IMG/VR virus record: IMGVR_UViG_3300043425_000676
Location: 1 to 64,000 of that record
DNA length: 64,000 nucleotides
From: a virus
Direction: 5' to 3' (one strand)
How positions within the stretch are numbered: the first letter of the stretch is position 1; the number at the start of each line of letters is the position of its first letter. The notes below the pieces were generated by a model that searched no databases, was not told where the DNA came from, and saw only the letters and a list, made by a program, of their open reading frames with translations. Below are positions 1-64,000 of the stretch, one piece after another. The position numbers were made by a program, and so were the translations under genes.

Positions 1-2095
1 AACTGTCTAGCTGTCTAGCTTGTGAATCTGGTGTCCCCTTCGATAAACCATGAGCATCAAATCTAACGCCTACGCTTGGATCTACTGTTTCGTATGGATC
101 TTCTGAACCATCGGCTTTTATTCCCATCTCCCCGTGGTATGAAAGCACATCATCTACGCTATCACCCACTCTCCTAATGTTTTTGTGATCGTTGTCTGCC
201 GCTTTTTCAAGAGATTCAACAGTACCTTGAAATCCATCTCGAGGCTGTTGCTGTGGACTTCCAATGACATTGAATCCAATGTACTCAGTACCGCCTTCAG
301 CGCTGCGTTTTACGTCATCAACTTGATAACCCTTGGCTTGAACCGCCTTTTGAATCTCCCTCATCATCAGAGCGTCAAGCAATGAATTGTCGGTTACAAA
401 TGCGGTAGACCGCCCCATTTTGATTGCGTAATCTGCACGCCCATCAATCGTGTCCCTGAGACTCTGAACGGTCCTTGCTTGCAATGGTTTTGGTTCTCTT
501 CCCTGCGATCTAGCTACGCTTTCATTCCACGCATTCGCATACTCCATAAATGTGCCCGCCGACTCTGGCGATGGCTCAGCGGCTTGATTTTGGGATTGGT
601 CGACTGTTGGCGGCTGAAACTGACCCGATCCAGCTTGCTGTCTGGCAAACTCATCGTCAGATTCACCCTCGGAAATCATTCCGTCGATCATAGATGCGAT
701 CTCTGGATCTGGGGTGTCCTGAACCTGCATCTCCTGCTCGATACGGTTGATCTCGGCATCGACGTTAGCCATTCGCTCCCTGCGATTACCACCCTCAATC
801 CCCGCTGATGCTGCGTCCTCTTCGGAGATAAAACCCTTCTCCTTCAGTTTCTTCAGTCGCTCCGCCCTGTCCTGCAATGCCGAGTAAGCAGACCCAGCTC
901 CACCAAAACCAGCACCAGCGAGCGCACCGGCAGCACTAGCCTCCGCCCACTGCATGAAGTTCTCTTTCGTCAGCAGCTTCTTATCGGGCTCGTTAATCGT
1001 CGCGTTGACACTACCGAGAAACTCCTGAAAGCCTTCCTGGACTCCTTCTTCGCCGGTGTTCTTCACCGCATCCCAAATATAACCAGCGGCAGTTCGAGGG
1101 TCGGCATTTTTGATCGCTTCACCAACGCGACCCTTCCCGAGGAAACTTTTTACGACAAGAGGCATGTTTCCGAGTGCCACTTCGGATAGACCGGACGCCT
1201 GCCCGAGACCCATAGCAGAAAGCGGATTGTCGTACCCAGCCTCCCTGCCCTCTGCATACATCCCACCGCCTTCTTGCAAAGCTGTGATCTGCTGAGCCGC
1301 AGCCAATCCTCCAACTCGCTTCGCCAAGACGTTATTTACCGCCTGTCGACCCATGCGATCGGCGACTTCTTTGGCCACACCCTTCTCGACGTACTTTTGC
1401 GCTGCTTCAGCCATCGCCTTCTTAATTGCAGCGCGACCGAAAACACCGCCAATGAAGCCCGCAGGCACCGTTACGATATCGCCTGGATCCGGCGCAGGCA
1501 CAATTGCACCGCCGATCGCAGCGCCAGCCACACCCGCAGCCGCAGCCTCGGCGACCGAAGGGATCAAGCTTCCAGCCGTTCCAGCCACCCACGTACCAAA
1601 GTTGCCAACGCTCCCAAACGCACCCTTTTGCGGATCTGTGGAAAAAAACTGGTCAACTGTCGCTGGATTCTCCGATGCTTGACGCATCTGCTCCTGGTAT
1701 TGCTGGAACCTTCTGTCGGCAGCCTCAGTGTCGCCCATGGCAGCACTATACATCCCGAGCCCGCCATAGAACGCAGCTTGAGTGGTGTCGACGCCTCGCA
1801 GCAAACCACGAGTGAACTCGCTACGATTGGCTAGGTTTTGCTTCGCTGCCGCTTCCGTTTCCTCAGGGGTCTTTGAAACCTCGACAGCAGGTGGTGTCTC
1901 TGCAGAGCCTTGCTTCACCTCCTTTAACAACCTGAGCACATCTTCATAAGCTGGGCTTGATGAATCAGAGATCGAGATTGATTCATCCTGCTGCTGATCG
2001 AAAACAGAGGATTTGTCAACGAGTGGCGCAAAAGCGCCTGCTGACATTTCGCTTTTCACCTGTTTTAGCAGATCAAATGTGTCGGTGTTGCTCAT
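1..2095 (-). CDS. N-terminal part of a giant virion ejection/polyvalent protein (runs off the window start)
   Basis: Not in the ORF track. ATG at 2095 reads MSNTDTFDLLKQVK...; the parts I translated (both ends) are open and the frame reaches base 1. It contains a Gly/Ala-rich hydrophobic stretch (AEAAAAGVAGAAIGGAIVPAPDPGDIVTVPAGFIGGVFG) typical of ejection proteins and is the last gene of the structural operon. Confidence 0.75.
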   Translation of the reverse strand, partial: MSNTDTFDLLKQVKSEMSAGAFAPLVDKSSVFDQQQDESISISDSSSPAYEDVLRLLKEVKQGSAETPPAVEVSKTPEETEAAAKQNLANRSEFTRGLLRGVDTTQAAFYGGLGMYSAAMGDTEAADRRFQQYQEQMRQASENPATVDQFFSTDPQKGAFGSVGNFGTWVAGTAGSLIPSVAEAAAAGVAGAAIGGAIVPAPDPGDIVTVPAGFIGGVFGRAAIKKAMAEAAQKYVEKGVAKEVADRMGRQAVNNVLAKRVGGLAAAQQITALQEGGGMYAEGREAGYDNPLSAMGLGQASGLSEVALGNMPLVVKSFLGKGRVGEAIKNADPRTAAGYIWDAVKNTGEEGVQEGFQEFLGSVNATINEPDKKLLTKENFMQWAEASAAGALAGAGFGGAGSAYSALQDRAERLKKLKEKGFISEEDAASAGIEGGNRRERMANVDAEINRIEQEMQVQDTPDPEIASMIDGMISEGESDDEFARQQAGSGQFQPPTVDQSQNQAAEPSPESAGTFMEYANAWNESVARSQGREPKPLQARTVQSLRDTIDGRADYAIKMGRSTAFVTDNSLLDALMMREIQKAVQAKGYQVDDVKRSAEGGTEYIGFNVIGSPQQQPRDGFQGTVESLEKAADNDHKNIRRVGDSVDDVLSYHGEMGIKADGSEDPYETVDPSVGVRFDAHGLSKGTPDSQARQLDS

Positions 2096-2140
2096 TTATT
2101 TTCAGTTTCTTTTTTAGGTCTAAAATGCAATCACATTAAA

Positions 2141-4267
2141 CTAGGAACCTGCTCTGATCTTATCCAGATCGATGCCTTTTGAAAGCAAGAAAGCAAGCGC
2201 ATTTCTCCTGAGCCTGTCACTCAAATTAGTGTCAAAGGCTTCCTGTATAGCTTTTTGAACATCTGGCGGCTGCTTGCTGGCAAAATCGACTAAAGTTTGC
2301 GGCACACCTGTTTGCTGCGACGATGTTTTCGTTTGCTTTCCAGCTTTTGGAGTCTCCTTTGGCTTCTGAACCTGAGTCGGCGGACTGTAGCTTCCAGCCG
2401 CACGACCTGTCCCACCAAGACCTATGCCACCCATCGTTCTGTTCTGATCCATGCTTCTTCGCATTTCCTCGAGCTCTTTGGTGGTTGGCAACCCGAGCTC
2501 CTTCCGCCTTTCGTCGCTCATAGGAGCGGGTGGAGGTGTTGTCATCGCCTGGAAAGCCTGCTGCTGACCGGCGACCTGCTCGCGAGATGCTAACTCTTCT
2601 CCAGCTTGCATAGCCGCATCAACCTCCCTGCCAGCGGGACTGATGAACGACGATCTTCCGTACTTACTGCCAGGAGCCGCAACAGCAGGAGCGTTCGCGA
2701 CAGCTTGAGCGATCGGGCTTTGATACTGATAATCTGGTGCAACGCTAGCGGGAGTCGCCGGAGGAGCCGCAGGAGCCTCTGGTAATGCGTTGTACGCCTC
2801 CATTTGCGATGGAGTCGACACACCTGGAGAAACCTCAGCAGTGGCGGTTGGCTTTTTCTTTCCGCCTACCCAAGAAACGCTTCCCTTGCGATCACCCATA
2901 GCCGTTCCAGGCTTTCCGACTGGTTCATCGAACTCAAGACCACCTCCTGGACGAATTGAAGCCGTCACGCGGTTGCCAGTTGCCGGATTGATCCCGTAGT
3001 CCACGCCGCCAAGCCCATAGCGACCCTTGAACTGACCGACGTTGCCAGTGTTTTGCTGCGGTGCTGGAGCTCGCATTGCGGCATAAGCGGGATTTTCCGG
3101 ATTGAAGAAGTTAGTTCCTGGGCTCCTGTCCATGTTGGCAAGATCGTAAGCGGTATCCAGGTTGTTACCCATCGCCGCATCGAAACCAGCCTTTCCAGTC
3201 GAAACTGGCTGCGCAACAGGTTGCACACCAGCAGCTTGCTGACGGATGTAATCCGCACCCTGACGATCATATAAGCCCGGATCCCCAACAAACTCCCCTC
3301 GTTCGTTGTACATCGCATTTCTGCCAAGGGAAGTTACGCTTTGCCCCTGTGGGCTTATTGAAACATAACCTCTCGCCCCTCTTTTCGCTAGAGTTGCAGT
3401 AGGAGCGGCTTGCGGAGTAGCAGCAGGTGTCGCCGGTGCGGCTTGTTGCGATGCTGCCTGCTGTGCCAACACCGGCTGAACCCCAAACACTGGTTCACCG
3501 CCTGTGTAATTTCCGGTCGGTTGATACGCCGACTGACCACTCCCCTGAAAACCACCTTGAGCCAGCACTGGCGACGCACCAAATCCTGCCTCCGTGCTAC
3601 CACCAAAATACGAGGCTTGCGGCTGACCAGCAGGCGGAGCACCTTGTTGCGGCTGCCCTTGCGGCTGACCAAACAGCATTTTCTTGCGGGTGTCATACAT
3701 ACTCATGGCTTTACTGAGCCTTTCCTCGTATGGCACTGGAGTACCGTCCAAGTTTGTCGGCTCAACCATCCCCATAAACCGATCTTCCAGTTTCGGATCG
3801 GAAGCAAACGCTTGGGCGGCAGTAATAGGCTGGCGTGGACCACGAGAGACCTGATTTCTGGCTTCAACCATTTGCTGAGGGTATCCCATCGACATCGCAA
3901 TTTGCATTTGCGCATCGAGCTGTGCCATGGCGTCAGCCCTCTGTGTAGCGTCGATCGACCTATCTCGCATTACCAGTCTTTGCTGCTGCTCGAGATCTCG
4001 AATGTTTTTGATTACACCAGGATCGAAAGCGCCGCTCCTAATCGCCTGATCGCGGAACTGCATCTGCTCGGCTCTTGACGGTTCGACTCTTTGCGGCTGG
4101 GCGTTGTAATTGCGCATGGCTCCAAGCTGGCTTATCCTTGCTTGGTCGTTTCGCTGATCCAAGTCGTACTTGCGCTGTTGCATCAGCATTTGACCGCCGT
4201 ACTTCTTCAGTTCGTTACTGCTCGGTGGCACTACCGCCGCTGCGTCATACTGGAATCTAATTGGCAT
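2141..4267 (-). CDS. Putative internal virion/ejection protein (Q/A/P-rich, 708 aa)
   Basis: Long low-complexity ORF directly before the giant protein; function inferred from position only. Confidence 0.55.
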   Translation of the reverse strand: MPIRFQYDAAAVVPPSSNELKKYGGQMLMQQRKYDLDQRNDQARISQLGAMRNYNAQPQRVEPSRAEQMQFRDQAIRSGAFDPGVIKNIRDLEQQQRLVMRDRSIDATQRADAMAQLDAQMQIAMSMGYPQQMVEARNQVSRGPRQPITAAQAFASDPKLEDRFMGMVEPTNLDGTPVPYEERLSKAMSMYDTRKKMLFGQPQGQPQQGAPPAGQPQASYFGGSTEAGFGASPVLAQGGFQGSGQSAYQPTGNYTGGEPVFGVQPVLAQQAASQQAAPATPAATPQAAPTATLAKRGARGYVSISPQGQSVTSLGRNAMYNERGEFVGDPGLYDRQGADYIRQQAAGVQPVAQPVSTGKAGFDAAMGNNLDTAYDLANMDRSPGTNFFNPENPAYAAMRAPAPQQNTGNVGQFKGRYGLGGVDYGINPATGNRVTASIRPGGGLEFDEPVGKPGTAMGDRKGSVSWVGGKKKPTATAEVSPGVSTPSQMEAYNALPEAPAAPPATPASVAPDYQYQSPIAQAVANAPAVAAPGSKYGRSSFISPAGREVDAAMQAGEELASREQVAGQQQAFQAMTTPPPAPMSDERRKELGLPTTKELEEMRRSMDQNRTMGGIGLGGTGRAAGSYSPPTQVQKPKETPKAGKQTKTSSQQTGVPQTLVDFASKQPPDVQKAIQEAFDTNLSDRLRRNALAFLLSKGIDLDKIRAGS

Positions 4268-4314
4268 TTCGCAAAACTCCTTTGATTTACATTGTCTTTT
4301 TAGAGACTTACCAC

Positions 4315-6147
4315 CTAAATCGCAACCCCGTCGCTAAACGGTCTGTCTTTCCTCCAAGACTCCCAATACGGGTGCTCAACTGGAACTTTGTACTGCTGAT
4401 GCAGCATTTCCCTGCCAATTTGCAGGGATTCCTGTTTCCAGTGAACTGGGTGCGACTTATGAAAGAAAAACGGCTCGCCAATCCAACGTATTTTGGCGTT
4501 TATGCTCTCCAGGTGAATAGGAACCCACCAATCCCACATTGTCTGCCCGATCGCAAAATCAAGGTCTGGGAATGATTCTACATCCTCCGGGAACAATAAA
4601 AACGCATCAATTCCCCATCTTTCGATGTTTGTTTCAAATATTCCGTGATCGTAATTGTGCCGAAGTCCTATCAGTCTTTCCCTGGATTTTAACGCGTCGA
4701 GCAGTATCGACTGCGATCCGTGCATCTCAATGTCTGAATTTATCAGCAAAAACGCTCCGGAAACAACATGCAAAAGATCGTAAATCCTCGTAGTCGGTCG
4801 ATCGTAAGAGTCAGACTGTCGGCATGGAACAAAATCGACATACGGATAGATCTCCCGCAACTGAGCGATGTCTCTCTCAGAGTTTCCAGCAACAACCCTC
4901 AAACCCATATCCATCCAAGACTGCAAGCATCGCTCCTGAACCTTGATGTGATGCGGCAGAAGCGACAACGATGTCACGGCAGTAAGTCCGCTTATTAGAG
5001 GCTGAGGATTCTTGATCGAAAGGTAGTCGGAAATCCTTTTGATCGTCGAAAGCTTTTGGGTGCTGGCTGATGCGTGTACTATCCATGCGCCACGAACACC
5101 ATCCTCAAATGGCGTTATTGGCTGGCTGTGCTTTCCGTACCAATACTGCCAATTGGCTTGGTGCGGTAGCGCGTCAACGCGGAAATTATTGCGGTTGATG
5201 TGACCTTCGATCCACACCTGCTCGGCAAATCGAGATGTTCCTATTTCAACAGTCGGTCGTATCCAGATGTGTTTTGCCTCTCCGCGAGTGATCACCACGC
5301 CAGTGTTGAAGGCGGTTTCCAATATCGGAACATCCACGCCAGAGAGCCTGGACACTCTCTTGCGCTCTTCATTGATGATCGACGGGGATCTCAAAACACC
5401 ATAATCGTCATGGATCACCACATCGCCTTTGAACATGCTGAACAAGTCTGGGCAGTTTTCGGTGATGATGCAGTCGGCATCCACAAACATCACCTCATCG
5501 TACTGCTTAGCAAACTCGTAAACCCTGAATTTCTCCATCGGCCCCCAAGTCTCAGTGTCGTTGTCCAGGTCGATCAGATCGGCGTTTACCCTGTCAGCGT
5601 AAGCCTGCATGTGCGATCTGGTGGTAGCAAGTATCTGCGAAAACTCCACGCCGTTTGCCACCGTAATGACAGCTCGGGTTTTTCCGGTGCTAGGTCTTCG
5701 ATTGCGCCAAAGCATGTAGGCTCGATCCAGCGAGACAGTAGGCTTATCAAGCGTTAGGTTCACCTCGTTGTGAAACTCGACTGTAAACTCAAACCACTCC
5801 TCTGGTGATCCGTAGCGAGGCGGAATCTTCTTGAGTATCGCATCAACTTTCTTCTTGCACTCGCACCCGTTGGGCATGTACTTTTTGAAATCTTCAAACA
5901 GTTCAGGCGTTCCATGATCGATCCGATGCAGCTTCGACCAAGCCTTTCGACCGTCCAAAGCTTTTTTTGTATGGTAGTCGTGCAAGTTTTTACTATTGCT
6001 TCGCTTCACGGTAATGGTCGTCACCCACCCGTTCTTCCCAAAAACGGCACCGCACGAGCAGACATAAGGTCGTATGTCATTCGAGCAATCCTGATCGCAA
6101 TGCGGACATTTACAAGTTTCTACAATCTTTTCCTGAGCAGCAATCAT
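4315..6147 (-). CDS. Fusion protein: Erv/ALR-like sulfhydryl oxidase domain plus two GT-A glycosyltransferase-like domains
   Basis: Erv-like motifs GRKAWSKLH...PNGCEC...FHNEVNLTLDKP; DxD-type motifs FVDADC (with FNTGV, EQ, NW) and LINSDIE. Confidence 0.7.
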   Translation of the reverse strand: MIAAQEKIVETCKCPHCDQDCSNDIRPYVCSCGAVFGKNGWVTTITVKRSNSKNLHDYHTKKALDGRKAWSKLHRIDHGTPELFEDFKKYMPNGCECKKKVDAILKKIPPRYGSPEEWFEFTVEFHNEVNLTLDKPTVSLDRAYMLWRNRRPSTGKTRAVITVANGVEFSQILATTRSHMQAYADRVNADLIDLDNDTETWGPMEKFRVYEFAKQYDEVMFVDADCIITENCPDLFSMFKGDVVIHDDYGVLRSPSIINEERKRVSRLSGVDVPILETAFNTGVVITRGEAKHIWIRPTVEIGTSRFAEQVWIEGHINRNNFRVDALPHQANWQYWYGKHSQPITPFEDGVRGAWIVHASASTQKLSTIKRISDYLSIKNPQPLISGLTAVTSLSLLPHHIKVQERCLQSWMDMGLRVVAGNSERDIAQLREIYPYVDFVPCRQSDSYDRPTTRIYDLLHVVSGAFLLINSDIEMHGSQSILLDALKSRERLIGLRHNYDHGIFETNIERWGIDAFLLFPEDVESFPDLDFAIGQTMWDWWVPIHLESINAKIRWIGEPFFFHKSHPVHWKQESLQIGREMLHQQYKVPVEHPYWESWRKDRPFSDGVAI

Positions 6148-7333
6148 CAGAACTCACCGTGATGTAGTATTCGCAAGACCCTGTTCCAAAATAGACATTG
6201 CGACAAAAACAAGCTAAATCGCTATCTGCGATCCAATACGGCCCAAACAAAAAGCAAGCCTCTCCGGTTTCGCTCGAGCAGTTGTAATCTGTTGCGTACC
6301 TAGTGCTCGGGCCTTCCCCGCTCTCCGTGCAACCACCAGTGTTTGCCAAAACGTACTTTTCGTTGCCTTCTCCGGCAGCACAACTAAACTGAACAATAAA
6401 AAACCCGCAACACTTAGTCCCCTCATGCTTCCAAGTGTCATCAACCCGATCGTACTCAATCTCGAAGCAACATGGTTCCAGGTTTTCAAGTCTAGCACAT
6501 CCAGTTGGATCTGTCCAAATGCAAACATTTAGCACGGGAGGTAGTTCTATTCCGTCGTTTGTTCCATAGGTTGTGTTATCGTCGCAAAGGCATAATCCGC
6601 ACCGAGGGCAATTCAAGTCTCTGGTTTTAGGTGGATTGCTATTGTAGTGTCGATAGAACTCAAAGTCGTCAGCAAGCATATCCTCTTCGCTCATGCCAAA
6701 ACCGCTGTACCAGCCGTTTTCAAACAGCCCTTGAGACTTCATTGAGATGGATCCAAGTATCGAGTCCTCCACCCCAGCGCAGAAACTATCCTCGTCGATC
6801 GCTGCGTAGAACCTCCTGGATGTTCCGGTCTCCGAAAATATCTGCAACTCCTTTAGTATCGTCTCGTTCCCGCCGCTTCCGATACCAAGCCTTATCCAGC
6901 TTCGATCGATTGGGTCGGGAGATCCGCCAAAGACACCACCGAGCCTCTCATACTCTGCGAAATAGTAGGATGTCGGCTCGCACACAACAGGATCGCCAGA
7001 GTCGGTCTTTACGACATTCAGGTAGAGTCGCCACTTCTGACCGCTGGAATACTCAGAGTATGCTCTTGGTTCTTCCTCTTGCGTAACGATCGACACGTAC
7101 ATCGAACCAACTTCGTCTGGGTGCTTCACGCTACACACAGCTATCGCGTCTGGAACCTCGCAGCGAGCTCTCCAAGTCGGCGCATCAACCGTGTAGTAGT
7201 CACCTGGGTTGTCGCACCAGCCTTTACCAGAAAAAGGGGCTGACACTCGCTTCCCTAGAGGCGTTCCTGGTTCGTCTCTCGTGAAATCGTCCGAGAATAT
7301 CAGGCATTCAGCGCAACAGCATCTTCGTGACAC
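6110..7333 (-). CDS. Cys-rich putative tail/surface protein (407 aa)
   Basis: Starts MSRRCCCAEC; about 29 Cys by manual count; lies in the tail gene region. Confidence 0.6.
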   Translation of the reverse strand: MSRRCCCAECLIFSDDFTRDEPGTPLGKRVSAPFSGKGWCDNPGDYYTVDAPTWRARCEVPDAIAVCSVKHPDEVGSMYVSIVTQEEEPRAYSEYSSGQKWRLYLNVVKTDSGDPVVCEPTSYYFAEYERLGGVFGGSPDPIDRSWIRLGIGSGGNETILKELQIFSETGTSRRFYAAIDEDSFCAGVEDSILGSISMKSQGLFENGWYSGFGMSEEDMLADDFEFYRHYNSNPPKTRDLNCPRCGLCLCDDNTTYGTNDGIELPPVLNVCIWTDPTGCARLENLEPCCFEIEYDRVDDTWKHEGTKCCGFFIVQFSCAAGEGNEKYVLANTGGCTESGEGPSTRYATDYNCSSETGEACFLFGPYWIADSDLACFCRNVYFGTGSCEYYITVSSDDCCSGKDCRNL

Positions 7334-7349
7334 CTAGTACCTCGACAGC

Positions 7350-8135
7350 TTATTCTTTGCACTCACAATCATTCTCCCCTTCTGGTTCGCACTCGCACGG
7401 AAGAATTTCATCCGGATCACACTTAGCATCAATTATCCAATACTTACCCTCCTGGAACAAAACCAAGCCTTTCGTGCCAGCTACCATTTCATCCGATGCG
7501 CCAGTTGGGTCGTATATGTCTGCTAGGTGCGGCCACTTGCCTGTCATTTGACGCACGCAAGCCGAGCATTTCCCTTCTCCAGTGTCGAAATCCTCTTGTG
7601 ACTGGAATTGGAATAGCTTGGTTTCTGTATGGACTAGCATCCAGTTGATCACTTTTCCATTGTGATCTAACAGTATTGATATCTCGTCCTCAAGGCATTT
7701 TGGATGACCGCCATAAGGAGATGCGTCAACGACACCTGAGTTTTGCCCTACTCTCCATTTAACCTCAATCGGAGACGGGGGGACATAATGCACATCAATA
7801 TCTGCAATTCCCTGCGTTGGCAAAAACGCTGGAAACACTTCCCCAATGCGATATCGTTTCGCACCACCCTCGGTGACTCTACATCCAAACGGCTTCGCTA
7901 CTGAAATTCCAGGCTTTTCGGAATTGTTTTCTGCGTAATCAATGAATTTGAGTATTCTCGGGTCGAATCCACGACATACGACATGATTCTCGTATTTGTC
8001 CTCGCATGCAATCTGAACCATTGCGCAATAAGGCCACTCTCCGTGCAACTGCAAGTCGTCATGATCACCACGCATCGCATTGAACGGCGAGGGGATCTGA
8101 AAACCTGGAGTTGGACGGCGCTTCTTACGAAACAT
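7350..8135 (-). CDS. Hypothetical tail-region protein with Cys/acidic C-terminus
   Basis: 261 aa ORF tightly packed in the operon; ends PCECEPEGENDCECKE. Confidence 0.6.
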   Translation of the reverse strand: MFRKKRRPTPGFQIPSPFNAMRGDHDDLQLHGEWPYCAMVQIACEDKYENHVVCRGFDPRILKFIDYAENNSEKPGISVAKPFGCRVTEGGAKRYRIGEVFPAFLPTQGIADIDVHYVPPSPIEVKWRVGQNSGVVDASPYGGHPKCLEDEISILLDHNGKVINWMLVHTETKLFQFQSQEDFDTGEGKCSACVRQMTGKWPHLADIYDPTGASDEMVAGTKGLVLFQEGKYWIIDAKCDPDEILPCECEPEGENDCECKE

Positions 8136-8136
8136 C

Positions 8137-10146
8137 TTAGTTCGGCGTTAGCCAGCCTCCACCACTGTCGCCAAGACCGGCAATCATCTTCGCCATGTCG
8201 TTCCACTGAGGCCCGATATCTTCGCGTCGTTCGACAAACGCATAGACAGCCATAAGCAACTTGTTTCGCTCGTCGAGTTGGTATGTCATAAGCCGCATGT
8301 TTTCGGCAGCCACCGACTTCCACCCTTCAAGACGCTGAACCTTGGTGTTGACCATCTCGGCAATCGCTCTGTGCTTGTGCTCCGCAAGAGCGTTGGCGTT
8401 TTGCATGAGAAGGACAGCGTATCGCTCCTTGCCACTCATCAAGGCGGTCAATGCGTTCTGAATCTGCCCGAGTAGCGTGTGTTTCTCAGCCATTTCAGTC
8501 TTTGTGACATCCTGCGAAGCAACATACTGACGCTGGGTGCTTTCCAGGAATTGCGCTTCGATCTGCTGAATCCTTTCGTAACGCCTGTTGGCTTCCTCGG
8601 TGTCCCACTTGGCAAAAACGTCTCGAAGCTGATAAATGCGATCTATTGAGTCAATCGTTCTTTGCCTGACATCCTGCAACTTACCGTAGAGATTGGAACT
8701 TACCTCGATCCCGTATTTGTTGTTTGCGTCTTTGGCGGCAAAAACACCCTGCCTTCCCGCCAAGATCCTGTTGGTCGCATCGGTTCGAAGCGAGTAGATG
8801 TTGTTGACGAATGTTGCTTGGTAGCGTAGCACTTCCTGACGAACGGCGTGGAGCCTATCCACTCCGTCAAGTTTCCTTGCTCGCATGGAAGCCTGCTGTT
8901 CGTAAAGGCGATGCTGGTTGTCAAGCTTCTCGCGATTCAATCGGTCGTTGAGGATCTGAATCTGTTCATCTTTATCCCTCTGGTTCCTTGCTGTGACATC
9001 GATGGGCATTGTCGCCATGGACAAACCCCTGCTTACAAGCATCTGCAATTGCGACGAAAGGCTCGACGCAAACTGCTCGTTTATTCTTGCTAGGTCGGTC
9101 TGCCCAAGATTGGTCAAGAAGCCTCTTGCTAATTGAGCGTGAGTGGCGTAATCGGTTTCTAGTAGACTCAGGATTGCGTTGTAATCACCAGCATACTGAG
9201 ACAGCGTGCTACCGAAACCGTCGTTTGCTTGCTCAAGATCCAGTGCAACTTTTTGGTAATCGTCCTCGAGCTGCACAAGTATCGCTTCAACCTGATCTAC
9301 ATAGACATCAACATCCGACGAAACCTTAGCCAACTGCGCATCGATGCTTGCTGCATGCGCCGTGTAATTGCCGGAAAGTATCGCAAACGCTTGATCGTAT
9401 TCTGCTATGTGGTTATCCAGGGTGCTGTCGAGAGAAGAAATCTTCGAAAGCACATCACCCAGGTAAGCCGCGAAGTTTTGATCCAACTCAGCAAGCCTGC
9501 TGTTGTAGTTGTTGACATAAGTCGCAAGATTTGTGCTTTGCTCAGCGAAAAGAGCTTCGATATCCGCAGCGTTGTCGCTGGCATTAGTTTCCAGGTCGCC
9601 AAGCCGCGTAAGCATTTCGTCTAGGGCAATCTTGGCGTTGTTTGCATCAATGACAACCTGAGCCTGATTGTCGGTGATCATTGTCTCGATCGCTGTCATG
9701 TATTCGTCGAGATCTGTCAGAAACACTCCAGACTGTGCGTTCTGTTCATCAATCTGTGCATCAAACTGCTGATGGGAACTATCAACCATCAACGTCATGT
9801 TCCTGAGGACTTCGTTGTATCTTTGCTGGTTGGCATCCCTCGCGTTGTTTGCTTCATACGTGAAGGAATTGCACAAACTCAACAAGACACCAGATGGAGT
9901 GAGCCCCTCTTTTTTTACAGAGAAATAGTTCGTCGGAGGCGTTGTAGTTCTATCCTGACGAATGTTGGTAATCTCAAAACCTTGAGCAACAAGCCAACCC
10001 ATGACATTCTCTGGAACGTCAGTGATTGTCTGAGTAGCGAACCACTGCGCAACCGAAATAAACGGATTTATGACCCCTGGTACGTAAATCTCGTTTTGAT
10101 TTGGGGTGATCTCTGGTACTTTACTAACGTCGTTTTCTGTCGACAC
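8137..10146 (-). CDS. Long alpha-helical/coiled-coil virion protein (putative ejection protein)
   Basis: 669 aa heptad-rich helical sequence; operon context. Confidence 0.55.
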   Translation of the reverse strand: MSTENDVSKVPEITPNQNEIYVPGVINPFISVAQWFATQTITDVPENVMGWLVAQGFEITNIRQDRTTTPPTNYFSVKKEGLTPSGVLLSLCNSFTYEANNARDANQQRYNEVLRNMTLMVDSSHQQFDAQIDEQNAQSGVFLTDLDEYMTAIETMITDNQAQVVIDANNAKIALDEMLTRLGDLETNASDNAADIEALFAEQSTNLATYVNNYNSRLAELDQNFAAYLGDVLSKISSLDSTLDNHIAEYDQAFAILSGNYTAHAASIDAQLAKVSSDVDVYVDQVEAILVQLEDDYQKVALDLEQANDGFGSTLSQYAGDYNAILSLLETDYATHAQLARGFLTNLGQTDLARINEQFASSLSSQLQMLVSRGLSMATMPIDVTARNQRDKDEQIQILNDRLNREKLDNQHRLYEQQASMRARKLDGVDRLHAVRQEVLRYQATFVNNIYSLRTDATNRILAGRQGVFAAKDANNKYGIEVSSNLYGKLQDVRQRTIDSIDRIYQLRDVFAKWDTEEANRRYERIQQIEAQFLESTQRQYVASQDVTKTEMAEKHTLLGQIQNALTALMSGKERYAVLLMQNANALAEHKHRAIAEMVNTKVQRLEGWKSVAAENMRLMTYQLDERNKLLMAVYAFVERREDIGPQWNDMAKMIAGLGDSGGGWLTPN

Positions 10147-10161
10147 GATTAAACCCTTTCG

Positions 10162-12300
10162 TTAAGCAGTGGTTGCCCGAGCTGTCATGTCAAAGACCGT
10201 CCATGTGTCTGCCGCAGAACAAAAGCACCTCACGCCCTTGCTGGCTGGTATCACTACCGCTGCATTGGTCGCAAGTCCATTGATCGCACCACCCGTAGCA
10301 GGGTACAGTTTGGCAGCGATCGCACTGTTGTTGATCACCTCCATGATGTCGCCAGCCGAACCCGTTGGGAGTTTGACACCTTTAGCTGCACTGTCCGAGG
10401 TGATGAACGTGGTGTTGGTAGCCGCTAATGCAGTAGCATCCAGATACGTGCTTCCTTCTGCTGCGGTAGAAACCTGCGTAACGCTTGCGTATGGAGCCCA
10501 TGTACCGTCACCACGCATAAACTGCCTTGTGTTGTTGCTCAACTTCGGCATCAATCCGTGGTAGGTCGATGTTGCGTTCAAGTCGGTGTTGTCATCCGGT
10601 GTTGCAAAATCATCAAGCTTGATAGCCTTAGCGTCCAGCAGGTAGCGAGTAGTCCACAGATCCCCAATTGTAAGTTTTAGCGGAGAACCTGAACTTACTA
10701 GATAAAGGAGGTTCGCGTTAGCCGCTGAAACCGCACCAGTGAGACCGCTGACATAAGTTGTAAACTCCGACCAAAAGTGCGATCGAAGATTCGCGAGCGT
10801 AACCTTTGTGTTTGTCGCACCTTCGTCCACCAAGAACAAGTCGCCATCCGAAAGTGTTGCACTGCTCAAACTACCCACATCAATGCTGCTCGTAACAATG
10901 CCAGCCACATAGGTCGCCAATGCCCCGACATCCAGTTTGTAGCTTGTCGTCGATCTTCGCATCCAAAGGTCGTCGCCAGCCTGAACCGCTGGACTTGCAT
11001 CCAGTTTGTCCCACATCTCCGTTTCGACATAAGCGGCTATGTTTGCGCTGGTAATCTTTTTTGGCGTAGTACCTTCGATCACGTAGAACGTGTCCGCGTC
11101 CTCGAGCGTAGTGAGCGCGGTCAACCCGGAAACGTAAGCCTGATAATCCGTCCAAAGCTTCGTTTCTAGCTCTGACAACGTTGCTTTTTTGGGTGTTGTG
11201 CTATCCCCGACCAGGAAAAGCGATCCAGAGGCGAGAGAGGCAGAGGAAAGACCTGTGAGATCCAAAACGTCAGCCTGAACGCCAGCACCGACAAACGTTT
11301 TGAGTTGATCCACGGTGACGCTGTAAGTGACCCCACCGCGACCAATGATCACCTTGTCGCCAGTAACGACTGGATTTCCGCTTGTAGCCGACCACCCAGA
11401 AGCCAGGATATAGGTTGAAAGTAGACCAACGTCCAATTTAAGCTGGGTTCCCGATCGGAATATCAAGAAACTGTCGCCAGCGACCGTCGCCACGGCACTG
11501 GACGCACTGTTTTGAGTCCCGACCACATACGAGGCGATATTCGCACCCGTAGCTGTCCTGCCAGTGCCGCTTCGCTCGAGCAAGAACACATCGGTAGCAT
11601 TTGCCGGAGCACCCAAGGCTGAGTAGTTATCCCAAGCTGCCGACACAATGTCAGCACCAACCTCAGCTTGCACATAGGCAGCGATCGTCGAGGCAGTGAC
11701 CTTGCTCGCTACACCACTGTCGCTCGCATAGAAGGTGTCCCCGTCTGCGAGGGTGGTGATTGCTGGCAAACCATCCGTGTAAGCCAGGAATTGAGAGTGG
11801 ACGCGAGCCGCGATCGCTGAAAACGTAGTCTTTTTGGCTGTTGTAGACTGAGCCACGACATACTGATCCGAATCAGCCAGCGTGGCCGTAGCAAGACCAG
11901 CGATCTCTGCACCAAGAGCTGTCACCGAGGAATCAAGAAACGCCTTGACGTTATCAATGTCGATTTGCTTGAGGATCCCGCCATCGTTGAACACCAGCTT
12001 GTCGCCCGAGACGATAGTGGTACTTGTGTCGATCGCTTCAAGTTTATCAACCACCCAATTGAAGAAGTTCTGCGCCGTAAGGATCTTTTCAACATCTGAC
12101 TGGAAAGCGACTATCTCATCAGCGTCGGCTAGGGTTGTGATCACCGATGCTTGATGAAGCTGATCGACCGCAAAAGCAGCAAGCAAAGCCGCAGTGGCAT
12201 GACGCGACGAGGTTCCGTCGAGCAACGGGATCTTTTCTGGGCCTGTGAGCGTATCGACCGCAAGACCAGCCACCCAATCTGCAAAACTTACATCAGGCAT
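10162..12300 (-). CDS. Tail fibre protein with internal repeats
   Basis: Ala/Thr/Ser-rich; recurring motif (TLADSDQYVV, TLADGDTFYA, TLEDADTFYV, TLSDGDLFLV ... KKxT); NATSTYHGLMPK...FMRGDGTW fibre-type motif. Confidence 0.7.
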   Translation of the reverse strand: MPDVSFADWVAGLAVDTLTGPEKIPLLDGTSSRHATAALLAAFAVDQLHQASVITTLADADEIVAFQSDVEKILTAQNFFNWVVDKLEAIDTSTTIVSGDKLVFNDGGILKQIDIDNVKAFLDSSVTALGAEIAGLATATLADSDQYVVAQSTTAKKTTFSAIAARVHSQFLAYTDGLPAITTLADGDTFYASDSGVASKVTASTIAAYVQAEVGADIVSAAWDNYSALGAPANATDVFLLERSGTGRTATGANIASYVVGTQNSASSAVATVAGDSFLIFRSGTQLKLDVGLLSTYILASGWSATSGNPVVTGDKVIIGRGGVTYSVTVDQLKTFVGAGVQADVLDLTGLSSASLASGSLFLVGDSTTPKKATLSELETKLWTDYQAYVSGLTALTTLEDADTFYVIEGTTPKKITSANIAAYVETEMWDKLDASPAVQAGDDLWMRRSTTSYKLDVGALATYVAGIVTSSIDVGSLSSATLSDGDLFLVDEGATNTKVTLANLRSHFWSEFTTYVSGLTGAVSAANANLLYLVSSGSPLKLTIGDLWTTRYLLDAKAIKLDDFATPDDNTDLNATSTYHGLMPKLSNNTRQFMRGDGTWAPYASVTQVSTAAEGSTYLDATALAATNTTFITSDSAAKGVKLPTGSAGDIMEVINNSAIAAKLYPATGGAINGLATNAAVVIPASKGVRCFCSAADTWTVFDMTARATTA

Positions 12301-12302
12301 GT

Positions 12303-13550
12303 CTATCTCCACGCCCCAGAGGGCTCAATTACTGCGTTTGCACCTTCCCATGCCCAATTCCCGCTAGGAGCAGACAAAAGAAGAATCATGTACTTTCCTC
12401 TAGCTCTTGGATAGCTACGGTGATTCACCCCTGCCGTCCAAGTTCCGCTACTGTGGACAGCCGCAGGCGTAGTCCCTGCAATCAAAGACTCGATAGCCGC
12501 CTTGGCGTTGATGCTGACCTGCTCAGCAGTGTCAGCCACCATAACTCTCCAGGTGACGTTCACACTACCAGAGGCGGTGATCCCGTGTAACTGGATCAAT
12601 CTTCCGTAGGTGCTTCCATTCCCCATCAACACCGGCCCGATCGCGACATAGGATCCTGAGTGCCCAACCTTGAACGGCCAGAACTCCTGCCTCTCAGTGT
12701 CAAACATCCAAGACACCGCTGCGGACGGTATGTGAACGTAAACGGCTCTCGATTCGTGGTCGTACTCAAGCACCGTATTGACGTTCGTAACGTTCGTCAG
12801 ATGCTCAGGAATCGCGTCCTCAGACAACGCCTGCAAGCCGTCGCCAGAAGCCGACACCGTGTAAAGACCATGCGACGAAAGGAAGTAGTACCGATCGAGG
12901 TGATCGCGGCACCAAGCCTTTGCACCGACCATGCCGACTTCCCGCGAGATGTTTCGAAGTGTTCCGTCTGCAACCGGATCACCCTGAACCACCCAAAGCG
13001 AGCTACTTGTTGCCGCCAGCAAATAGGCATCTTTGTGAGGAATCAGCGAAACCACATCAGACCCTAACTCACCAGCTTCGGACAACTGCATGACGAATGG
13101 ACGCATCAAATCGCTGACATCAGCGCTGAGCGACCAATCGGAGTGGTTCGACTGCCTACTGGCAAAAATAGCTCGCCCGGAAGGACGGATGAAGCGATCT
13201 CGGTAGATGCACTGCGCAGGGTGACTATTTGGAGCGTTAGCACCTGGAGACACGTAAACCGTACCACCACTGTGAACCGCCGCAACACCTGTGCTCACGA
13301 CAATCCTGTTGCCGCTCGAGTCGGTGATCTTATTACCAGCGCTATCGGTCAAGTACCGATCTTCGGTTGCAGGGACGGTCGAAGCACCAGCCTGAGCCCA
13401 GGAGCCACCGCGAAGGCGACCCTGAAAATCCTCGGTTCGACAATTTACAGCCCAAGGACAAAAATACCTCTCCCGCCTGCCTACGCTTTGGCGAAAAGAC
13501 AGGCGACGATTAACGCCCGATGGGAAAAGTATTTCTTTGCTTGTAGCCAT
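12303..13550 (-). CDS. Tail nozzle / DNA-stabilisation-like beta-propeller protein
   Basis: Beta-rich 415 aa (ISREVGMVGAKAW, YYFLSSHGLY, WMFD..FWP) resembling podovirus tail tubular B/gp10-type proteins; position. Confidence 0.5.
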   Translation of the reverse strand: MATSKEILFPSGVNRRLSFRQSVGRRERYFCPWAVNCRTEDFQGRLRGGSWAQAGASTVPATEDRYLTDSAGNKITDSSGNRIVVSTGVAAVHSGGTVYVSPGANAPNSHPAQCIYRDRFIRPSGRAIFASRQSNHSDWSLSADVSDLMRPFVMQLSEAGELGSDVVSLIPHKDAYLLAATSSSLWVVQGDPVADGTLRNISREVGMVGAKAWCRDHLDRYYFLSSHGLYTVSASGDGLQALSEDAIPEHLTNVTNVNTVLEYDHESRAVYVHIPSAAVSWMFDTERQEFWPFKVGHSGSYVAIGPVLMGNGSTYGRLIQLHGITASGSVNVTWRVMVADTAEQVSINAKAAIESLIAGTTPAAVHSSGTWTAGVNHRSYPRARGKYMILLLSAPSGNWAWEGANAVIEPSGAWR

Positions 13551-13558
13551 GTCACCAA

Positions 13559-13972
13559 TTACGCAGCAGCTTCAAGACCCGCTACGGTTCCATTGCTAGC
13601 GATCGTTAGCGCCTTCCACGAAGTAGCAGACTCGCAAAACAGAACGACCATCTGGTTTGCCGCGACTGCCGACTCAGCGTTAGCACCAGAACCGCCGTTG
13701 ATCGCGATCGTTGCCGGATCCGTCGTTCGCAACTCACCGCCAGTGGCAGCGCCAGCGACCATGACAATCCTACCGGGAACCGGAGCAGGCAAAATGAGGA
13801 TGTTATTCGTGTTACCCCAAGTCGGGATAACCATCTGAATGAAAGCCTCATCCGACATCTTAGTTCCAGCGGCAGAAGCGACCAAAGGCACTCTACCTGG
13901 GCCTCCAGGCATAAACGCCATGAGCAATTCGTGTAATTCGTTATGAGCCGACATGATTTTCCCCTTGGGCAA
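13559..13972 (-). CDS. Small structural protein related to the tail fibre C-terminal domain
   Basis: ILILPAPVPG...AING...VLFCESATSW resembles GVKLPTGSAG...AING...RCFCSAADTW of the fibre. Confidence 0.55.
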   Translation of the reverse strand: MPKGKIMSAHNELHELLMAFMPGGPGRVPLVASAAGTKMSDEAFIQMVIPTWGNTNNILILPAPVPGRIVMVAGAATGGELRTTDPATIAINGGSGANAESAVAANQMVVLFCESATSWKALTIASNGTVAGLEAAA

Positions 13973-13975
13973 AAA

Positions 13976-14299
13976 CTAATCCTTCAACGTAACCCCAACA
14001 ACGCCAGCGGCATTGCCTGTGATCTTTAAGAACCTTGCACCAGCCAACGCTTCTGGGATCGGATACGATCGACCAGCCGCAACCGTTGTGGTGATAGCAG
14101 AGTTAGACTCGGTGTAAGCCGCAAGGTAAACTCCGGCTTCGCTGATGCTGGAATACCAAGTAAGTGTCGTCAGCGAGGATCCAGAGGGTATGTGTACCAT
14201 GCCTCTTTCAAAGTCGCCGTAAATGATCGCATCGCTTGCGGCAAGAGTGCTGCCAACGTCCAGATTTTCGATTGAATTGCTGTACCGTGCGGTTGTCAC
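13976..14299 (-). CDS. Small beta-rich virion protein
   Basis: 107 aa ORF overlapping the upstream stop (ATGA-type coupling). Confidence 0.55.
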   Translation of the reverse strand: MTTARYSNSIENLDVGSTLAASDAIIYGDFERGMVHIPSGSSLTTLTWYSSISEAGVYLAAYTESNSAITTTVAAGRSYPIPEALAGARFLKITGNAAGVVGVTLKD

Positions 14300-15549
14300 T
14301 GCGGATCTCCTTCGATTGTCAGTCTGCCTATGCGTTGCTCGCGACTGCGGTAATTGTAATCGAAAACGCTGAATTTGCTATAAGTTCCACGAGGCATATC
14401 TTGCCCCAAGCTCGTCGGGCTCGACCTATCCTGGTCGTTTCTGATCGCCAGAGCAATCATTTCCAAGTATCTTTTCTCGTGGACATGCTCTCTTTCCTCG
14501 TAATTGTGCTCTGCGGCAGCCAGACAAGCCTCCAAAAACACTTGACTGAGCATTTCCCCCCCAATTGGGTACGGATTTGCATCGCTCAGGTCTACGGGAC
14601 GCAAAATCATAGGGACCCGGAGCACGTAAGCCGCATCCGGAGCCGGATAAAACGCCAGTGACTTGCGGCTCCCGACGCTTGGATCAAATCTGTCGGTTCT
14701 GACCGAGTAATAAGCCGGACGACCAAACTCAGGATTTGTTGTCTCAAGCTTCCTGATTGTTGCGTCGTGCCGATTGCAAACAGACGGAAACCACTGATCT
14801 GGCCCTGGATAGTACGTCAAATCGCTGTCATTGGCGACAGAATCAAATGCCACATCCATCTGGATATCGGTTCTGGCGATCTGGTATGCCGACGCACTCG
14901 AAACCGTGACAGTTGTGTCGTCCAGAGATATTTGAGAGTTGCTCAAGCGACTTGCTACCGAGTAATACTTGTTGTTTACCCTAAGAATGCTATTAGCCGC
15001 CCATGAAGGGAAAGTCCCGCCGACGAGCGTTACCACACCCGAAGCGATGGTTATCGTCCCAGTTGCATACGGTGCAGTGGTCGTGACATCGACCAGAGGT
15101 TTGAAAAACGACCAATCATGCGCTGCATAAACACGACGAAGACCGTCAGTGATGCAATAGCCAATCCTGGTAAGCTGATCCTGCGTGAAGGACGCATCTG
15201 CCTCTGCTCCAAAAAGATAATGCCCGACCCTATTTACCAAGATCGAATAGCTGATCGGGCCGCCACCTGTCGCACTCGTCCTGGCTGGGAAGTCCAACTC
15301 AAAGTGATAAGTTGCGCCGTCGTAAACAAACTCGACATACGCCGTGTAAGCGACATTCACAACATCCGTAAACTCGTACTGGTAGGTTCCTGTAGAAACC
15401 AGTGTCATAGCCGTTCCATCGGCAACGACGACAGCATTGGTGTCGTTCCTCTTGACTCCATACGTTCCCGTTGGATCGGAAAGCAACGCTGAAGTTACGT
15501 TCGTCGGAACGCCATCAACCTTAAAAGTTTTTCTGATTACTCGCGACAT
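14296..15549 (-). CDS. Head-tail adaptor (tail tubular protein A-like) with inserted beta domain
   Basis: Motifs I..GLRRVY...DWSF, GRPAYY, LAFYPAPDAAYVL typical of podovirus adaptor proteins. Confidence 0.6.
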   Translation of the reverse strand: MSRVIRKTFKVDGVPTNVTSALLSDPTGTYGVKRNDTNAVVVADGTAMTLVSTGTYQYEFTDVVNVAYTAYVEFVYDGATYHFELDFPARTSATGGGPISYSILVNRVGHYLFGAEADASFTQDQLTRIGYCITDGLRRVYAAHDWSFFKPLVDVTTTAPYATGTITIASGVVTLVGGTFPSWAANSILRVNNKYYSVASRLSNSQISLDDTTVTVSSASAYQIARTDIQMDVAFDSVANDSDLTYYPGPDQWFPSVCNRHDATIRKLETTNPEFGRPAYYSVRTDRFDPSVGSRKSLAFYPAPDAAYVLRVPMILRPVDLSDANPYPIGGEMLSQVFLEACLAAAEHNYEEREHVHEKRYLEMIALAIRNDQDRSSPTSLGQDMPRGTYSKFSVFDYNYRSREQRIGRLTIEGDPQ

Positions 15550-15551
15550 GG

Positions 15552-16919
15552 TTACTCCAGTGTTATGCTTCGGTCTTCAACCTGAATGTTGTATGTGCTT
15601 CCGGCACCTCCTCCGCCAGCCAAAGACACCGCAATAGTGTCGAACCTGAATTGACCAGATCCATTGTCCTCGATCATCGAGTTTAACCTCGACAACACCT
15701 GAAGAGCTGAAACTGCCGTGGCAATCTCCGTTGACGCATCTGGCGCTAAAACACGCGCCGACAAAGCACCAGTATCAAAAGCGTCCTCGTGAATCGATCC
15801 TGGCTCTGAGTCATGCAATACCGCCGCGATATGATGCGATCCAGTAACAAGCACTTCCGTGTTATTGTCGGTAGACCTAAGCAGCCTTGCCGTGCCACTC
15901 GCGTCATTAGCAGTCAAAGCGTCTGTACCCAACTCATAAACAGTATTGACAAACAAGATTGATCCGGCTGGGTCTATACCTAACGCACCGAAGTTGGCGG
16001 GGAAAGCGGTTATCAGGTCTGTCTTGGCCTTGATCGCCAGCAATGTAGTAATCGTGTCGTAATCAACCACCGATCCAATCCACTCGACATATCGAGCCTC
16101 ACCTGAAACTGTTCCAGATATAGTGATCCGAAGGTTTTCGGCTGGATGCGTGCTAGCCACCGAATAGGTAAACGTATACCGACCAGTCGACGGACTCGAC
16201 ACCGCTGACAGATTTGCAGAACGACTTGTGCCAGCAGCATTTGCAGCCGCAATCGCTGGCGATCCGTCGAGTGCGACCAGCTTGTCCTCATCGTCACGAA
16301 CAACCACCGTAAACGCATAGGTCGTTGTGCCCGAGTCTGGAATCTCCATCAGTGGAGTCCCATAGACATTCATCTTTGCCGACAGGTTGTTTAGGTTCTG
16401 GATCGCGGTCAGGACGGTGTTGACGGTCGACTCCTTTGCTACAGTCGCGTCCTTAGCAACAGTTGTTTCATTTGCGACACTAGCAGGGAATGCCACTGGT
16501 GCTGATGCACTAGCTGCTTGCCCTGCAATTTGAGTCATGTTTGCAGACACAGCATCGATAACTGATTTAATCGAAGTGTTGGTCAATGCCACGTTTGCAG
16601 TTGGATTGGCAATCTTCGACTGATCTGTTCCAGCATAACCAAATGAGCCAGAAGCCGTAAACACAGCTTGCATTGATCGAGAATAGCATCCTGTCTTGTA
16701 CAGCACAATTCTAAGAGAATTGCAGTCAGTCTCAGCTTGGCTTGGTGTATAGCTCCATTCACCTTGTTCGACTGTTGGTGTGTTGGCTCCTGCAACAAAA
16801 GCACCACTGTCTTTTGACACCGACACCGAAACACCAGTCGTCTGAACAACACCGTCACTTATTTGGGTGATGGTTCCAATTATGAGTGGTAGTGGTGTTG
16901 GATTGTTGCGTGGATACAT
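15552..16919 (-). CDS. Putative tail appendage/fibre protein
   Basis: N-terminal VSVSKDSGAF...GEWSYTPSQAETD baseplate/fibre-type domain; Ala/Thr-rich; short TVAK repeats. Confidence 0.55.
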   Translation of the reverse strand: MYPRNNPTPLPLIIGTITQISDGVVQTTGVSVSVSKDSGAFVAGANTPTVEQGEWSYTPSQAETDCNSLRIVLYKTGCYSRSMQAVFTASGSFGYAGTDQSKIANPTANVALTNTSIKSVIDAVSANMTQIAGQAASASAPVAFPASVANETTVAKDATVAKESTVNTVLTAIQNLNNLSAKMNVYGTPLMEIPDSGTTTYAFTVVVRDDEDKLVALDGSPAIAAANAAGTSRSANLSAVSSPSTGRYTFTYSVASTHPAENLRITISGTVSGEARYVEWIGSVVDYDTITTLLAIKAKTDLITAFPANFGALGIDPAGSILFVNTVYELGTDALTANDASGTARLLRSTDNNTEVLVTGSHHIAAVLHDSEPGSIHEDAFDTGALSARVLAPDASTEIATAVSALQVLSRLNSMIEDNGSGQFRFDTIAVSLAGGGGAGSTYNIQVEDRSITLE

Positions 16920-17789
16920 TTATCGGATTCCTCCACCGACCATTCGTTGTTGATTTCTAAACCAGTAGTGCTTAAAGCTAGCTGCTGGCATCATCCATCT
17001 TCGATTAAAGGATTTAAGAAGGCCAAAACCTCGACCGCCAGCGTAAAGCTTTTGAACTTCGTTGGCTGTTAAAAATCGGTTATAAATGCGAATATCATCA
17101 AGTTGGCCCAGCAAAAAACCATTACCGCCGGAGTCTGCATTATACGCTCCGATTGACCAGGATGCGTTCGTCGCAAAGGGAGTGGTAAATGTTCCAGTAA
17201 AATTAGCCGATATGTTTGTTTGCGGAGTGCCGTTCCGATAAAGCGAAATAACACCCAAATTAAAAACAACACCGACATGATACCAGTTTCCGTCTGATAT
17301 CGTGGCGGTCGTAAAAGCACCCCTCACTTGATTACTCACCGCCGTTCCGTCACCGCTTGCGAAAAATGCTAGCTGTGTTCCGTTTGCCGAGCCGCCAAGA
17401 GAAGCAGACGAGGTTGCTAGCTGCCAAGACCTTTGATTAGTGGCCGCTTGGTATTGCCCAACAATCTGTACCTGACTTTGTGTGGTCGTCTTTCGCACCC
17501 AACCAAACGCCGAAAATCTAGAACCTAGACTGGCTCGGTTTCCAGCGACTACGTAGTCATTAGCCCCATCGAAATCTAAAGCGTATTTGCCATCACGGAT
17601 TACCCAGTCCGTTGGTGCATCCATGCCGGTGAGAGTGCCGGTGCTATTGAACCCGCTTATATCTAGCAGTTGTAAACCTGTCGGAGAAGTCGCACTTGGA
17701 CACCAGTGACCAACCAGACCATCATAAGACCATTTTTGAGCACGATCATAAACGACCGGCCCGATTCTTCGACCACGAGAAATTATCAT
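16920..17789 (-). CDS. LamG/concanavalin-A-like lectin domain protein (putative receptor binding)
   Basis: GLVGHW, ALDFDGANDYV, DGNWYHVGVV, LYRNG, FLLGQLDDIRIYNRFLT..EV..LY are LamG_3-type motifs. Confidence 0.85.
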   Translation of the reverse strand: MIISRGRRIGPVVYDRAQKWSYDGLVGHWCPSATSPTGLQLLDISGFNSTGTLTGMDAPTDWVIRDGKYALDFDGANDYVVAGNRASLGSRFSAFGWVRKTTTQSQVQIVGQYQAATNQRSWQLATSSASLGGSANGTQLAFFASGDGTAVSNQVRGAFTTATISDGNWYHVGVVFNLGVISLYRNGTPQTNISANFTGTFTTPFATNASWSIGAYNADSGGNGFLLGQLDDIRIYNRFLTANEVQKLYAGGRGFGLLKSFNRRWMMPAASFKHYWFRNQQRMVGGGIR

Positions 17790-18217
17790 GATTGATATGT
17801 TTTCGGTCTGATGGTTAGTACGTTGCTTGTTCCCATTGCTTGACCCGTACCTTGGTTTCGAACCAAAACCCGAATGTTTCCTGGGGGAATATCGAAAGCC
17901 GTTTGTACGATTCTTTGAGTTGTGTTGACGGCCCGAACTGTATAAATCAAATCGGGTAGTCTTGTTGGTGTCACAGATCCAGATCCATCTTCAAAGTTGG
18001 TTCCGTCAGTTTCTCTCAGTAACCATACCCAAAGTGCGGTGTTTGCTGTGGGTGCTGTTGGGAATGAAAACACGAACTCTACTTCGGCATCGATGTATCC
18101 AGCACTTGTAAGTGTTACACTTGTTGCATGTACTGCGTTGGCATTGTTGCCAAGGGAGTTCATTTCGGTGCTTAGAAGTGTTTGTGCAGTACCACGAAGT
18201 TGTGTTAAGTTTGGCAT
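17786..18217 (-). CDS. Hypothetical beta-sandwich protein
   Basis: 143 aa ORF translationally coupled to its neighbours. Confidence 0.6.
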   Translation of the reverse strand: MPNLTQLRGTAQTLLSTEMNSLGNNANAVHATSVTLTSAGYIDAEVEFVFSFPTAPTANTALWVWLLRETDGTNFEDGSGSVTPTRLPDLIYTVRAVNTTQRIVQTAFDIPPGNIRVLVRNQGTGQAMGTSNVLTIRPKTYQS

Positions 18218-18666
18218 TATTCAATCTTTCCGTTTGGACGGTATGTTGACCAAGCCTCTGAAACTTGCCCTGGGCCTATGACTTCATGCGAAAGAGACAA
18301 GTTGCTGATTGCATCAAACTCGGATTGCGTGATACTCGATCCTTCGTCCAAGAGCAACGACAAGAATTGAATCATGGCGTGGTCGCCAAAGTCTGACCCA
18401 CCTTCACTTGGTCGCAACCACTTCAAAACTCGACTAACGAGAGCTTTGTATGAGCCAGCATATTGCTCGAACTTTTGAAGTATTGTTTCTGCTGTCATTG
18501 GCCCAAGTTTATTGTACAGCCCACGTTCTGTAAGAATCAGACTTGACCGAATCAATGGGCTTATCTCGGAGCATCGAATCGCACACGCATAATCGTTTCC
18601 TGCTTCCGCAAGCGCTTTTGCTTGCGGGTCAGATTCGATCAAGGCTTTGAGTTCTTGTGGGGTCAT
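18217..18666 (-). CDS. Hypothetical protein
   Basis: 149 aa ORF with coupled start and stop. Confidence 0.6.
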   Translation of the reverse strand: MTPQELKALIESDPQAKALAEAGNDYACAIRCSEISPLIRSSLILTERGLYNKLGPMTAETILQKFEQYAGSYKALVSRVLKWLRPSEGGSDFGDHAMIQFLSLLLDEGSSITQSEFDAISNLSLSHEVIGPGQVSEAWSTYRPNGKIE

Positions 18667-19031
18667 GACATGCCTTTTTGGAACAAAACGGATTCAACTT
18701 TCTGTAGTTTGGTTCTCGCAACGTCATGATCACCATCAAGAGTCGCAATTCCAGCTTCAGCAACCAGACCGATCGCATGGTGCGTCACGTTATGAGATTG
18801 CTGATCCTTTGTGGCTGTTGTTTCCAGCTTTGCTAATGTTTCTGCATTCTTCTCTTGGGTTCTCGTTGCCGAGTTCATGAATGCGATGTGCGCCTCGGCT
18901 ATTTTCGGGCCGTACTTTCTACCAAGAGTGAAGAATAGCCATAGAAACGGCCCAACAAATAGAATCAGGCAGGCGAACGGGATCCCTACTGCTTGAACAA
19001 ATTGAGCAACACTTGTCCAGTCGATACTCAT
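18663..19031 (-). CDS. Holin-like membrane protein
   Basis: N-terminal TM segment (VGIPFACLILFVGPFLWLFF) followed by a helical/coiled tail. Confidence 0.45.
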   Translation of the reverse strand: MSIDWTSVAQFVQAVGIPFACLILFVGPFLWLFFTLGRKYGPKIAEAHIAFMNSATRTQEKNAETLAKLETTATKDQQSHNVTHHAIGLVAEAGIATLDGDHDVARTKLQKVESVLFQKGMS

Positions 19032-19056
19032 GGCTAATCTTTCTGTAAAATGGCGA

Positions 19057-19761
19057 CTATGGGTTTGGGCAGTTTCCGTTGACGCAGAGTCCTCGAATGA
19101 CGGCCTTCAAGCACTCTTTGTATTCTTCAGTTGTTTGAGGGTTGGATTTTGCAATCTCCTTATCCACAGGGATCCTCCAGACGTTTAACCAGTCTTTGTT
19201 CCTGCTGGTTGGTTGCCGCATTCCAAAACAAGTTTCAATCGTGCTTGTTACCATGCCTTTTGCGTCAGGTAGGTATTGCGGCAGCTTAGGAAGTAAATTC
19301 GTAAGTGAACTCGCAAGAAGCGATGTCGTACCTGCGTCCTGAAGAGTGTCAACCGCCGCTTTTGAAGTAAGGCGTATCGACTCGTAATTCGGAGCAACTG
19401 GGTTGGGCTGCGGAGTTGGATTTGGTGATGGAGTTGGCGTAGGAGTTGGCTGGATCGCTGAAGCGGTGACGTTAATCGTGTGCCAACTGTAGGCAATGTT
19501 TGCTTGCTTGTCGGCAACAATCAGACCGAATTGGTACTTTCCAGCCGTTGGTATCGAGAAGAACACATTTGCGCCGCATGAGGCCGACTGCGACTTGAGT
19601 TCATCTGGGATAATCCAGACCTTGTTGTCTCCAACAGCATCCTCGTGCGAAAGGAACACTAGCGTTCCAGCGAGAGCCGTCGCTGGCCCTTTGATCGAAG
19701 CTTTGAGTTCTTGTCCGATCGCTGGCACTGCCAGCATTAAAAAAAGAAGCAGTGTTCTCAT
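19057..19761 (-). CDS. Exported protein with signal peptide, Ig-like domain and Pro/Thr linker
   Basis: MRTLLLFLMLAVPAIG signal; QPTPTPTPSPNPTPQPNP linker; ends CVNGNCPNP. Confidence 0.65.
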   Translation of the reverse strand: MRTLLLFLMLAVPAIGQELKASIKGPATALAGTLVFLSHEDAVGDNKVWIIPDELKSQSASCGANVFFSIPTAGKYQFGLIVADKQANIAYSWHTINVTASAIQPTPTPTPSPNPTPQPNPVAPNYESIRLTSKAAVDTLQDAGTTSLLASSLTNLLPKLPQYLPDAKGMVTSTIETCFGMRQPTSRNKDWLNVWRIPVDKEIAKSNPQTTEEYKECLKAVIRGLCVNGNCPNP

Positions 19762-19840
19762 GGTTTCCTGTACTTGGCTTGCGGTGCTGCATGCAAAGCG
19801 ATGCACATCGCATCGCTTTTTGAGTTTCAAAAAACAGAGA

Positions 19841-20227
19841 CTAGGGCTTAGGCTCTGGTGCTGGCTGTTGCTTCTTCTTTCGGTTTTCGATGATCATTTT
19901 GATAATCTCAAGAATAACTGGAATCAAAACCTCCCAACCCTGCGTACCGGCAGATGGAGGAACTGAAGTTGCCGAAACATTTTGATCGAGCTCGTTGCAC
20001 TTGCACTCAAGATCGTCCAGCAAGCTTTCGAGACTCGCGCAGGACATGGTTCCGGCTTCGGGTGTGCCGCCAGGCACGTAGGACGGGGCGAGTTTAGTCA
20101 CCAAGCAACCAGCGACCCATAACGCTTGAGTGATGGTTTGCGTGGTCACCCCTTTGCGAATGTCAGCTACCAAGCTGAGAACGCAAGAGAGGGAGACATC
20201 CGAAGTGAATTTGCTTTCGCACGGCAT
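19841..20227 (-). CDS. Small protein with C-terminal amphipathic/hydrophobic helix
   Basis: WEVLIPVILEIIKMII followed by a basic tail. Confidence 0.55.
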   Translation of the reverse strand: MPCESKFTSDVSLSCVLSLVADIRKGVTTQTITQALWVAGCLVTKLAPSYVPGGTPEAGTMSCASLESLLDDLECKCNELDQNVSATSVPPSAGTQGWEVLIPVILEIIKMIIENRKKKQQPAPEPKP

Positions 20228-20260
20228 AGTAAAAACCTTTCCTAAGTTGATAAACCTAAA

Positions 20261-21205
20261 CTACAAAAAAGTGATCTGATCGTTTACAAGTGCGGCGATG
20301 ATGTCTTGGGTCTTTGGTATCCCAAACCCCCAGTACGGGTCATGTCCAGGATTGCCTTTGTCTTGGGTGTATTGCGCAAGGAAAGCCCTGACAGCTTCCA
20401 CGCCAGTGAATGCCGCCTGCCCCTCTCTGCGCATCAATTCAACTATGAGGCACAGCAAACCCGCCGCAAAGGGTGTCGCCATGCTTGTGCCTGACATGGC
20501 TCGGTATCCATTTGTGGTCGAGCAGGAAATGATGTCCTGACCTGGGCAGCACATATCGAGTTCGCGACCGCCAGACGAGAACGATGCTCGCTCTCCATCC
20601 TGGCGATACGCACCGATGCAGAGTGATTCTGGATATTTGGCGGGATATCCGATCGTATTTTGCCTGCCGGTGAAACCAGCATTGCCAGCAGCCGATACGA
20701 CAATCGATCCTTTGCCCCATGCGTACTTCAATGCGTCTTGCATCGGAGCGTAAGGACTGTCCGATCCGAGTGACATCGAGATCACATCGGCACCATTATC
20801 CGCCGCCCATCGGATCCCCTGAGCGATCGCCTCCGACGAACCGCTACCGCGATTAGACAAAACCTTGCCGACCATAAGTGATGCCGCAGGAGCCAACCCG
20901 ATACCGTCCCTTCCAAGAACAGTTCCGGCGCAATGGGTTCCGTGTCCGTTTCCGTCCCTCCAGTTTTCACCCTGAATGAACGACTTTGCCTCCACTGGCT
21001 CTGGAAGCAAATCGTGAGAGTTCATTCCAGTGTCTAGGATAGCCGCACGGATGTTTGCACCTGTTCCTCGCTTCCAAATCGGCTCAAAGATCGCCTTTGG
21101 CAAGTGCCAGAGGTTTTCTGGAGCGGCGAAAAGCTGAACACCAGAGACCAAATCTGGCGGCAAATGAACAGGAGGACTCGTGTCTCGCATGTTGAATCTC
21201 GACAA
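20261..21205 (-). CDS. Subtilisin-like serine protease (peptidase S8)
   Basis: Complete triad motifs AAILDTG, NGHGTHCAG, SGTSMATP, plus oxyanion AAGN; no signal peptide seen. Confidence 0.95.
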   Translation of the reverse strand: MSRFNMRDTSPPVHLPPDLVSGVQLFAAPENLWHLPKAIFEPIWKRGTGANIRAAILDTGMNSHDLLPEPVEAKSFIQGENWRDGNGHGTHCAGTVLGRDGIGLAPAASLMVGKVLSNRGSGSSEAIAQGIRWAADNGADVISMSLGSDSPYAPMQDALKYAWGKGSIVVSAAGNAGFTGRQNTIGYPAKYPESLCIGAYRQDGERASFSSGGRELDMCCPGQDIISCSTTNGYRAMSGTSMATPFAAGLLCLIVELMRREGQAAFTGVEAVRAFLAQYTQDKGNPGHDPYWGFGIPKTQDIIAALVNDQITFL

Positions 21206-21216
21206 GGATGATTGCG

Positions 21217-21252
21217 AAGAAAAACAGGGGAGCAGGCACCTACCTGCCCCCC
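21217..21252 (-). terminator. Intrinsic terminator
   Basis: Minus strand GGGGGGCAGG-TAGGTG-CCTGCTCCCC-TGTTTTTCTT. Confidence 0.7.
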
Positions 21253-21273
21253 ATAGATCTCAAACAGAGACGC

Positions 21274-22125
21274 TTAGGTCAGCATTTGAGCGCAAGCGAT
21301 CCAGTCGACCTTCATGTTCAACGCGGCGTTGCCAGCGATGTCCTTGATTCCGATGATCGGAGCAAGAAGCACATCGTCTGGGAAAGTTGCCGCATCGATC
21401 TCAGAAGCCGTTAGGCGAGCAGGAGCCGAAGCAGTTCCAGCCAGAGCACCATTGACGAAATACTCAACGGTCTTCGGGATAGCCTTGTAACGGAAGCCAA
21501 GCTTGACATAGGTATCAGCGACCATTGTGGCGATCGCGTTAAGCTTCGTCTTGGTGGCACCGTCTTGGTAGGTCTGACCGTCTGCCTTGTAAGCACCGTC
21601 AACAGCAGCCCCCTCGGCTTGAAGATGCACGAACCCGAGGAAGTTCTTGTCAGCCAGAGCACCAGTCGTGTCGGCAAACAATCCGTCCGTCGCGCCCATA
21701 CTGACTTCGCCAAGACCAACTGCCCACGACCACTTAGCCGCAGTGATTGCACTGACGCTAAGTCGAGTCTCAAACACCAAGTCGTTGTTGGCAAGCAAGA
21801 ACGGAGCACCCAAACCGCGACCCCATTGCAGGACAGCTTCGTCGTTTGCGGCGTTTCCGTCGATCGCAAGTTGAATCAAGCCCTTTTCGGTGGCGGTGTC
21901 AGCGATCTGCTCGATCGAACAGCCGGTTCCCTCAAGGATTCGATACGGGCCTTCTGCCGTGGTAGCCTGGAACGAATGGAAGTTGTCAAAGAACCCAAAA
22001 AGAGGGTTCCCAGACTGACCATAGTCAGGGCCGCCGAGCGGATTAAGCCGGAATGGAGCAGGAAAATTCTTCCACAACCTCCCACTTGGAAGGTACCCGA
22101 TGTCAAGTTCGTCAAAAGTAAGCAT
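21274..22125 (-). CDS. Putative capsid decoration/minor head protein
   Basis: 283 aa beta-rich protein immediately after the major capsid gene. Confidence 0.5.
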   Translation of the reverse strand: MLTFDELDIGYLPSGRLWKNFPAPFRLNPLGGPDYGQSGNPLFGFFDNFHSFQATTAEGPYRILEGTGCSIEQIADTATEKGLIQLAIDGNAANDEAVLQWGRGLGAPFLLANNDLVFETRLSVSAITAAKWSWAVGLGEVSMGATDGLFADTTGALADKNFLGFVHLQAEGAAVDGAYKADGQTYQDGATKTKLNAIATMVADTYVKLGFRYKAIPKTVEYFVNGALAGTASAPARLTASEIDAATFPDDVLLAPIIGIKDIAGNAALNMKVDWIACAQMLT

Positions 22126-22187
22126 GATTTTCCCTTTATGGAAAGTTGCGGGATTGTCCCAGCTTTGGGTGGGCGTTGTCCCAGTAC

Positions 22188-22224
22188 AAAAAACTGGCGG
22201 GCGAATTTACCGTCTGCCCGCCAG
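22188..22224 (-). terminator. Intrinsic terminator after major capsid gene
   Basis: CTGGCGGGC...GCCCGCCAG followed by TTTTTT on the minus strand. Confidence 0.75.
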
Positions 22225-22267
22225 AGACGCTTCTGTTCAATCCGCTGACTATGTGTCAGCAAACCTA

Positions 22268-23386
22268 CTAGGCGGTTTCGGTCACGGTTTGAGTGCAATA
22301 GCCACGGAAGTTACCGCGACGATTGAAGCAAACCATTTGAACCGAGTCGTCCATGCAGCGAACGCGAACGTTACTCATCTCTGGGTGCTGGAACGCCTTT
22401 CGCTTACGCATTTGCCGACCAGCAGCGTAGTAAGCTTTGAAGGTCGCCCAGTTTACGCCGAGGATGACACCATCGGTGCGAGCATTGACGCTGTTCTGGT
22501 TCGTCCAGGCTGGAACCCAAGTCATCGGAACACCACGGACATACACGGTTCCGCTGTGAGCAGCCATGTCGTCCCCGATGTTATCGTTGCCGAGCTGGAG
22601 CAATCGACGACCCGATGCCAAAACGCTGTGAGTGGTCAGCAATTCCCAATCGCTTCGCTTTTGGCTAACGATGTCAGGACGCTGAACAGGAGGCGTAAAT
22701 TGGCAAAGATCCATCGAGTTGATAACCTTCTCGACAAAATCACTGCGGCTCACCGAAGTGTAAGGGAACGTGCGGTTTCGCCATTGTGGATACTGGGTGC
22801 AGGAGATACCTCCAACACCGTTAGCACCCCAACCAACAGGCTCAAAGCCGTTGAACCCTTCCGGAGCGTTGTTCTCCGTCACGCTGTCATTCGTGGCAGT
22901 AATCCACCAGAGCAACGATGCGACCGAGAACGGGGTCTGGGTTGGTGCAGTCGGCCCAGGGCCAAACACCAAGTCTTCCATGCCCGTGTAGAACGAGGTC
23001 ATGAGATCTCGCTCCATATCCTCGATGTAATCGTAAATCTGCCGACCGCCGGTGCGGAAGATCTCTTCGTCGATGTCGTAGTGGTAGTTGTTCGTGGTCA
23101 ACGCCCACTTCAACTCGCCCTCGTCCAGAGTGTTCACGCGAGTCGAGGAGTCTCGGTGATACAGTCCGACCGTCTGGAAGTTGTCGTTGGTATTAACCTT
23201 GACCTTCCACTTGCACTGCGACGTACTCATCGTGTCTTTTTTCAGGTTGCCCGAGAAAAGACGCGAAGCATACTTGTACTCCTGCAACGACAAGGACAAA
23301 TCCTGTGCTGCAAGCATCTCCTCACCAGCGAACTTCTGGTGAATACTGTTGACGAAATCGTCAATTTGCTCAATCGATAGTGCCAT
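22268..23386 (-). CDS. Major capsid protein
   Basis: 372 aa; strong SD (AAGGAG); follows portal and scaffold and precedes a terminator; GVGGIS...WRNRT motif as in related capsids. Confidence 0.75.
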   Translation of the reverse strand: MALSIEQIDDFVNSIHQKFAGEEMLAAQDLSLSLQEYKYASRLFSGNLKKDTMSTSQCKWKVKVNTNDNFQTVGLYHRDSSTRVNTLDEGELKWALTTNNYHYDIDEEIFRTGGRQIYDYIEDMERDLMTSFYTGMEDLVFGPGPTAPTQTPFSVASLLWWITATNDSVTENNAPEGFNGFEPVGWGANGVGGISCTQYPQWRNRTFPYTSVSRSDFVEKVINSMDLCQFTPPVQRPDIVSQKRSDWELLTTHSVLASGRRLLQLGNDNIGDDMAAHSGTVYVRGVPMTWVPAWTNQNSVNARTDGVILGVNWATFKAYYAAGRQMRKRKAFQHPEMSNVRVRCMDDSVQMVCFNRRGNFRGYCTQTVTETA

Positions 23387-23405
23387 TTGGCAACTCCTTT
23401 ACTGG

Positions 23406-24377
23406 TTACGACCTTTCGAGCTCTCGATAGAGCCGATCTGCTTCCTCGCGAGGATCTTCGCGTGGAGGCTGAGGTCTTGTCGGGCTTCCACCCTGACGAA
23501 GCTGGCTCTGCCTTGAGACTTTTTTGGTCTGCTGTTTCAAACGTTTCTTGGTGATTTCGTCCGCGAAAACCATGTTGGCTACACGACCAACTAGCTTATC
23601 GTTTAGTTCCGCAGGACGACCGAGGCGCTCAAGACCGATCAATTGCGCTTTGACAGCAACGTGAAGTTCTCTGCGCCGCTCGAGTTCTTCGTCGGATTCA
23701 CTCCCGGTTTTCCCGAAAAGATCGGAAAACCCAAGTTGATCGACGTAGCTGTCGAACTGTTGCTCTTCGGCTTGAGCGTTCACATCAGCAAACCTCGCTT
23801 CGAGCACCGAAAGTCGTGATTCGTAATGATCACGCAATCGAGTAAACTCGTCGACGATCTCATCGTCATAGAGATCCTTGCTAAGCGAAACCTCATACCG
23901 ATTGCTATCCTTTCCGGCAGCATCTTCTTGCTTGGCTTCTTTCTTGCTGAATTGACCTTTCTCGTTTCGAGTCGAGCCTTCGTCGCTGTCAGCCAACGCC
24001 TTGCGTCCAGCCTCGAACGCCTTCTTGTCAAGCAATTTCAAAGCCTTATCCAACTCCTCGCGGCTGGCAAAATCCGACAAGTCAGACTCGTCAATGCCAT
24101 ACGCGGCAACCTCGGCTATCACCTTGTCGTTGACCCACTTGGGGGCACGCGACTCGTCGCCGGAAACCTCGCCTTGATCATCATCATCGGCGGAACTGCT
24201 GGAATTTTCCTCAGCAGGTGTTTTGTTGATCGATGCGGTGTCAGTGATGATTTCCGCATTCGACTTGCGATCACCCATACGCTCTCTTGCCACCTCTTCA
24301 GTGACAGTGTTCGCGTATTCCTTGATTTCATCGCTCGTCATGCCTTCGTTCAATTCGACAGTCTCACTCATCCCCAT
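23406..24377 (-). CDS. Capsid scaffolding protein
   Basis: Acidic, helical, RNEKGQFSK motif; directly upstream of the capsid gene. Confidence 0.65.
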   Translation of the reverse strand: MGMSETVELNEGMTSDEIKEYANTVTEEVARERMGDRKSNAEIITDTASINKTPAEENSSSSADDDDQGEVSGDESRAPKWVNDKVIAEVAAYGIDESDLSDFASREELDKALKLLDKKAFEAGRKALADSDEGSTRNEKGQFSKKEAKQEDAAGKDSNRYEVSLSKDLYDDEIVDEFTRLRDHYESRLSVLEARFADVNAQAEEQQFDSYVDQLGFSDLFGKTGSESDEELERRRELHVAVKAQLIGLERLGRPAELNDKLVGRVANMVFADEITKKRLKQQTKKVSRQSQLRQGGSPTRPQPPREDPREEADRLYRELERS

Positions 24378-24687
24378 AGCCTCCGTCTAAATCCCTGAAA
24401 CCGCGCATTCGCAGAAATTCGTTGCGTGCGCGTCTACTTGTGAATCGCACCTGACCGCTATCCATCACAGCGGCACCTTGAATCCTGTGCTTTTTGATCA
24501 GATCTCGAGTTTCGCCCACTTGGCTTTTCATGACACCGCACCCATCTGAAACAAGCGGGTTGTGCTCGGTGTAGGTGTTTGCCGCCATGGCTGGTCTCTC
24601 GAGCCAATCTGGCTTCCGAGGAACAAGCTTCTCAAGCTCTTGCTCGGTGACAAACTTGCCTTTGTACTTGTATTTGACAGTGCTCAT
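24364..24687 (-). CDS. Hypothetical head-module protein
   Basis: 107 aa ORF between portal and scaffold. Confidence 0.6.
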   Translation of the reverse strand: MSTVKYKYKGKFVTEQELEKLVPRKPDWLERPAMAANTYTEHNPLVSDGCGVMKSQVGETRDLIKKHRIQGAAVMDSGQVRFTSRRARNEFLRMRGFRDLDGGYGDE

Positions 24688-26477
24688 TACCCAGCCCCCT
24701 GCAACATCGAGTTTCTTTGTTGCGAATTGATTTGCGGGTTTCCGCCCATCAAGGTTTGTATCAATGCGTTGTTCCTGGCGGCTTCTGTGCCACCACTACT
24801 GATGTTCCTTCGGATTGTCTCCCTGGTTGTCGTCGGAGACTGGCGAATCGTGTTTTCGTCGCCACCTAGCATGTCCGAAGGGTTCGCAAACGTGATGAAT
24901 CGCTTGAACTCTGGTCGGTTCTTTAGTCTTGCGATCTCGTCAACAATTGCCTCTGCGTCAATCGAGGCTCCCGATGCCTGGAACATCGGCCAAAGCGGTG
25001 CGATCTCACGCAACACCTGAAAGAGTTCTTGGAGTTTCTGCTCGGGAGTCTTGAAAACCATGGAGTATGGTTCCACTCGGAACTCATAATCATCAAAGAT
25101 TCCTTCCCTGTAACCTGGAGTCCAATCTGAATTAACTTCGATACCAGTGTTACCAACAGGCATAGAGGTTTTGAGCTCAAGTGTCGAATCCTCCCACATA
25201 AGACGACCAAGATCCAAGATGCAATCCGAAGCGAACGAAACTACCGACATTCGCATGTCCGCTACGTTCTTCGATACGTTTCCGTGAATCAGTTCTTCCT
25301 GACCGAGTGTCGATGCCTGCTGCCCAAGCCCACCCATTGCCTGAAGGTTTCCAGCGAATCGATCGTATTCCGACTGCAAGAAGGTCGCCAAAGCCATGTC
25401 TCTTTGGTCGATACCACCCACCTCAAACTGCTTGATCTGATCTGGACTTCGACCTCTGTACCAACCATTGCGCTCTGATGTCCTGATTCGCTCCGCGTCG
25501 TCTTCCATCCCTGGTGGATAGATATTCACCTTGCGATGGGAGTCAGAATCATCCTCCATTCGCCTGTGTAAGCGGTTCTGTAGATCGTGCATCCCCTTTA
25601 AGTTGATCGCCGGAGACGTTGGTATCACATTGTCAGGAGTGTCCCCTAGAGACAGGAACTTGTACGGGCCAGCTTGCGATCCGATCCAATCGCGCTCGAT
25701 TAGAGGCGGTAAATCCTGTTGATCGCAAACCATGGTCGCAATGGAGTTGTTCTCCGCGATCCAAACGTCCATCAACCAAACCATATCCTTCAGATCGTCA
25801 TCCTCGGCGCTACCCCAGTCGGATCCAATGTCTCTGACCGCACCGACGGAATCCTGATGCTGCCTGGAGGTTGGTTTCAGCTTGTCTTTGACCTTCTTGT
25901 CGTACCCAGGCTCATCCATCACCTTTTCATAGTCAGCTCGGTAGCGATGACCGCAATACCGCATCTTGCTGAGCTCTCGAGCTGGCATGTCGAGTATCAA
26001 ATCGTCGATCGACACTCGATTGAACCACGGCTCACCCGGATCGAGCCAAACATCTTCCTCGGCCTCAAGCAATCCATGGAAGCGAGTGTCAGTGTCTCGC
26101 ATCATGACTACGCCACAGCCAAGGCAAAAGAACGCATCCATAACGATGGCTCGAAAAGTCTTGTCGAGAGCCATGTCGCTGATAAGCTTCTTGAGGTTTA
26201 CCTCAAAACGCCTTGCGAACGGAAGCATTTCCATTCTTGATGTAGACACCAACACGCTTGGGTTGTTGGCGGCAAGGGCAACCGTATAGATACGTGCCGT
26301 TTGGTTCATCAAATTGACCAGAGTCTTGTTCTCTGCGCCTGATTCGGCGTACCAAGAACCGACATAATCCCTGATCAACTCTTTGCGGACGCGACGGAAT
26401 GGCTCCATCGCATCGCGAGACGAGCGAATCGCTTTTAGAAGTCTGCTTCGTTTTTCAGGGTTGGATAAATCGAACAT
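24687..26477 (-). CDS. Portal protein
   Basis: 596 aa after the terminase; podovirus portal-like layout (GGLGQQASTLGQEELI, Q-rich tail). Confidence 0.75.
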   Translation of the reverse strand: MFDLSNPEKRSRLLKAIRSSRDAMEPFRRVRKELIRDYVGSWYAESGAENKTLVNLMNQTARIYTVALAANNPSVLVSTSRMEMLPFARRFEVNLKKLISDMALDKTFRAIVMDAFFCLGCGVVMMRDTDTRFHGLLEAEEDVWLDPGEPWFNRVSIDDLILDMPARELSKMRYCGHRYRADYEKVMDEPGYDKKVKDKLKPTSRQHQDSVGAVRDIGSDWGSAEDDDLKDMVWLMDVWIAENNSIATMVCDQQDLPPLIERDWIGSQAGPYKFLSLGDTPDNVIPTSPAINLKGMHDLQNRLHRRMEDDSDSHRKVNIYPPGMEDDAERIRTSERNGWYRGRSPDQIKQFEVGGIDQRDMALATFLQSEYDRFAGNLQAMGGLGQQASTLGQEELIHGNVSKNVADMRMSVVSFASDCILDLGRLMWEDSTLELKTSMPVGNTGIEVNSDWTPGYREGIFDDYEFRVEPYSMVFKTPEQKLQELFQVLREIAPLWPMFQASGASIDAEAIVDEIARLKNRPEFKRFITFANPSDMLGGDENTIRQSPTTTRETIRRNISSGGTEAARNNALIQTLMGGNPQINSQQRNSMLQGAG

Positions 26478-26569
26478 TACCAGTCAAATCAACTTCGGAA
26501 TTTTCCGGTCAATTTCGACTGGGTTTTATCTCCAGCCTATTGCACCATTTCGCCTACTTGGCGATGGAT

Positions 26570-26743
26570 CTATTTTTTAGTCGAAGATGCCGACTTGGCA
26601 CCTTCAAGCACTGACTTTGTTTGTGCGAGGTTCAAAGCGGATTGAGAAAAATGCAGAGCCTTTTGAGCATCGGGCTGAGCCTTTGCTTGGTCTGCCATCT
26701 TTGCAATCGCCTGATCCAGTTTTTCGTTCAACTCGGCTTCCAT
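26570..26743 (-). CDS. Small helical protein (57 aa)
   Basis: Below the ORF-track cut-off: MEAELNEKLDQAIAKMADQAKAQPDAQKALHFSQSALNLAQTKSVLEGAKSASSTKK. Confidence 0.6.
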   Translation of the reverse strand: MEAELNEKLDQAIAKMADQAKAQPDAQKALHFSQSALNLAQTKSVLEGAKSASSTKK

Positions 26744-26778
26744 CTTACGCCACTTCTTTCAGGTTTTATCCTTGAATC

Positions 26779-28695
26779 CTATCGCAATACATCACGTATT
26801 CCGAACTTTGGGCTGCCAGAACTGACTACTCGTCGCTCCTGGCGTTCTCTCCATAAAAAACTACCATACTCTGGAATCTGTCCGTTTTCAATATCGCTGT
26901 CAACTTTAGAATCCAAATTCTCACCAGAAAATACCAACCAAGCACCGGCAGCAGCGATCGCTCGGTCTCCGTGGTTCTTCTCGGTCGCACCCTTGTTCTT
27001 CGTCGGCGAATGGATAATCCTTCCGTTTTCCCATTCGTACTCTCCGCACTCCTTGAGCATTTCTTCCGATCTGGGAGTGTAATCGCCCTTCTCCATCGCC
27101 AAGGCAAACTGCTCAAACATATCGGCTTTGTCGGCATCCCTGCAAGGAAAACCAGCCTTCCTGGACTTTTTCTGCGATCCGAGCTGCGTAACGTCTCGGT
27201 AGAAGATGTTTCCGTAGTTGCATACCTCGACGACCTCTTTGGCAAAACCTCCAGAGACACCTGAGTCTTCCCAACCAAGTAATGCTTTGCGCATCCAAAG
27301 ACACAAGCCGACGACCATCCTAGCGAATGGCCGTGGCTCAAGCCCCTTGATGACATACTCGAGAATTTCTTCTCCTGTTCGATTGTCGATACCGGAGGCT
27401 ACTGAGTTGGACGAGTATGCACCGACACCACCAGAGGCGATGTCGCAAGCGATCGTAAACGGCCCAAGCGGTGGACTGTTGTCTATCCCGGGCTTGAACC
27501 ACAGCGACAGCGGCCCATCGTCCCTGGGGACTAAACCTTTGAGCTCGAGCGTTTCACTGTCAAATATCGGCGTTCCTCTCCAAACAGGCTTCTTGCCGTG
27601 GTTTTTCTTCATCCGATCGAGCAGGTCTGGCGAGAAAACCTTACCAGAGGATCCCTTGGCATCCATGTCGAGCTCGCGTGCGATGTACCGAGGCGTAGCC
27701 CCGGGAAGCAGGCAGTGAGAGTCGTACCAAGGCGATCTAAACTTGCCTTCGATCTTGTGCCCCCTTCTTTCGATCGCTCGCAACTCCCTCTCATGCGAGG
27801 AAACATACTTTTCAACCTGCTCTTGCTCGTCTGGGTTGATTGCCGTCACAACACCGTCTTTTTTGATGTACGCCAGTTTTGCGTGCTCTGGGTTTTCCTT
27901 CCAGTCAAGTGCGTAGACTCTGGTGTTGTCCGGATCGGTCGCCGACTCGTAGAACACACCTGTATCGGCACCGAACGTCGAACAGAGGAATATGCAGTTG
28001 GTCACGTGAGCAACCGAGCTCATGATCCTGTAATCGATACCGTTGGCAATAAACTCCTCCGATCCAACTTCGTCGAACGCAAAAAGAGTGGTTCTACCAC
28101 CCCGGGCAACGTCTGCTGTAGCCGAGTACCCGATCCATATCGCATCGGTTTTCGGGATCCTGATCGTATGGTCGGTGATGTTTCTTTCGTATGGTTTGCC
28201 GTCCATCATCCACACTGGCAGCTTGTCGAGCATGTCCGAAAGCTTGTTCATCACCGCCGACGGATCCTTAGAATCGACCGTCTTTTCGTTTCGAGTAACA
28301 AGACCTGATGAAAAGCCCTTCTCGGTGAGCGCCCTGCGGATCTGCACTCCGAGGTACGTGTAGGTTCCGCCCTGAGCTCGGCTCTTCTTGAGTGTCACCG
28401 ACACCGGATGCTCGGTAGCCATCGCCTCGGTGATCGCTTCGTCCATAGCCAGGATCACCGCTTCTTGGTGCTTCCACGGGATGAAAGGCTTGGTTTTGAC
28501 TTTTGCTCTAGGCTCGTGCACCCAAAGGGCGAACGCGAAGAAGAACAGAACATCGGTCTCGCAGGCTTGCAGTAAAGCACTTCGGAATCGCTCATCGACC
28601 AAGGCTCGCTCACGGCAACGGATACGCCACTCGAGGTTTTCTACAGGATCTTTTGGAACTAGGTCGTAATACAGCGATGACATTACCACGCTCAA
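26779..28695 (-). CDS. terL: Terminase large subunit
   Basis: Walker A-like KKSRAQGGT, Walker B FAFDEVG, nuclease ACDIASG and HGDRAIA. Confidence 0.9.
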   Translation of the reverse strand: MSVVMSSLYYDLVPKDPVENLEWRIRCRERALVDERFRSALLQACETDVLFFFAFALWVHEPRAKVKTKPFIPWKHQEAVILAMDEAITEAMATEHPVSVTLKKSRAQGGTYTYLGVQIRRALTEKGFSSGLVTRNEKTVDSKDPSAVMNKLSDMLDKLPVWMMDGKPYERNITDHTIRIPKTDAIWIGYSATADVARGGRTTLFAFDEVGSEEFIANGIDYRIMSSVAHVTNCIFLCSTFGADTGVFYESATDPDNTRVYALDWKENPEHAKLAYIKKDGVVTAINPDEQEQVEKYVSSHERELRAIERRGHKIEGKFRSPWYDSHCLLPGATPRYIARELDMDAKGSSGKVFSPDLLDRMKKNHGKKPVWRGTPIFDSETLELKGLVPRDDGPLSLWFKPGIDNSPPLGPFTIACDIASGGVGAYSSNSVASGIDNRTGEEILEYVIKGLEPRPFARMVVGLCLWMRKALLGWEDSGVSGGFAKEVVEVCNYGNIFYRDVTQLGSQKKSRKAGFPCRDADKADMFEQFALAMEKGDYTPRSEEMLKECGEYEWENGRIIHSPTKNKGATEKNHGDRAIAAAGAWLVFSGENLDSKVDSDIENGQIPEYGSFLWRERQERRVVSSGSPKFGIRDVLR

Positions 28696-28769
28696 CCTTG
28701 TTTTTGCCCCACCAACTCACCGAATCTAAGGGCTTCGGAAAAGTTCGGGTTGGTTAGGGCTTTGTGCAT

Positions 28770-28803
28770 AAAAAAAGGCTACGCAACTTTCGTCACGCAG
28801 CCT
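28770..28803 (-). terminator. Intrinsic terminator upstream of terL
   Basis: AGGCTGCGTGAC-GAAA-GTTGCGTAGCCT-TTTTTT. Confidence 0.75.
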
Positions 28804-28839
28804 ACAGGAGACTTGCTCACAATGGAGTAAGGTGCAATT

Positions 28840-28867
28840 ACTATAACCGACGACTTTTTGATGTCAA
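28840..28867 (-). promoter_or_regulatory. Sigma70-like promoter for late genes
   Basis: TTGACA-16 nt-TATAGT on the minus strand. Confidence 0.55.
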
Positions 28868-28873
28868 CAGCCA

Positions 28874-29170
28874 TCATCGCCTTTCAAGAGCCTCTTGCAT
28901 GCTCATCGTCTTGAGTCTTGCCCTGAGCGTCGATTCCTTGATTCCGTAGGCGAAAGCCCATTGCTTTAGGCTCATTTTCTTGCCAGCATGCTCGATTCCG
29001 CAACTTCCGCACGACGATGTGTGCCCGCTTTGCATATGATCGAGCCTAACTTCAACCTCGTTTCCACAGGCACACTTGCATAGGAATTTTCGCTTTCCTG
29101 TCGAGTAATGCTCTCGAATTACCGTCAAGTTTCCGTAAGTTGATCCAGTTTTTACTTCCGTCCGCTTCAA
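28874..29170 (-). CDS. Zn-ribbon/HTH protein related to HNH homing endonucleases, lacking the HNH core
   Basis: GSTYGNLTVI...LCKCACGN...SGHTSSCG joined directly to MSLKQWA...GIKESTLRARL; the TTG start is inferred. Confidence 0.55.
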   Translation of the reverse strand: MKRTEVKTGSTYGNLTVIREHYSTGKRKFLCKCACGNEVEVRLDHMQSGHTSSCGSCGIEHAGKKMSLKQWAFAYGIKESTLRARLKTMSMQEALERR

Positions 29171-29227
29171 TTCCAATTCCCTTGACTGACTGTGTTTTTT
29201 CAATGCGCAATGCAAGACGCTTGAGTC

Positions 29228-29316
29228 TGAACGCCTGGGATTTGAACCCAAGTGCCGATCGTCCAAGTCTCGCTTTCGGTGTACACCCTACTCGCGTAGT
29301 AGCTGGCCAGCATTCT
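29228..29316 (-). ncRNA. Degenerate tRNA-like element
   Basis: T-arm TTGGG-TTCAAAT-CCCAG and acceptor (A)GAATGC/GCGTTC(A); non-canonical middle. Confidence 0.4.
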
Positions 29317-29478
29317 TAAGCGCCTTGCAGCATGCACTGACACGCTGAATATACCTCTTTGCCCCAATATTGCAACTATCTTGACATTTTGGATACCACC
29401 CTACTTGACTGTACTGACAGAGCGCATATTCTTCTTTGCGCATGGTTCGATTGTTTCTTTCAATTCAGGAGGTTTGCT

Positions 29479-30066
29479 ATGTGTGTGGCGGTTTACGTTC
29501 GAGTTAGTACGGCTGAACAGAATCTTGCTGGTCAAAAGCGCGAGATTACCAAGTGGCTCACTGGAAACGGTATCAATCCAGATACGGTGATTTGGTACAT
29601 CGACAAGGAGAGCGGCGAAACGCTTGCGAGACCTCAACTTGAACAACTTCAGCGCGATATCTTCAATGGCGCAATCAAAACCGTGGTTGTCTACAAGCTC
29701 GATCGACTCTCGAGATCTCTACAGGATGGAGTAGACACCCTCTGTTCGTGGTGCAGGAAAGGTATTCGAGTGGTCTCAACTTCTCAACAGATCGATTTCA
29801 CTGGTACGATCGGTCAGCTTATCGCTGCGGTGCTGTTTGCTGTTGCCGAGATGGAAACCAACACACGAAGGGAGCGACAGGCAGCAGGTATCGCCGCAGC
29901 GAAGGAGAAAGGAATTTACCAAGGTAGGAAGAAGGGCGCTGTAAAAGCTGGCGTTGACATATCGAAGGCGCCCAAGCTGATTGAGAAAGGCTTATCCATC
30001 GATGAAGTAGCGAAAATCCTTGGAGTCAGCGGTAGAACCGTCTACAGGTATCTTAAGACTGCTTAA
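29479..30066 (+). CDS. Small serine recombinase (resolvase/invertase) with C-terminal HTH
   Basis: YVRVST catalytic Ser, RPQL, VYKLDRLSR, ERQAAGIAAAK..G...GRK, LGVSGRTVYRYL; SD AGGAGG. Confidence 0.95.
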   Translation: MCVAVYVRVSTAEQNLAGQKREITKWLTGNGINPDTVIWYIDKESGETLARPQLEQLQRDIFNGAIKTVVVYKLDRLSRSLQDGVDTLCSWCRKGIRVVSTSQQIDFTGTIGQLIAAVLFAVAEMETNTRRERQAAGIAAAKEKGIYQGRKKGAVKAGVDISKAPKLIEKGLSIDEVAKILGVSGRTVYRYLKTA

Positions 30067-30589
30067 CCAGACGCAAGCAAAACTACAACCAGAAAGCGTT
30101 TTGCAGGCAACTGCGAAACGCGACAGGTACAAGCGCACCCCAGGTTCATAAATAGTATGCAATCTCGCTACCTGCCGGAATCCAGGGGTTTTTTCCTGGA
30201 ACTGACCAATGGGCTTATTCGGAAAGGGTAAGAGGCGGGAGACCTGCATCTCCTTATCGCCGTTTGCCTAACCAGCGTCCACCCATCGCCAGCCTGCTGC
30301 ACCTGTTCGACCCTTGAGGTTAAGAGCATATCCACGCCGCAGGACGCTTCGCTTACTCAATCCCATGCACTTTGGCGGTCTTCCACAGATCGGGCAACTA
30401 GCTCAAACGATTGCAGGCACAAGCGCCGGATCCCCGGCATTACACTCATGCCATTTACGTGCTCTCCCCCAGGATGTGGTTTTGGGGGAGAGCTGTGCGG
30501 TAGGATTACGCACGAAAAGACGCCTTGCGGCGAAAGTTGAAATCGAACTGAAATCCTACCTGTGCCGAAACCACTCAGCACTTCCAATG

Positions 30590-31249
30590 TTACGCGCTCG
30601 GGTTGGTGTCGTCAACACCCTTTTCGGTTTCTTTGAACCCGTACCAATAGAGCTCGTCGTCGCTGTCAGCCACCCAGCGGCTCGCCGATGCTTCGCAACT
30701 GAACTCCTGGCTGAAAACCTTCCAGTCGGGGCGACCATTGAGCGTTTTGCTCGTAAACGCCCCTCCGTCGTTCCATCGCACGATACGGTTGTTGGGCTGG
30801 ATAAACACTCTCCCATTGGCGTTGATCACATGACCCGTCTTGTGCCCAGCGGCGATCTCGCTGTACCCTCCGTTGCACCAATCAAGGGTGAACATATAGG
30901 TTCCGTCGATGATCGATCGATCTTTCAGTAGCACCTTGCAGCTTCGATTCTTGATGTAATCGATCGTAAGAGCCGAGCAGTGGTAGCTGAAACTGTCCCA
31001 AAGCTGTAGAAAGTCTAAAGGGTAGTCTACACCACCCGTGGGCTCTGTGTGGATGTAATGGATCGGGATCCTGGCGTGTTGAGTCCCCCACTCGCTCATG
31101 CCGGTGAACAGTCCGCATCGATTCGGGATAGAGGTGTAGAGGAAAAACTCCATCGGGATCCGCTCATTTGCGGCACTCGGCTCCCTGTCGTAGAGGAATG
31201 CCGTGTCGAGGAACCCCCAAAAAAACGGAATGTTAGTGTTTAGATACAC
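30590..31249 (-). CDS. Conserved phage hypothetical protein
   Basis: 219 aa with LQLWDSFSY, YMFTLDW and QPNNR motifs that I associate with phage proteins of unknown function. Confidence 0.65.
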   Translation of the reverse strand: MYLNTNIPFFWGFLDTAFLYDREPSAANERIPMEFFLYTSIPNRCGLFTGMSEWGTQHARIPIHYIHTEPTGGVDYPLDFLQLWDSFSYHCSALTIDYIKNRSCKVLLKDRSIIDGTYMFTLDWCNGGYSEIAAGHKTGHVINANGRVFIQPNNRIVRWNDGGAFTSKTLNGRPDWKVFSQEFSCEASASRWVADSDDELYWYGFKETEKGVDDTNPSA

Positions 31250-31484
31250 CTTTTAAAGCCTCCCATTGCTCTTTTGTGATTTCTGTCAAGTTTGCGTAAT
31301 CAGCCTCGCCGTGCTTCGTCCTGAAACCTGTCAAAGTCCAAGACTCTGGCGAGTCACTTTCTTTCTTGTGGATGATACCGACTACCGGAAACTCACCCCT
31401 AGCTACGGTGGTGAAGATCGTCACCGGGAAAATGCAGTCGCCAAAATGCCCCTTTGTCGCGTAATGCTTGTCAGGTGCGATCAT
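31233..31484 (-). CDS. Hypothetical protein
   Basis: 83 aa ORF coupled to its neighbours. Confidence 0.55.
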   Translation of the reverse strand: MIAPDKHYATKGHFGDCIFPVTIFTTVARGEFPVVGIIHKKESDSPESWTLTGFRTKHGEADYANLTEITKEQWEALKGVSKH

Positions 31485-31996
31485 TTCGACCTGAAGATTG
31501 GTAGAGACATGGCGTATCTGTCAGCACTTTGCAATTTGTGATGCTGAAGGTGGTTGATCCGCACAGACCATCCCCACCAAGTCTTTGGCGTGTAGTTGCA
31601 GTGGCACGAGAAGTGGATGAACTCGTATGCAGACAGAAGCACAAGCACCGTGCAATGCGCTGTGTAAAGCCCTGGAGTGGTAAACGCAAACAACATCGAG
31701 TTTACGAAGTACATGCAGATGATCCACCAGTCTGGCAGTCCTGTGTCAGTGGTCGGGTGGTCGTGGTGCCTATCGTGCGTTTTGCGGAACGGAGTCCAAG
31801 ACCATTCGTGGAAAAACCACCTGTGCGCGATGTACTCGAGTGTCGGCCACGCCAAGACAATCGAGCCAGCAATCGCCAAGTCCCTCAGGCTAAGCGACCA
31901 CAAGGCGATCCTTAGCACAACAGCAAGCAAAGCAGAGAGTACGATTACTCCTCCCTTGCCGCTAATAAACGCAAAAACCAAACTTCGAAACGTCAT
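31481..31996 (-). CDS. Fatty-acid hydroxylase / sterol desaturase family membrane di-iron enzyme
   Basis: His boxes EYIAHRWFFH, HDRHH, YEFIHFSCH, HLQHH with TM segments; SD CAGGAG before ATG 31996. Confidence 0.85.
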   Translation of the reverse strand: MTFRSLVFAFISGKGGVIVLSALLAVVLRIALWSLSLRDLAIAGSIVLAWPTLEYIAHRWFFHEWSWTPFRKTHDRHHDHPTTDTGLPDWWIICMYFVNSMLFAFTTPGLYTAHCTVLVLLSAYEFIHFSCHCNYTPKTWWGWSVRINHLQHHKLQSADRYAMSLPIFRSK

Positions 31997-32018
31997 TGCA
32001 AACACTCCTGTTTTGAAT

Positions 32019-32134
32019 GGATCGGGCAGGATTTGAACCTGCTTGGGGGTGGTAATCCCGCTACCTCCGCGTTTTAACCGAAGGCCCACTGAATACTCGA
32101 TAACCCTGCTGCGTTTCCCACACGCCGCCGACCC
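32019..32134 (-). ncRNA. tRNA-like RNA with expanded core (family copy A)
   Basis: Acceptor GGGTCGG/CCGATCC, D-like arm GCGT-GTGGGAA-ACGC, T-arm GCAGG-TTCAAAT-CCTGC, long insert in place of the anticodon arm. Confidence 0.7.
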
Positions 32135-32282
32135 GATTGCCGTCTCTCCGGCTGTCACGTTGTTTATGCTTCGCAGTTTTCTGTTAACTTGCCTCTAGCA
32201 CTTAAGCCGTTGCAAGAACGATCCGAACTCCTCGGCCACCTGCTGGTAGTCACAACGTTTTCACCCGCTGTACAAATCAAAA

Positions 32283-32394
32283 GGATCGGGCAGGGTTTTC
32301 ACCTGCCTTGAGGACTGATATAGGGCTTTATCGCTTAGCAGCAGTCACTCTAACACGCCTCTTGTGTTTCGCGGTTGAGCCGCGCCGCCGATCC
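32283..32394 (-). ncRNA. tRNA-like RNA with expanded core (family copy B)
   Basis: Acceptor GGATCGG/CCGATCC, T-arm GCAGG-TGAAAAC-CCTGC, multi-hairpin insert. Confidence 0.65.
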
Positions 32395-32396
32395 AG

Positions 32397-32465
32397 TTGC
32401 GGGTCTAGGAATCGAACCTAGCACTCAGAGCTTATGGGGCTCTAATGGGCACCAGCCCACCCGCA
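32397..32465 (-). tRNA. tRNA with CAU anticodon (Met/Ile2-type) and shrunken D-arm
   Basis: TGCGGGT/ACCCGCA acceptor, GGGC-TGGT-GCCC mini D-arm, AGAGC-CCCATAA-GCTCT anticodon arm, CTAGG-TTCGATT-CCTAG T-arm; no CCA. Confidence 0.65.
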
Positions 32466-32473
32466 ATACCAAT

Positions 32474-32551
32474 TGCCTCTGGCGGGATTCCAACCCGCAA
32501 TACTGCGAATACACCAAACGCAGCGTGTTGGCTTGATTACACCACAGAGGC
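32474..32551 (-). tRNA. tRNA-like RNA with 11-nt anticodon loop
   Basis: GCCTCTG/CAGAGGC acceptor, GTGT..ACAC D-stem, CTGCG-TTTGGTGTATT-CGCAG, GCGGG-TTGGAAT-CCCGC. Confidence 0.6.
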
Positions 32552-32558
32552 TTGCTTG

Positions 32559-33065
32559 CTAACGGTAAATAACCGTCGCGTACCATCCGTTGCTTCCTCG
32601 AGCAACACCAATGTCCAACGCTTGGCGTTTACCCCAGAAGCAACATTTACTAATCGCATGATCTGCCGACACGGTTGAAAAGCCGACTCCCTCAGCGTTA
32701 CCGCCTCCGAATCCGCCGCCAACGTGACAACATCTGTTCATTGCTGCTTGCCGCTGTGCTTTAGACTGAGCCAGACCAGCCGAAACTACTCGCACCGGGG
32801 TTGTGGCGACACGAGCTACCGCGTAGACAACGTTGCCGGTCGTATCGACTGTTGCAGTAAGAATTTGTCCCGTTGCGTCGACGACACGTTCAACGACGGC
32901 TCCAGTCGTGCGTACCGCACTTTGAACAGTATTTCCGACCACTTGTCGAGCGACACCGCCTTGCCTGTGGCATTGTCCGTTTGCGCATTCTTGTCCATAA
33001 CTCGACCCCGACAGCAAAAAAACCACAAGCACCAACGCCACAGCTTTCAACTTAGAAAACTTCAT
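32559..33065 (-). CDS. Exported protein with CAP/SCP-like C-terminal segment
   Basis: Signal peptide MKFSKLKAVALVLVVFLL, CANGQC, AEGVG...CCFWG...GVARGSNGWYA. Confidence 0.6.
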   Translation of the reverse strand: MKFSKLKAVALVLVVFLLSGSSYGQECANGQCHRQGGVARQVVGNTVQSAVRTTGAVVERVVDATGQILTATVDTTGNVVYAVARVATTPVRVVSAGLAQSKAQRQAAMNRCCHVGGGFGGGNAEGVGFSTVSADHAISKCCFWGKRQALDIGVARGSNGWYATVIYR

Positions 33066-33158
33066 TTGACCATCCTCCATAAACTGGAAACTGAAACCAA
33101 CCTGAACTCTGACCATCGCATTGTACCGCATTGACCCTGCAACGCAATACGCTGGTGG

Positions 33159-33428
33159 CTACAGCGACTTTTCTTCGCTTGCGACATCTTCTATCCACCA
33201 GCGAAGATCACCAGGACTGAATGTCTCCCAATCCATCTCGTCCCATCCTTTTGTTTGTGCCTCGCACTCAGGGTGCATAGCTTCCGACACAATACCGGCA
33301 TCTTCGTCAACGCCGGTTCTTCGCAAGTAGGATGTTCCTTTAGGGATCTGTTTGCCGCATAAGTAGCAACTATGCGATCTTCGAGCCTTTTTGACGATCG
33401 TATCATCCAAATGCGTCCATGACATCAA
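33159..33428 (-). CDS. Small Zn-finger-like hypothetical protein
   Basis: KARRSHSCYLCG..I.KG..Y...HPEC. Confidence 0.6.
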   Translation of the reverse strand: MMSWTHLDDTIVKKARRSHSCYLCGKQIPKGTSYLRRTGVDEDAGIVSEAMHPECEAQTKGWDEMDWETFSPGDLRWWIEDVASEEKSL

Positions 33429-33952
33429 AGCACCTCGAAGCCCGTCTGAGTAACCTTTAGCATCTTTCCACTTGGCAATCCAACAACATCGCCAACGTTA
33501 CAGATGCGGAGTTTTTCCGACTCGCAACCAGCATTTTTTTCCGCCGTGTTGGGCTCGATGCGTCGGCGATACCAAGTGAAAGCCTGCTGTTGTTTTTCAT
33601 ACTCAGCAACCACGGAATGCGACCAGATATTTTTCACTGGATTAAAGTATTCATCCTCGCTTTTCAAATCTTCCGGTGGAAACTTCTCCAGCAGCCTGTA
33701 CCCTTCGCCTGGATCGGGCCTGTTGAGGAACCATTGTGGCGGATCGTAGACTTGGCAGAATTTCCATTGATTCGCGTTGTTGGATATCCAATGCAAACTG
33801 TTTTGGCATGTTGCATCATATCCACCTAAAAATCTACTGACGCTCCAAATCGACGTATCAACATCCCTAAACCTAGCCTCAACCTTCTCGCCCTCCATTA
33901 CTCGGGCAACATCCTCGGCGGTTGCATCCCGCCAAAACGCTTCGACCTTCAC
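33425..33952 (-). CDS. Two-domain hypothetical protein sharing domains with 49798-51030
   Basis: GTG start overlaps the upstream TGA; WRDATAEDVARVMEGEKVEARFRD...CQVYDP. Confidence 0.6.
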   Translation of the reverse strand: MKVEAFWRDATAEDVARVMEGEKVEARFRDVDTSIWSVSRFLGGYDATCQNSLHWISNNANQWKFCQVYDPPQWFLNRPDPGEGYRLLEKFPPEDLKSEDEYFNPVKNIWSHSVVAEYEKQQQAFTWYRRRIEPNTAEKNAGCESEKLRICNVGDVVGLPSGKMLKVTQTGFEVL

Positions 33953-34101
33953 TTTGCCGACTTTCGAGCTGGGTGATCCTTGTTCGTTAATTTGACTATC
34001 CATTTCCTGAGCTCCTTGTTTCTCTCCTGTAAAAGTTTGATCTTGGTTTTGAGCCAAAATATTTCATCTTCAAGTTTGCGTATTGTGTCTTTGTCGCTCA
34101 T
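33949..34101 (-). CDS. Small coiled-coil protein (50 aa)
   Basis: MSDKDTIRKLEDEIFWLKTKIKLLQERNKELRKW...; below the track cut-off. Confidence 0.5.
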   Translation of the reverse strand: MSDKDTIRKLEDEIFWLKTKIKLLQERNKELRKWIVKLTNKDHPARKSAK

Positions 34102-34125
34102 GATAAAACAATGCTTAAAGACAGT

Positions 34126-34293
34126 TTATTTTTTTCTTGTATATCGCTTTACGGCTTTTCCGATAATATCCATAGTTGATTGAAATGCAACTATGAAAAC
34201 CAAAAGCAACATAATTGCCAACGCTATGATTGTTGGCAGAAAAAACACAACAAGCGACATCCACGCGCCTGATGTTGTGTCTGGCTTATTCAT
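34126..34293 (-). CDS. Small membrane protein
   Basis: MNKPDTTSGAWMSLVVFFLPTIIALAIMLLLVFIVAF. Confidence 0.5.
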   Translation of the reverse strand: MNKPDTTSGAWMSLVVFFLPTIIALAIMLLLVFIVAFQSTMDIIGKAVKRYTRKK

Positions 34294-34543
34294 CGTAAAT
34301 CTCCAGTTCGAGTCCTTGACGACCGTTTGGAACGTAATCCATTGCAAGACATCCGTTGGGCAGTCGCACAACAACACCGTTCTCCTCTCGCACAACATAC
34401 AACTGTTCTTGCTGAAACGCTCTAAACCCTCCATCAAGCGCCATCCACGTTGTTGCGGCGTAATGAATACCACTTGGGAAATGCTCCATTGCTCCGTCGA
34501 GCGGTCCACCAAAAAACTCGAACGTTGCTAGGCTACCCATCAA
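34286..34543 (-). CDS. Hypothetical protein
   Basis: FFGGPLDG motif common in small phage proteins. Confidence 0.55.
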   Translation of the reverse strand: MMGSLATFEFFGGPLDGAMEHFPSGIHYAATTWMALDGGFRAFQQEQLYVVREENGVVVRLPNGCLAMDYVPNGRQGLELEIYDE

Positions 34544-34904
34544 GTTTTACGCCAAACGTGGTGCCATCGTCGAAAACCTTACGATCAAACGAATCCTCCC
34601 AGGATTGGATATGGTGGCCAAGCCTGCCATACGCTGCCGGTGGAAAGGTATTAGACCGATCATCTTTCCATGTCCACCACCTATCCCGATGAGGCGTGAA
34701 TTCCTCCGCATCAGCAAACGGTCGATACTTCGCCGGTTGCTCGATCTTGCGGATGATAGGCCACACAGCATACAAATCAGTATTCGCCTGAACCGCACGA
34801 CCATCACCGTCAATGTAATGCTCACCTTTTTTAGCACGCCAAAACCCCACCAACTCCCACCCATCGGGCACTCCTGGCACGCCGCGAAAACCTTGTTCAC
34901 TCAC
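34533..34904 (-). CDS. Hypothetical protein
   Basis: GTG start with SD AGGAGA; YRPFADAEEF motif. Confidence 0.55.
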   Translation of the reverse strand: MSEQGFRGVPGVPDGWELVGFWRAKKGEHYIDGDGRAVQANTDLYAVWPIIRKIEQPAKYRPFADAEEFTPHRDRWWTWKDDRSNTFPPAAYGRLGHHIQSWEDSFDRKVFDDGTTFGVKLDG

Positions 34905-34979
34905 TTGCAAGTCTCCTATTGCAAAACACAAAACAATCAACACGTTACTACTGTATCTCCATTGCCCCGTAAACGCAAG

Positions 34980-35522
34980 TTACAAATCAGGGGGTTTCCA
35001 TCCTTCTGCAAAAATTGGGTAGTCAACTTCCTTGACATTCCAGTTGCTCTGTTCGCACCAGTTTAAGAGCGAGGTGAACTTGTAGAGGTGCTGTCGAGCG
35101 TAGGCTGGTGTCGGCAAACTTGTGTCCCAATGCTTCGGATCCCAGACTTCAAAACCGAACGCCCATCCCATGAATGTGACTTCCGAGCCGTTTACCAGTA
35201 ATCGGACATGCGGAGATTCCATCAGTGGCGTTGAATACAAGATCAGCTTGTGGTGAGCCTTGGATATCGACTTCACCTCGATTGGGCCGACATCTGGAAC
35301 TTGGCAAACCTTCCTGCCCTTGTGCTCCGATGCTGGCTTGTGAGCTCGCCACGGGAACCCTGTGTACAAAGCCATTGCGCATTCAGCGATCGCTGCTTGA
35401 ACGTGCGAATGACCCGATGGAGACCGATCGCACGACAAGTAGTCGCCACGACCAGCACCACTGTCTGCTCGCATCTTGCCGATTTTAATCGCCAGTTGCA
35501 TTTGTTTGTCGGTGAGGATCAT
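34980..35522 (-). CDS. Putative PD-(D/E)XK nuclease-like protein
   Basis: IAECA...PDVGPIEVKS motif. Confidence 0.5.
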   Translation of the reverse strand: MILTDKQMQLAIKIGKMRADSGAGRGDYLSCDRSPSGHSHVQAAIAECAMALYTGFPWRAHKPASEHKGRKVCQVPDVGPIEVKSISKAHHKLILYSTPLMESPHVRLLVNGSEVTFMGWAFGFEVWDPKHWDTSLPTPAYARQHLYKFTSLLNWCEQSNWNVKEVDYPIFAEGWKPPDL

Positions 35523-35523
35523 T

Positions 35524-36210
35524 TCAGTCGACCTTTACCAGTCTGCAAGTGCCGTATTCTTCGCTTTCCCAAGTCTCCGCCTTCCAGCCGCTTATGCTTT
35601 TGTGTCTTGGATCCAAAGCCTCAAACCAGAACAGATCGCCGTCTGCGTGACGCTGCGTGATCAAACCTTTTGCGCCGTCGAAGAGGTTGTTGCATTTGAG
35701 CTCGACCTTATCGCCGACATTCAGTGTTACGCGAACGCCTCGCAGCTCTGGAGCTGTGTGCTCGATGTCTTTTTCACCGAACCAACCAAACTGACTTCCG
35801 CTATCGGAAGAAAAGTAGTATGGCACTTCCGGGTTTCGAAAATCAATTCGCGTTATCGTCCCTCTGTGCGAATACAGAAGCGAGTCGGCTTTGACAATTA
35901 TTACGCGGTCTTTAACCTTGTACAAACTTGCAGTTGTCAAGGATTGCTTGATAACTGGATTGCGAACGCCAGTCTCGATGTCGCAAGAGTCATGTGGGCA
36001 AGTTACACTTGTCGATTGCGCCAAATTGCAAACAAACCCTTGGCATTGGTTCGATACAGACTCATTGGCATCGAGCACTTCCGATTCGAGCCGAAACTCC
36101 TTGTTTGCAGCCCAAAACCTCTGCCCGTACACTTCGGTTATCAGTCTTGCCACTTCGTTGTCTAAAGCCGAAATAATTGCTTTTACCCAAACCTTATCGC
36201 CGACTTTCAT
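35524..36210 (-). CDS. Hypothetical protein with repeated KOW/SH3-like segments
   Basis: KVGDKVWV, KVKDRVII, NVGDKVEL. Confidence 0.55.
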   Translation of the reverse strand: MKVGDKVWVKAIISALDNEVARLITEVYGQRFWAANKEFRLESEVLDANESVSNQCQGFVCNLAQSTSVTCPHDSCDIETGVRNPVIKQSLTTASLYKVKDRVIIVKADSLLYSHRGTITRIDFRNPEVPYYFSSDSGSQFGWFGEKDIEHTAPELRGVRVTLNVGDKVELKCNNLFDGAKGLITQRHADGDLFWFEALDPRHKSISGWKAETWESEEYGTCRLVKVD

Positions 36211-36212
36211 TT

Positions 36213-36509
36213 CTACTTTTCCTTAACAAACACACCGTCTACCATCTTACCCTTGCGATCCTTGATCTGCTCCCACGCCACTTCGCGGCATTCGTCGATG
36301 TCTTGTCCAAGCTGAGCACACATCACAGCCAGTACCACCTGAATATCGCCAATCGCATCGCAGATCTCTGTGGTGTCGTTACGCAGCAAGCCATCGGACA
36401 ACTCCTGGACTTCCTCCAGAAGCTTCGACATTTGCAAGGTGGGGCTAGAACCAACCACCAAGTTCCGATCTTCCGCCCATTTCGTAACACGTTCTTTCCA
36501 ACTCAACAT
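36213..36509 (-). CDS. MazG-like nucleotide pyrophosphohydrolase
   Basis: KLLEEVQEL...DAIGDIQVVL...IKDRKGKMVDGVFVKE. Confidence 0.85.
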   Translation of the reverse strand: MLSWKERVTKWAEDRNLVVGSSPTLQMSKLLEEVQELSDGLLRNDTTEICDAIGDIQVVLAVMCAQLGQDIDECREVAWEQIKDRKGKMVDGVFVKEK

Positions 36510-36973
36510 TGAAAACCTCCAATCTGTTTCCGTCCACTTTCTAACACGCTCCCTAAACATGGCAGATCCCCTTGCGATGAATAACAGCCTTACGGAGTCT
36601 TTAGAATGCGATCTTGAAAATCAAAAGCCATCTTCAACAACTCTCGATTGCCGTTTTTTGCAGCGACAGCGATGACGCTTTGAGCGAAATCTAGTGCATC
36701 GGAAAACGCAATACGCTTCATGTCCGACTTCATTTTGCTGGCAAGACGATCAACTAGACCGCTGTCTATTTCCGACTCGTCAACAAACAACCTACCTCAG
36801 AAACGAACGGCAATTTCCAGTTCGCGAGCGCAACTCAACCGTTCTGGAGCGGTCAAATTTGATTCGCACTCAATGGTTAAGCACATGGGAAGAGTAGTCT
36901 TTGAAGCCATCTTTCCAGTCGTCGAAAAACTCAAATTGTCAATCGCATCAATAAAACTTTGACTGCTCATAGC

Positions 36974-37258
36974 TTAGCAGTCCTCGTAAAATGGGTTTGC
37001 GTTAATGTAGGCAAGCACTTTAGCAGCGTGCTCATCGCCTTCGTTGTCCGAAATCGTTTCGTCCTCGTAGACGTAGCTGCTTCGGTCGCCAAAGCATGAC
37101 TGAACAATAGTTGCCTTGCTGTGAGTGTCCTCTTGTCCATTCTTGCGAGTTTCTTCAATGTCGATCGACTCCTTGCCGAGAGTCCAATCCGTGATTGCGT
37201 ATTGAATTTCATCTACCTCGAACAAATAGACAGTGTGCGCTTGATATGCTTTACTCAT
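36974..37258 (-). CDS. Acidic hypothetical protein
   Basis: 94 aa ORF coupled to the upstream gene. Confidence 0.5.
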   Translation of the reverse strand: MSKAYQAHTVYLFEVDEIQYAITDWTLGKESIDIEETRKNGQEDTHSKATIVQSCFGDRSSYVYEDETISDNEGDEHAAKVLAYINANPFYEDC

Positions 37259-37617
37259 AGTCCCTCTCCTTCCTCGACTTCTCGATCAATTTGAATCAAC
37301 GCAAAACGAGCCTCTTGATTGCAACCGTCAGCATCTTCCTTGGTAGGCCAAGCAACCATTCCACCGTCTTCAAAGACGTTTACCCATCGTTCCACCTTGA
37401 TCTTCTTTTTTGGTGGAGGTGCTAGGTTTAGAGGACATCCAGTTGCCGAATACATTCGACGCCCGGTATCGTCCCAACCTGCGCACTCCCATTGCCCCAA
37501 AAATTTCATCCTCCCTGTATATCGGAACGCCTCCTGCCCCTCGTTGATCGCGTCGATAAACGCATCGTCGCCATTGGCCAGCTTTACCGGCCCTATCTGC
37601 CATTTGTGATTGCTCAT
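37255..37617 (-). CDS. Hypothetical protein
   Basis: ATG 37617 with SD CAGGAG. Confidence 0.55.
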   Translation of the reverse strand: MSNHKWQIGPVKLANGDDAFIDAINEGQEAFRYTGRMKFLGQWECAGWDDTGRRMYSATGCPLNLAPPPKKKIKVERWVNVFEDGGMVAWPTKEDADGCNQEARFALIQIDREVEEGEGL

Positions 37618-37632
37618 CGCAACTCTCCTGTG

Positions 37633-37730
37633 AAAAACCCGCAACGGTGCAAGGTTGGTAGCCGTTTGCCACAAGTGGCGAAAGATGCACCGCGCGGGAT
37701 TGTTCGTTTGCGTCAGGCTACCAACCAGAC
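37633..37730 (-). promoter_or_regulatory. Attenuator-like element: long terminator hairpin plus upstream 11-nt complement of its loop
   Basis: CCCGC-GCGGTGCA...TGCACCG-TT-GCGGG-TTTTT; loop GGCTACCAACC is complementary to upstream GGTTGGTAGCC. Confidence 0.5.
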
Positions 37731-37875
37731 AACAGCATCATAGCAGCATTGCCCCGTGAAGGCAATGGCTAAGCTAAGCCAAAAAGTGGTTTTGCAAAAC
37801 CATTGTAAGACCACGAGGGTGGTAACGTTTCCACCGACCGGCAGTACACAAGCATTTATGATGCCCAGGAATCGC

Positions 37876-38160
37876 CTACCAAGCCATCGCCTCAAGGATA
37901 ATCTGACGAATCTTCTTTAGAGTGATCCGAAACATTGCAGACCGAAGCTCTTCCAAATTTGCGCATTGCCAAGTGCTTAGTGAATACAAAGCCTTGACCG
38001 CCCGATTTGCATCCTCGGCACGACCAAACGTCATCTCTGACCAAACACTCTCAACGCCATCGCACAACCATGCAACACGCCATCCAGGAGAGTCAACTGG
38101 CGGAGTTCGCCTGGATTCCGCCAGATCCCAAGTAGCTACCCATCGACCAACTTCCGACAT
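37876..38160 (-). CDS. Hypothetical protein
   Basis: 94 aa ORF with SD GGAGG. Confidence 0.55.
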   Translation of the reverse strand: MSEVGRWVATWDLAESRRTPPVDSPGWRVAWLCDGVESVWSEMTFGRAEDANRAVKALYSLSTWQCANLEELRSAMFRITLKKIRQIILEAMAW

Positions 38161-38206
38161 AATGCAAACCTCCGCTTAGCAACCTACCACTATTGCCCAT
38201 CAATAG

Positions 38207-39577
38207 CTATTCAAACTGAAGCATATCGCTGCTTTTGCCGACTGCCGCATCGATTCGCGCACGAGCAAGCTCGATGTATTCGGCTTCGCGTTCAATTCCG
38301 ACGAACCGAAAACCTTCAAGAATAGCTGCCTTGCCTGTGGATCCTGAGCCGGTGAACGGATCGAGAACAAGTCCGTTTGGCGGCGTGACAAGTCGGCAAA
38401 GGTAACGCATCAGGTCGGTCGGCTTGACCGTGGGGTGGACGTTCTTGCGATTCGTGACAAATCTGCTAGTTACGTCATTTCCTGTATCCCACTCTGCGTT
38501 TTCGGGATTGCGCCTGCCGGACATAGACGACGATGCTTTCGAGTTAAAAGCATCCAAGCCTTCATCTCGGTCTTTCTTGCTTGCCTTCGCGCAATAGAAG
38601 AATCTGGCTGCGCTGCCGGAATCGCCTTCATGGAATCTTGGTGTGCCAAGCGTATTTGCCGCGCTGCCATAGATTTTGTTTTCCGTTCTTGGTTGGCCCG
38701 TAAGGCTTCCGCTTGTCGTCTCAGGAAACAACGCCAGCACCTCATCACTTCCATCGTGGATGAAGTTTGCAGGGAAACGGCCCAATTGCTCAGCCTTAGC
38801 AACCGCTTCATTGCCGCGAGCCTTGCAAGCCTCGATCGCTTCGCTGTCGTGTTTCCAAGGCCTGTCCCACCCCTCTGTGGTTGTGCTGATCCTGCCGCCG
38901 CCTAGCTTGTCCCCGTTCGCCTCCACCCTACACCCATCGATATTCAACCCGCCCGTTCCGTGGGCTAGCACATTCGCGGCGACTGTTGTGGGAAAAGGCT
39001 TACGAGCCAATATGATTGGCTCGTAAGCTGGTTTGAGTGCAGTTCCCCAACCTTGCCATTGTGTAGCTGCTTCGGTTGTCGGGATTGTTGTGTAAGCGTT
39101 CCTGCCGGATTCATCACCCCAAGTGCCACCACCGTCTCGTTTACCATCTTCAAGGCGTAGTAGGCGATCACCCCCTCGTTTGAGTGGGCCGACCTGCCGT
39201 TCCGCCCCAGCGGCCTTGTCAATCGCCTTGCTCACATCCAGCGATTTCGGAAAACCCGAGCCATATACCCACATGAGGCAGTCTCTAATCTCCCAACCAG
39301 CATCCTCAATGGCGCAGGCGAGTCGGTGGTACGTCCTCGTACCACCGAACGCCAGAAGATGCGCGCCCGGCTTTGCGACCCGCAAAGCCGCTTCCCAAAA
39401 CGGCATCCCAGGTACGCCGTGATCCCACTGTTTGCCCATAAAGGCCAACCCATAGGGCGGGTCGGTCACGATTGCGTCAACCGAACAGTCCGCAAAAGTT
39501 TTGAGTACGTCTAGGCAATCGCCATGGTGCAATGTGTAGCAATTCATCAAAATGTCCCGTGTAATTGCGCTACTCAA
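38207..39577 (-). CDS. DNA methyltransferase, beta class (N6-A/N4-C)
   Basis: VTDPPY, HPTVKP, LDPFTGSGSTG. Confidence 0.92.
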   Translation of the reverse strand: MSSAITRDILMNCYTLHHGDCLDVLKTFADCSVDAIVTDPPYGLAFMGKQWDHGVPGMPFWEAALRVAKPGAHLLAFGGTRTYHRLACAIEDAGWEIRDCLMWVYGSGFPKSLDVSKAIDKAAGAERQVGPLKRGGDRLLRLEDGKRDGGGTWGDESGRNAYTTIPTTEAATQWQGWGTALKPAYEPIILARKPFPTTVAANVLAHGTGGLNIDGCRVEANGDKLGGGRISTTTEGWDRPWKHDSEAIEACKARGNEAVAKAEQLGRFPANFIHDGSDEVLALFPETTSGSLTGQPRTENKIYGSAANTLGTPRFHEGDSGSAARFFYCAKASKKDRDEGLDAFNSKASSSMSGRRNPENAEWDTGNDVTSRFVTNRKNVHPTVKPTDLMRYLCRLVTPPNGLVLDPFTGSGSTGKAAILEGFRFVGIEREAEYIELARARIDAAVGKSSDMLQFE

Positions 39578-40742
39578 AAAGAACGTTTTGTTTCAATTTA
39601 TCAGCTTTTTGTACCGCCGAATCAATTCGATCGACAGCCAGCTTGATGTACTCTGGATTCAACTCAATGCCGACGTATTTTCTGCCATTCAAGATTGAAA
39701 CCTCGCCCGTGGTTCCGCTTCCGTTAAACGGATCGAGAATAACACCACCTTTGCGGGAGCCAGCAAGGACGCAAGGCTCAATTAGCGCAGGAGGAAATGT
39801 GGCAAAGTGAGCGCCTTTGTACGGTTTTGTGGTGACAGTCCAAACGGAGCGTTTGTTTCTGCCTTTTTCTAGGTCTACCGTCATGTCCCCAAAGTCGTTG
39901 TCGTAATTATGACCCTGCATACTTTCTTTGCTTCCTCCGCCGTTTTGAGCTCTTTTCCATCGGTATTTAGCTCGCTCGTGCGTTGCTTTGCTGCATGGCT
40001 CTTTGATCGCCTCATTGTCGAAGTAGTACCTTGCCGACTTGCTCAGCAAAAAAACGTACTCGTGAGATTTGGTACAGCGATCGGTGACGCTTTCAGGCAT
40101 TGGGTTGGGTTTGTGCCAGATGATGTCTTGGCGTAGATACCAACCATCGGCTTGCAAGGCAAAAGCAACGCGCCAAGGGATGCCAATGAGGTCTTTGGTT
40201 TTTAGCCCAACAGGAGTGCCGATCCGAGGAACGCTATTCTGAGCCTCGGGGTTGTTTGCGCCAACACCAGGGTTTGTGGATTGCTGGCGATCCGCTTTTG
40301 TGCCAGTGGCATAACTATCCCCAAGATTCAGCCACAGCGTCCCGTCGTCTCTAAGCACCCTCCGGACTTCACGAAACACCGAAACCAATTTAGCTACATA
40401 GGCATCCGGTGTCGGCTCTAAACCAATTTGACTATCAACCCTGATAGCACCGCACTTGCCGCACTTATCCTTGTACGGAATCCACAAAGCGTCTTTGTCC
40501 AGTCTGCCCTCAGAAGTTCGACTCCCACCATCGCAAGCGTTTGCAGCCTCAGCAAGATTGCGCCGTTGACGAATCTCTTTTTCTCGATGATCGCAACCAG
40601 GGTCGCCACCCTCCCACTTTGCCGTCCCGTAATCGCGCAAGCCGAAATACGGAGGCGACGTTACGCAACAATCAACCGCCCCTTGCTCCATCGATCGAAG
40701 CACAGACAAACAATCACCGCAATGCAATGTGTAAGGTTTCAT
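39570..40742 (-). CDS. DNA methyltransferase, beta class (likely N4-cytosine)
   Basis: VTSPPY, WHKPNPMPESVTDR, HFATFP, LDPFNGSGTTG. Confidence 0.92.
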   Translation of the reverse strand: MKPYTLHCGDCLSVLRSMEQGAVDCCVTSPPYFGLRDYGTAKWEGGDPGCDHREKEIRQRRNLAEAANACDGGSRTSEGRLDKDALWIPYKDKCGKCGAIRVDSQIGLEPTPDAYVAKLVSVFREVRRVLRDDGTLWLNLGDSYATGTKADRQQSTNPGVGANNPEAQNSVPRIGTPVGLKTKDLIGIPWRVAFALQADGWYLRQDIIWHKPNPMPESVTDRCTKSHEYVFLLSKSARYYFDNEAIKEPCSKATHERAKYRWKRAQNGGGSKESMQGHNYDNDFGDMTVDLEKGRNKRSVWTVTTKPYKGAHFATFPPALIEPCVLAGSRKGGVILDPFNGSGTTGEVSILNGRKYVGIELNPEYIKLAVDRIDSAVQKADKLKQNVLFE

Positions 40743-41058
40743 GCCAACAACCTACCATCATTGCCCCGATAACGCAAGTCAAAAATTGGAAGGGAAGCGA
40801 GGGGGTATACCGTGCCACGGCCCCGCGACGGGGCGGGGTCTGGATCGTTTTCCGGTGCGGTGCGGGTGTTCGTCGTCCGCGTCGGTTCCTTCGTCCGTCT
40901 CGCGTCGTCGTCCATCGCGCCACGTTTCAAGCTCGCGAAGCGTGACAAATAGGCTCATAGACTCGCGAAGCTCAGAAACATTAAGAAAACACCACAAAAA
41001 ACACCGCGTCAGACCATGCCACGTGGTCTATACCCGTGGCGACCTGCCGAATTGGCAC

Positions 41059-41754
41059 TTACCGCATCTCGGCAAGCAATCCGCGGATCTCATCGATTGC
41101 CATCCGTTCGCGGCGGATCGTCTCTCGCTCGTCTTCCACCGAGGCGGAAGCCTTCGCAGCCACATCAACGAATTTGCTGTATGCGCGGATCGAGGTTTCC
41201 AGCCAGCCAAGCGCTGACCAACTCGGTGCCGGCTGAAGCGCTCTGGACAGGTCTACGATTGTGAGCCCATCGACCGTCCTCGTGACGCTGAGTCTATTTG
41301 CTTGCACCCATTGGATTTCATGCGCAAGGCTGCTATTCGCGGGCAGTGTGGGCCAGTCCGCCGGGATCGCGTCGAGACCGACCACTCCGGCGTCCTGATT
41401 GCGCGCCCGCGCCTGCGACTCGTCAACCGATTGGACAGGCTCGGCGTGGTGCTCGCCGCTAACGGCTTCGCCCCCCACCTGACTTTCCCGTTGTTCTTCC
41501 ATCGGCGGTTGTGCCGCTGCGATTGCTCGCTTTGCTTCGTCAATCTCCGCTTGCGTCAATGGTGGGTAGAGCGTTTCCAGTTGGCGGTACGTCGTCTCTT
41601 GCGCCTCGTGCTTACTCAGCCCGATGCTTCGAGCCTCCTTCATCAGCCTATCGCGGTCGGTCATGGCTTGCAGCCATCGCCCTTCCGCTCGCAGTCGCGT
41701 CACCACTCGTGACTTCATCGCATCGAGGTCGCTTCCGCTGTCGTTTTCCGCCAT
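41059..41754 (-). CDS. Helical hypothetical protein, candidate terminase small subunit
   Basis: 231 aa helical protein next to a GC-rich non-coding tract; no TerS next to terL; function is an inference. Confidence 0.35.
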   Translation of the reverse strand: MAENDSGSDLDAMKSRVVTRLRAEGRWLQAMTDRDRLMKEARSIGLSKHEAQETTYRQLETLYPPLTQAEIDEAKRAIAAAQPPMEEQRESQVGGEAVSGEHHAEPVQSVDESQARARNQDAGVVGLDAIPADWPTLPANSSLAHEIQWVQANRLSVTRTVDGLTIVDLSRALQPAPSWSALGWLETSIRAYSKFVDVAAKASASVEDERETIRRERMAIDEIRGLLAEMR

Positions 41755-42079
41755 CGTTCGCTCGTTTCTGTGTCTGGTCAGCGCACAAGGATCCCGGGGT
41801 AACCGCTGGTTATTTATCGACGCCGCAACCGAGTCTCCCGACTCCCGAACAACACCATCCAGTGTAGCCCCTCGCGTCTAGCCAGCAGTGTAGGCGTCAG
41901 CCTGCTCACTGGCGGATTGGTCTAGCTCCGGCTAGTCCACTCGGCAACGTCTCGGCCTGTGCTTCCGCCTTGGGCGCTCGGTGACGCTGCATACCGATCA
42001 ATCTGCCCACCACCTTACCGACCGATCTGGCCACCGTCAAGAAATTCCAAAATATTTTGCTATTTGGGGTTGATTCTAC

Positions 42080-42108
42080 TTGTCGATATGCTCTCCATGG
42101 AGTAGAGT
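42080..42108 (+). promoter_or_regulatory. Putative sigma70-like early promoter
   Basis: TTGTCG-17 nt-TAGAGT at the strand-divergence point, followed by hairpin GGGGC-ATCGT-GCCCC near the expected start site. Confidence 0.45.
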
Positions 42109-42170
42109 ACCCATGGGGGCATCGTGCCCCGCAGTAGTGAGACACTGTTTTTTCTAGGAGATTTCTGATT

Positions 42171-42602
42171 ATGGCGAATTTTGATTCCGATCCGCGTGAT
42201 TTTGCTCTGGAAATGGTCGAAAACGAGGTAGTTTCGGCAGACCATTTATTGCTTTGCTGCCTCAAGTACATGAGCGCCGACGAACTTTCACCGCGTTTTG
42301 CTTGCGACGAGCCAGACCTTTGCATTGATTGCGGCGGTTCTCACATTGAGGAGGGCACCTGCCTGGGTTGCCAGCTCGCCGAGTGGCTAGACACCTTCGA
42401 TGATTCAGAATACGACGTTTCCGCCATGCGTGACGATGTTTCTACCAACAATCTCGAAGTGGGAGACGATGACGCGGCGGAAAAATACCGCCATGAAAAC
42501 ATCGTTCGCGAGTCGATTGTCAATGGCAACTACACCCAAGCCAAAGAGCAGTGCCAACGCTTCGGGCTCGACTACGAGGCGATCCTAAGCGAATGCAACT
42601 AG
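42171..42602 (+). CDS. Very acidic early protein with Cys knuckle
   Basis: SD AGGAGA; D/E-rich; CIDCGG...CLGC. Confidence 0.65.
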   Translation: MANFDSDPRDFALEMVENEVVSADHLLLCCLKYMSADELSPRFACDEPDLCIDCGGSHIEEGTCLGCQLAEWLDTFDDSEYDVSAMRDDVSTNNLEVGDDDAAEKYRHENIVRESIVNGNYTQAKEQCQRFGLDYEAILSECN

Positions 42603-42649
42603 ACTCGGGGGGGTTAGGCCGAGTGCGGAGGGGTTCGCCCCTCGTCCCC
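42603..42649 (+). ncRNA. Pistol-ribozyme-like core lacking P1 (copy 1)
   Basis: ACTCGG-G-GGGG-TTAGG-CCGAGT-GCG-GAGGGG-TTCG-CCCCTC-GT-CCCC. Confidence 0.7.
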
Positions 42650-42693
42650 GCTGTCGCGTGACAGCAAGCAACAACGAAACAGGAGAAACGACG

Positions 42694-42912
42694 ATGCCAA
42701 AGACCATCGACCAAACCAATCCAATCGAGCGCAATATCCGCGAAGCAATCGCCAGGATGAAGCGATCTAAGACTACTGGCGCCTCCATGGATTGCCTTTT
42801 CTTGAACACTCGTACTGCTGGCGTGACCGTGCCGGTCGGCATGTACCGTGCCGAGTTTGAGAAGCTCGCCCATCGCGTGGCAAGGGATCTGGCGTTCGAT
42901 CTTTACTGCTAG
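42694..42912 (+). CDS. Hypothetical early protein
   Basis: SD CAGGAGA; MPKTIDQ... Confidence 0.6.
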   Translation: MPKTIDQTNPIERNIREAIARMKRSKTTGASMDCLFLNTRTAGVTVPVGMYRAEFEKLAHRVARDLAFDLYC

Positions 42913-42953
42913 CAGGGGTTAGGGCTAGTGCGGCGCCTTCGGGCGCGTCCCCT
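42908..42953 (+). ncRNA. Pistol-ribozyme-like core lacking P1 (copy 2)
   Basis: GCTAGC-A-GGGG-TTAGG-GCTAGT-GCG-GCGCC-TTCG-GGCGC-GT-CCCC-T; stems covary with copy 1. Confidence 0.7.
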
Positions 42954-43019
42954 CGTCGACACTGTGTCGGCGGATCACCGCAGGCGTGAGACCCTGCCAA
43001 GCTTTCAGGAGAATTGACC

Positions 43020-43478
43020 GTGAAGACTGTATTTGAGACAAGATTTGCCAAAGTCGGCGAGACAGAGGAACACTACGGCGGAGTACGTTCAGCCCGAGTC
43101 GGCGGAGTCGATGACGCGAAGGAATTTGCGAGAAAGCACCTCGTACCGTATTTTGCCGACAAATGCGATGCAGAGGAATTTTTGATTGTCACCCTAGATA
43201 CCCAACACCGCCCAATTCGGATTGTCCGCGTTACTCGCGGGACGGTGAACGCAAGCCTAGTCCACCCCCGAGAAGTGTTCCGTCCAGCTATTGCCGACTG
43301 TGCGGCTGCGATGTTTCTGGTTCACAATCACCCATCTGGCGATCCGACCCCTAGTCAAGAAGATCGAGCGGTTACACGGCGTCTCAAGGACGCTGCCGCG
43401 ATCATTGGTATATCGATCCTAGATCACCTGATCGTCGGAGACACCATCGTCTCACTGGCTGAATACGGCTGGTTTTAG
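43020..43478 (+). CDS. RadC-like JAB/MPN domain protein
   Basis: E...GTVNASLVHPREVFR...HNHPSGDPTPSQED...LDHLIVG. Confidence 0.92.
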   Translation: MKTVFETRFAKVGETEEHYGGVRSARVGGVDDAKEFARKHLVPYFADKCDAEEFLIVTLDTQHRPIRIVRVTRGTVNASLVHPREVFRPAIADCAAAMFLVHNHPSGDPTPSQEDRAVTRRLKDAAAIIGISILDHLIVGDTIVSLAEYGWF

Positions 43479-43489
43479 TCCCTGTTCTC

Positions 43490-43581
43490 CCGCAAGTCTC
43501 GGCACACTTGCGGCAAAGTCTCACGAGTGCCGACGCGGTTGGCCGATGCGATATTCGGCTGTTTTTTCCACCAACACGAGA
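43490..43581 (+). ncRNA. Full-topology pistol-like ribozyme with extended P3
   Basis: P1 CCGCAAGT/ACTTGCGG; pseudoknot TCGGCA/TGCCGA; CAAAG linker; P2 TCTC/GAGA; ACGAG loop; GCG; P3 GTTGG/CCAAC. Confidence 0.55.
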
Positions 43582-43597
43582 ACAGGAGACTCGAAAA

Positions 43598-44221
43598 ATG
43601 CTCAAAGTTACACCAGCAGGCGATAACGCCAAGCTAGGCTCAGGAGTCGGAACAACCTACCGCCCAGTGGGAATTACATGCCCAAACACCTGCCCGCTAT
43701 TGGGTAACGGTTGCTACGCCCAACGCGGAAACGTCGCAATCCACGCGGCTAGATCGAAGAACGATAATCACGATTTGATGAAGCTCGCGGCAAACACGCT
43801 GGTTCGCCACCTAGTCTCGGGCGATTGGCTCAAGGCTACCAAGAACGGGCGCAAGATCCTTGACCGCGTATTTGTTCGCGCTGTTATCGCCCTACACCAA
43901 AAGTGCCCCTGGCTCACGGGATGGGGATACACTCACGCGGCGACCGCATGGCAGGCAGCAGGCATCACGCCGGCAGACCTGCCCAGTAATTTACACATCC
44001 TCGCATCATGCGACACGGCAGAGCAGAAAGCCACCCACAACGCCAACGGATGGAGGACAGCCCGAGTTATCGACGAACTGGCAGATAGGCAACCCGACGA
44101 GTTTGTGTGCCCAGTGGATGCAGCCAAGCGGAAGGGCATTCCAGCGGATCGCAGAACCAATTGCGCAAGATGCAAGGCTTGTTTTGCCACCGATCGTAAC
44201 ATTGCTTTTTTGAAGTTTTAA
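43598..44221 (+). CDS. Cys-rich phage protein (Gp88-like, radical-SAM-related)
   Basis: TCPNTCPLLGNGCYA, RHLVSGD, WGYTH, VCP...NCARCKAC. Confidence 0.65.
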   Translation: MLKVTPAGDNAKLGSGVGTTYRPVGITCPNTCPLLGNGCYAQRGNVAIHAARSKNDNHDLMKLAANTLVRHLVSGDWLKATKNGRKILDRVFVRAVIALHQKCPWLTGWGYTHAATAWQAAGITPADLPSNLHILASCDTAEQKATHNANGWRTARVIDELADRQPDEFVCPVDAAKRKGIPADRRTNCARCKACFATDRNIAFLKF

Positions 44222-44238
44222 CCAAGGAGATTCTGACA

Positions 44239-44658
44239 ATGGAAATTAACCTAGAACAAAGACTGTACGTCATTCCATCCGGCAAGGGCTACTCGTGCTT
44301 GGGGTTTGACGTATGCGAACAGCGCAGAGTGTCTTATATGCAATGGCTTGGACTGCCCGTACAACCCGTAGAAATTGGCACGCATCACGCTTATGCGGAA
44401 TACCAACGCGCCTTGGAACTGGTGCGAATACGGTGTAACTCTCCCGGTGTTAGATGCACAGTCGAATTGGTACCTGAGTTAGTGCGGTACGAACGTCGTC
44501 GAGTCGAGGTTACTTACCCCGATGGCACGAAGACCCGCTTTATTGTTGGGGTGTCGACTGGATTTATTCCAGTTCATCTTGAAATCAAGACGCGACGATC
44601 TACCGGCGGAAGTCAAGCGTACTTCCCGCCTGGATCAACAGTACGGCTGGTGGGTTAA
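44239..44658 (+). CDS. Hypothetical early protein
   Basis: SD AAGGAG; RFIVGVSTGFIPVHLEIKTRRSTGG motif. Confidence 0.65.
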   Translation: MEINLEQRLYVIPSGKGYSCLGFDVCEQRRVSYMQWLGLPVQPVEIGTHHAYAEYQRALELVRIRCNSPGVRCTVELVPELVRYERRRVEVTYPDGTKTRFIVGVSTGFIPVHLEIKTRRSTGGSQAYFPPGSTVRLVG

Positions 44659-44663
44659 AGCAA

Positions 44664-44722
44664 GACGTTTCGCGCACGAGACCACTGGCTTGCTAGTGGT
44701 CGACTGCCTGCAGCGTCGCAGG
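44664..44722 (+). ncRNA. Unclassified pseudoknot motif (copy A)
   Basis: GACGTT...stem...CCTGC-AGCGTC-GCAGG; matches 45218-45274 with covariation. Confidence 0.6.
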
Positions 44723-44753
44723 GTATTCAAGGCTTTTAATGGAGATTTGTGTT

Positions 44754-44933
44754 ATGAAGGTGACAATCGAAAACAATGAGTTGGTTATTTGCATACCCGT
44801 TGAGAACCCTCCACGACCAAGTGCAAGCGGTAAGACCCTCATCGTAGCCACGAGCAGCGGAAATCAAACCACGGACGCAATTGTCAATGGTCAATCTGTG
44901 GTGGTCGGACTGAACGCATACATTAAGAGGTAA
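44754..44933 (+). CDS. Small beta protein (SxSGKTLIVAT family), paralogue 1
   Basis: 59 aa; 45/59 identical to 47701-47880. Confidence 0.75.
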   Translation: MKVTIENNELVICIPVENPPRPSASGKTLIVATSSGNQTTDAIVNGQSVVVGLNAYIKR

Positions 44934-44935
44934 GC

Positions 44936-45217
44936 ATGAAATACTTCATTGAGCGAACTATTGGTGCTCATTCCGACACACTCGAAAAGCTCTGGGAAGG
45001 TAATGATTTACCTTTGTTCAGCCGCAATGGACATCCGTATTGCTTCAGTTGCTACAGAGAAGCTCAAAGAGTGCTCTGGAGACTTCAAGCACGATACCCC
45101 GTAACGATCGATACTCCTAGATCACCATCTGTGCCAATTGATTATTCCTTGGAAAGCATAGACACATCGGCAGCTCAAGAGTACAGACCGCAACAACACT
45201 TAGGCATGTTTGTTTAA
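44936..45217 (+). CDS. Hypothetical protein
   Basis: 93 aa ORF. Confidence 0.5.
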   Translation: MKYFIERTIGAHSDTLEKLWEGNDLPLFSRNGHPYCFSCYREAQRVLWRLQARYPVTIDTPRSPSVPIDYSLESIDTSAAQEYRPQQHLGMFV

Positions 45218-45274
45218 GACGTTTTGCGCCTGAGGGGGCTCGCCCGAACCCCTAACGGCCTGCAACGTCGCAGG
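45218..45274 (+). ncRNA. Unclassified pseudoknot motif (copy B)
   Basis: GACGTT...stem...CCTGC-AACGTC-GCAGG, starting right after the TAA stop. Confidence 0.6.
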
Positions 45275-45301
45275 AACACAACACAACAGGAGAACAGAAC
45301 G

Positions 45302-45706
45302 ATGGCAGATCGATTTTACGGCACAGTTTATTTGGGTGGGAAGCTAACTCAAGAGCAGTTCAAGAAGTGCGAGGAATTGCTAGAGGATTGCTTGGAACAC
45401 GGCGACGAGCTAAACGAGGATGGTTCAGCGTCATTTTCCGAATGCACTAGCAGCGACTTCCAAGGCATCGTCGAGTATTGCACATCCAACGGTATCGCCT
45501 TGTCCTTGCATTGGGACGCCAAGTGGGAACAAGAAGCAAACGTGGAATACTGGATGGACGGCGAATACAAGCAGTTTTTCGCGGCTGGTGATGGAGACAT
45601 CGCCATTAGGCTGGCGGAGCTGCAAGAGCACCCCGATATGACCATTGCCGAGTTTATCGCCAAGATGCAGATTCCCGAGTTCCCAACCTTCGAAATTGCT
45701 GACTGA
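45302..45706 (+). CDS. Acidic hypothetical protein
   Basis: SD CAGGAGA; MADRFYG... Confidence 0.65.
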   Translation: MADRFYGTVYLGGKLTQEQFKKCEELLEDCLEHGDELNEDGSASFSECTSSDFQGIVEYCTSNGIALSLHWDAKWEQEANVEYWMDGEYKQFFAAGDGDIAIRLAELQEHPDMTIAEFIAKMQIPEFPTFEIAD

Positions 45707-45806
45707 TGCGCGTCGGCGACTCGAACGCGAGGGGATTGCCCGATCCCTAAGCGCCCGAGCCCCTGGCAGTCAGGATCGGTAGCATCAAACACAGGAGACA
45801 TAAGCT

Positions 45807-46025
45807 ATGTATAAGCCTGGAACGTTTGTTCTTGACGGCGTTTCGTATGACCTAGCCTTTACGCGCCGACGCTACAGCAACACGACATTCACATGGGTAG
45901 CTGTCAAACTCAACGGAGAGTGGGTTGATCTAGGCGATCCATGGCAATGTATTACGCCAAAAAAGGCTGAGATTGAGGCAGGGTTGAGAATTGTTCTGGC
46001 TGCTAATTCAGTAGCCTTGGTTTAG
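45807..46025 (+). CDS. Hypothetical protein
   Basis: SD CAGGAGA; 72 aa. Confidence 0.6.
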   Translation: MYKPGTFVLDGVSYDLAFTRRRYSNTTFTWVAVKLNGEWVDLGDPWQCITPKKAEIEAGLRIVLAANSVALV

Positions 46026-46058
46026 TTTTTTTACACTTGCAAACAGGAGATTTGCGCA

Positions 46059-46487
46059 ATGTCTGAACAGTCCATCACACTGAAAACCGTCACGGCAACG
46101 CCGTTTAAGGATTGCAACTCGATGCTTACGCCTCGTCTGCAATTGGTTGTGCGGTACACGAAAGGCGGAACCAGCATTATGACGGGAGCCGAGTTTGTCC
46201 GAGGGTACGAGATCAGTATCCAGTACGACCGTCTTAGCGACGACGGATTTAGGCAGTTCTTGATTGATGGCAGAGGTAATCCGACCGAAACACTGGAGCA
46301 AGCCTCAAGATTCTCCGCCAAAGCGCTCGATAGGCTGGCAGGCGAGATCCGCAGCGGGAAGCATAACGCAACCATTGCGCACCTTTACGCACTGGCAAGA
46401 GCACGAAGACCAGAACACAACTGGCCGGAAGCAATCTTGCCGCTTGAACCCGAGAAGAAGCCCTGCACGGCTCTGATCGTCGTTTAA
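46059..46487 (+). CDS. Hypothetical protein
   Basis: SD CAGGAGA; 142 aa. Confidence 0.6.
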   Translation: MSEQSITLKTVTATPFKDCNSMLTPRLQLVVRYTKGGTSIMTGAEFVRGYEISIQYDRLSDDGFRQFLIDGRGNPTETLEQASRFSAKALDRLAGEIRSGKHNATIAHLYALARARRPEHNWPEAILPLEPEKKPCTALIVV

Positions 46488-46512
46488 CACGGTAACAACA
46501 GGAGACTTTGAC

Positions 46513-46753
46513 GATGAAAATTGCAATTTATTGGAGTCACGTGAGAAATCGCTGGTACGAACGCATTGACGGCGTTTCGACACCTTTGCGGCACTCAATC
46601 TACTTGCCAACCAATCCAACCTACAAGCAGGTTGAAGACGCTCTGATCGAGCTGGCAAGCTACTACGGGGAGGATTTGCAACCGGGAGATGTCGATATCG
46701 ACTTGTCCGACGATGCGTCGGCAACTTGGGAAAGGACGGTGGTTTGTGCTTAG
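46513..46753 (+). CDS. Hypothetical protein
   Basis: SD CAGGAGA before MKIAIYW. Confidence 0.55.
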
Positions 46754-46946
46754 TTCGAGCGATCTTGAAGGATGGAGAGCAGAAGTAACCAGCACACTCA
46801 AAGCGGCTGAGCATTACGCTGAAAAAGCGATGGACGCCAAAGAGTGGGATAACGTTGTCTTTATGCTTCGCCGAGCGCATGACAAAGCGCTAAGAATCCA
46901 AGACAGGTTGGAAATGTCGGCAAAAACTGCCAATGACACCAAATAG
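46746..46946 (+). CDS. Small helical protein
   Basis: GTG start overlapping the upstream gene end. Confidence 0.45.
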   Translation: MLSSSDLEGWRAEVTSTLKAAEHYAEKAMDAKEWDNVVFMLRRAHDKALRIQDRLEMSAKTANDTK

Positions 46947-46973
46947 TTTTTTTATTACAAGGAGGGAAAGACC

Positions 46974-47120
46974 ATGGCAAAATGGATGCTGCTGATTATC
47001 GTTGGCTTGTGCGGTTGTGCAGGTCAACGAACCAGGGTTACATTGACGCGGGTTCACGGTGAGCCTGCAATTAGTATTGAATTTGAAGACGCAAAGGAGA
47101 TTTGCAATGCGAATAGGTAG
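46974..47120 (+). CDS. Small putative lipoprotein (48 aa)
   Basis: SD AAGGAGG; MAKWMLLIIVGLCG-C lipobox-like signal. Confidence 0.55.
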   Translation: MAKWMLLIIVGLCGCAGQRTRVTLTRVHGEPAISIEFEDAKEICNANR

Positions 47121-47643
47121 CAGAGTCGCTATTACGCGAATGCGAGAAGATGGCACATGGGAGAGGTATACGGGTTGCAAGAAAAGACCCGAGGGAACCG
47201 TAATCGGTTTGGATATCGACGATTGCGACGGGCACATACGATATGATTTCGCCACAATCCGCTGGGACGACGGCAGGGTGGAAAGGATTAGGACAGAAGG
47301 CGAAGACGAGATCGGAACGTGGGAACTTGAAGATGTCACGCCGGAACTGTACGCCAACTTGTATCTTTGGGATAAAGCCTACGGAGGATCAGAGGAGGGT
47401 GGCTGGTGGTACGACGTTTACACGCCTGCTGATGGTGATTGGAACGATGAACCGCCAAAACACGGCTTGTTCGCTAATTCGACCGAAGCAGAAAACGCCG
47501 CCAAGGCATTGCGAGAATGGTGCGACAGCGAAAACCGCTCGCGTCGATCACCGAACTCCATGGCATCCGAAGGGCACTTCATTGTTAGGGTGGAAGCTTG
47601 GCCAGCAGAGCCTCACCCAACCCACAAGCCCCACTACTGCTAA
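47107..47643 (+). CDS. Hypothetical protein (YGGSEEGGWWY motif)
   Basis: SD AAGGAG; AYGGxEEGGWWY...P..KPHYC motif typical of phage early proteins. Confidence 0.65.
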   Translation: MRIGSRVAITRMREDGTWERYTGCKKRPEGTVIGLDIDDCDGHIRYDFATIRWDDGRVERIRTEGEDEIGTWELEDVTPELYANLYLWDKAYGGSEEGGWWYDVYTPADGDWNDEPPKHGLFANSTEAENAAKALREWCDSENRSRRSPNSMASEGHFIVRVEAWPAEPHPTHKPHYC

Positions 47644-47700
47644 TTCACGCTGACACGGTGTCGGCAATGTTTGTTGTTTGTTTTTACAGGAGATTTGATT

Positions 47701-47880
47701 GTGAAAGTTACGATTGAAAACGGCGAATTGGTTATCCGCATTCCCGTGGAAAACCCACCACGACTAAGCAGCAGCGGTAAAACGCTAATTGTGGCTACCA
47801 GCAGTGGCAATAAAGCAACGGCGGCGACGGTCGACGGCAAGCCCGTTATTGTCGGACTCAATGCCTACATCGCAAAGTAG
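47701..47880 (+). CDS. Small beta protein (SxSGKTLIVAT family), paralogue 2
   Basis: GTG start with SD CAGGAG; paralogue of 44754-44933. Confidence 0.75.
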   Translation: MKVTIENGELVIRIPVENPPRLSSSGKTLIVATSSGNKATAATVDGKPVIVGLNAYIAK

Positions 47881-47955
47881 GCACGGTAAAATGATCTCAA
47901 GCCGTGTGTCAATTGTGGCACGCGGCTTTTTTGGCATCAACACATTAGGGCGACC

Positions 47956-48411
47956 ATGGGAACCAAAACGAAAAACGTAATCTATGTCCGCTGGCTCATT
48001 CGCAAGGACATGCCCGCAATCAACGAGATAAACATTGAAGCGAGCTACCAACTGCTTGAAGAAGACATAACGAAGATGCTTCGCACGCGAAACGTAGCTG
48101 GCATGGTTGTCGAGCTGGACGGGGTTGTGGCTGGCTACATGATCTACGCACTGGAGAAGGGCTCGATTGACCTTTACCATCTTGTGGTTGATCCAGTGTT
48201 CCACGGGCAAGGCTTGGGCACTGCGCTCATTGAGAAGCTGAAAACCAAGCTAGGTACGCATCAAGGCAGAACAGCTATCTACACGACTGTCAGCGAATAC
48301 GACGTACAATCTCAGGTGTTCTTTCGTTCCGTCAAGTTCTTTTGCGTCGACACTATTCGCGGCTGGGACGAGAACGGGGACGGATACCTATTTGAGTTTT
48401 TGGACATTTAA
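47956..48411 (+). CDS. GNAT acetyltransferase (RimI-like)
   Basis: VRWLIRKDMPAI, VAGYMIY, VDPVFHGQGLGTALI acetyl-CoA motif. Confidence 0.85.
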   Translation: MGTKTKNVIYVRWLIRKDMPAINEINIEASYQLLEEDITKMLRTRNVAGMVVELDGVVAGYMIYALEKGSIDLYHLVVDPVFHGQGLGTALIEKLKTKLGTHQGRTAIYTTVSEYDVQSQVFFRSVKFFCVDTIRGWDENGDGYLFEFLDI

Positions 48412-48456
48412 CAGAGTTTCATTGGTGTTTTTCAATAATTACAGGAGAATCGCATT

Positions 48457-49062
48457 ATGGGTTGGGTAGTGGATTTTGGCTCTGGCGAACAGGAGATCGG
48501 CGGATACGATTTGAAGATACTTGCTGAGAAGGGAAAGATAAATCGCAAGACGAAAGTGTACTCAACGACGAAACAAAAGTGGTGCGAAGCTGGCGAGATC
48601 GCTGGCTTGGTATTCCATTCGGATAATGAATTTGATTTTGGCGTTCAGCCTGAATTTGAGGCTCCTCCGGTGATTGAGCCTCCGGTACGGTCATTGGATT
48701 GGATGAATACGCAAAAAACCGTCGTAACTAACAAGCCCCCAAAGCGACACAAACCTAGTCGCAATGTCGGCCTGTTCGACTTCGGTTTCCATCGCATGTT
48801 GACACCTGTTTTGTGCGGTTGGGCTTGGGGCGGGTGCTTAGTGTTTTTCACATTTGGTTCAATCGCTTTCGTCTTTAGCCGTTGGCGATCGATCGGCGGT
48901 GACGCTAGCTCGATTGAAAGGCAAACCGAGCAAATCAACATTGCGATCTTGGCGTTTTCTGGATGGGTAGTTAGTCTGGTTGCCGCTCGAATCACACTGG
49001 AGTGTATTGCAGTGCTTTTCAAGTGCGCTGCGTACCTGAGAGAGTTGTCTGAAAGAGACTAG
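48457..49062 (+). CDS. Membrane protein with GYF_2-like N-terminus and DUF4282-like TM domain
   Basis: LKILAEKGKI..KTKV...W.EAGEIAGL; LFDFGFHRMLTP, two TM helices, RITLE...VLFK. Confidence 0.6.
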   Translation: MGWVVDFGSGEQEIGGYDLKILAEKGKINRKTKVYSTTKQKWCEAGEIAGLVFHSDNEFDFGVQPEFEAPPVIEPPVRSLDWMNTQKTVVTNKPPKRHKPSRNVGLFDFGFHRMLTPVLCGWAWGGCLVFFTFGSIAFVFSRWRSIGGDASSIERQTEQINIAILAFSGWVVSLVAARITLECIAVLFKCAAYLRELSERD

Positions 49063-49073
49063 GGGACTTAGTA

Positions 49074-49529
49074 ATGTCTAAGGATAAAATTGGCTGGTTC
49101 GATTGCATCGAGATAGCTGCGGCGATGACTCCGTTCATTGCGGTGGGTTGTGCGATCTATACGATGGCATCCCTGGATCCGATACCCGAACCACCACCGA
49201 GGGAACTTCGCGAGTCAATTGACGAGGTTGAGCCACTCGGCGAGAGGTCGTCGGCATGGTCGAGAGTAAGAGCTGAGTTCGTCGCTGAGCACCCCGACTG
49301 CGAAGCCTGCGGGAGTCGCGAGAAGCTAAACGTGCATCATATTCAACCGTTCCATATCCATCCCGAACTGGAGTTGGAGCCAAGCAATCTGATCACGCTA
49401 TGCTTTGAGCACCACTTTAAGATCGGGCATGATCCTGACGGGCCTTGGCGACCTAAGAAGCCCAAGTGGACTGCTTGGAACCCTGCGGTGAGGCAGCACG
49501 CACAGCAGATGCGAGCAAAGGTGCGATAG
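49074..49529 (+). CDS. HNH endonuclease with N-terminal hydrophobic segment
   Basis: RSSAW..VR...CEACG...LNVHHIQPF...NLITLC..HH...GH. Confidence 0.8.
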   Translation: MSKDKIGWFDCIEIAAAMTPFIAVGCAIYTMASLDPIPEPPPRELRESIDEVEPLGERSSAWSRVRAEFVAEHPDCEACGSREKLNVHHIQPFHIHPELELEPSNLITLCFEHHFKIGHDPDGPWRPKKPKWTAWNPAVRQHAQQMRAKVR

Positions 49530-49727
49530 ATGAAACGGTTGATTTGTGGTATGGTGTCCCGCGCTTTGTTCCTTGTTGGATTTGTCGGCATCGGGTCGGG
49601 TTTGTTCCTGATCCTGCATGACCAACGCCTAATTAGGAACCAACCGAGACAAGTGTACTCGTGGCTACTGATAGTCGGCATTGCTTGCTTTGTCGCTGGT
49701 TCGGAAACCAAGGGTATGCAGGAGTAG
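49530..49727 (+). CDS. Small two-TM membrane protein
   Basis: Two hydrophobic segments. Confidence 0.5.
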   Translation: MKRLICGMVSRALFLVGFVGIGSGLFLILHDQRLIRNQPRQVYSWLLIVGIACFVAGSETKGMQE

Positions 49728-49797
49728 TTATTGGCAATGGAAGATCGCCAGCAGGTCTGCCGTTGCTTGTTTCAAGTTGCTGGAGGAGATTTGGACG

Positions 49798-51030
49798 ATG
49801 AGTGTGGAAGAACGATTTGAAAGGCTGATGGAAGTTGAGCACCTCGTAAACGCCTTGAGCGTTTGTGTGGCTAGGCTCAGGAGTGAAGCGCAAAAGCAAG
49901 TAGCGGCTATCCGAGAGTCGATTGCTGACGGAGAGCGACGAAAGGCGGCATCTACCTGGGACGGCAAGCAGCCCGACTTGTGGCTCAAGAACGGAAGGCT
50001 GTGGCGTAAGCCCACCGACGCAGATATCGGAAAGGCGGTGAGGGTTGGGCATTTTGGTGCCGATCCTGCCGACATGGACGCGGTAAAGCTTGTTGGCTTC
50101 CACCAGGAGGCTGGACAGCACGAAGGTTTTATTTGCGAGGGATCCAAAGGTCAGCGGGTGCTCTGGCCGCTCGCTTGGATCGAGTTTGAGCCTGATGAAG
50201 ATCCTGGTGAAAGCGGGAAAACGCACATCAGCGTACAGGTTGAAAGAAGCATTCAGGTCGACGAGGCTGGCTGGCTGGCTACTGTCTCTGATGATGTCTT
50301 CCAAGGGATCGCAAGTGCTTGGTTCGGCACTCAGGAAAAACCATTCGACCCGATCAATGATCCAGCCCCGATCTACCGCAAAGGTCAATGTAGGCTGATG
50401 TCAGAGGATGAGACCATCGAAGTTGGAGATTTCTTTTGGAGGAGCGTCGACCAATTGCAGAATCTTGCCAATTTCACCATCGGAATGAAGGTCAAGGATG
50501 CGGTGGCAAGAGGCAGAGGCTACAACGAATTGTGGGTATTCTATCGACCGATCGAAGCGACTAAAAGCGATAACTCCAAAGAAACTCCCAGAATTGTTGA
50601 TGCGTACAAGAAGCTTGTTCAGTCTGACAGCGACTTCGCTTGGACGGTGTTTTGCAATCTTGCAGTAATGGCTCAGGACGCTGGTGCTCGGCACAAGGAG
50701 TCTAACGAACGAGCTGCCGATCTTATGCGCAATTGGTTCGGTGTTGATGTTCGAAAGCTTTGGCAGTGGAGATTTTTTGAAACTCATGCCACGGACGAAC
50801 CAAAGCGTTTCGATTCATATTATCGCGAGGCAACATCTTTTGATATCGCCAAAGCGATGGATGGAAAAGAAGTCAAGGCTAGGTTTCGCGATTTCGATAC
50901 TCAGAATTGGATCGAAGGTCGCTGCCTCTACGGATGGAAGCGCAGGAATGATACCGGAAAATTCAAGTGGACAGACAGTGAGGGTGTAGCTTGGATGCAA
51001 TGCCAAGTGTATGATCCGCAAAAAGATTGA
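49798..51030 (+). CDS. Mosaic multi-domain hypothetical protein
   Basis: SD GGAGGAG; C-terminal domain paralogous to 33425-33952. Confidence 0.65.
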   Translation: MSVEERFERLMEVEHLVNALSVCVARLRSEAQKQVAAIRESIADGERRKAASTWDGKQPDLWLKNGRLWRKPTDADIGKAVRVGHFGADPADMDAVKLVGFHQEAGQHEGFICEGSKGQRVLWPLAWIEFEPDEDPGESGKTHISVQVERSIQVDEAGWLATVSDDVFQGIASAWFGTQEKPFDPINDPAPIYRKGQCRLMSEDETIEVGDFFWRSVDQLQNLANFTIGMKVKDAVARGRGYNELWVFYRPIEATKSDNSKETPRIVDAYKKLVQSDSDFAWTVFCNLAVMAQDAGARHKESNERAADLMRNWFGVDVRKLWQWRFFETHATDEPKRFDSYYREATSFDIAKAMDGKEVKARFRDFDTQNWIEGRCLYGWKRRNDTGKFKWTDSEGVAWMQCQVYDPQKD

Positions 51031-51057
51031 CTGCTGAGGTAAACTCCCGACCGCCGC

Positions 51058-51093
51058 AACCGCTGACACTTGTCCTGGTGCCAGCGGTTTTTT
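51058..51093 (+). terminator. Terminator at the convergent junction
   Basis: AACCGCTGACAC...GTGCCAGCGGTT-TTTT. Confidence 0.65.
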
Positions 51094-51096
51094 CGT

Positions 51097-51663
51097 TTAC
51101 TGAGCCCCAGCCTTTCGCTCGGCTGACTTCCGCATTTGCGCGAATCGAAGTAGATCAGCAGGCTGAACCCTCCACATTGATCGCTGGGCACCATCGGGTC
51201 GCACATCAATCGCCTCAAGCTCCCCGCTATCAATCCACGTTTGCACCGTCCTGCGGTTTACCCGCATCCTGGACGCAACCTCGTCAACCTTGAGCAATTC
51301 TTTACCCATATACTCTACAACCTCCTCTAGTTCGATCCTGCGTGGTGCTCTCGGGCTCGTAAGATCCAAGTATGCCTCCATGTCCCAGTCGGGCAACCGC
51401 TTTTCGGCGAGCAACGCCAATTGCCTTGCTTCTGGCCACACGGCAGCAGATCCAAGATGCTCGTGACAATTGCGGCAAACGACAAGCAGGCAGAACAGTT
51501 TATCGAGGCTTTTCTGTCGATGAACACCCCGAGATATTTCATGGACATCGAGGATGTAATCAGACCCGCAAACCTCGCACTTACCCACCGACTGGCGCAG
51601 GCTATCCCGAAGCGGCTTGCACTCAAGATAGCGTTTGCGCGTCTTATCGCTCATTCGTCTCAT
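51097..51663 (-). CDS. HNH-like domain fused to excisionase-type (MerR/HTH_17) HTH
   Basis: CEVCG...DVHEI...VCRNCH, then LLKVDEVASRMRVNRRTVQTWIDSGELEA. Confidence 0.7.
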   Translation of the reverse strand: MRRMSDKTRKRYLECKPLRDSLRQSVGKCEVCGSDYILDVHEISRGVHRQKSLDKLFCLLVVCRNCHEHLGSAAVWPEARQLALLAEKRLPDWDMEAYLDLTSPRAPRRIELEEVVEYMGKELLKVDEVASRMRVNRRTVQTWIDSGELEAIDVRPDGAQRSMWRVQPADLLRFAQMRKSAERKAGAQ

Positions 51664-51671
51664 GGCTTGCC

Positions 51672-51935
51672 TTAGAATGGAGCGTCGTCGTCAACCGACT
51701 TTTGGGAGTGGCTGGACGATTGATTCGAAGGCTTTCCGCCTCCACCCTGCTGCTTAGGGGTAAATGACATGCTCATGAACTTTCCTCGCTTGCCATCTTT
51801 GACCCAAGCCGAGATCCACATCGGCTTGCCATTGATCATGGCATCGCCCTTGTAGTCAGGATGCTTGTCGCTCTCCTTGCGATCGTTCTTGAACAACGTT
51901 CCATTGTTGTCTTTTTGTTGATAATCGTTCGACAC
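51672..51935 (-). CDS. Phage single-stranded DNA-binding protein
   Basis: NGTLFKNDRKE..HPDYKG...WISAW and acidic DDDAPF tail. Confidence 0.7.
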   Translation of the reverse strand: MSNDYQQKDNNGTLFKNDRKESDKHPDYKGDAMINGKPMWISAWVKDGKRGKFMSMSFTPKQQGGGGKPSNQSSSHSQKSVDDDAPF

Positions 51936-51937
51936 GC

Positions 51938-52519
51938 TTACTTCTCCATCGAGCTATTAGTCTTTACTTGGTGGCACTGCTCGCATAGCACTACCAAGCC
52001 GTCTGCTTCACAAAACAAACGCTGTACGAATCCTGGAATATCCTCGAATGATCTCAGCGAACCCGCAGGTACGATGTGATCGACTTCCACTTGCTTTCGC
52101 GGGAACCATCCCGAGCAAGCAGAGCACTGGTGTTCAAACTTGAGTCGCTTGTTATCGCTCTGGCTGGCTCTCTTGCAGGCGTTCAGAGCATGCCTACTGA
52201 TTGGAGCCCATTTGCGACTCGCCAGCCGCAGGTTCGACCGCAGGAACCCCCAGAACTGGGCTTCCGTCATTTCCCCGCCTGCTCTGGTTCGCGGCACTTT
52301 CGGGCTCTTTGGTTTTTTCTTCATCGTTTTTAGTATCCTTTCATTCCAGTCCATTATTGCCAGCTTCTTGTCGTATCGCATTCCCTCTGGGCACGATACG
52401 GCACCGCAACCCTGACACTCTACCTTCCAATCTCCAAGGTCGTCTCTTTGGAAGCACAGTTCAGCCTGTCCTCCGCAAAACGGACAGGGGAGTAAGGATG
52501 CTTCTTTTTCTGAATCCAT
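51938..52519 (-). CDS. Lar-like restriction-alleviation Zn domain fused to HNH nuclease
   Basis: LLPCPFCGG...VECQGCG...WNER, then CSAC...VEVDHIVP...LCEQCHQVKT. Confidence 0.75.
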   Translation of the reverse strand: MDSEKEASLLPCPFCGGQAELCFQRDDLGDWKVECQGCGAVSCPEGMRYDKKLAIMDWNERILKTMKKKPKSPKVPRTRAGGEMTEAQFWGFLRSNLRLASRKWAPISRHALNACKRASQSDNKRLKFEHQCSACSGWFPRKQVEVDHIVPAGSLRSFEDIPGFVQRLFCEADGLVVLCEQCHQVKTNSSMEK

Positions 52520-52522
52520 ATT

Positions 52523-53392
52523 TTACAACAACTCCACCAAATCCAGCCATAGACCACCTGCGGCTAGCAACTCTCGCATATCCTTGTAAGGCTTTGGAAT
52601 GAGCACCCAAGAGACACCCAGTTCCGCAGCGACCTTCTTTGCGCCAAACAACCCAGGCCAGCAGTACGAGCAACCGCGACAGTTGGATGTGCAGCTTGCT
52701 ACTCGCCCTCGCCTCTCTGGCACTTCGTCTCGCTCGCCGACTACAATCACCTTCTTGTCGGGACAGCACGCCTTTATCATTCGTTTGATGTGCTCCCCGC
52801 CATGTGTGTTTGTTCCTCTCCCGATAGCCGCCAAGCCTGCCGATTCGCACGCGGCAACGTCAGAGCCTCCCTCGACTATCCAAAGCGGCCCGCGACGGCT
52901 AAACCACTCTGGCGAGTAAAACAAGCCGACAGATCCCCCCTCGTTGGTTCTTTTGGATTTGTCAGCGTATCTCCTAACGTACCCAATGCACCTCCCGTTG
53001 TGATCGCGACTAGGCCAACTCGAAAACTCGGCACCGTTCCATTCGTCCTTGCCGACTCCGACGCGAAGCGATTCAAGCGACTCGACACTGACCGACAACA
53101 GTTCGGCAACTTCGCAACGCTTGTCGTGCGCTTTGTCGTCCTCAAACATTGCTCGGCACTCCTTTGTCCAGTCGGGCTTTTTCTCGACTGCCTTGATCAA
53201 TGTCACTGGTGGAAGCGGGTTGGACAGTACGTGGAGCCATCCCATAATGCCGTCTTTGCTAGAGCTGGTCTTTTCTGACTCTACCCTCATGCACCTGACA
53301 GCCTTTCCGTCAATTGTCCTGGTGCAGTAATCGGGCTTGCCACAGACTGGGCAAGGCTCTCGCTTTGACACTCGCTTCCATTCGCTAGCCAT
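52523..53392 (-). CDS. DNA primase (Zn finger plus TOPRIM)
   Basis: PCPVCGKPDYC, IVEGGSDVAA, GERD, KDMRE. Confidence 0.8.
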   Translation of the reverse strand: MASEWKRVSKREPCPVCGKPDYCTRTIDGKAVRCMRVESEKTSSSKDGIMGWLHVLSNPLPPVTLIKAVEKKPDWTKECRAMFEDDKAHDKRCEVAELLSVSVESLESLRVGVGKDEWNGAEFSSWPSRDHNGRCIGYVRRYADKSKRTNEGGSVGLFYSPEWFSRRGPLWIVEGGSDVAACESAGLAAIGRGTNTHGGEHIKRMIKACCPDKKVIVVGERDEVPERRGRVASCTSNCRGCSYCWPGLFGAKKVAAELGVSWVLIPKPYKDMRELLAAGGLWLDLVELL

Positions 53393-53394
53393 GG

Positions 53395-53607
53395 CTATCG
53401 CTTTCTTTTCTGCCTTCGAGTTTCCGCTGCGTCCATTGCTTGGTTGCGGAAATGCTCCCGCTTTCGCTCGCAGTTGTCGATGTGTACGGTTTCCCCGCCA
53501 ACATCGTAATAACGCCCCTCGATCTTATGTAGCCAAACGTCGGCATGGCAGAACTTGCATGTTCTGGTTTCTCCGTTGGCTTTCAATGCGCTGAAATGGG
53601 GATCCAT
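53395..53607 (-). CDS. Small Zn-binding hypothetical protein
   Basis: CKFCH...HIDNC. Confidence 0.55.
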   Translation of the reverse strand: MDPHFSALKANGETRTCKFCHADVWLHKIEGRYYDVGGETVHIDNCERKREHFRNQAMDAAETRRQKRKR

Positions 53608-53610
53608 AGT

Positions 53611-55182
53611 TTAGCTCGTTCTGTAAGGGTTTCTGCTTGTGGAATTGTCACCAACTGTAAAACCGTAGGTCGCTCGAACCTTTACTTTTTGGTCTGGGTG
53701 CTCTCTGGGTATCGGCTTAAAAACCCAATCGCCCACTTCAAATGTAGCAGGGACTCTAAACGTTAGCCCGTGCTTTCCAGCTTCGATGTACGCAAGCCTT
53801 AATGCTTGCCTGAAGTTTTGGTTGCTACTTCCAGCCATGCGAAGGGCTTGGATCATAATCTCCTTGCATGTCGGCTTTTTCGTTTTGGGTTGAGCACTTC
53901 GACTCACCTCCCGCATCTCTCCGTCAACAAATTCCAATCCCTGAGCCTTGATCTCCCTTGGAGTCGGCTCATACCCGCAATGCTTGCACTTGCCCCCACG
54001 GTAGATCGCTCCGCAGCTTGGGCACTCGACGGTAGCCCTGGCTTCGTGTGTCTTGGCTGGACGGTCGCCCCATTCCAACGTCCAGTCGATGTCATCCTCG
54101 AAGAATCCGTGCTTGCGAATGTTGTCGGCATGATCGAGCACAATGCAGTCGGACACTTCGGGGTGAACTCGGGATCCTCTACCGACCATTTGCCTGTACC
54201 TGACGACGCTGCCGATCGCGGTGCAGAGCTGAACGCACCCAACCCTCGGGATATCCGTCCCTCGCTCGATCACACCTACATTGCAGATATACTGGATGTA
54301 ACCCTTGTTTAAGTGCGAAAATAGCCGTTGTCGTTCTTCGTCCTCGGTTTCCCCGTCCACGTAGTAAGCATCAACGCCGTTTTGCCGCAGCAACTCCATT
54401 GCCTCTTGTGCCTGCGATCGCCTTGGGAAGAACCCGACCGTAGATCTGCCCTCAGCTAGCCTCTTCCAATCCCGCACCAAATCTCCTGCGAGCCCCTCCA
54501 TAGCCTTCGCAACGCTGTCCTCGGTATACTCGTCGCCTTTCTTTACGAGTACGTCTAGCTTGCCTTTGGTGGCTTGGAAGTACCGAAAGGAGGACAGAAA
54601 CCCGTTGTCGATGAGCCAGGACGGGGAAGGCCCATTGACGATCTTTGAGAATATCTTGTTCAGCTCTTTGTGTTGCGGTGTAGCAGACAGACCTAGCACG
54701 AACGGCTCAGCCAGCCCTAGTTCTTGCCGCTTCGCGTTGTGCGCCAATAGGAACGACCTAAACTTCTGCACTTGCGCATGAATCTCATCGAACACCAGGA
54801 AGTCGTAGGTGTGATCGGTGGCGTACTTTTCCTTGTCAACGTACCAACTTAGCTTCGTGTCGATTGAGGCGACTTGCAATTGCCTACCAGGGGAGGTATC
54901 GCACCCCGACATGATCACTCCATGCTGCAATACAGGATGCTCATTGAATGAATCGCTGGCGTTTTGCACAAGCCCACGGCGGTGAACCATGAATGCGGCT
55001 CGACCAGACTCGTTCTCTCGCTTCGGTCGATTTAGATATGCGCCAAGGATGTGCTTGGCAGTGATCGTCTTCCCCGCACCAGGGGGCATGCAAGCGATTA
55101 CGCTCTTGTGCGTTGCAAGTTCTTTTCGCAGCTCGGCAACGAGCGTTTCTTGGTATGGTCGCAATGTTGGGATCTCGATCAT
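53611..55182 (-). CDS. Superfamily 2 (DExH) helicase with C-terminal Zn ribbon
   Basis: LRPYQ, PPGAGKT, FDEIH, GLSATP, GTDIP, QMVGRGSR, CPSC...CKHCG. Confidence 0.92.
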   Translation of the reverse strand: MIEIPTLRPYQETLVAELRKELATHKSVIACMPPGAGKTITAKHILGAYLNRPKRENESGRAAFMVHRRGLVQNASDSFNEHPVLQHGVIMSGCDTSPGRQLQVASIDTKLSWYVDKEKYATDHTYDFLVFDEIHAQVQKFRSFLLAHNAKRQELGLAEPFVLGLSATPQHKELNKIFSKIVNGPSPSWLIDNGFLSSFRYFQATKGKLDVLVKKGDEYTEDSVAKAMEGLAGDLVRDWKRLAEGRSTVGFFPRRSQAQEAMELLRQNGVDAYYVDGETEDEERQRLFSHLNKGYIQYICNVGVIERGTDIPRVGCVQLCTAIGSVVRYRQMVGRGSRVHPEVSDCIVLDHADNIRKHGFFEDDIDWTLEWGDRPAKTHEARATVECPSCGAIYRGGKCKHCGYEPTPREIKAQGLEFVDGEMREVSRSAQPKTKKPTCKEIMIQALRMAGSSNQNFRQALRLAYIEAGKHGLTFRVPATFEVGDWVFKPIPREHPDQKVKVRATYGFTVGDNSTSRNPYRTS

Positions 55183-55199
55183 TGTTTAACCTTCACTTG

Positions 55200-55403
55200 T
55201 CAATCATTAGCTTTCATGGCGTTGATCTTTTTTCCAAGCACAACCGTCCAATACCAGTTGTATAGATCGGTTGATAAGTAGGATGGATTGGTAATGACGA
55301 CCTTTACGTTACAGGAAGGACACCTGAAAGCAGGGTCTTTTCCGTCTGGAGACGCTACATTTAATTTTGCACTGCAAAAAGAACATTTTATCTCCATCAC
55401 CAA
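55200..55403 (-). CDS. Small Zn-ribbon protein
   Basis: CSFC...CPSC; SD GGAGG. Confidence 0.55.
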   Translation of the reverse strand: MVMEIKCSFCSAKLNVASPDGKDPAFRCPSCNVKVVITNPSYLSTDLYNWYWTVVLGKKINAMKAND

Positions 55404-55440
55404 ACCTCCATAACCGCCGCCCCGAAGTGGTTTGGCAAAA

Positions 55441-55520
55441 GGATCGGGCAGGATTCGAACCTGCTTGGCAACCCGTTAGAGGGCATAGTGCCTATGCATG
55501 TCCCACCACGCCGCCGATCC
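55441..55520 (-). ncRNA. tRNA-like RNA (family copy C)
   Basis: GGATCGG/CCGATCC acceptor, GCGT-GGTGGGAC-ATGC D-arm, GCAGG-TTCGAAT-CCTGC T-arm, irregular anticodon arm containing CTCTAAC. Confidence 0.7.
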
Positions 55521-55527
55521 TGTTTCG

Positions 55528-56202
55528 CTAGTCAATCGATCCGTTAAGCACCGCAATCGGTGCAATCTTTTGGATGTTAACGGGTTGAGCCGAGTTAAGC
55601 ACCGCGACGTTAACCAAGTCGATTCCGGTCGAGTCGGTAGCCGTTGCTGATTGCCCGACGTTTAGGCCGTAGCCAGTCTTGGAAACAAGATCAAGAACAG
55701 AATCCTGCACCGTTCCGAAGGTGGTTTGGCTTGCACGAATGACCGCTTTGGTCGCGGATGTTGAGGTGTTGATGAAGTTGCAATTTGCAATCTGAAAATC
55801 AGTTCGCTGGCAAAACACCAAGTTGTTTGCGTTACTCGAAAAATTGGTGTAAGCCATCGAAAGTCTCGGCCTAACAGTCGATCCGGTTGACGGAACCATG
55901 CCGATCATACCAGGGCTCGTAAGCCCTGCCTGAGTCGTGATCGTAACAGGCTGCGATGCAGTTCCGTTGAGTTGAGCTTCGCCACTACACATGAGCCAGT
56001 ATGTCGTCGTTCTGACCTCGATGTTTACGCCTGGCTCAAAAACAATCTTGCCGCCTGGACTGACTGTTAGCCTAAAATCGACGAAGTAGTTCCCGGCAGG
56101 AATAACTCTCGTTTGACCCCCAAGAACCGTAGCCGACAACCTCGTTTGAGCCTGCGAAACGCTCGCAAGCATTGAAATCAAAAGCAAAGCAAATAGACGC
56201 AT
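55528..56202 (-). CDS. Exported protein, putative parallel beta-helix
   Basis: Signal peptide MRLFALLLISMLASVSQA; LTVSPG..IVFEPGV...GTASQPVTIT. Confidence 0.65.
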   Translation of the reverse strand: MRLFALLLISMLASVSQAQTRLSATVLGGQTRVIPAGNYFVDFRLTVSPGGKIVFEPGVNIEVRTTTYWLMCSGEAQLNGTASQPVTITTQAGLTSPGMIGMVPSTGSTVRPRLSMAYTNFSSNANNLVFCQRTDFQIANCNFINTSTSATKAVIRASQTTFGTVQDSVLDLVSKTGYGLNVGQSATATDSTGIDLVNVAVLNSAQPVNIQKIAPIAVLNGSID

Positions 56203-56241
56203 GATAAAACCTTTCTGTGTGTGAAATGAAACAAATCAAAA

Positions 56242-56297
56242 AGATCGGGCAGGACTTGAACCTGCCAAAGCTTATCAGGCTCGCTCAATGCCGACCC
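56242..56297 (-). ncRNA. D-armless tRNA-like RNA with GAU anticodon loop (family copy D)
   Basis: GGGTCGG-CATTGAGC-GAGC-CTGATAA-GCTT-TG-GCAGG-TTCAAGT-CCTGC-CCGATCT (56 nt). Confidence 0.65.
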
Positions 56298-56304
56298 TCG
56301 CAAC

Positions 56305-56595
56305 TTAGGCAGTTGCCGCCTGTTCAACTTCGCTTTGCATCGGAGGGTGATCAAACGCGGCCTCAAGCAACTCAGTGTAACGCTCGTCGCGTTCCTTCTT
56401 GGTTAGTTTGCTCATCGGCCACACGCGATCTACCATCGCCAGTTTGGCTTGATGCTCGCTAGCCGCAACCACCCACAAGCTAGGGATTTCCCGCATTGCA
56501 AACACCGGCATGTCGCGTTTCCGACTGTCCTTCATTGCCGCTAGTTCATTGTTGTGAACAACCGCATCTCGATTTTCCTTACTCATATTCCTCAA
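56305..56595 (-). CDS. Hypothetical protein
   Basis: 96 aa ORF in the operon. Confidence 0.55.
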   Translation of the reverse strand: MRNMSKENRDAVVHNNELAAMKDSRKRDMPVFAMREIPSLWVVAASEHQAKLAMVDRVWPMSKLTKKERDERYTELLEAAFDHPPMQSEVEQAATA

Positions 56596-56634
56596 TAAAC
56601 CTTTCCAATGAAAACTTTTAACCGTAACTGAAAA

Positions 56635-57477
56635 TTACTTCTTTTTGTTAAGTTGGTCTCGACGACTGTTGTAGGTGCCGCGTACAGCCGTTTTGACTTC
56701 CTCCGACTCGTTGCTTAGCAATGGATCGCTAGCCACAACGTTTAGCTTCTCCATTGAGTCAGCAGCCAGCATTTGCCTACCCCAAAGATCAATGCGGTGG
56801 TTGAAGTGGAACGATCGCACTTGGCTTTGGGTCGCCTTTGGCATCTTGCTCATGTAGTCGTTGAGCATCCCAACTTCATCGCATTGGCGCAATCCATCGA
56901 TCCAGGTTTGCGTATCCTTTGGCAAGCTGTCGTAATCTGGCTCAGCCAACCTTACAGGCGTTGTGTTCTTACTGCTAGATGATTTTGGTGGCGGTGGCTT
57001 GGGTTGCTCTTCAGGCGGTGCTGACTCTCCACCCATTGGGATATTGTCGGCTTCGTTGTCTGGCTGACCTCGTAGGTGGAACGCCGATAGATACGCAGCT
57101 TTGGCAGCATAGCTGATAGCCTTGCCAGTAGCCTTGTCGCTATTGTCCAGACCTTGCCCCCATCCGACGATATCTAGCGTCTCAACAGGGTTGTCGGCAT
57201 TCACAAGCGATATGACGATCAGGCACTCGGCATACCAAGTGGTCTTTGGCTTGCCCCATTTGTCAACCTCTTGCGTGCCCTCCAGTTTGCGATCGCGGAT
57301 CTCTTTGATAAACGCAATCACGCCATGCTCAACCAGAGCCATGCGAAGCTTATCGTCGATATCGTCGATCTTGTGATAGGCATAATGATCTCCGTATGAT
57401 GCCATTCCACTCTTGCCAATCGCACCCATGGTCTTCATCACTTGAACAATGCGCTGATGCAAATTCAAATTACTCAT
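56635..57477 (-). CDS. ERF-family single-strand annealing protein
   Basis: GQGLDNSDKATGKAISYAAKAAYLSAFHL...D ERF signature. Confidence 0.85.
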   Translation of the reverse strand: MSNLNLHQRIVQVMKTMGAIGKSGMASYGDHYAYHKIDDIDDKLRMALVEHGVIAFIKEIRDRKLEGTQEVDKWGKPKTTWYAECLIVISLVNADNPVETLDIVGWGQGLDNSDKATGKAISYAAKAAYLSAFHLRGQPDNEADNIPMGGESAPPEEQPKPPPPKSSSSKNTTPVRLAEPDYDSLPKDTQTWIDGLRQCDEVGMLNDYMSKMPKATQSQVRSFHFNHRIDLWGRQMLAADSMEKLNVVASDPLLSNESEEVKTAVRGTYNSRRDQLNKKK

Positions 57478-58300
57478 CGTTACCTCCAATCAGTGTTAGC
57501 GTGGCGTAAATCTTGCGAGCGATCTCCACTCGCGACCGGAGCGTATCGATGAAGTCATCGTTTCGCTGGAATGTGAAACACTTGATGCGTTGATACTCTG
57601 GCACAAGCGTGCTAGCGGCGTGCATCCTTTCGACCTGAGCGATAGCCTTCTTGTAGTGCGGGTTTTCCTCGTCGCAGTTGAAGCGAAAGTAAAACCGCTT
57701 CTTTTCCTCCTCAACGATCTCAAGCGGAGTGTCAACAAGGATGTGCGCGACTCGAAACATCGATCTGCCAGTCAGAGCCATATACACCTGACCTTGCGCA
57801 TAATACAAAGGATCGGGCTTCTCGGTCTCAAAGAATGTGCGAAGCGACCAAGAGCACTTGATGTCCTCAACCCACTCGTCATCGAGGATGATGTCCGGAG
57901 TTCCGGTGAAGTGATCGTCCTCGAAGGAATCCTCGTTCTTCACGCGAAACTTACCTATCACCTGCCGCGACAAAACGTCAATGGCGGCTTCCTCGCATAA
58001 AAGACCCTTGAGAATCTCGTTGGTGACTACAGGCTCGTCGTACCCGTAGGTGTTCCTGAGCCAGCAATCTCGGATGTAGTTCTTGGCGGTGGATCCAAAC
58101 TTGAACTCACCGTCTCGCTTCTCAACAAGCTCGTCAAGCTCTGCCTGCATAGTAGCAGTCAAAGGCTTGGCACTCGCATCGTTCTTGCGGGCTTCTAGTT
58201 CCTTGAGCCTAGCAAGCTGCTTTTCTGTAATTGCGTTTCCGCCGACCATCAACTGACCGACAGACGACGCACGAAACTTTACTGACGCTGTGTCAGCCAT
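57470..58300 (-). CDS. Phage exonuclease (YqaJ/lambda-exo-like PD-(D/E)XK)
   Basis: FRASS, KG..CE, GTPDII...DIKCSW, YYAQGQVYM. Confidence 0.85.
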   Translation of the reverse strand: MADTASVKFRASSVGQLMVGGNAITEKQLARLKELEARKNDASAKPLTATMQAELDELVEKRDGEFKFGSTAKNYIRDCWLRNTYGYDEPVVTNEILKGLLCEEAAIDVLSRQVIGKFRVKNEDSFEDDHFTGTPDIILDDEWVEDIKCSWSLRTFFETEKPDPLYYAQGQVYMALTGRSMFRVAHILVDTPLEIVEEEKKRFYFRFNCDEENPHYKKAIAQVERMHAASTLVPEYQRIKCFTFQRNDDFIDTLRSRVEIARKIYATLTLIGGNDE

Positions 58301-58414
58301 AGTAGCAAGTCTCCCAAAATGCTATTGAAATTGTCGCCAGACAACAACGTCCAGCACGACAGTATCCTAGCACGCAGACCCCACCATGCAATAGCACCCT
58401 GGGAATTTTTGACG

Positions 58415-61400
58415 TTATTTTTGATTCAATTTTTGCGTAATTTGACGCAATCTTTCGACCAAAGCGTCCTTCATCACAAGTGCCTGACCCTTGCGCTCGT
58501 ACAGGGTTTTGTTGTTCCTGCGCCAATATGCCAGCAGTAGCAGCCTTGCCTCTTCTGGCCCGATCTTGCCGTCGATCATGGTCTTAAGTGCCTTGTCTCT
58601 CTCGGCAACAGCTTTGGCGTAGGTCGTATCGTCCTGGAAGTCCTTGCGTTTTGGATTGGCTGAAGCAGAGTAGACCAGCGATTGTTTGCGTTGCTCTCGG
58701 CGTTGCTTGAATCGCTCAAGTTCATCCTTGGTCAAGAAGTCCTTGTAGCCTGGATCCTTCGAGTCCCATTCCATCGCTTCGAGATCCTTCTCGATCAGCT
58801 TTTTGCGTTCCTCTGCGTTGGCGTTCTTGTACTTGGTCTTAGGCCCATAGGTTCCACCACTCATCCCGAGAATGTTTAGCATGGCGATCGCTGGGCCTTC
58901 TGGCACACCACGAGCCATCAGCGTTTCAACGACTTCCCGTCCAGCCAGAGGGATGAACAGTCCCGTGGTAGCCGTGGCTACCGTTGCTTTGTTGCCAACA
59001 ACATCTTCTCCAGCAATGATGTTGATGCCAGCGGCGGGGATCGGTGCGAGTTTCTTGCGGATAAAGTTGGCTGTCAGATCGAACGTACTATCCTGACCGT
59101 ACTTCTTCTTCTCTCCCCGAATGTCAATAATTTCGCCTTCCATCGTCTTTTTCTGCCCAAGTCCAACTTGAGAAAGGAATGTGACGATTTGACCAAAGCC
59201 GGACAGTGGATCGATTCGCGTCTCTCCAATCTTGAGTTTCATGAAGTCCGTCGATCGCGGATCCAGTTCGACGGTTGGCGATTCCTCATCATCGTCGTCG
59301 TACAGCAATCCTCCGAGTGCCACGGCGGTTGCTAAGAATCCGGCAACACCAAGGGCGTGTCGAGCGTATTCCATGGCGATGAGCCGCTTAACCCTGCCGG
59401 AAACCTTGGCATCCTGAAGCATGTAGAACGGCAACCCTAGATATGCGAAGCGAGACGCGAGGTATCTAGGTGCGAACAAGACGGTGCTGAGGTTTGCCGC
59501 GACCTTGTTATAACTCCCGAAGTCCCCTCTACCTGTCGATACGTTGATAAAATTGGCAATCGCCTTGGCTTCGTCCAGCGTCACCTGACCGTTTGCCCCG
59601 AGGGTATCGACGAAATAGGTAAACAGCCGGAACCGCAAGCCGTTGAGGTAGGTCGTGTAAGCCCTGGCGGACATTGCCACGGGTGTCAAAACCGCCTTGC
59701 TGAACTTGTTGATCTTTGTGCCCTTCTTGCCGATGCCGTCCCTTGCCCATCGACCCATGTAGGCTTCTTCTTGGTTCTGGATCCTGCCAGCACTAGCCGT
59801 AACCTCAAGTTTGGCTTGTACCGCAAACGAATAGAGCCGGTGCTTGCTCATCTGTTCGGCGATATTAAACTCTTCCTCTTGGCTGAAGATAGCCCGTCGC
59901 ATTTCCTTTGCAGCCTCTCTGGCAAGCATTGGGTGAGCGAACGTCCCTGGGCCGCCCTGGCGGAACACCGCCGACAAGTCCATGGATGTCATAATCGCTC
60001 TTGCCAGGAATGAAGTCTCCCGAGCCCAGTCGAAGACCCTCTCTTTGGGGCTCAACTGCGACAATCGCCATTCTGCCGCCAGGCGGAAGAACTCCTCTTT
60101 TATTTCCTCAAGTCGCCTCTTGTGCTTGGTTATCTCGTCGCTTTCGAGTGGGGCTTTCTTGGGTTTTGCTCCAAAGTAGCCGTGCGCCATGCGATCTTCG
60201 TAATCCGCAATCCTGTTTTTCAGGTTGGCGATATAAGCTACCTCTGCTCGCTCTTGAGGGCTCATCTTGGGGTTCTGTTGTGCCTTAATCGCGTCTCTCT
60301 GAGCACGCAACGATTCGAGCTCTGCTTGCTTGGCTTTGAGTTCTGCGCTCGTTACGGGCTCAGCACGACCTCTAGGGGAGAAATCTCCGGTGCGGAGTTG
60401 TTCCGTAACCCTTTCGATCTCCCGATCGGTAGCCCTGAGAGCTGCTGCAAGCCGTTGCTCCTTGGTCGCTCCCTGCCGAGGAAACATCTCGCGGTAGTCT
60501 TTGGTGACTTCCGCTAGGATTCGCTTTTGCTCAGCCAAATCCTTGTCTTTGCTTGCCAAATCGACCTGCGTCTTGGTGATCGGCTTGCCTTCAGCCATAG
60601 CCTTCCGCAAATCCCTGATGCGGTTTGCCGTTGCCCGCATTGCGGCACCAATTGATGTCTTCAGGAGTCCCTGTTCATCCTCGGTGTAAAGGTTACTATT
60701 GCGCTTCATCTCGTTGACTTGTCGCACTAACGCTCGCTCATCGTCGGACATTTCGCGACGCTCGACACCCGTTGCCTTGGGTCGAATACCGGCTTCCAAA
60801 TCCTTGATCTTCGCCATTTGGAGCAACTGACCGTTGATGTCGCGTTGCAATCGCTTGTTTGCGTCTGGAGAAAGCGGGGTAAATTGCCCATATCCGGTCA
60901 GCGCGTCCATTGTCTGCCGCTCGGTGATCTCCGGGTCGATCTCCTGGAGCGATCTCCAGACGGCATCTAGGACGACTTCAACGCGATCTTCTTGATCCGC
61001 CGTGACGATTCCGCTTTCAATAATCGCCATCTCGATCTCACGGGCGATACGGGTAAGCCCCTCAACATCCCCAGGGCTGACCATCGGAATCGGGATTTCA
61101 CCTTGCGCCTTGATCTTCTCCCATGCCGTCGCAAACGCAGCCTGAGCCTGAACAGGCAGTTCGCCACCTATCTCTTTGCGCAAATTGGCTAGCAGTTCAC
61201 CGTAGGAGAATACGCCAGCTTCGACGTATGCCATGACGACACTCTCGGCTTCCTCAGCCATTCGTTCGTCTTCGGTCTGCATCAGCGTGTCAGAGCCACC
61301 CTTGGGCTTGAAGATGCTTGAGAACTTCTTGACGAAGCTCTGTACCGCCGTGGCGGCTTTTTGCCGTGGCTCGCTCTTGGTCTTGGTCTTGGGTGCTTTC

Positions 61401-64000
61401 TTCAAGTCATCGTCGACCACTTGTCGCACACCGTCTTGCCGTTGAAGGTCGGCAATCACCTGCTCGGCTTTCGCCAAGTCGCCCTGAACCTTCGCCAGTT
61501 CCGCAGCCAACTCAGCGATTTGCCTTGTCTGCTCTGCGCTAAGTCTCTCACCGCCGTTGGCAGCCCTGCCCCGACGCAACAACGCAGCACGAGAGAAATC
61601 CGATCGCAAGGTGATTTTCCTGGCTCCAAATGCCCTTGCTTGCAGGGTTCCGATCTTTTTGTCGACCTTCTCCATTTCCTCCATGGCATCCACTATCAGG
61701 TCAACTTCCCTGAGTGCCTTGGCTGCGGCAACGCTGTCTTTTCGGTCTTTGGCTGCAAACAATCGATCTTCAGCGGCTTCGCGAGCGTTTTCCAGCCCCC
61801 GGTAGTGCATTTGCAAAACAGCTACTTCAATCTGGTCTGGGGATCTCAGTTTGTCGTCCAGTTCTTTAACGAGTCGATCGCCGAGGGTAGGATCCTGTCT
61901 GAGCCTGTGCCCAGCTTCCTCCAGCCACTCATCCATTGTCTCGGATTCTGCATCCACCAGCCCTGGCGACCCTCGAAGCAGAGCCATGTAGTTCGCCACT
62001 TCGTTTTGGATGCTCGTCACTGGATTTGCAGGACGCAAGACGGGCTCGCCCCTGGAAACAGGCTCGCCGCCCTTGCCGCCACGCTGGTCGGCTGGCAACC
62101 CTCGCTGAACCAACTTGTCGAACAGATCGCGGATTTCCTTGGGGAGAGGCGTTCCGGTGATCTCTTGCACACCGCTGTAGATTTCTCGCATCCAACGGGA
62201 GATCTTTTGGAACAGCGAATCCAGGACGCTATTCGGGGAGTCACCCTCGTACCAATACTGCTCCCACATCTTGGCGGCTTTTTCTTCCGCCTTCACATCC
62301 CACTTCGTTACCCATTTGCCATTCACAAAGCTTCCAGCACCGCTCGCCTTCTCTAACGCTTCGATTTCCTCATCGGTGATGTCGGCACGCTTTTCGGCTG
62401 GCACGCTCTTGTCGAGCAGGAACAGTCGCATCGGATGGAAGAACTCGTGGATGAACGTCGAGAAGTCAGCCTTGTTTGTGGCTCCGATCAGTGCTCGATG
62501 TGCGCTGATGAACTTCGTCCAGCCCTTGACGCTGCCGCCTTGCTGTTGGTTCTGCATCAAGATGTTCGGGTTGTTCGGGTCGAACATGCCGCGATTGCCG
62601 GTGGCGGACTTGATTTGGGTTGGGCGTAACGCCACCCACACATCCTTCCCTACGCCTCCAACACCTTTGAATCGCTCGTCTTGAACTCCGTCAAAGCCAG
62701 CCTCTTCAAGCTTCTCAATGACAGCATTATTAAATTCCACCCTGTCTTCAATGCCTAAACTTACTACTTCTCTTCGGGCAGCAGCCAGATCCTTCAAGCT
62801 AGCTGGGTTTTTGACACTCAAGTAGAACGGTCTTGTTTTACCAAGAGCTAGTGCGCCAGATTCTTCAGAAGTAAACCAAAAACCCGGAGATACACTGTAA
62901 TTTGCGTCGAATACATCAAACTCTTTATCTGTTCCGTGGTAAACAACCAGAGGTTTTCCGTCCTTGTCCACCACCTTGCTATCGCCAAACCATCGCACAA
63001 AATTCTGCCATGTCGGCTTGCCGTTTGGAGCGATCTTTTCGCCCCACTTGTCTCGAGCGTATGACACGACTGCAGGGCGATAGTCGCTCTCGTTGAACTT
63101 GTATCCTGACGGTTGATCGAAATCTTCTTGTGCCATCGCCTGCCCAGGCACCGGCGTACCATACGGAGCAAACCCGATCTCATTGCGACCGAATGCCGTG
63201 ATGTCTTCGAGCGTAATTCCAGCCTCGATCTGATCATCGGACAGCACCCTACCGAACGCCCTCTTTGCCATCGTGACAACTTGGTCGCGTGTGATGCCCG
63301 AGACTGCTGCCGCCTGCTGCACACCATCCATGCCTGCGACTTCTGCCGCTAAGCGAAGGAAACGGCTCACCTGCAACGTGCGCTCGCGTCCAATGGTCTT
63401 GACCGAGTAGGCAACGAAGTCACGTAGATTGGTGATTCCAGCGTCCTGAGCGGCGATGGAGAGGTTCAACGCCTCCGACCACATATTCTCGTTTACGTCT
63501 GGTGCGGTCTGGTAAAGCGGGGGCGGTAGATTGCGCAGGTTGTCTGAAAGCTCGGCTTGATTCTTTTCGTCATTAGCAGCTTTAGCTTCAACGTATATAG
63601 GTTCTCCTTCCTCGTTCAGAACCTTGCTAGCCTCAATCGCTACAGATTCGCCGTTTTCTTCGTACAAAACGTGCGTGTCAGATCTATAGCCAGTAACAGC
63701 ATGTTCCTCGATGTCATAAGAAACATTTTCTTGCGCAGGCTCACCTGTCATTTGCTCCTTAAACATCTCTGCTTGCATGTCATCAACAGCCTGCCTACCT
63801 GAAGCACGCTTGCGCTTTCGAATATAAATTGAAGTACCGACTGGGGCTATATTCCTAAACCAAGACGGAGAGCCCTCTGGGTTTGCCTCGATCTCTGCGA
63901 CAAGCGACTTGAGTTTCTTCTGCTTTATATCAAGCTGCTCCTGTCGCACAAACGGAAGCTTTGCAGACTCATTAGCCGACTTAACAAACGCCTGCTTTTT
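58415..64000 (-). CDS. C-terminal part of a giant polyvalent ejection protein containing an ADP-ribosyltransferase-like (ART-PolyVal) domain and a HExxH motif
   Basis: Frame open to the window end; NFVRWFGDSKVVDKDGKPLVVYHGT...GFDGV...QIKSATGNRGMFDP; ADFSTFIHEFFH; long helical C-terminus. Confidence 0.85.
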   Translation of the reverse strand, partial: KKQAFVKSANESAKLPFVRQEQLDIKQKKLKSLVAEIEANPEGSPSWFRNIAPVGTSIYIRKRKRASGRQAVDDMQAEMFKEQMTGEPAQENVSYDIEEHAVTGYRSDTHVLYEENGESVAIEASKVLNEEGEPIYVEAKAANDEKNQAELSDNLRNLPPPLYQTAPDVNENMWSEALNLSIAAQDAGITNLRDFVAYSVKTIGRERTLQVSRFLRLAAEVAGMDGVQQAAAVSGITRDQVVTMAKRAFGRVLSDDQIEAGITLEDITAFGRNEIGFAPYGTPVPGQAMAQEDFDQPSGYKFNESDYRPAVVSYARDKWGEKIAPNGKPTWQNFVRWFGDSKVVDKDGKPLVVYHGTDKEFDVFDANYSVSPGFWFTSEESGALALGKTRPFYLSVKNPASLKDLAAARREVVSLGIEDRVEFNNAVIEKLEEAGFDGVQDERFKGVGGVGKDVWVALRPTQIKSATGNRGMFDPNNPNILMQNQQQGGSVKGWTKFISAHRALIGATNKADFSTFIHEFFHPMRLFLLDKSVPAEKRADITDEEIEALEKASGAGSFVNGKWVTKWDVKAEEKAAKMWEQYWYEGDSPNSVLDSLFQKISRWMREIYSGVQEITGTPLPKEIRDLFDKLVQRGLPADQRGGKGGEPVSRGEPVLRPANPVTSIQNEVANYMALLRGSPGLVDAESETMDEWLEEAGHRLRQDPTLGDRLVKELDDKLRSPDQIEVAVLQMHYRGLENAREAAEDRLFAAKDRKDSVAAAKALREVDLIVDAMEEMEKVDKKIGTLQARAFGARKITLRSDFSRAALLRRGRAANGGERLSAEQTRQIAELAAELAKVQGDLAKAEQVIADLQRQDGVRQVVDDDLKKAPKTKTKSEPRQKAATAVQSFVKKFSSIFKPKGGSDTLMQTEDERMAEEAESVVMAYVEAGVFSYGELLANLRKEIGGELPVQAQAAFATAWEKIKAQGEIPIPMVSPGDVEGLTRIAREIEMAIIESGIVTADQEDRVEVVLDAVWRSLQEIDPEITERQTMDALTGYGQFTPLSPDANKRLQRDINGQLLQMAKIKDLEAGIRPKATGVERREMSDDERALVRQVNEMKRNSNLYTEDEQGLLKTSIGAAMRATANRIRDLRKAMAEGKPITKTQVDLASKDKDLAEQKRILAEVTKDYREMFPRQGATKEQRLAAALRATDREIERVTEQLRTGDFSPRGRAEPVTSAELKAKQAELESLRAQRDAIKAQQNPKMSPQERAEVAYIANLKNRIADYEDRMAHGYFGAKPKKAPLESDEITKHKRRLEEIKEEFFRLAAEWRLSQLSPKERVFDWARETSFLARAIMTSMDLSAVFRQGGPGTFAHPMLAREAAKEMRRAIFSQEEEFNIAEQMSKHRLYSFAVQAKLEVTASAGRIQNQEEAYMGRWARDGIGKKGTKINKFSKAVLTPVAMSARAYTTYLNGLRFRLFTYFVDTLGANGQVTLDEAKAIANFINVSTGRGDFGSYNKVAANLSTVLFAPRYLASRFAYLGLPFYMLQDAKVSGRVKRLIAMEYARHALGVAGFLATAVALGGLLYDDDDEESPTVELDPRSTDFMKLKIGETRIDPLSGFGQIVTFLSQVGLGQKKTMEGEIIDIRGEKKKYGQDSTFDLTANFIRKKLAPIPAAGINIIAGEDVVGNKATVATATTGLFIPLAGREVVETLMARGVPEGPAIAMLNILGMSGGTYGPKTKYKNANAEERKKLIEKDLEAMEWDSKDPGYKDFLTKDELERFKQRREQRKQSLVYSASANPKRKDFQDDTTYAKAVAERDKALKTMIDGKIGPEEARLLLLAYWRRNNKTLYERKGQALVMKDALVERLRQITQKLNQK

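Follow-up and report, generated by a model that had tools for sequence, protein, structure and literature searches.

A repeated intercistronic pseudoknot in a phage operon of small genes: a candidate mRNA-processing element that shares its gaps with pistol-like cores

The gaps between the small genes of a phage operon carry a repeated motif that, judged by comparison of related sequences, is a real and strongly supported RNA family absent from Rfam. It appears to be new among the structured intercistronic RNAs of phages and is a fair candidate for a ribozyme. The best reading we can offer, held tentatively, is that of a cis-acting pseudoknot that punctuates or processes mRNA, and the element probably helps to cut or insulate the long mRNA of the operon.

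Two copies of the motif lie on the plus strand of the window, by which we mean the whole 64,000-nt stretch analyzed, taken from a 72,061-bp virus record that is rated complete. Both are borne out by the sequence exactly where the initial annotation had placed them, and their parts are listed with those of the neighboring elements in Table 1. Over the entire 72,061-bp record, the combined motif pattern is found twice in the forward direction, never in reverse, and never in a backwards control. The 16-nt block at the 3' end has exact matches only at the two copies; with up to 3 mismatches allowed there are 5 matches compared with 1.31 expected, and three of these are the two sites on the opposite strand and one unrelated site. 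The 14-nt block at the 5' end is much less distinctive at that tolerance (18 matches compared with 14.97 expected), and it is matched without mismatch only at both copies.

Table 1. Positions in the window of the two type A copies, the related elements and the adjoining gene features
Feature	Position	Strand	Remarks
Class 2 element	42604..42649	+	Rfam Pistol (RF02679), 20.3 bits (gathering 34.5), model positions 24-68; begins 1 nt past the TAG stop at 42600-02; order: pseudoknot strand CUCGG, 1 nt, P2 GGGG, UUAGG, CCGAG, U, GCG, P3, GU (42644-45), CCCC
Class 2 element, second copy	42909..42952	+	TAG stop (42910-12) inside pseudoknot strand CUAGC; GU at 42947-48
TAA stop of 139-aa gene (phrog_10759)	44656..44658	+	6 nt 5' of the copy 1 pseudoknot strand
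Type A copy 1	44664..44722	+	R1 model 69.6 bits, E 1e-14; pair counts
Copy 1 pseudoknot 5' strand	44665-69	+	Sequence
Copy 1 linker UCGC	44670-73	+	Sequence
Copy 1 P2'	44674-76 with 44705-07	+	
Copy 1 internal loop	44677-79 / 44702-04	+	CGA / GAC
Copy 1 variable stem P3'	44680-44701	+	
Copy 1 3' hairpin stem	44708-11 with 44718-21	+	
Copy 1 3' hairpin loop	44712-17	+	44712-16 pair with 44665-69 (one G.U pair)
Copy 1 downstream region	44723..44756	+	Spacer, GGAGA Shine-Dalgarno, ATG (44754) of 59-aa gene
TAA stop of 93-aa gene	45215..45217	+	1 nt 5' of the copy 2 pseudoknot strand
Type A copy 2	45218..45274	+	R1 model 78.4 bits, E 8e-17; sequence
Copy 2 pseudoknot 5' strand	45219-23	+	
Copy 2 linker	45224-27	+	
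Copy 2 P2'	45228-30 with 45257-59	+	
Copy 2 internal loop	45231-33 / 45254-56	+	UGA / AAC
Copy 2 P3'	45234-53	+	
Copy 2 3' hairpin stem	45260-63 with 45270-73	+	
Copy 2 3' hairpin loop	45264-69	+	
Copy 2 downstream region	45275..45304	+	CA-rich spacer, GGAGA, ATG (45302) of 134-aa gene
Type B relative	45707..45790	+	R1 15.6 bits, E 0.09, model positions 15-44; between the TGA stop (45704-06) of the 134-aa gene and the next Shine-Dalgarno and ATG (45807)
HNH endonuclease gene	49074-49529	+	

The fold is a compact H-type pseudoknot in which base pairing joins a 5' strand to the 6-nt loop of a 3' hairpin; a second hairpin with a purine-rich 3x3 internal loop sits between the crossing strands. Full pairing of a 6-nt hairpin loop should be sterically feasible, with precedents in the pistol structure and in loop-loop kissing complexes. 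The support for this fold is comparative, not thermodynamic: single copies barely beat shuffled sequence (z = -1.26 and -1.85, with 20 of 200 and 9 of 200 shuffles folding equally well), and since folding each copy alone is unconvincing, the case rests on comparison. A covariance model built from 12 copies, R1, was used to collect an alignment of 64 matches, 41 of them distinct; setting aside four rows of a relative described below as type B, together with two partial rows, leaves 35 full-length members of the kind seen in the two copies, here called type A. Across the 41 distinct rows, 95.7% of the cells pair according to the pseudoknot fold, compared with 78.9% after column shuffling (none of 500 shuffles gets that high) and 34-49% when the partners are slid. 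Thirteen of 17 pairs change on both sides, namely 5 of 5 in the pseudoknot, 3 of 3 in P2', 4 of 5 in P3' and 1 of 4 in the 3' hairpin stem, and the 35-row set shows the same pattern. The ACGUU:AACGU pseudoknot is replaced in other copies by CAGU:ACUG, ACAGC:GCUGU, GGC:GCC, UAGC:GCUA or AGAUU:AAUUU, and on this comparison both crossing helices are supported. Because the alignments were fitted to a model that contains three of the four helices, those three are favored by it, and the hairpin lies outside the model; RNAalifold, run on a plain MAFFT alignment, recovered these three (outer helix, P2' and P3') on its own. Variation in the 3' hairpin stem is slight, with two of its four pairs never varying; one U-A pair becomes C-G in four rows whose pseudoknot sequences differ, and is unpaired in four others.

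The consensus drawn in the initial annotation from two copies holds over the 35 distinct full-length members, apart from the length of the loop pairing. That annotation had all six loop nucleotides paired with the 5' strand; the pairing is real and comprises 5 bp (ACGUU:AACGU), a sixth pair, G:C, being confined to the members with G at position 4 (22 of 35). The reported exchange of CA/TG for CC/GG extends to four pair types at N16:N'46 (A-U in 17, C-G in 10, G-C in 10 and U-A in 2 of the 41 distinct rows, with 2 unpaired), and the tandem GA/RA loop is likewise kept (G18 in 34, A19 in 34 and A44 in all of the 35 members), one copy being without it (L283:2951-3019). Other unpaired positions are as strongly conserved (Y11, 35/35; G12, 32/35; Y59, 35/35), which brings the unpaired positions to 91-100% conservation, compared with 62-83% identity for the neighboring proteins at most genes and loci. 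Wobble pairs occur on the plus strand (one P3' base pair is G-C in 32 rows and G-U in 8, and the pseudoknot has 3 wobble cells), and all flanking genes are on plus, the strand that bears the G.U pairs.

The motif had been called unclassified, and 4227 Rfam models searched against the 64-kb window gave no match at gathering score that would place it; known phage and mobile-element motifs (radC, STAXI and others) likewise gave no gathering-score match over the 64 kb. At E<=10 in the region around both copies (44500-45450), the sole match was a chance one of 15 bits to Rubella_3 on the minus strand, with none to Pistol. A literature search found no description of the motif in the accessible parts of the sources, and the supplementary catalogue of candidate phage RNAs of PMC10690425, a source covered in part, could include it. 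The covariance-model search that had been proposed for finding further copies did recover diverged ones in related phage contigs, with three matches in the record of the window and four, one, five and three in four other related records, and additional loci yielded still more; one phage has up to five model matches within 3.5 kb, four of them full-length type A. We also scanned a viral collection with sequence patterns and ran one metagenome scan and one genome scan, sorting the many chance matches by script. True members were all in related phage contigs. With the hairpin stem freed, 2 of 9 and 5 of 10 stretches from the viral scans were true, and no hairpin variant was added; the freed metagenome scan gave at least 124 matches in the loci covered, and among the matches listed 19 had stems complementary at 5/5, of which 17 were true members, as was one row at 4/5. 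The covariation in the hairpin was obtained from model searches of whole related contigs and not from these stem-freed scans. Only one of 32 stretches in the genome scan was true, a 9-kb contig (L246) in a bin titled Crocinitomicaceae, and this single genome-bin member is too little for naming a host.

In the window, copy 1 lies between the 139-aa and 59-aa genes and copy 2 between the 93-aa and 134-aa genes of a plus-strand accessory operon (about 42.1-51 kb), the products of which include a RadC-like JAB protein, DUF7227, an acetyltransferase, an HNH endonuclease and many small proteins that belong to no family. The placement after stop codons proves general: in 33 of 39 distinct rows, a reading frame that has been open for 39 codons or more comes to its stop 0-7 nt upstream of the pseudoknot strand, and the remaining six have a shorter open frame or none, at least two of the matches beginning at the edge of the locus. 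A GGAG-type Shine-Dalgarno sequence follows 11-20 nt 3' of the element in most rows, and then a start codon. Read-through and frameshifting were considered and rejected, as copy 1 is followed by an in-frame TAA, its next gene is out of frame, and no slippery site was seen; past copy 2, the open frame continues into the gene that follows.

This layout of an intergenic element after a stop, followed by a C-rich, G-poor spacer, is like that of lambda nutR, and a transcription signal (terminator, antiterminator or promoter) would be one way to account for it. We consider that highly improbable, since the element has no U-run, up to five copies per operon would be odd for antitermination, and the varying length of the stem would disrupt the spacing of a promoter. 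Consensus scans of 9.5 kb found one promoter-like site compared with 6.9 expected and 14 terminator-like sites compared with 11.2 expected, and none of either kind at the element.

The fixed and short distance to the Shine-Dalgarno sequence would also suit an operator for a phage or host RNA-binding protein, which would bind the hairpin and the GA-rich loop and control downstream translation through the CA-rich spacer and the ribosome-binding site. The near-invariant hairpin stem and the conserved purines of the internal loop are consistent with such binding, and a candidate of sorts is at hand in a 59-aa all-beta protein family that is duplicated in this phage and whose genes come directly behind many copies (tblastn detects it at 14 of 36 family loci). 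Against this, the AlphaFold model of the 59-aa protein is too poor to rely on (pLDDT 60.5) and the protein has no family, a protein-atlas search having returned unnamed clusters only; apart from the HNH endonuclease, searches of the operon with Pfam and PHROGs identified neither a nuclease nor an RNA-binding protein, and they found no RNA-binding domain in any neighbor. Many unrelated genes lie downstream of the element, one copy has lost the GA loop, and the element is interchangeable with a pistol-like one, so we regard a protein operator as unlikely. Its precedent is gene 32 of phage T4, where a pseudoknot operator precedes an unstructured spacer and then the ribosome-binding site, as described in the accessible part of PMC10690425. 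The arrangement of pseudoknot, spacer and ribosome-binding site is common to both; the T4 element is a single autoregulatory site for one gene, whereas here there are many copies before unrelated genes and no known binding protein.

The pistol-like element, here called class 2, occupies other gaps of the same operon, with two copies in the window. In 34 distinct copies the UUAGG, GCG and GU are invariant, which is partly by construction, as the parser required TAGG, GCG and GT; the same copies have 10 different complementary 5-mer pairs at the pseudoknot and two compensated variants of P2. Tested for membership in the pistol class, class 2 has the core of P2, UUAGG-type junction, pseudoknot strand, GCG, P3, GU and P2, with the pseudoknot strand 1 nt before P2; it has no P1 stem around the pseudoknot loop, and its best score is below the Rfam gathering score (32.9 compared with 34.5 bits). 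Eleven Pistol matches of 18.5-32.9 bits were found in four of the five records searched, with none of the five records above the 34.5 cut-off; the partial class 2 matches scored 18.5-24.2 bits and one full-model alignment 32.9 bits, and 8 of 14 control genomes also give some match at E<=10. In the whole record of the window, the copy matched at 42610-42649 is the sole Pistol match at E<=10. P1 is important for pistol according to the accessible part of Harris 2015, and a pistol without P1 is described in none of the sources searched, as far as their accessible parts go. We judge class 2 to be a pistol-type core in an undescribed form, the activity of which is not assured because P1, found important in the part of Harris 2015 cited, is absent and the score is below threshold. 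It shows that there are pistol-like cores without P1 and that they score under the Rfam threshold. On the 3' side of the gene for a 143-aa protein, the window has class 2 (the 42604 copy), and three related phages (L048, L140 and L222) have type A; as each follows 143-aa gene orthologues in different phages, the two elements share one slot.

Type A itself had been likened loosely to a rearranged pistol, and the comparison stands in part. It has the hairpin-loop pseudoknot module of pistol, and pistol-core elements occur in the same operon; two defining features of pistol are absent. A P1-like hairpin whose loop forms a pseudoknot is present (4-bp stem, 6-nt loop, five loop bases paired), located 3' of the other helices rather than 5'. 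The pseudoknot partner is not in the left junction between P2 and P3, as required in the accessible part of Harris 2015: it precedes the entire P2'/P3' hairpin by 4 nt, and the left junction is the 3-nt YGA. Nor is there the 2-nt GU right junction with P2 given in the same part of that paper, the right junction of type A being the 3-nt RAN (with A44 in 35 of 35), after which the helix 3' of RAN runs straight into the hairpin. There is no match of type A to RF02679 at or above 34.5 bits in the window, nor one at E<=10 in 44500-45450.

The likeness to pistol (RF02679) thus consists of a short hairpin with a 6-nt loop and a pseudoknot of 5-6 bp; a partner strand, then Y-G, then a hairpin helix; a length of about 60 nt; occurrence in phage intergenic regions; and the presence of pistol-core elements in equivalent gaps of the operon. 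The difference is that the hairpin is at the 3' end in type A and at the 5' end in pistol, that the type A partner is on the 5' side outside the P2/P3 junction, and that type A has no closing P2 helix, UUAGG junction or 2-nt GU cleavage junction. A circularly permuted pistol was tried and rejected, as opening a pistol anywhere and rejoining it fails to yield the strand order of type A; permuted pistols are not reported, and the accessible part of PMC10085705 lists hammerhead and twister alone as ribozymes permuted in nature. By its sequence and strand order, type A is not a member of the pistol class; it shares a module with pistol.

A third element in the window, type B, shares the core of P2', internal loop and P3' (45726-45753) with type A. 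Its outer helix is nested and its 3' hairpin stands apart, hence no pseudoknot forms; for this reason the pseudoknot is not universal across the wider family. Homologous type B copies in other phages score 23-27 bits. The loss of the pseudoknot in these copies is among the observations that would fit a degenerate relative of the pistol-like elements that has lost its cleavage module and remains mainly a stable structured spacer, whether by blocking exonucleases or by shielding the RNA from Rho loading or RNase E, along with a source of homology for recombination. The GC content of the element, 0.58-0.69, and the compact fold that it gives are in keeping with a stable spacer, and type A retains the hairpin-loop pseudoknot and Y-G module of pistol while P2 and GU are absent. 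We nevertheless find this improbable, since a passive barrier needs neither 91-100% conservation at six unpaired positions nor an invariant hairpin while the other helices vary freely.

We favor the processing reading because of position, multiplicity, strand, conserved unpaired bases and interchangeability with a pistol-type element taken together, and it is from these that we infer any cleavage or any effect on expression. The element would act as plus-strand RNA within a polycistronic phage mRNA, filling the untranslated gap between two cistrons, and would serve in cis as punctuation by directing site-specific processing of the transcript or by defining stable ends. Each small gene cassette would then be expressed from its own insulated segment of mRNA, with neighboring cassettes uncoupled, and the same role would be expected of the pistol-like elements in the other gaps. 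The suggestion in the initial annotation of a regulatory RNA, or here a processing RNA, fits this context. If processing occurs, the operon would be a compact natural case of cistron-by-cistron mRNA punctuation in a DNA phage by means of small RNA folds that can be exchanged between slots; the question of what small ribozymes do in phages would become testable, and the folds would offer new short insulator parts for synthetic biology.

Two comparisons bear on this reading. In the early operon of phage T7, RNase III processing hairpins lie between genes; these resemble the present elements as repeated structures between a stop and the next ribosome-binding site, and they cut and stabilize the polycistronic mRNA. 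In T7 the hairpins are long, irregular duplexes and form no pseudoknot, whereas in the present element the longest uninterrupted helices are of 5-9 bp, with two helices crossing and strong conservation of unpaired bases. In T4-type phages, regulatory cassettes of a promoter and stem-loop occupy the junctions of modules, and they too are short conserved repeats among small accessory genes that coincide with points of gene shuffling; the element here has no promoter or terminator consensus, and its conserved feature is a covarying RNA pseudoknot.

How a transcript would be cut is a narrower question. Self-cleavage of type A is plausible and the most specific candidate mechanism, if on balance unlikely, and cleavage through recognition by a host or phage nuclease ranks below it as the less probable route. 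The near-invariant hairpin stem fits sequence-specific recognition by a protein, including a nuclease, as well as it fits catalysis. Processing of polycistronic transcripts has been proposed as a role for bacterial and phage ribozymes in the accessible part of a review (PMC6765202). What speaks against cleavage is that type A has neither the GU junction nor the P2 of pistol, and no cleavage site can be named. Caution on self-cleavage is also in order because candidates found beside ribozymes often fail to cleave: ten other candidate motifs were assayed and none cleaved, according to the accessible part of PMC10085705, and the corresponding part of PMC6765202 states that "additional RNA structures did not cleave." A stronger version, which we think rather unlikely, would make type A a small self-cleaving ribozyme of a new class, or else a pistol rearranged in a non-circular way, retaining the P1-loop pseudoknot and the Y-G junction and having a different cleavage site, so that these phages would run a "ribozyme-punctuated cassette array." Were type A to cleave itself, at least two ribozyme architectures would be swapped between the same intercistronic slots, doubling as recombination linkers.

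The company the element keeps could suggest a different function, that of a decoy or inhibitor RNA directed at host defense and made in many copies from an early counter-defense operon. The RadC-like JAB gene and DUF7227, along with an 1844-aa polyvalent protein with an ART-PolyVal domain encoded elsewhere in the genome, provide the context, and there are several copies per operon. As the copies sit in mRNA gaps and not in a tandem array, and the basis is purely contextual, we give this very little credence.

Homology between phages stops at the element, and the operon is a mosaic of small genes. In our measure of flank identity, by which unrelated sequence gives about 57-60%, L003a and L048a are 97% identical upstream, 92% in the motif and 60% downstream; L003a and L183b are 62% identical upstream, 100% in the motif and 98% downstream; and L140a and L183a are 97%, 100% and 63% identical, respectively. 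The ending of homology at the element, the cassette-like array of small co-directional genes each with an element behind it, a 3' block that is a near-palindrome (its minus-strand reading differs from it by 2-3 mismatches), and the Erf-like, exonuclease and serine recombinase genes of the phage could together point to a site acting in DNA, either a recombination site for cassette exchange (attC-like, or folded single-stranded DNA) or a palindromic protein operator. Integron attC sites recombine at one crossover point, always keep the variable part with the upstream cassette and have an integron integrase gene in the vicinity. An attC-like site was rejected here, as the stem travels both ways and only a serine recombinase was found, with no integron-type tyrosine integrase. 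A DNA-level function is very improbable more generally, and the palindromic operator was likewise rejected, because breakpoints on both sides of the variable stem leave no single crossover point, variants of the loop covary with the distant 5' strand and forfeit the palindromy, and the wobble pairs are strand specific and the placement from stop to Shine-Dalgarno strict.

The exchange looks homologous, at short conserved sequences, rather than the product of site-specific recombination. Under the processing reading, the invariant 5' and 3' blocks would, as a by-product, supply short homologies for the exchange of cassettes between phages, and the presence of a conserved RNA fold precisely where genes are shuffled suggests a way in which accessory genes, possibly including counter-defense genes, may pass between phages. 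The variable stem is linked to the upstream gene in some pairs and to the downstream gene in others, with breakpoints on either side of P3', and because it travels with either neighbor, exchange can be placed in either conserved block. Among the phages compared, six unrelated genes occur upstream of the family of 59-aa genes, and one upstream gene can have different downstream genes among them.

The operon that carries the pseudoknot motif, here called type A, also holds a second kind of element, class 2, which has the core of a pistol ribozyme: P2, UUAGG, the pseudoknot strand, GCG, P3, and GU. It differs from Rfam Pistol in having no P1 stem, and no class 2 copy reaches the Rfam threshold, the best scoring 32.9 bits versus 34.5. 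Among the loci examined in related phage contigs, including L279, L281, L283, and L287, there are 34 distinct copies, with up to five per locus. In the window, class 2 is followed after 0 to 3 nt by a hairpin whose stem covaries and whose loop approximates ACWGU; in the other loci, this hairpin comes after most copies of the element. This hairpin may substitute for the absent P1, or it may guard the new 5' end.

A relative of the motif, type B, retains the core made up of the short helix P2', the GA loop, and the variable stem P3', but in place of the pseudoknot it has an outer helix that is nested and a 3' hairpin that stands apart. In other phages, the homologue of the 142-aa gene is often found downstream of type B.

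In the alignment of type A copies (A4), weak covariation links C13 of the linker, which joins the pseudoknot 5' strand to P2' (UCGC in copy 1), to the G directly 3' of the 3' hairpin (C-G 29, A-U 2; mutual information, 0.59). The copy L283:6769-6832 differs: there, the position of that G covaries with the base that ends P2' (U...A). The type A junction could form an additional pair or alternative pairings.

The only match in the genome collection, L246, is a 9-kb contig titled "MAG: Crocinitomicaceae bacterium," and it bears the entire phage operon, with type A, type B, class 2, RadC, and DUF7227. We doubt that this bin label names the true host, because strong GGAG ribosome-binding sites are present throughout.

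One of two paralogous 59-aa genes directly follows type A copy 1. Both belong to a widespread but unannotated phage family, and the AlphaFold model of the protein is all-beta, with low confidence. A GC-rich inverted repeat and then a run of six T's lie 3' of the second gene; to the eye they look like an intrinsic terminator within the plus-strand gene block, and this repeat is not among the sites listed by a consensus scan for terminator-like sequences. Elsewhere, the phage genome encodes a large "polyvalent protein" and, accompanied by a MazG-like pyrophosphatase, a DNA methyltransferase pair.

Positions of RNA elements and genes in the window, unless another locus is named
Feature	Position	Strand	Remarks
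MazG-like pyrophosphatase	36216-36560
Two adjoining DNA methyltransferase genes	38210-40742	-	phrog_67, E 6e-75 and 3e-83
Class 2	42604-42649; 42909-42952	+	intercistronic
Hairpin after class 2	42650-42676; 42955-42972	+	flanks of class 2 copies
Covarying columns 13, 60, 76 of A4	44673/44707/44722		in copy 1
59-aa genes	44754-44933; 47701-47880	+	76% identical
Type B	45707-45790	+	relative of type A
Type B, other loci	L123; L124; L140:3904-3957; L196:2024-2077; L246:7289-7342
Inverted repeat and T run	47895-47935	+
1844-aa protein	58418-63949	-	ART-PolyVal ADP-ribosyltransferase domain, E 3.6e-20
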